This document shows positions 1 through 64,000 of a DNA stretch of 64,000 bases, one piece after another. Under the pieces are notes generated by a model, which was not told where the DNA came from, made no database searches, and was given only the letters and a program-made list of their open reading frames with translations. This DNA is from Eledone cirrhosa (Eukaryota), in assembly GCA_964016885.1 (NCBI GenBank), contig OZ024751.1:34224001-34288000 (forward strand), given 5' to 3'. Positions within the stretch are counted from its first letter, which is position 1, and each line of letters starts with the position of its first letter. The position numbers and the translations under genes are program-made.

Positions 1-243
<243 letters not shown>

Positions 244-265
244 TCAACGGATTACTAATGTTATT

Positions 266-398
266 GTCCACTACCACCACCACTGCTGCTACTTTGATTA
301 ATATCACTATTTTAGTAGTTATCATTATTGTTAGAATTACTATTACTACTATTATTATAATTACAGCCAATACTACTACCACCACCACTACATCTACC

Positions 399-430
<32 letters not shown>

Positions 431-461
431 AACCACCACCATTACTACCACCACCACTACC

Positions 462-505
<44 letters not shown>

Positions 506-512
506 AACCAAC

Positions 513-544
<32 letters not shown>

Positions 545-645
545 CACCACCACTACTACAACCACCACCACTACTACAACCACCACTACTACCACCACTA
601 CTACTACTACAACCACCACTACTACTACCACCATCATTACTACTG
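266..645. repeat. (ACT/ACC)n trinucleotide repeat
   Basis: Direct reading; produces the poly-Thr/poly-Val pseudo-ORFs. Confidence 0.95.
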
Positions 646-771
646 TTAATACGACTAAAATTATGAAATATTTATGATCAGATCATTGATATGTAATGAT
701 TAACGGAGTTATGATTTATAACTCTCCTCTACACGCGTGTGTGTAATGTGTTGATATGTGTGGATGTGTGG

Positions 772-890
<119 letters not shown>

Positions 891-1352
891 GATATGTGTG
901 TATGTGTGTATTGATATGTGTGTAGGTGTCGGCCACTGTGTGTATATGTGTGTTGATATGTATATGTAGGTTTATAACTTAGTAACACTCGTCCAGACAC
1001 ACACACATACACACACACACATATATATATATATAATGTGTGCATATGTATTGATATATATATATATGTATGTGTTTATAAGTGTCGGCCAGTGTGTGTA
1101 TGTGGCTCTGTCAATAACATTGTTCAATGCTATCTATCATATCACGTTATACGAACGAATTCTCTCACACACACACATACAAACCCAGACATACACAATA
1201 CACACATACACATACACAATACATACACACATATACACACAATACACACATACACATACACACACAATATACACAGATATCTGTGTATATTTCTGGAGAT
1301 TTCTCCGAACAGTAAACAAACAATGCATTTGCAAGTCTAGGTTTAAGCATGT

Positions 1353-1355
<3 letters not shown>

Positions 1356-1428
<73 letters not shown>

Positions 1429-1524
1429 GTCTGTGTCTGTCTCTCTCTGTCTGTCTCTCTCTCTCTCTGTCTCTCTCTCTCTCTCTCTTACTCTTTCTCT
1501 TTCTCTCTTTCTCTCTCTCTCTCT
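1356..1524. repeat. (CT)n microsatellite
   Basis: Direct reading. Confidence 0.95.
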
Positions 1525-1847
1525 TATATATATATAACAATAGAGAGTGGTGAATGATTGAATTAAATATGTAGAGATTTAGATAGATGCCAGTGCAGGG
1601 TTTTCTAAAAGTGCTCAATAAATTAACCTGAAGTTATATACATACATGTATGTATAGATATGTATATATAGTTTTGTTGGTTACTGGAGATGGTACTAGT
1701 CTACTATAGCAGAATATGAGATAATGCTGTCTCACATTGAAATGCTTTATTCCATGTCGAAAGTTACATGGAGTCACGTATATCATAAAAACCTCGAGCC
1801 AATCATCAGTGGAACACATTTGCATTCGATATCCCCGAAAAACATTG

Positions 1848-1902
<55 letters not shown>

Positions 1903-3057
1903 TTGGGTGTAGTGGGTGTTTGTGTATTTTAGTAATCTTCAAAATATTGTTCGGTCCTCACAAATGCTATAGATCTATACACATATATATATGTGTGTGT
2001 GTGGAAAGATATATATAGATATATAGAGAGATAGAGAGATAGATAGACATACACGCGACATACACACACACATATATATATATATACATACTTAATATAT
2101 GTGTGTGCATACATACACACCCACCCACACATGTTTGTCTGCGCGTGTGTGCGGATATATATACATACATATATATATTTATATGTATTATATAGATAGA
2201 TAGATATACATACATACATAGATATACAAACATATATATATATAGATATATAGACATATATAAACATAGATATATATATTTATATATATATATATAGATA
2301 CATAGATATACAAACATATATATAGATATATAGATATATATAGATAGATATATATAGATAGATAGATAGATAGATATACATACATACATATACATAGATA
2401 TACAAACATATATATAGACATATATATACATAGATATATAAGGATATCTGACTTAATTAAAGCCGTAATGGACATTAAAAATGGAAAATGGAAGTGGAAT
2501 TATCTGTGGAATTGTGTAAGTGACGTGTGGAGTATTTGATTAATTCAATGTTTCTCTGATATATATTTAATTATATTTACATAATATCAGGAAAATATCA
2601 ATCGGATATTTATGTAAATAGACACATCTTGTTGTTGTTGATATAATAGCAAATTTTCATTATATTCATTTTTCTTTCTCTTCCTCTCTCTCTCTATCTG
2701 TATATATATAGTGTGTCTGTGTTTATATATGTTTATGTATGTATATGTATCTATATTTATGTATGTATATATATGTATATATGTATGTATATATATGTAT
2801 ATATATGTATATATATATACATGTATATATATGTACATATGTGTGTATATGCGATGTGTCAATTTGTGTATGTTTATACCTATGTGTCTAGGTGTAAATG
2901 TTTTTTGTGAGAAATAGCCTTATAGTTTGTGGTAGTTATGTGTACGTGTGAAGATAGGCATGTTTCCATGTATCCTTGTATTCTATGTATTCAAATATGT
3001 ATATACTTGAAAGATATATTCTGTTTGTATGTTTAGATATATATACGCATATGTATT

Positions 3058-3394
3058 TGTGGTGGCTCTTGAGCGTTGCTGTACAACCTGTCAGAGTTAA
3101 CCCACCTTTGGCTTTTGTGTGTGCATTACTCTGGAAGAAGAAAACCTGTGATGTAAAACCTCTGATTCGATGGCAGCCAATGATGTTGACCTTTTCTCCG
3201 ATGTGGATAACAGTCACTGTTATTTTCAGAGAGTGGTTTTGGTTCTGCACAAAAAAAACTCCAGAGCTGACTGCTGGACAGACCATCGTTTCTTTCGCAC
3301 TACACAATTCGTAAGTCATTATACACAACTCGTTACACGGACTGAGTGCTCTAAGGTCTTGCATTCTTTACAGCAAGTTTTTACTACACTAAAC

Positions 3395-3396
<2 letters not shown>
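3058..3396 (+). mobile_element. Interspersed repeat, diverged relative of 10461-11053 (possibly RTE-LINE 5'UTR-like)
   Basis: Shares colinear blocks with 10461-11053: gtacaacctgtc, ct(a)gga(a)gaag(g)aaaac, gatgg...ccaatgatgttgac, agagagtgg. The RTE assignment is from recollection of the ggagaaggaaaactctg motif and is unverified. Confidence 0.6.
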
Positions 3397-3429
<33 letters not shown>

Positions 3430-3724
3430 GTGTGTGTTTCGTTCCTCGATATATATATAATTACTAACTAACTACGTATTTTTTTCTTTAATTCGTTTTC
3501 TACACACATACACAGTCGTTCAAAAAGTGCACGTAAACACACACACTTGCACACCCACACACACACACCCATTCACACATACACCCATACTACCACCTTC
3601 CCCAACCCGTTCCTGTCCTCGACCAATTCTTTCTAGTTTTCTCCCAATTGCTATTATAACACCTATAACCGATCGATATTGATACCCACTGATCAATAGT
3701 AACGTTTCATCACCATCTATGGAC

Positions 3725-4720
3725 AACACACATCACGACAACAACAACAACAGCAAGAACAAATATATAACGGCAACATCAACAACAGCAACAATTACAT
3801 CAATAACACCATCAGCAATAACAAGGCCATTAACTCACACAACAACAATATCAAAAACGGCAACAACAACACCAACAACAACATACAATAAGAAATATCA
3901 GCAAACGTTACAGCACCATGACCACCAATAACAACAACCATAACACCACCAATAACAACAACCATAACACCCCCAATAACAACCATAACACCACCAATAA
4001 CAACAACCATAACACCACCAATAACAACCATAACACCAACAATAACAACTACAACAACAACGGTAACAACTTTTTAAGTATCATGACCACCACCACCACC
4101 CACAGGGACACCATGAACTCCAACTCTAATAATTACCACCAATACCACCACCACTACTCCTAATACTATCACCACCATATACCACCACCACTACTACCAC
4201 TACTACCACCACCACTACCACCACCACTACCACCACCACTACTACCACTACCACCACCACTACCAACACTGCTACCAATACCACCACTACCACCACCACT
4301 ACCACCACCACTACCAACACTGCTACCAATACCACCACTACCACCACTACTACCGATACCACCACTACCACCACTACCACCACTACTATCACTACTACCA
4401 ATATTACCACCACAACTACCACCACTACCAACACTACCACCACCACCACCCCACCACCACCACCACCACCACCACCACCACCACTACTACCAATACTATC
4501 AACACCACTACCACCACTACTACCACTATTACCACCATCACTACCATAACAATAACAACAACAAAGAAATCACCACAAAAACGAAACAACAAAATACAAA
4601 TATCACTCCCACCGCCACCATCACCACCAATAACTACATCAATAACAACAACATCAATAACAATATACACCAACAACAACAACATCAATAACAATAAGAA
4701 TAATTACAACATCAATGTTA
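3725..4720. repeat. Compound (AAC/ACC/ACT)n low-complexity repeat
   Basis: Direct reading. Confidence 0.9.
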
Positions 4721-4912
4721 ATATTATCAAAGGACGGTTTTATAATTCTGCCTCAATTTACGATAGATCATAGCAAATTAAGATGGTTCTGATATGACAC
4801 ACGGTTCACAATCATAATGCTGTTATTCTTTGGAGATTTTACCATTATATCTTCCACTAACTCACACTTCTTTCTTTATCATTGCCTACTACTTCTTCAC
4901 CTTCTCTCTCTC

Positions 4913-4959
<47 letters not shown>

Positions 4960-5063
4960 TTATATATATATATATATATCTTTATATATATATATCTTTA
5001 TATATATATATATATATATATATCTTTATATATATATATCTTTATATATATATATATATATAT

Positions 5064-5101
<38 letters not shown>

Positions 5102-5282
5102 TTATAGATATATATATATATTTCTCTCTCTTTCTCTCTCTCTCTTTCTTTCTCCCCCCCCCCCCTCTCTCTACACACACATATATATTGAATTGAATTA
5201 GTAGCTTCCATCGTATTTTTAACTACAGAAAGTAGTCAAATAACAATTTGCGAGAACACGAGCTACGAGGTCGATCCCTACA

Positions 5283-5480
5283 CATTCACATACCTATATC
5301 TTCCGTTTTGGGGTCTTATACACCCCCTAATTATTTCACTGTACTCCATTCACATACCTATATCTTCCGTTCTGGGGTCTTATACACCCCCTAATTATTT
5401 CACTGTACTTCATTCACATACCTATATCTTCCGTTCTGGGGTCTTATACACCCCCTAATTATTTCACTGTACTCCATTCA
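5283..5480. repeat. 64-bp tandem repeat x3
   Basis: Unit cattcacatacctatatcttccgtt(t/c)tggggtcttatacaccccctaattatttcactgtact(c/t) starts at 5283, 5347 and 5411. Confidence 0.95.
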
Positions 5481-5887
5481 ATTTACAAGTTTCCTTTGTA
5501 ACAAGTTATTGGTGTAGGACAGAACAAAGGAGAGAGTCAAAATAAAAACCCAGTCGATCACCATCTGGTTATCGAACCGACCGACCGGTTAATTTATAAT
5601 AAATTGAAGTGAAAATCTACAGGTGCGTGTGTTTTTATTGGCAGCATGACCCTCTCAAAGTATAAAAATGTTTATATATATATATAAAAGAAATTGTAAT
5701 ACATAAAAATAGAAAATATTAACGAATGTCAAAAGCCAATTTCAAGGTGGAAGACCCCCATAAACCACTGCATTAGTCTGTTGCTTCATGGTCAATACAA
5801 ATTGAAAAATGCGATGAAGGGGTTGGTCGCGAAGGAATATTATTCTCCTCAATTCTTTTAGGCATATATACACATGCATATATACTC

Positions 5888-5957
<70 letters not shown>

Positions 5958-6546
5958 TGTGTGTGTATATAGTGAATAATTTAAATAAAACAAAAAAACA
6001 TATATATATATATATATATATATACGTGTAGATGTGTGTGTGTGTGATGTACATACATATACCCGCATATAAATATATGTACATAGATACACACACATGT
6101 ACAATTACACAGAAATATAGAAACTTCAAAAAAATGCATAATCATGCGTCACTTTATTTGGGATCCGTTTGAAAAGAATTTAATAAATTTGCACTTAAAA
6201 CAAGTGTAAAATAATCAATAGATGTTATATAGTACAAGCGTTGAAACCTCGCTTAATTTCCTTTAAAGGGGTAGGGTTTCACCTCTCTTTACCACTGATC
6301 AATTCATTGATCTTTACTATTGTTTTTCTGTGTGCGTTGTTGGGTTAGGTAATTGTGTGTGTAGGTGTAGGTGTGAGTTGTTAGTTAGTGTGCGATTGTG
6401 TGTTTGTGTCTAGTTGTTGTTGGGCTGTATGTTATTTTTCACTTTTTGTTATTGTATTTTCTTCGCTAAACACATTACGGTATATATCAGAACATGTGTT
6501 ATTTTTAACTTAATGTTTACACACAGACAATGACATACACACACTA

Positions 6547-6611
<65 letters not shown>

Positions 6612-6616
6612 TGTAT

Positions 6617-6837
6617 ACGTAAATGTGAATATATATATATATATATACGTAAATGTGAATATATATATATATATTTATATATACGTAAATGTGAATATAT
6701 ATATATGTGAATATATATATATATATTCACATTTACGTATATATATATATATATATATATACACATTTACGTATATATATATATATATACACATTTACGT
6801 ATATATATATATGTATATATATATATTCACATTTACG

Positions 6838-6869
<32 letters not shown>

Positions 6870-6912
6870 CATTTACGTATATATATATATATATATATAT
6901 ATTCACATTTAC

Positions 6913-6971
<59 letters not shown>

Positions 6972-6978
6972 CATTTAC

Positions 6979-7015
<37 letters not shown>

Positions 7016-7027
7016 CATTTACGTATA
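6617..7027. repeat. TA-spaced array of ACGTAAATGTGAA that switches orientation near 6717
   Basis: Three forward copies, then about eight copies of the reverse complement (TTCACATTTACGT), separated by variable (TA)n. Confidence 0.9.
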
Positions 7028-7111
7028 CATGTATATGGATGCCTTCCTCCAGACCTATCACTTAATACATACATACTGGCCATTGGAATAACCAAGTATA
7101 AACAACTGGAT

Positions 7112-7146
<35 letters not shown>

Positions 7147-7327
7147 GAGTGAGAGAGAGTGAGAGAGAAATCTCAGAAGCAGGTAATTAATTTAAAAGTG
7201 AGAAGAGATGAGAGAAAACTTAATCACCACACAGGAAAACACTCACTTACAGTCAGATACATATACACATACTTATACACACACATATATATACACGAGG
7301 AGAGATATAGAGAGGGGGACGAGAGAG

Positions 7328-7404
<77 letters not shown>

Positions 7405-7940
7405 TAATATGAAAAACGGAATCGATAACAATTCTAGAAATTCAGACTCGTGGAACAAAAGATTAGAATGAAACAGTGAAAAATCAAAAAAGAATAGAAA
7501 TAAATTTGAATATAATAACATAAATAAAAAATAAATATGTAAAAAGAAAGAAAAATGAAATACGGAAAACAAAAATGGAAACAAAAAACGAACAAAATAA
7601 TAAATAAGAAGATAAAAAAGTTTAAAAGTAGCGGATGTCAAAATGGTCAAATGACAAACGACTGAGAGAGAGAGTAAGATAAACATATAACAATTGTGTG
7701 TATGGCAGTATGTCTGGCTGATTGACAACAGAAGAAGAAAAAATAGGATTTTCCAGTCAGCACTTACTGACTGAGAACCCTTAGAGACCTAATTAAATAT
7801 GATATGCCAATTTGGCAAACTCTTGCAACAGACTATATTGGAAGGCCAACAACAGAACGTTCGATACAGACATATTAAAGATATATAATATATATACACA
7901 TACACACACACACATATATATATATGTGTGTGTGTGTGTG

Positions 7941-7980
<40 letters not shown>

Positions 7981-8081
7981 GAGAGAAAGAGAGAGAAGAG
8001 AGAGAAAGAGAGAGAAGAGAGAGAAAGAAGAGATATAAATGAGAATAATATACTTTACTCAGTAATCCACCTCTCAAAGAT

Positions 8082-8114
<33 letters not shown>

Positions 8115-8134
8115 GCACACACACACGCACACGC

Positions 8135-8166
<32 letters not shown>

Positions 8167-8173
8167 CCACACA

Positions 8174-8251
<78 letters not shown>

Positions 8252-8638
8252 CACAGGCACATATATATATGTGTGTTCGTATGTACTGTATATATATATA
8301 TATGTGTGTGTATATGTGCATATGTGTGTAGAGATGGATTTTCGTTACGTTTTTCCGTTCTCAATTTTCATTTCAATTTATAGTTCTCGTATTTCTGCCT
8401 TCCTTGTAGATGTGGAGGTGGTGGTGGTGGTTTTGATCGTTGTAATGGTGATGGTGGTGTTGTTGTTGGTTATTATGGTGGTGTGGTGGTGGTTGTGGTT
8501 GCTGTGGTAGCGAGGATGAGTTCGATTTCTGATTACAGCAGACCTAGCATAATTTATAAAAGTTTTGCAATATGCAGCTTCGTATAGATTAAATACAAAC
8601 GTAGAATCACTTCTCTATTCTCTTGGAAATTTGGTTTG

Positions 8639-8688
<50 letters not shown>

Positions 8689-9080
8689 GCGCGCACATAC
8701 ACACTCACCTGTGTGTTTTCTGAAGATGACCACAGAATAGTGTAATAAATTAACATCATAGTGTAATAAATTAACAATCCTTCTTTCGGATTACATCTAG
8801 GTTAGACACCTCTGCTAACTCCAGATGTTTTCAGGGATGAGACAGGAGCCTAGCTGATATATATATCACCTTGATCACCTTGACCGACCAATATATATAT
8901 ATATTGATTATCCCACCCTCAATCTCAGCTGATTGCTTTTGACGACTGGGTTTCTTGACAATTGGTTTTTTTTTTGTCAGCTCCTCTCTTTTAGGGGAAT
9001 TTCTCACTGACACCGTTTAACCCCTGTTTACTCACTGACATGATGATAGTGTTGATTATGATGTTGATGTTGATGATAGA

Positions 9081-9312
9081 GGTGGTGATGATGATGATGA
9101 GGGAGAAGGTGGTGGTGATGATGGTGGGGGAGAAGGTGGTGGTGATGATGGTGGGGCAGAAGGTGATGATGATGAGGGAGAAGGTGGTGGTGATGATGAT
9201 GAGGGAGAAGGTGGTGGTGATGATGGTGGGGGAGAAGGTGGTGGTGATGATGGTGGGGGAGAAGGTGGTGGTGATGATGGTGGGGGAGAAGGTGGTGATG
9301 ATGATGATGATG
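9081..9312. repeat. 27-bp GGT/GAT-rich minisatellite
   Basis: Unit gggagaaggtggtggtgatgatggtgg repeated about 7 times. Confidence 0.9.
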
Positions 9313-9377
9313 ACTAATAGTTTAAAAGAATCGATAACACTTTATAGAAAAAATGTTCCCACGGGCAGAAATTTCCA

Positions 9378-9903
9378 CAACAAAAACAACAGCAGCAATA
9401 CTAACTATAACAACAACAAAGGTAACAACAACAACTATAACAACAACAACTATAACAACAAAGGTAACAACAACAAATGTAACAACAACATCAACATCAA
9501 CAATATGAATTTCAACAACAACAACAGCAGCAATACTAATAATTATAACATCAACTGTAACAACAACAACAACAACTGTAACAACAACATCAACTGTAAC
9601 AACAACAACAACAACGGTAACAACAACTGTAACAACAACATCAACTGTAACAACAACAACAACGGTAACAACAACTGTAACAACAACATCAACAATATGA
9701 ATTTCAACAACAACAACAAAAAGAATGCAAACTGAAGTTATCGTTCTATTAGTGAATGTTTTGGTGTTGTTGCTGTTGTTGTCGTTATTGTTGCTGTTGT
9801 CGTTATTGTTGTTATTGTTGCTGTTGTCGTTATTGTTGTTATTGTTGGTATTGTTATTGTTGCTGTTGTTGTTATTGTTGCTGTTGTTGTTATTGTTGTT
9901 GTT
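9378..9903. repeat. (AAC)n tract followed by opposite-orientation (GTT)n tract
   Basis: AAC-rich at 9378-9720 and TTG-rich at 9765-9903. Confidence 0.9.
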
Positions 9904-10049
9904 AGTTAATCCGAGGAAAGAAGGTAAAGATGATACCTGACATTGCGGGGTGTGAAATACGAATCAACTAATAAAATATTACTGAACTTGTGTATATACT
10001 ATCCATTAAGCTCTCTCTATCTGTCTATCTATTTCTTTATTTATAATTA

Positions 10050-10356
<307 letters not shown>

Positions 10357-10425
10357 TGTGTATGTCTGTCTGTCGGTCTGTCTGTCGGTCTGTCTATGTG
10401 CTACTTGCTTATCCGTATGTGTGTG

Positions 10426-10460
<35 letters not shown>

Positions 10461-10462
<2 letters not shown>

Positions 10463-11053
10463 TGCTACTGGTAACATGTATCCCAGTACAACCTGTCTCA
10501 TGGTCGGGTCGTTGGCGACTAAACTGGCAACCCCACCAAGGTTTCTTGGTGAGGAGGGTGACTTTGGACATCCTGCAGGACTAAAAACAAAACCTGTCAA
10601 AGGGCAAAGGAGCTCTTAAGAGTCAATGGCCATCCAAAATCACCGGGAGAGATGACCCCTTAGCCTTTGTCAAGGCAGAATTCTAGGAGAAGGAAAACTC
10701 TGATATAACACCTGCAACCCTGATGGTATCCAATGATGTTGACTTGTTCTTCTTTTTGGTAAATATCATCTTGGTTAAGAGAGTGGGACTGGCTTTGTGC
10801 AGTGCCTTTGCTCACTATAAAAGCTTCACGGCACAGGCATTGCTTTATATCTGGAGATCTCTCTGCACTTGTCGTCACATGGTACCATGGGCCCAGCACT
10901 ATGTGTCAGTAATTGTCACAAGTGTAGTGTTTGTACCAGAGTTTTCAAGTCGCTGGCTCGACTAAAAAGTCACACTCGTTCAGCGCATCGGTAGGGGTTC
11001 TCCTACATGGATATAAAGTAGTGGCCGTACTCGAAAACGAGTTGGCAGCCACC
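10461..11053 (+). mobile_element. Interspersed repeat flanked by TA tracts (possibly RTE-LINE 5'UTR-like)
   Basis: GC-richer island containing ttctaggagaaggaaaactctgat; homologous to 3058-3396. Confidence 0.6.
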
Positions 11054-11780
11054 ATATATATATACACACATGCAATATATCTCATCTCTCTCTCTCCCCT
11101 TTATCTTTCTATTTTTATCGATATCAATCTATTAACGTACAAATGTAGATATCTTGTAACCCTTGATATCACCCCTATCTCTCTCTCCCCTCTCCACTCC
11201 TCTCGGTTCTCTCTCCACCCCTCACCCCCCCCCCCTTCAGCCCTCCATCTATCAATCTCTCTGATATCAATGAATAATGAATTGCACTGAGTTTCGTGTA
11301 TTGCATGTTGTAAATGTTGATTAAAGCAAGTTTATCTCGTCCACTCACAACTGAGATTAGGAACTCACATTTGTAATGGGATCACATCGACACAATCTTC
11401 CTTTCTTATAACTACAGCAGAAATATTTCTAATGAATAGACATCTCACTCCACCTCTCACTCTCTCCACACCTCTCTCACTCCCTCTCACTCTCTCACTT
11501 TCTCTCCATCTCACTCTCACCCCCCCCCCTCTCTCTCACACACATACTCTCTCTCTAGTTTCTTTTGGAGACTATATAAGGCTTGAGGACGTGTAACTGG
11601 TAAAAATAATTAAATATGTGGCCCCCGCTGTTGGAATTGGCCATTTTGAAAGTTGTTTATTATGAGAAATAAATGGCAAGGATTTGGCAAAGTTGTCAGA
11701 ATCTTACCGGATAAAACCGATCCGGCACATTAAGATCCATTCTGGTTGGTTTTGCTGGAGTTTTCTTGTTGTAAAGACAA

Positions 11781-11980
11781 GTAGCTTAGTGGTTAGGGTG
11801 TTCAGCTCACGATCACAATGTTCTGATTTCGATTTCACTTTACTCCAGTCCAGTCGACTGGGGTAAATAGCTTGTACCTGCAAACCAAAGAACCAGAGGA
11901 GTCAGACATTGTGTAGGCGTTGAATGTCACTAAGAACAACATTGAGAGTAAAGCCATGTGTGTGTAATGCCCAGGCTATA
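11781..11980 (+). mobile_element. tRNA-derived SINE, family B (diverged)
   Basis: A-box-like tagcttagtggttag; central tttcactttactccagtc shared with the 13633 copy; tail matches the reverse complement of 63700-63800. Confidence 0.65.
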
Positions 11981-12188
11981 GGCTCGAACTTCCTAAACAC
12001 ACAGCTGTGCCTGTGTCCGTCCACGTATCAACAACAAAAGACCAAAAACCTATTTTCTGACAGAACAAAATACATATACGACAGTGAGGAAGAATTACAT
12101 GTTATATCAACACGAAATGTGATTCTCTTGTAGATAAATTAACTTATTGTATTACATTTGCCTTTTTCTATTTCTGGTTAATTTTTTT

Positions 12189-12373
12189 GGTGAATTGGCA
12201 GTATCGGTAAAGAGTCAGACATGCTTTCCAGCGTAGTTACGTCCCTTTACGACCCTGATTTCAAATCCCGCCGAGGTTAACTTTGCCTTTCATACTTACG
12301 GGTTCTATAAAATAAAGTACCAGTAATATACTGGTTAATTGCTTGTCTTGTGCCTAAAGTAGAAACAATTATT
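12189..12373 (+). mobile_element. tRNA-derived SINE, family A
   Basis: Head tggcagtatcggta, B-box-like ttcaaatcccgccgagg, core ctttgcctttcat...aaataaagtaccagta, tail cttgtgcctaaagtagaaac then (ATT)n. Confidence 0.9.
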
Positions 12374-12408
12374 ATCATAATTATATTTTCTCTTTACTTT
12401 TTCTTCTT

Positions 12409-12475
<67 letters not shown>

Positions 12476-12808
12476 CACCAACACCACCACCACCACCACC
12501 ACTACCACTACTACTGCTGCTGCTGCTACTACTACTACTACTGCTACTGCTTCATTTTTTATCTCTATGTTTATATTATTTAAAAACATTTCCTCTCCAT
12601 CTTTCCCCTCCTCTATCTCCTCCTCAGGTACTTCATCCTCATCACCGACATCATCATCATCATATTCATCATATTCATCATAATCATTACATCTTGTTTT
12701 GTGTTTTGTTTTATTTTCCTTTATTTTTTTCCCTTTTTTCTAATCAAGCAAAATGGATTTTAAATTTATTGCAAAAATCTGATTAGCAAAGCATTTCTCG
12801 ATTCTTTG

Positions 12809-12888
<80 letters not shown>

Positions 12889-13489
12889 CCTAAATGAATG
12901 GAGAAAATACAAATACACCTAACAACAACGACGAAATAACATAAACAAATTGAAGCAACAAAAACAAACAGTAACAACAGCGACATTGGAGTTTTTAGTT
13001 GTGAGGTATTTCGATATTTTGGACGCCATTATAATTTCGTCTATTTTCCTTTCGTTGTGTGTGTTGTTGTGTGTGTTATTATGTGTGTTATGGTGGTGTT
13101 GTGTGTGTTATTGTGTTGTGTGTGTTATTGTGTCGTATTGTGTTGTTATGTATGATATTGTGTTGTTGTGTGTGTTATTGTGTTGTTGTGTGTGCTATTG
13201 TGTTATTGTGTGTGGTATTGTGTTGTTGTGTGTGATATTGTGTTGTGTTTGTGTTGTGTGTTATTTCTCTTCCTGTTTGTGATGTTGGCGGAAATTGTGT
13301 TATTGTTTAAGGAAAAAGTCTCATAGAATCGTATTTTTCTTTCAATATTTTGGCTGTCCATGAGATTTGTGCTGGGGGCGGATTTCTCATTGAATGCCCA
13401 GGGAAATACGGGATTTCTATTTCTGTGCTTATGGCCGTAAATAATTTCTTGAATTGAGCTATGAAGTCACACTTTCTCTTTGTCTCTCT

Positions 13490-13547
<58 letters not shown>

Positions 13548-13632
13548 GCCTATCGTGTGTATGTGTCTGTATATATGTCTGTGTGTCTCTGTATGCATGT
13601 GTGTGTGTGTCACTGTGTTTGTGTTCGTATGT

Positions 13633-13954
13633 GAGGCGGTTGGTTTAGTGGTTAGAGTGTTGGATTTACAATCCTGAGGTTGTCAGTTCCATTTCCGGAC
13701 CGGGCCATGCATTGTGTCCTTGAACAAGATAGTTAGTTTCACATTGCTCCAGTGCACTCAGTTGTAGAAATGATTTGTGACCCCCACAGATGCCAAGCTG
13801 TATCAGCCGTTGCCTTTCCCTTGGACAACATCGGTGGAGTGGAGAGCAGAGAATAGTATTCATGGGTGACAGCTGGTCTTTTACAAGAACCCCTTGACCG
13901 GGTTTATGGCTCTCAAGGGAACTTTATAAGTGCAGAACCCATGGTGATTCGCCT
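13633..13954 (+). mobile_element. tRNA-derived SINE, family B-related, near full length
   Basis: A box tggtttagtggttag, B-box-like gttccatttcc, then ttgtgtccttgaacaagat and tttcacattgctccagtgcactcag. Confidence 0.8.
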
Positions 13955-14224
13955 ATTTTTATACGAGTTTTATCTGTGTGATGAGCTAGGACTTGGTACA
14001 GTAGTTTATCTTTCATTCACAATATATCTAATGAAAGCCATTGCCTATGATTTTCATATAATGTTAAAAGTAACCAAGTATTTGAAAGTATTTGGTAATA
14101 TAACTGAGTTTATCATTATTCAGCAGGTATTTAGATAATAAAGTTATAATAGAAATTATCATGGTAAATTTAAAGATACTAAACTAAACAGTCTGGCATC
14201 ATGCTAAATAGAGAGTAAAAACAC

Positions 14225-14260
14225 ATATCTGACGTTTCAGGTTAAACTCTTCATCGAAGT
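14225..14260 (-). ncRNA. Degenerate minimal hammerhead-like motif
   Basis: Minus strand UCGAUGA-AGAGUUUAACCU-GAA-ACGU-C-AGAU; core positions 3-4 and stem I are degraded. Confidence 0.4.
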
Positions 14261-14472
14261 ACATTAAAAAGAGAAAAGAATAAGAATGAAACAAGACAAG
14301 TGTTTGAACGTTTCCAAATTAAAGAACAAATGTGTCTTGTGCGCTGACATCATGTATAAATATATATAGGTGTGTGTATTGTGAGTGCCGCTCAGTATAC
14401 AGACAAATATATATAAGCATATACACATGTACATGCATATATACACATATATATGTACACACAGACACACAT

Positions 14473-14485
<13 letters not shown>

Positions 14486-14543
<58 letters not shown>

Positions 14544-14811
14544 TTTATATATATGCATGTATATATATATATATATATTTATATAATATATATATATATT
14601 ATATATATATATATTATATATATATATATTATATATATATATTATATATATATATTATATATATATATATTATATATATATATAATATATATATATATTA
14701 TATATATATATTATATATATATATTATATATATATATATTATATATATATATATTATATATATATATTATATATATATATATATTTTATATATATATATA
14801 TTATATATATA

Positions 14812-14854
<43 letters not shown>

Positions 14855-14973
14855 ATTATATATATATAATATATATATATAATATATATATATATAATAT
14901 ATATATATATAATATATATATATAATATATATATATATAATATATATATATATAATATATATATATATTATAT

Positions 14974-15039
<66 letters not shown>

Positions 15040-15081
15040 ATATTATATATATATATATTATATATATATATATTATATATA

Positions 15082-15123
<42 letters not shown>

Positions 15124-15130
15124 ATATATA

Positions 15131-15175
<45 letters not shown>

Positions 15176-15497
15176 ATATATATTATATATATATATATAT
15201 ATTATATATATATATTATATATATATATATATTATATATATATATTATATATATATATTATATATATATATATATTATATATATATATATTATATATATA
15301 TATTATATATATATATATATTATATATATATATATATTATATATATATATATTATATTATATATATATATTATATATATATATATTATATATATATATAT
15401 TATATATATATATATTATATAGATATATTATATATATATAGATATATTATATATATATAGATATATTATATATATATAGATATATTATATATATATA

Positions 15498-15555
<58 letters not shown>
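14486..15555. repeat. About 1.07-kb (TA)n tract with periodic TT/AA phase shifts
   Basis: Direct reading. Confidence 0.95.
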
Positions 15556-15556
<1 letters not shown>

Positions 15557-15886
15557 GTCAAAATCAATCTATGAATTTAAAAAAATGTGTTAAACATATC
15601 GCGTGATAAGAGAGAAATTCCAACCTTTACTCGTTGGTTTACACATTTTTTATATTATGTCCTTATTGATTTTAGCATATACTGAGAGTACGATATTTTC
15701 AGATTATTTTAGTTTGATGAATGCTATAAACACGAAAATCTAGGGCCTTTCATTTACTGGAGTAGCTTCACAACTATTAATGAATATATATATATATATA
15801 TATATTTATGTATATATACGCACACACATACACTTATATATATATATATGTGTGTGTGTTTGTGAGTATGCTAGAGCGAGAAATAA

Positions 15887-16014
<128 letters not shown>

Positions 16015-16159
16015 CCACGCAAGTGTTATTGTCAACATTGAAGCTGAATTGGATTAAATATATTATTTTAAAATGTCGGATATGCGAGAGGGGACCATAG
16101 CAAAATACAACCATACGTACACATCTCTCCCTCTCCCTCTATATAGACAGCACACACAC

Positions 16160-16227
<68 letters not shown>

Positions 16228-16332
16228 TAAAACTATTTTTGCAACAAACAAAATAATTATTTCAATAAATGCAATTTGGTTTGCTGTAGTAAGCAATTAC
16301 TGTGGAAATAAGATGTCTTTCTCTGTATTTAT

Positions 16333-16800
16333 GTAGTGCAGTGTGGTGGAGCGGAATGAAAGAGTGTGTGAAGTGGTGTGTAGTAGTGTGGAGTGTGGTG
16401 GAGTGGTGTGTAGTAGTGTGGTGGAGTGGTGTGTAGTAGTGTGGTGGAGTGGTGTGTAGTAGTGTGGAGTGTGGTGGAGTTGTGTGTTGTAGTGTGGAGT
16501 GTGATGGAGTGGTGTGTAGTAGTGTGGTGGAGGGGTGTGTAGTAGTGTGGAGTGGAGTGGAGTAGTGTGTAGTAGTGTGGAGTGTGGTGGAGTGGTGTGG
16601 AGTGTGGTGGAGTTGTGTGTAGTAGTGTGGAGTGTGATGGAGTGGTGTGTAGTAGTGTGGAGTGTGGTGGAGTGGTGTGTAGTAGTGTGGAGTGTGGTGT
16701 AGTGGTGTGGAGTGTGGTGTAGTGGTGTGGAGTGTGATGGAGTGGTGTGTAGTAGTGTGGAGTGCGGTGGAGTGGTGTGTAGTAGTGGTGGAGTGTAATG
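16333..16800. repeat. GT/GA-rich minisatellite (agtggtgtgtagtagtgtgg-type units)
   Basis: Direct reading. Confidence 0.9.
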
Positions 16801-17419
16801 TAGCGGTGTTTATATATATCTATCACTCTCTCTCCTACTTGTTTCTATCCCCATCTCTCTCTCCACCTCCCACCATCACTCTCTCCAACTTCCACCACCA
16901 CTCGATCCACCTGCCACCACCACTCTCTCCATCTTCTACCACCACTCTCTCCATCTCTTTCCACCTCTCTCCACCTCCCACCACCACTCTCTCCATGTCC
17001 CACCACCACTCTCTCCACCTCCCACCACCACTATCTACCTCCCACCACCACCACTCTCTCCCTCCTTCTCTGAACGTCTCTACAGAAATCCCAATCCTGT
17101 CAATAAACAATCATCTCACGTAATTCTCCAACAATTGTTGATTGGTTTACCTTTACATGATTTATTGTAGTAGAAGGGGGAGGATGAGAGGTATATTGAT
17201 ACAGTAGCGAGGGGGAGTGGGGAGGAGAGAGGGGCAGATAGTGAGGATAAGAGAGGGAGTGAGGAGGAGAGAGGGTGATGGAATGAGGATGAGATATATA
17301 TTGATATAGTAGAGGGGGAGTGAGATGGACTATAGAAAGGTAGAGAGAGAGAAACACAGCTAATACAGATACCATTATTATTATTAGTCTCTTCGGACGT
17401 TTTTTTGCTCGCTTCCGGT

Positions 17420-18840
17420 ATCTTAGATGCACGCTGGGATTATGTGGGGCTAGTAGACAGGGCAGGAGCGTGTAAAAAGCCTCAACAACCTGCTCAGACG
17501 TTTTGAACTGTCTGACAATATAGACTGGATTATCCGAATGTGCCAATGTGGACATGGGCAAACCACATCGGGTCATCCAGATCGTATTTAGATAGGGTAT
17601 TCTGTAGGGAAACAGATAAGGCTATTGTAGGTTGACCACAATTTAAAGTAGTCGACTACACGGACCACAAGTTTGTGATTTGTGAAGTTGACTTAGATAG
17701 ACTCCATAGGCAAGGGCCTGGTTACTGGAAGCTGAACGCGTCGTTCCCAGCGCGCAAAGCTTACAGAGACTGGATTAGCGAATTAGTTAAGCGTGCGTTG
17801 ATGGGTGCGATCGTCAACAACAGGTGGTGGTTTACCTTGAAAAGGGCTATTAGAGTAGAATCGATAATGTTTAGCAAAGGAGTAGTGATAGAGGAAAATA
17901 GAGTAGAGGGAGAGTTAGTTAGAAAGCTAGAAGAGGCGTTTAGGACAGGCATCGCAACCGACGTGCTTGCGGCCAGATTGGCACTCGAGCAATTCTTCAA
18001 CGCAAAGCATGAAGGCTGCGTTGTCAGAGCTAGAGCGCGTGGTCTAAGATACGAGGGGGCGAAAGCCGTTCAATGGACCCGGGTGGTGGAGGCGCGACGT
18101 GGAAACAAGTCCACAATTCGGTCTTTGCCTGATCAAAACGGGTGCATGTTGCTCGAACACGAGCAGATGTGTGCGTCTTTTCAACACCATTTTGCTCAAT
18201 TGTTCGGGAGCGGCGGCGGGCCGGATCGGAGTATGGACTTCGGTGCAACCTCCATCTCATGCGATACATCATAGAGAGGGTGGTTAAGGAACCTGGCACG
18301 GGTGGGGCCCTGATCAACTTGGATCAATCAAAAGCATTTGATATGGTCGACCATTGGTACCTGACTGCGGTCCTCGAGGCGACCGGCTTCGGGCCGTTTT
18401 TAGGGGCTGAATTGCTGCGATGCACAACATCTGCTCGATTGTAAGAGTGAATAGTCACCTGTCGCAGCCGTTCAGAATCATGCGCTCGGTCCGCCAGGGT
18501 TGCCCCCTCTTGTACGTACTGGCTCTCGAGCCGTTACTGCACAAATTGGAGACGATGATGTGGGGTCCCACGCGAACTGGGATTTTGGAGATCCGTGTCA
18601 CCTTACGCCGACGATGTCACAGTGGTGGTGTCGAGCACCAAACACGTCCAGCTGCTCGGCACCGCTCTCAAGGAATACGAAGTGGTGACAGGAGCAATTT
18701 TTTTTGTTGTTGTTTTCTATCCCGATTTCTACCTTGTTATAACCTGTTTACACGACCAAAACCCACTTTGTATCGTCCTGTTCTGTTCTGTGCCGTCTGT
18801 AATGTTTTTCTTCATGTTAGCCCTTGTGGCCAATGAAGAA
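17420..18840 (+). mobile_element. Decayed L1/Tx1-clade LINE ORF2 (APE endonuclease end plus partial reverse transcriptase) with probable 3'UTR
   Basis: Endonuclease motifs WTWAN..SSRSYLDRVF and YTDHKF; GPGYWKLN; RT motifs LINLDQSKAFDMVDH, SVRQGCPL, LYVLALEPLL and YADDVTV. Contains stops, frameshifts and internal deletions near 18240 and 18700; ends gcccttgtggccaatgaagaaa. Confidence 0.93.
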
Positions 18841-18843
18841 ACC

Positions 18844-19080
18844 AGTACCAGTAATGCACTGGGTAATTGCTGGCCTTGTGCCTAACGTAGAAACAATTAT
18901 TATTATTATTACGCCATGCTTTGACGTATAGAGTTACGGCCCTTGCCATTCTAAGTTCAAATCCCGCCGAGGTTAACTTTGCCTTTCATCCTTACGGGGT
19001 CGATAAAATATAGTACCAGTAATGCACTGGGTAATTGCTGGCCTTGTGCCAAAGTAGAAACAATTATTATTATTATTATT
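18844..19080 (+). mobile_element. Two tandem 5'-truncated SINE family A copies
   Basis: Tail-only copy at 18844-18910 and a longer copy at 18912-19080 with gttcaaatcccgccgagg...cctttcatccttacggggtcgataaaa. Confidence 0.9.
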
Positions 19081-19219
19081 ATCATCATCAATAGTAGTTG
19101 TAGTATAGGTAGATAGAGTAATACCACTCATTACAATATGTCGAATCATCAGCGACCCACAGCAGACAGACGAAGAGCAGAAATTGTCCTTATGTTTCTA
19201 TTCCTCTTATCGTTTTCTA

Positions 19220-19262
<43 letters not shown>

Positions 19263-19308
19263 TAGATAGATAAATATACACGGGTGTGTATGATTGTGTA
19301 TAGAAGAT

Positions 19309-19691
19309 TATATTAATAAAAGGAATTCCAACTTTGTCTGATTTACTCGTTTTATTTACAATCCTTTAAAATTTATAATGGTATTATAATGAAATAGTAT
19401 GATAGAATATTAAATGTTAAGTGTTAATTAAACAAGTACTTTCATGCTTTCGCAATCTTCAGGTTCATAATGCGTGGTGACAGTCAAGTTTGCAATTTTC
19501 AACAGTTGAAAATTGCAAACTTGACTGTCACCACGCATTATGAACCTGAAGATTGCGAAAGCATGAAAGTACTTGTTTAATTAACACTTAACATTTAATA
19601 TTCTATCATACTATTTCATTATAATACCATTATAAATTTTAAAGGATTGTAAATAAAATGAGTAAATCAGACAAAGTTGGAACTCCTTTTA

Positions 19692-19699
<8 letters not shown>
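19309..19699. mobile_element. Fold-back palindrome 1 (195-bp arms), putative Penelope-like 3'-end remnant
   Basis: Arms are reverse-complementary around 19504 with 2 mismatches; right end abuts (TA)n; each arm carries a hammerhead. Confidence 0.85.
19541..19579 (+). ncRNA. Minimal type-I hammerhead ribozyme (mirror copy on minus strand at 19429-19467)
   Basis: UGAAC-CUGAAGA-U-UGC-GAAA-GCA-U-GAA-AGUACU-U-GUUUA: stem I 5 bp, intact core, stem II with GAAA tetraloop, palindromic stem III; predicted cleavage after 19574. Confidence 0.8.
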
Positions 19700-19772
<73 letters not shown>

Positions 19773-20765
19773 CGGGTAAAATATATATATGTTCTCAAAA
19801 CGTTTCTCCGTTGATGCCATCCCTTAAATGTTACGCAACTCTATCTGGTGTAAAATAGTATTTCCTGTCTATTAAGACGATGACAATTTTATCTGTTCAG
19901 TGAATTTTTATTAATTCAACACAGATACACAACACAGTGAACGGTTGATAAATCTGGTTTAATAGTTATTTCCTATGAAATATTTTATTTCAACACCTGA
20001 GTGCAAAAGTTTTGATATATCTCATATGTAGGTCGAGTCATTAATTACTGGTATATTTCACTACTCAAGTGAGAAGTCATTCTAACAAATTCGAAAATGT
20101 ATTTAAATAATTTTTGGGCTCTCATATATTTTACTGGAATCTATTTTGGTAAGTCAGAACTTTAAGAGGTTGCTATGAAACAGAGGGTAACCTTGTAAGT
20201 ATTCCAGATGAAATATTTTAACATTGTTCAATGTCTTGGAATTCTCAATTATCTATAGCTGATATCGCCTTGTCTCATTAATGTGTCGTTTGCTTTATTC
20301 TCTGATATTCAATGTTCTCTTATACTCCGTCGTATTGCCATTACTTCCAACATACATGCTTTTTAATAACTAATGGTTCTCGGCGCTAATTTGTATAACG
20401 CTGTCTTCATATATTCTGTCTTCACGTTGTTCAGTATCACTTTAGTAATACAATCCATGTTAATGGAACTTACTTCCACCTGGTATATTGAGGTTTTAGT
20501 AAAGTTTAGCAAAACAGCCAATTAATCTAACATGAGCTGTCACTTCTCTTTCTACTATAGTGTCTTTCACACAATATAGATCACTTCGAAACAGTGTTTA
20601 TTAACAACACTCCTATAATACTGCGACAAGTTCTCTAATGCCAGTGCCCGTCAAACCGAAGGAACATGGTTTCGACATTTAACGACTGTACGGCTGCTCC
20701 ATTCCTCCTCGTAATAAAACAGTTAACCTCACTCCTTTAGTTTCTTTTTCATATATATATATACA

Positions 20766-20846
<81 letters not shown>

Positions 20847-20988
20847 AAATAAATATTATTTTAATCACATTATACCATAAATCATATCAAATATGCTTAA
20901 TACAGGCTAAAATCGACATACGTCACACCCAACGATGCTGCGCAATAAAAACATATCTTAGTTGAATGTTTAACATAAGAGAATATGA

Positions 20989-21026
20989 GCCTTAAAGTGT
21001 CGGACGCTAGGCCTTCGTCGGAAGAT
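20989..21026 (-). ncRNA. Degenerate hammerhead-like motif
   Basis: Minus strand CUU-CCGACGA-AGGCCUAGCGUCC-GACA-CUUU-AAGG; core and GAAA are both mutated. Confidence 0.3.
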
Positions 21027-21515
21027 AGTATGAGAAATAAAAGAAATAGAAAGATAGAGCGATAGATGAAGAAAAAATATTATGAAGAAAAAGCATGTGC
21101 GTGTTCAAAATATATACTTATATAAATATATGTATTTAATATATACAAGTATATATATATATGTGTATGTATATAATCATTTTTGAAAGGAAATGTTTAA
21201 GTTTGAAAACTACGGCAACCTGTTTGCAGAAGGATAAAACAGTTTCTAAAATACATAATTATTATATTGCATGCGATTGGAAATGTTCGATTGTGAAAGT
21301 AATGATACACATACCAATAAAATATACACAGGCAAACACACGCATACACACACTTGCATATATATATACATACATACACACACATCATAAATCATGTAGG
21401 TTTCACGTGAGTGTATTAATTTTACTCTTCAATGTCATTGCAGATATACATACGCATAAACGTTCACAACACGTTAAGTACACATTCACACACGTACACA
21501 TGCACAGTTGAACTT

Positions 21516-21576
<61 letters not shown>

Positions 21577-21666
21577 TACACATATATAATAATCTGTTAA
21601 CATTTTTGCATATATGTTGAAAGGTTATTGCGCATATATATACGTTAAATATATCTTCATCACATG

Positions 21667-21758
<92 letters not shown>

Positions 21759-22016
21759 ATACACACACACAGGCACAGTAAAATACAACCCTACATCATA
21801 TATACATACATATATATATATACATGTTTGATATCGCCTCAAGAATATTGGACGATGTTAAAAGCAGGATGTTTACGATGTTTCGAATATCTTTTATTAT
21901 TTTTTGTATTAATTTTAAGCTTTTTACTCAAAACATATCATATGTAGGTATGTACACATATATACATACATATATATATATATCCATATATATATATATA
22001 CATATACATATATACG

Positions 22017-22061
<45 letters not shown>

Positions 22062-22205
22062 GTAAATATACATATACATATATATATATAACGTAAATAT
22101 ACATATATATATATACGTAAATATACATATATATATATATATAAATATACATATATATATATGTATAAATATACATATATACATATATATATGTATATGT
22201 ACTTG

Positions 22206-22274
<69 letters not shown>

Positions 22275-22539
22275 GATGTATGAGTGTTGGTTAATGCAAA
22301 ACGAAGTGGAATGCACGCCTAACTTGTGATATTATCCTTTTAGAATACCCTAAATGCAATGTTTTCCAAAGATTAGGGCGATCATTAGATGCCATAGAAT
22401 AGTTTGATGTTACGTGATGCATTCCCAGCCCAGAGAGATTCTCTTAGATTTCCTTCATTCCTCCACATTAGAACACCAAACATAAATCCACCATTTTAAT
22501 TTATCATCACGTATAAGTGATATGTGAATATATAGGCAC

Positions 22540-22641
<102 letters not shown>

Positions 22642-22862
22642 ATCTTGTATGTATGCATAACGATAAAGATTGTAGATTGGCCAACATATCTTCACATCGG
22701 TTCCTTTTTCCTGCAGACACACATACACACACCAATATATATGTGTGTGTTTGTTTGTATGTGTACTTGTGTCTATATATATAAATATGTGCTAATGTAC
22801 ATATATGTCTATGCATATTTAACATTAATATCCATATTTATATCCATAAAATACCTCAGTGT

Positions 22863-22912
<50 letters not shown>

Positions 22913-23487
22913 CACATGACTGGATAGATGAATGGAACATTGAAATTCTATCTGTATGTATGTATGTATATATATCTTCTAAATTATAGAATAAAGTCGT
23001 TTACACATTGCCATAACACGCATTTATACATTTTTCTTTGAATTCAGGATAGCTCCATGGTTATGTATGTGTTCGAGTATGATAGGATCTAGATTTCATT
23101 GAGAATTTCAGCGCAGGCACCTGCACATATATGTAGGTGCCTGCACATATATGTTGGTGCCTGCGTTTATGTATCTGTGTGTGTGTGTGTGTATATATAT
23201 ATCTACTTACCTATCTATCTCTCTCTCTATATATATATATATGTATATACTCCTATATAATCAGTTTAAGGACAACATTCTGTACTCACCCACTGAAGGC
23301 CATCCCAACCATACAATAAATGCTAACAGAAAAAGAAGTATTACCTGGTTCGCATTCCCCCTTTTCTCTTAAGGTAAAGACTAATATAAAGTAAGAAGCC
23401 ATATATGATATCATTTATATCCACGAAACAGGAACAAAAACGCACGCCATCTAATGTTACAGTACTGACCATATCACCACATTGTAA

Positions 23488-23516
23488 GACGTTTCAACAT
23501 TGTGACCTATCTTCAG
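23488..23516 (-). ncRNA. Hammerhead-like core abutting (TA)n
   Basis: Minus strand CUGAAGA-UAGGUCACAAUGUU-GAA-ACGU-C; core intact, stem II weak, stem I not recoverable. Confidence 0.45.
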
Positions 23517-23518
23517 AC

Positions 23519-23574
<56 letters not shown>

Positions 23575-23902
23575 GAGAGAGAGAGAGGGGGGGGGGGGAT
23601 AGTTACATAATCATCTTACACTACTAATCGATGACAGTGATTGAGAGATCGATGCACACACAGAGATCAGTGAGCCAGTTTTACAGCAGTTGTAGGATTT
23701 CTTTTCTGGACTTCGTCGGTCAATAGCAGACACATGCAATAATTGCTGAAGCTAATTTAAAGAGAAATTTGGTTGGCATGTAAACTACATATACATAAAC
23801 ACACACATAGATTCAGACACACTCACACATACAGTCACGCACACAACAGAGAGATGGAGAGGGAGAGAGAGAGAGACAGAGAGAAAAACACATGCATATA
23901 TA

Positions 23903-23962
<60 letters not shown>

Positions 23963-24591
23963 CTATATATATTTAGATAGTAATGCGCACACACATTTGT
24001 ATGCACGTATACATACACTCATGCACACACACACACAAACACACACATGCGTGCAGAATCTTTACAAATCAAAACTTTTACAACATATACTACTACAACA
24101 CTTTCGTCGTTGTAATCAACAGGTGAGGCGTAACAAGTCTTTGACAGGTGACAACTTCAAAATATCAATAAATTTGTATGTTCACACTTTCTACTATTTC
24201 TCATTTAACCATTCACAATGTTTTCTGTTTTTTTTTATTCTATTTTTTATTTTTATTTTTTGGGGTTCTAGTTCTTTATTACTTTGCTGCAAACCCGACA
24301 TTTTTAGTGTGTGTGTGTGTGTGTCTGGGTGTGTGTGTGTGTTTGTCTGTGTGTGTGTGTGTGGGTGTGGGTATGTGTGTGTGTGTGTGTCTGTGCGTGT
24401 GTGTGTGTGAGAGAGAGAGAGAATGTATGTGTATATATAAAGAACTTTGGAATAAATGGCTTGAATATCTCTCATCGCTTGGTAAACACCATTCATACAG
24501 AGAGACTGAACCACATAAACATTCCTTTTTCTTTACCAAGAAACGTGAACTTAATAAATCTTTGTGATTGTATCCTTGGATTGTCTTTCTC

Positions 24592-24646
<55 letters not shown>

Positions 24647-25088
24647 TGACTCATCTGATGTGATGAGGCAGTGGTGAGTGATTGTCAAAGTTAGAGCTCC
24701 AGACCCTCTTTGACCATTGTATCACACAGATACCTTCCTATATTATCTCTTTCCGTCCCTATACTTGACCAAGGTGATATGGGGCCGGCCAACTGGTTTA
24801 TTTGTCTCCGGTGTAATCGTACTGGAGTAATCGTAGTATAGGTTGTTTATACCTCCACACACATTTATGAGCAGACATAAAATCATTATTTTAACAGTCG
24901 TGCAAAATATAGTTATTCTGAGTGCAGAACTATATAGAGGGGTCAGTGTGGGTTGTTTAGGGTATAAATGGAGTTTAATTCTGATGCTATGGTCTCACTC
25001 CTTGAGTGCAGGGAGATAATAATTGCATTTCCAGTTTTCCCTGTTATATTTTATTTCGGGGTCTGTGTAGATGGGTTTATATAGTCAA

Positions 25089-25135
<47 letters not shown>

Positions 25136-25583
25136 TGTGCGGGCGAGAGAGAATGGGGTATTCTATCGATTGGAATTTCATCTAGAACATTAACCTTTAT
25201 ATTTTATGTTTAACCACATGGTTAGTTGACGTTCAACTTGTGTGGCTTTTTCTAACAAATTTTCAAAATTCGATCAATGTTCTGGTCGTTACCATCCCGT
25301 TTCCGGCAAATTATGTCCTCGACTTAATTATTCGCCATATTTAAACACATCTTAAGTTAGTAAAGAGAAGTTTAAGGTTGAATTGGCTACGATTTCTGCG
25401 ACCATCTAGAGGCCCAGTCATTGGCGCAAGAAAGAACGTCAGAAATAATTGCCTCCAACATTCAGTTTGTCTCCTCAACCAAATAATTTCATCAGATTTT
25501 CCTGCTTTCTGCCATATTAAAATGGTAGAATGTTCTCATAGAATATATTACATACAGAAGGAACATCATGTAGTCTGACACAG

Positions 25584-25692
<109 letters not shown>

Positions 25693-26064
25693 TTATTTCT
25701 CTCTCACTGTATCTCACACACATGCTTATACTAGAACAGATACTGCACACACACACACATACAAACACACTAACACGAGTGCAAAATTCACTCACAAATA
25801 CACACATATAGACAAATATTCACACGTATCCACACAAACATAAATAAACACACAAATACACACATACAAATATTTACACACATCCATACAAATATAGATA
25901 AACACGCACACAAACACACACAAATACACACATATACACAGAATTATAGACAAATACCGACATACACAGAATTATAGACAAACTCATAGGTAGCCTATTA
26001 CATTTCATGATCCAGTGTATAGTTGGATATAATTGTTAATAATCGAGGTATTTATATACATATG

Positions 26065-26145
<81 letters not shown>

Positions 26146-26351
26146 CACAACATAAATGGTATATATATATAAGTATTCTTTACCTTGAAATGCATCTCTA
26201 TCATTAGACTAAATGGTAGAGTGTAGAATGGCTGATAGAATATGAATGACGTTCAACACACGTTAAATCACATCTCATGAAACGGTCATAAGTCATTTCC
26301 GACATGTTTTTATATCTTTATACATATTTTCACATCTTTATTCCGCTAATA

Positions 26352-26391
<40 letters not shown>

Positions 26392-26449
26392 TTATATATC
26401 TTACGCTCTGTTGATCACATCAATACACATGCGCGCAAACGCACATGTA

Positions 26450-26481
<32 letters not shown>

Positions 26482-26681
26482 GTTACCAAGTGATGAGTTG
26501 AACTAGCCAAGGAATGTGTGTGTGTGTGTGTGTGTCTGTTTATGTGAGCGTGTGTGTTTATGTGAGTCTGTGTGTGTGTTTTGTAACAATATATATTTGA
26601 TCATTCGTATATACACACATGAAAACTTATGCGTTCGCATTTACAGAAATACGTATTAAATAATATATATATATATATATA

Positions 26682-26919
26682 ATACTTTACCTACACACAT
26701 ACATACGTACATACACACTTATACATATATACATACATACGTCATATATCTGGTCGAGTGTGTATGTACGTATATATAATATACATATGTATATATATAC
26801 ATACTTTACCTACACACATACATACCTACATACACACTTATACATATATACATACATACGTCATATATCTGGTCGAGTGTGTATGTACGTATATATAATA
26901 TACATATGTATATATATAT
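26682..26919. repeat. 119-bp tandem duplication
   Basis: atactttacctacacac...gtcatatatctggtcgagtgtgtatgtacg starts at 26682 and 26801. Confidence 0.9.
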
Positions 26920-27152
26920 ATGCAACTATTGCGTTATTGTATATAATTGTGTGGGTGTGTGTAAACACACACCCACACAATTATACAATAGTTGCAGGTA
27001 TAGACACACTTCTATGTGTTATATATATATATATATATATGTGTGTGAGAGTGTATATAATGTATAGCATGGTGTATGTACTCACGTAGCTGTTATTGTG
27101 ATATAGTCTACGTTGGATTCAACCATATAAACATTCATCCGGGCAAATGTAA

Positions 27153-27191
<39 letters not shown>

Positions 27192-27255
27192 TACACACAT
27201 ACATACATAGTTACACAGCTACAGAAACACATACACATGTATATATACATATATG

Positions 27256-27322
<67 letters not shown>

Positions 27323-27377
27323 GTATATATATGTATATATATATATATATGTGTATATATATATATGTATATATATG

Positions 27378-27414
<37 letters not shown>

Positions 27415-27425
27415 GTATATATATG

Positions 27426-27456
<31 letters not shown>

Positions 27457-27647
27457 GTATATATATGTATATATATATGTGTATATATATATATGTATAT
27501 ATATATATGTATATATATATATGTATGTATATATATATATGTATATATATGTAATGTATATATATATATATATGTATGTATATATATATATGTATATATA
27601 TGTAATGTATATATATATATATATGTATATATATGTATATATATATG

Positions 27648-27700
<53 letters not shown>

Positions 27701-27701
27701 G

Positions 27702-27749
<48 letters not shown>

Positions 27750-27882
27750 TAAATGTGTATGTGTGTATGATAGCTTTATTCTTATATAAGTTATCGACTG
27801 TGTTATATTTGTTCTTCATTTTTAACCATCGTACATTGAGCGTGAAATACCGTTTATTTATCTCTCTATATCTAACTATGCT

Positions 27883-28002
27883 GCTATGGTTGTATGTGTG
27901 TGAGTGGGGGGTATGGCTATGGTTGTATGTGTGTGAGTGGGGGGTATGGCTATGGTTGTATGTGTGTGAGTGGGGGGTATGGCTGTGGTTGTATGTGTGT
28001 GT
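27883..28002. repeat. 33-bp minisatellite x3.6
   Basis: Unit gctatggttgtatgtgtgtgagtggggggtatg. Confidence 0.92.
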
Positions 28003-28671
28003 GGATGTCAGTTTGTGTGTAGATGTGTGTGGCGTTCGTTTCTATGGGTGTATATAATATGTTTCTGTGTAGGTGTATGTGGTTGGCTAGTTGTATATAT
28101 GGATGCGTGTGTGTATGTCTGTTTGTTTGAATGTATGTTTGTATGTGTGTTTATGTGTGTATGTATGTGTGTGTATATGTGTATATATATATGTGTGTGT
28201 GTGTGTGAGAGAGTTTCTTTATCTCTCCCAGATATTGAAAAGTTCAAGCTTGGTCAGTCAGTGTCAGCTGAGTGTATGGATGAATAAACATGCTCGGATG
28301 TGTAAAGAACGAAACGAAAATAAATACATACCAACAATTACAAAACGAATGAACCACGACAATAACAACAACAATAATAATATTATTATATACCCACAAC
28401 ACAGACCATCGAACGGCGTCCTTATACGGTCCATTGATTTGCTAGAAATGGCAACCAAAATATCCCTCAAATCACAAACTACCACCTTATATAAAGTTAT
28501 CCTTATTTGAGAATTTCTTGTCTAATTCTGAAAATCTGGGATTGCCACGGCTGGAGTGTTTTATATCCTAGGTCTGTTCTAGTAGTATTGATTTGGTAAC
28601 ATAAGGAAAATAACAGCAACAAGTACCTACAAGACCAATAAAACTAGCAATACTATATGAATAACAATATT

Positions 28672-28885
28672 GATTTCTACTATTAGCACAAGGCCAGCAA
28701 TTTGAAGGGGAGAAGAAAGACGATTAAATTGACCCCAGTGCATTACTGGTACTTTATTTTATTGACCCTGTAAGGATAAAAAACAAAGCTAACTTCAGCG
28801 GGATTTGAACTCAGAACGTAAGGAACCATAACTCTATGCCGTAAATCATGTTTTCCGGCACTCTACCGATACTGACGGTTTCGCT
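28672..28885 (-). mobile_element. SINE family A, near full length
   Basis: Reverse complement of the family motifs: ttctac...gcacaaggccagcaattt, ctggtactttatttt, gcgggatttgaactcagaac, ctctaccgatact. Confidence 0.9.
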
Positions 28886-29060
28886 ATTAATAAAAAGTAA
28901 CGGTTTTTAGTTTAGACAAAGTCAACAATCTTGACTCTAATATTTGACGAAGAATCATCGGAAATTGAACTTAGAAAATTTAGAGCTGGGACAAATACTG
29001 GAAACTATATTGTCTGTCGCTCTAACGATTATTAAAGTCCAGAACATTAATGAAAATAAC

Positions 29061-29254
29061 CTCAGCAATTTCGGTTGGGATAAATAAAAGTCTATTATAT
29101 AAGTCCCCCAGTATTTGTCTGGTAATTTTATCGATCCCAGAAATATGAAAGTCAAAGTTGATCTCGGTAAGATTTGAACTCAGGAATTATAAAGCTGGAA
29201 ACCAATATCGCAACACAGTTATTTCGTTGGTCGCTCTACCAATTCTTTTAATCC
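29061..29254 (-). mobile_element. SINE family A, diverged
   Basis: ctggtaattttatcgatccc...atgaaagtcaaagttgatctcggtaagatttgaactcag. Confidence 0.8.
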
Positions 29255-29509
29255 ACAACATTAATGAATATTATGCTAATGTAATGCTAACAATAGTAAC
29301 AAGTATCAGTATCACTATGGTGACAATGACAAGTAATTTCAGGCGATAATAAGCAATGTAATAGAAAAAGGCAAAGATCAGTAGAATTATTAAATCGTCC
29401 ATTGGGGATTAAATCAGAGTTGAAATATTCTGTAAACACTCACACATTGGAAAATAATTGAGAATAAACATTTATATTGACGCTATTACTGCAGTTTTGA
29501 TACGCTCTG

Positions 29510-29978
29510 TTTGGTGTGGTGTGGTGTGGTGTAGTGTGGTGTAGTGTGGTGTGGTGTGGTGTAGTGTGGTGTGGTGTGGTGTGGTGTAGTGTGGTGTGGT
29601 GTGGTGTTGTGTAGTGTGGTGTGGTGTTGTGTGGTGTGGTGTGGTGCAGTGTGGTGTAGTGTGGTGTGGTGTGGTGTGGTGTGGTGTGGTGTAGTGTGGT
29701 GTGGTGTGGTGTAGTGTGGTGTGGTGTGGTGTTGTGTGGTGTGGTGTAGTGTGATGTGGTGTTGTGTGGTGTGGTGCAGTGTGGTGTTGTGTTGTGTTGT
29801 GTGGTGTGGTGTGGTGTGGTGTGGTGTAGTGTGGTGTGGTGTGGTGTGGTGTAGTGTGGTTTGGTGTAGTCTGGTGTGGTGTGGTGTGGTGTGGTGTAGT
29901 CTGGTGTGGTGTGGTGTAGTGTAGTGTGGTGTGGTGTAGTCTGGTGTGGTGTGGTGTAGTATGGTATGTTGTGGTGTG
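29510..29978. repeat. (GTGTG/GTAGT)n pentanucleotide repeat
   Basis: Direct reading. Confidence 0.95.
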
Positions 29979-30081
29979 ATTGTATGTACATGTGTGGTTG
30001 TCTTTGTGTCAGAGTATGTATCATTGTGTATGCGTATGTTCGTATATATTACATATACGCACATATCAAAATATATGTGTG

Positions 30082-30195
<114 letters not shown>

Positions 30196-30559
30196 GAGAG
30201 AGAAAGAAAGATATTATATATTGGTGTTGATGGAGATCATGTTGATGAACGTGTCCACATATCGCAAAATATATTAGTACCAGCAATTGCAGATAACAGT
30301 GAAGCATGTGATGGACTTGCTTACCATCCAGAAGAGTGAAAGAGACCAGGGTATGTTATAGCTTGAAGAGACTCTGGTCTGGGGAGAGGCTTCAAGTTTA
30401 TAAACATATTAACATAGGTTCCTCTGTACAGATCATAACCACCGATCAGGGATAATGTGATAGGCAGATAAACAGGGGGAAAATAGCTATTTACTAGAGA
30501 GAATATATGTCTGATATAAACATATATACAATATATGTATATATTTGTATTGAAATATT

Positions 30560-30624
<65 letters not shown>

Positions 30625-61939: not shown

Positions 61940-61986
<47 letters not shown>
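61738..61986. repeat. Forward-inverted-forward triplication embedded in TA/CA tracts
   Basis: atatgttacttatacagacac forward (~61745), inverted (~61798-61818) and forward again (~61923). Confidence 0.9.
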
Positions 61987-61987
<1 letters not shown>

Positions 61988-62173
61988 TCGTGTGTGTACA
62001 CGATTTAATGTTGTAACATTTCTAATATGTCATTCAGAGACTTGTTCTTGTTTGTGTAATATGTTGGATCGGGTTTTAATCAACTACCTATGTACTATTT
62101 GTCATTTACCACTTGATACCGCCATCTTATTTCTACCATCACTGACGTCACATCACCTCCAAATCATACAGTC

Positions 62174-62494
62174 ACACCGCTACCCAACCACACCGCCCCC
62201 TAACTACATCGCTACCCAACCACACCAATACCCCCCAACCTAACTACACCGCTACCCTGCCCCCTAACTATACCGCTACCCAACCACACCGCCCCCTAAC
62301 TATACCGCTACGCAACCACACCGCCCCCTAACTACACCGCTACCCCCCACCCTAACTATACCGCTACCCAACCACACCGCCCCCTAACTATACCGTTATC
62401 CAATCACACCGCCCCCTAACTACACCCCTACCCCCACCCTAACCACACCGCTACCCCCCACCCTAACTAAACCGCTACCCAACCACATCACCAT
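62174..62494. repeat. C-rich minisatellite containing CCCTAAC
   Basis: Units accgctacccaaccacaccgccccctaact and variants. Confidence 0.9.
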
Positions 62495-62693
62495 AACTTT
62501 TATTTCCCCATCGTTGTCGCAATTCTCCACTTTTGACAGGTGAACAAGTTCGAACAGATGTATAAATGAATATAAATACATGTATGTTTACACATACACA
62601 TACACACATCTAGGTGGATTTTGTCCGACTTTCTAAGCCGTCTTCGTAGCTATATCCTGCGTTCAATATTTGATATTTTTTACATTTTCTAAT

Positions 62694-62812
<119 letters not shown>

Positions 62813-62979
62813 GCAATTATGCCATGAGGTTTCTGGTTCCAGTCAGTACCGCCATTATCAATGTGTATGTTTTATTCCTTTTACTCTCTTTAGGCCTTCT
62901 CAATGAAATTCTCTAGACAGAAAGTTTTCAGATGAACCTGCTGGTCTTGTACCATTCTTTCTGTTTGTTCTATGACATA

Positions 62980-63183
62980 TTGGCAGAATCGGTAGAGCGT
63001 CAGACACCATGCTTTGCAGCATTGTTACGTCTCTTTATATTCTGAGTTCAAATCTCGCCGAGGTTAGTTTTGCCTTTCATCCTTACGGGGTCGATGAAAT
63101 AAAGTACCAGTAATGTACTGGGTTCGATTTAATCAACGATCCCCTCTCACCAAATTGCTGACTTTGTGCCTAAAGTAGAAATT
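62980..63183 (+). mobile_element. SINE family A, near full length
   Basis: tggcagaatcggtagagcgtcagac...gagttcaaatctcgccgagg...cctttcatccttacggggtcgat...gtaccag...gtgcctaaagtagaa. Confidence 0.92.
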
Positions 63184-63555
63184 CCAATTATTGTTATAGA
63201 TTTATAAGCTAAAATATTTAAATACACATTATAATTATAAAACATTTATAACTATGCTTCATTTATTGAATAATAAAGTAAAGTACTTTTTTAATTTCCT
63301 GTAGTTTAAATTATATTTATATTTTTAGACTAAAGTATGTACATGCACATTCTAAATATAAAGTGTCCAAAACTATTCTACGTTTATTAAATATAGATGT
63401 CAATACTTAATATTCTGTATTTATAATCATTGATATTTATATTCTAGAATATTTAAATACAAATTCTAAATATATATTATTGATAATTATATTTCATTTA
63501 TTAAATAAGTACTTAATAATATTCTATAGTTTAAGATATATATATTTATAGACTA

Positions 63556-63593
<38 letters not shown>

Positions 63594-63633
63594 TTATTTG
63601 TTTTAAAGTGAACTGCATGGAATGTAATGGATG

Positions 63634-63803
63634 GGTCTCCGTCTGTTTCGATGCAAAGTGTTCCAGTTGTTCGATCAACAGATCATCCGACTCGTGAAAT
63701 TAATGTACAAGTGACTCAGCGTTTTACAGACACGTGTACTTAATTCTTAGGGAGTTTCAGCGAGACACTCTGTGTCTAAATACAGGGCCAATGGAAAGCA
63801 GGT
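63634..63803 (-). mobile_element. SINE family B 3' part
   Basis: ttccagtt..tcgatcaac...ctcgtgaaattaat...cacgtgtacttaattcttagggagtttcagcg; matches the tail of 11781-11980. Confidence 0.7.
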
Positions 63804-64000
63804 CATCAAAACACCTTCCATTTCAACAATTTCTGGCACAAGGTTTGGGGCAATCTCAAGCTGTGCTGGATAATACCTTCCCAATATTCCAAAGAACGAG
63901 ATTGAACACAAGACTTTAGGATTTTGTTGCGACTTTCTTAAAGATTTATCCGATCTGCGTGCATGGTGCCACAAGCAAAGAACTTTTGAGAAACACTGCT

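What the first reader, a model, noticed from the sequence alone, without database searches (positions are those of the whole stretch)
19309..19699. Palindrome 1: 195-bp arms with essentially no loop and an intact hammerhead on each strand
Seen: symmetry centre at the single nucleotide 19504, with only two arm mismatches. The hammerhead at 19541-19579 has a GAAA-tetraloop stem II and AGUACU stem III. Inference: read-through transcription gives a ~195-bp dsRNA hairpin that would sequester the ribozyme, whereas initiation near the centre would free it. The DNA is also a likely cruciform or fragile site.
Basis: partly seen in the sequence, partly recalled or inferred. Interest (0 to 1): 0.7.

Follow-up and report, generated by a model that had tools for sequence, protein, structure and literature searches.

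The report
Twin-primed Penelope retroelement end palindrome
This 391-base mirror-image sequence is one of over 500 same-centred, back-to-back pairs of the ribozyme-bearing end of a Penelope-type jumping gene in this animal genome; the layout is a known footprint, and the copies suggest it is likely made by copying one RNA onto both cut strands of the target DNA, a step of this class's life cycle that is still unsettled.

Summary
The palindrome is real: centre 19504, 195-bp arms, two mismatches. Each arm is the pseudo-LTR (pLTR) of an abundant Penelope-like retroelement (RT plus C-terminal GIY-YIG, Neptune/Nematis-type linker). The genome holds 546 exact copies of the same centre and 5,871 exact hammerhead cores. 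Inverted pLTR plus one-sided tail is published PLE anatomy.

The copies add mechanism. 95 of 98 head-to-head pairs carry exactly one tail. Paired arms share rare variants. Neither arm is consistently the longer (11 vs 13). The centre sits 31 nt below a TATA box that the palindrome itself lacks, so it likely marks the RNA's start. Best model: both nicked (TA)n strands prime on one sense RNA at two start sites, and the two cDNA ends are joined. A small excess of copies begins at the predicted ribozyme cut, hinting at some in vivo cleavage, although the motif has a non-canonical U·U at 10.1/11.1.

A regulatory sequestration switch and a fragile site are unsupported. The scan noted the same kind of element earlier on other DNA.

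The parts
19224..19259 (.). Left (TA)n target microsatellite
   Evidence: Sequence; 27 of 28 full palindromes have (TA)>=4 within 45 nt of at least one end, 21 of 28 at both
19260..19308 (-). PLE 'tail': 3' extension of the left pLTR, absent from the right arm
   Evidence: Same tail follows the pLTR in L067 and runs on into the 5' UTR of the ORF; one tail in 95 of 98 pairs
19309..19503 (-). Left arm: pLTR copy, tailed
19429..19467 (-). Type I minimal hammerhead motif, predicted cut 19434/19433
   Evidence: activity not shown
19502..19506 (.). Head-to-head junction ACAGT; centre A at 19504; inferred RNA 5' end (A at 19502, arm position -3)
   Evidence: 546 exact centres; 5' ends pile up at -6..+4 in 47 of 82 and 53 of 97 arms; TATA 31 nt upstream in long copies
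19505..19699 (+). Right arm: pLTR copy, tailless, ending in TTATTAATATA
19541..19579 (+). Type I minimal hammerhead motif (U·U at 10.1/11.1, palindromic GUAC loop 3), predicted cut 19574/19575
19700..19769 (.). Right (TA)n target microsatellite
   Evidence: Sequence

Best explanation
The palindrome is a head-to-head pair of pseudo-LTRs of an endonuclease-bearing Penelope-like retroelement sitting in (TA)n, likely built at this site by two reverse-transcription events on one sense RNA. Shown: family identity, copy numbers, one tail per insertion, shared variants, 5' pile-up. Inferred: the GIY-YIG domain nicks both strands of a (TA)n tract; because (TA)n is its own complement, each 3' end can pair with a UA-rich patch of the RNA, one at arm position ~195 and one ~50 nt further 3' (giving the tailless and the tailed arm); both cDNAs run to the RNA 5' end (transcription start), the second displacing the first; their 3' ends (...ACTGT) anneal across a central T·T mismatch and are filled in, leaving a 1-nt centre. 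The product lacks the upstream promoter and is probably inert; the two hammerheads are passengers of the pLTR.
For: Identity: arm is flanked by a shared 3' UTR and an RT-GIY-YIG ORF; L067 is pLTR+tail-ORF-pLTR+tail with an inverted partial pLTR at its 5' end; Pfam GIY-YIG E=1.5e-6 above cut-off, RVT_1 E=0.0086 below cut-off; 453 homologues, best named ones from molluscs. One-tail rule: 27 of 28 exact-centre loci with two full arms; 95 of 98 head-to-head pairs, 16 of 16 spanning >420 bp. One template: arm-arm distance 0.014 in 41 near-perfect pairs and 0.020 in 10 pairs >150 nt apart, against 0.050 between loci; 21 rare shared variants in 41 pairs and 4 in 10, against 0.008 per random pair. No first/second arm: tail on the centre-A side 13, other side 14; tailed arm longer 11, tailless longer 13. 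Both arms can independently reach -3 with filler between (L023, L029, L093, L191). Sense RNA start: mode at -3, TATATAA at -33/-34, CCAAT boxes at about -86 and -123; the same 30-nt spacing in the family of window 36236-36521. In vitro a PLE protein cuts and extends both strands and starts at two internal sites that bound the tail (PMC11167929, main text read).
Against: No intermediate or RNA was observed. Gene conversion or spacer flipping between arms could create shared variants and randomise which arm looks first; the pairs with long spacers and short repeats argue against this but are few. 22 of 50 exact-centre loci have a short arm; where one arm is short the centre-A arm is the long one in 14 of 20 and 7 of 9 for stubs under 40 nt, a trend expected from fold-back. 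In the family of window 32514-32884 the junctions lie only ~23-25 nt below the visible TATA, not 30-31. Loci are not a random sample, and 4 of 24 asymmetric rows were poorly chained (10 vs 10 without them). No target-site duplication can be read inside (TA)n.
Confidence: 0.72

Rival explanations
1. Same element, but the second arm is a fold-back copy of the first cDNA: tail-first cDNA reaches the RNA 5' end, snaps back and copies itself until it meets the other target end at the UA-rich site.
For: Also predicts one tail and shared variants. Short inverted stubs favour the centre-A arm as the long one, 7 of 9.
Against: Requires the tailed arm to be the centre-A arm and never the shorter one; observed 13 vs 14 and 11 vs 13. 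At this locus the centre-A arm is the tailless one. Unrelated fillers lie between two complete arms in L023 and L029.
Confidence: 0.13
2. Self-priming on an antisense transcript makes the head-to-head junction (proposal of PMC3846280).
For: Published reading of palindromic inverted junctions in rotifer PLEs (passages); explains head-to-head polarity.
Against: Junctions and solo copies share a 5' end that matches a sense-strand TATA spacing in two of three families, and a minority end at the sense-strand ribozyme cut; an antisense 3' end has no reason to fall there.
Confidence: 0.07
3. The palindrome moves as its own unit (MITE-like or a hairpin retrozyme) or serves as a host-retained dsRNA/ribozyme switch.
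For: 546 identical centres; the RNA hairpin would be very stable.
Against: Junctions vary widely; centre base and tail side are unlinked, unlike copies of one master; palindromes occur on different subfamily haplotypes; no tandem monomers; no promoter in the unit.
Confidence: 0.05
4. Assembly or library fold-back artefact.
For: No read was shown to span this exact locus; (TA)n on both sides blocks short reads.
Against: Flanks are not mirrored, arms differ at two sites, one arm only has the tail; 546 loci share the centre; short-read contigs of runs X1 and X2 cross the centre, 19474-19534, at depth 20 and 23.5 against 5.7 and 2.9 for the single-copy flank (30 letters a side, one short of the tool's bridging rule, and possibly the source sample).
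Confidence: 0.03

Closest known systems
Insertion units of EN+ Penelope-like elements with inverted 5' pLTR and one-sided tail (PMC8557442 Fig. 2 legend and text; PMC3846280 Pen2a_Av; passages read)
   Same: Head-to-head inverted pLTR, tail at one end only, palindrome at the junction, microsatellite targets, TATA/Inr at the pLTR
   Different: Here the unit is reduced to two pLTRs with no ORF; tail is ~49 nt rather than 30-40; TATA lies upstream of the duplicated part; centre is fixed to the base in 546 loci
Minimal type I hammerheads of metazoan PLE pLTRs (PMC4209133; results and discussion read)
   Same: In the pLTR, short helix I, palindromic loop 3, thousands of dispersed copies; that paper already notes dual motifs 100-700 bp apart on opposite strands
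   Different: Helix II is short (3 bp, GAAA loop) and lacks the G10.1-C11.1 pair called highly conserved there
Poseidon of Anolis carolinensis in vitro (PMC11167929; main text read)
   Same: Two internal RT start sites bounding the tail, AT-rich targets, both strands cut and extended, uncleaved RNA the dominant template
   Different: Different clade (no CxxC linker); ORF starts inside its hammerhead, here ~270 nt below the RNA start; the text read does not derive inverted insertions
Animal non-LTR retrozymes (bioRxiv 10.64898/2026.07.22.740005; abstract, introduction and part of methods read)
   Same: Non-coding, type I hammerhead, PLE-related
   Different: Defined by tandem head-to-tail monomers; this unit is an inverted pair of the pLTR of an ORF-bearing family

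Membership tests
C-terminal EN+ Penelope-like element | Single ORF with RT and C-terminal GIY-YIG linked to this repeat | tested here: met
   ORF ends ~315 nt above the arm in many loci; GLKF, ADKG, GTAMG, RYLDD motifs and GIY-YIG. All copies seen are broken or partial; no intact ORF was found or sought exhaustively
C-terminal EN+ Penelope-like element | Direct pLTRs flanking the ORF, with inverted 5' copy | tested here: met
   L067
C-terminal EN+ Penelope-like element | [quoted passage not shown] | tested here: met
   95 of 98 pairs; this locus
C-terminal EN+ Penelope-like element | Target-site duplication | tested here: inconclusive
   Both ends lie in (TA)n; no credible non-simple duplication in 28 loci
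C-terminal EN+ Penelope-like element | Spliceosomal intron retained in the element | not tested
   Needs RNA
Neptune/Nematis clades | CX2-5CxxC linker between RT and EN, and CCHH motif in EN | tested here: met
   KCNDSRCGTC linker in L067 and most copies; LIYCIKCPNC...RVH...NH in EN; definition from PMC8557442
Neptune/Nematis clades | Placement in an RT tree with labelled references (Neptune versus Nematis) | not tested
   No labelled reference set was in hand
Type I hammerhead ribozyme | Core CUGANGA / GAAA / UH with helices I-III | tested here: met
   core near-invariant in 232 arms, though many were picked by that core
Type I hammerhead ribozyme | G10.1-C11.1 closing pair | tested here: not met
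   U·U in 229 and 232 of 232 arms
Type I hammerhead ribozyme | Self-cleavage | tested here: inconclusive
   Indirect only: 12 (TA)n-joined copies start at U17/G1.1 against 0, 1 and 1 at control G positions; 5 head-to-head junctions at the cut; 0 of 97 sampled arms start exactly there
Non-LTR retrozyme | Tandem head-to-tail monomers each with a hammerhead | tested here: not met
   Only inverted pairs, solo arms and ORF-flanking pLTRs in the loci examined

The most novel reading that the evidence does not exclude
The genome's copies are a fossil record of PLE integration: both target strands prime on the same sense RNA at two fixed sites, the mirror axis marks the RNA's 5' end, and a second, minor axis at the ribozyme cut (for example L303, a complete one-tailed palindrome centred on G1.1 with no spacer) shows that a hammerhead lacking G10.1-C11.1 cleaves in the germline.
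Probability: 0.45. Interest if true: 0.62.

Novelty: new member of a known kind. Interest (0 to 1): 0.38.

Why it matters
The locus itself is an ordinary, probably inert transposon stump. Its family bears on an open point: how PLEs make inverted ends and one-sided tails (left open in PMC8557442; antisense self-priming proposed in PMC3846280). The counts here favour twin priming on one sense RNA and name the sites to mutate in an in vitro system. They also give an indirect hint of in vivo hammerhead cleavage, which PMC11167929 did not see in RNA reads. Hundreds of near-perfect ~400-bp hairpins from this one family could feed dsRNA pathways where they fall in introns, but that is untested.

Tried and rejected
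Rfam at gathering over the window: no hit; at E<=10 over the locus only hairpin-shaped miRNA models, all below gathering, and no hammerhead model. Plain folding of the arm's 5' part does not give the hammerhead, z 0.3 to 1.2. No RNA holder listed, so expression, 5'-OH ends, small RNAs and editing were not examined. RAD-seq raw reads cover the family and the centre bins but cannot be assigned to this locus. The sigma-70 promoter scan was not applicable to an animal and was at chance level. TSD search found nothing usable. First tail classification by local alignment jumped into (TA)n and overcalled tails; it was replaced by a motif test. In one search, 13 of the 14 arms binned at -40..-7 are longer copies miscalled by my aligner; they are not counted as truncations. 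My first reading that no copies start at the ribozyme cut was softened. No control was run for head-to-head junctions at arbitrary positions. Look-ups of earlier findings near the locus and by sequence returned nothing. Paper searches listed no paper stating twin priming on one RNA for PLEs; subscription papers are not covered and no supplements were read, where tail or junction data may exist.

Full report
Observation. The window is AT-rich, microsatellite-laden animal DNA from a 3.0-Gb assembly. The palindrome is as described: centre A at 19504, arms 19309-19503 and 19505-19699, two mismatches. One mismatch is a C/T at a CpG that is polymorphic in the family (arm position 155). A type I hammerhead-like motif lies at 19541-19579 and is mirrored at 19429-19467. 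It has the core CUGAAGA/GAAA/UU, a 5-bp helix I, a 3-bp helix II with GAAA loop closed by U·U instead of G10.1-C11.1, and A15.1-U16.1 around a palindromic GUAC. Rfam does not recognise it.

What it is. The arm is a dispersed repeat: 481 candidates, 40 scored, mostly 95-98% identical; 5,871 exact 28-nt hammerhead cores; 546 exact 29-nt palindromic centres, control 0. Longer copies continue upstream into a shared 3' UTR and an ORF. L067 shows pLTR+tail, ORF, 3' UTR, pLTR+tail, with an inverted partial pLTR at the 5' end. [quoted passage not shown] By the definitions in PMC8557442 (passages) this is a C-terminal EN+ Penelope-like element of Neptune/Nematis type; I did not separate those two. That the host is a mollusc is inference. 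The palindrome is thus two pLTRs head to head, one with the tail.

How it forms. (a) One tail per insertion: of the first 50 listed exact-centre loci, 28 have two full arms; 27 have one tail, 1 two, 0 none. Over all head-to-head pairs in loci L001-L262, 95 of 98 have one tail, including 16 of 16 spanning more than 420 bp. Independent templates would give about half. (b) One template: paired arms differ by 0.014 (41 near-perfect pairs), 0.035 (15 pairs 4-150 nt apart) and 0.020 (10 pairs further apart), against 0.050 between loci, and share rare variants 21, 4 and 4 times against 0.008 per random pair. The window's arms share three non-majority alleles. (c) No first arm: the tail is on the centre-A side in 13 loci and on the other in 14; among 24 asymmetric pairs of 95, the tailed arm is longer in 11 and the tailless in 13 (10 and 10 after dropping four poorly chained rows). 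A fold-back of a tail-first cDNA forbids half of these, and at this locus the centre-A arm is the tailless one. (d) The axis is an RNA end: 47 of 82 core-anchored arms (82 of the first 100 listed) and 53 of 97 arms anchored further 3' (97 of the first 100 listed) begin at -6..+4, mode -3, solo copies included. In long copies TATATAA starts 33-34 nt above arm position 1, that is 30-31 nt above the modal end, with CCAAT boxes further up; reading these as a Pol II promoter rests on general knowledge. The family of window 36236-36521 repeats the 30-nt spacing; the family of 32514-32884 shows only ~23-25 nt (20 loci each). Both 3' ends of the element are UA-rich and abut (TA)n. These facts fit the in vitro behaviour of a lizard PLE, which cuts and extends both strands and starts at two sites bounding the tail (PMC11167929, parts 1-2 of 4 read). 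The steps from nicking to end-joining are inferred. Against a single mechanism, 22 of 50 loci have a short arm, and stubs lean the way fold-back predicts (14 of 20; 7 of 9 under 40 nt).

The ribozyme. Most templates were uncut, since copies extend 70 nt above the cut site. But 16 places join (TA)n to the cut-site motif, 12 of them at U17/G1.1 (4 exactly at G1.1), against 341 pattern matches at the RNA start (overlapping matches included in the latter). Controls at arm G47 and G141 gave 2 and 9 places, with 0 at G47, 1 at G140 and 1 at G141. Five head-to-head junctions lie at the cut against 546 at the start, and L303 is a full one-tailed palindrome centred exactly there. This is a modest, indirect hint of cleavage; junction controls at other positions were not run. 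PMC4209133 (parts 1-2 of 4) reports low, dimer-dependent activity for such motifs and already mentions pairs on opposite strands.

A read-through RNA would form a 193-bp hairpin, but no transcript is shown, and the promoter elements are absent from this copy. With 1% arm divergence the insertion is young, of order 1-2 million years if the octopus rate quoted in PMC13282606 (passages) applies. Nothing points to host function or to fragility.

Known and new. Inverted pLTR, junction palindrome and one-sided tail are in print (PMC8557442, PMC3846280; passages). It is not a retrozyme as defined in the 2026 preprint (part 1 of 5). My searches listed no paper with the twin-priming model or these counts. 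Earlier AI notes of this scan describe the same kind of element and similar models in this and at least 33 genomes; I had reached the PLE reading and the tail and variant counts before seeing them, and they are not evidence. Verdict: new member of a known kind; the locus is ordinary, the family statistics are a useful test bed. Interest 0.38.

Noticed in passing
window 32514-32884 (tail leftwards to about 32420): Second one-tailed hammerhead palindrome of another family: 183-bp arms, 5-nt centre, 0 mismatches; 37 of 40 scored candidates match the arm at 100% over its full length, so the family is very young, possibly active. Link to an ORF not shown.
   Followed up: partly
window 36236-36521 (tail rightwards to about 36580): Third one-tailed palindrome; its hammerhead has the U3-A8 core variant, G10.1-C11.1 and palindromic CCGG loop 3; 428 candidates.
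   Followed up: partly
L009:1440-1500 and L287, L289, L302 upstream of the arm: Two different families share CCAAT, then GCCACTTTT directly before the TATA box: a conserved promoter layout.
   Followed up: no
L303 (G000:C4:42559904-42559929): Complete one-tailed palindrome centred with no spacer on the predicted ribozyme cut.
   Followed up: partly
L023, L029: Two complete arms separated by 85-127 nt of simple-repeat filler, in L029 a (GGGTTC)/(GGATTT)-type run.
   Followed up: no
window 17636-18836: Broken ORF pieces resembling a Tx1/L1-type LINE (recalled resemblance; no Pfam hit); a 945-aa frame with the same start is in L072:2-2836.
   Followed up: partly
window 18840-19040: Directly repeated pieces of a very high-copy short repeat, probably a SINE (depth).
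   Followed up: no
L010 upstream of the arm: A further hammerhead-bearing end of another family lies head to head with this family's arm.
   Followed up: no
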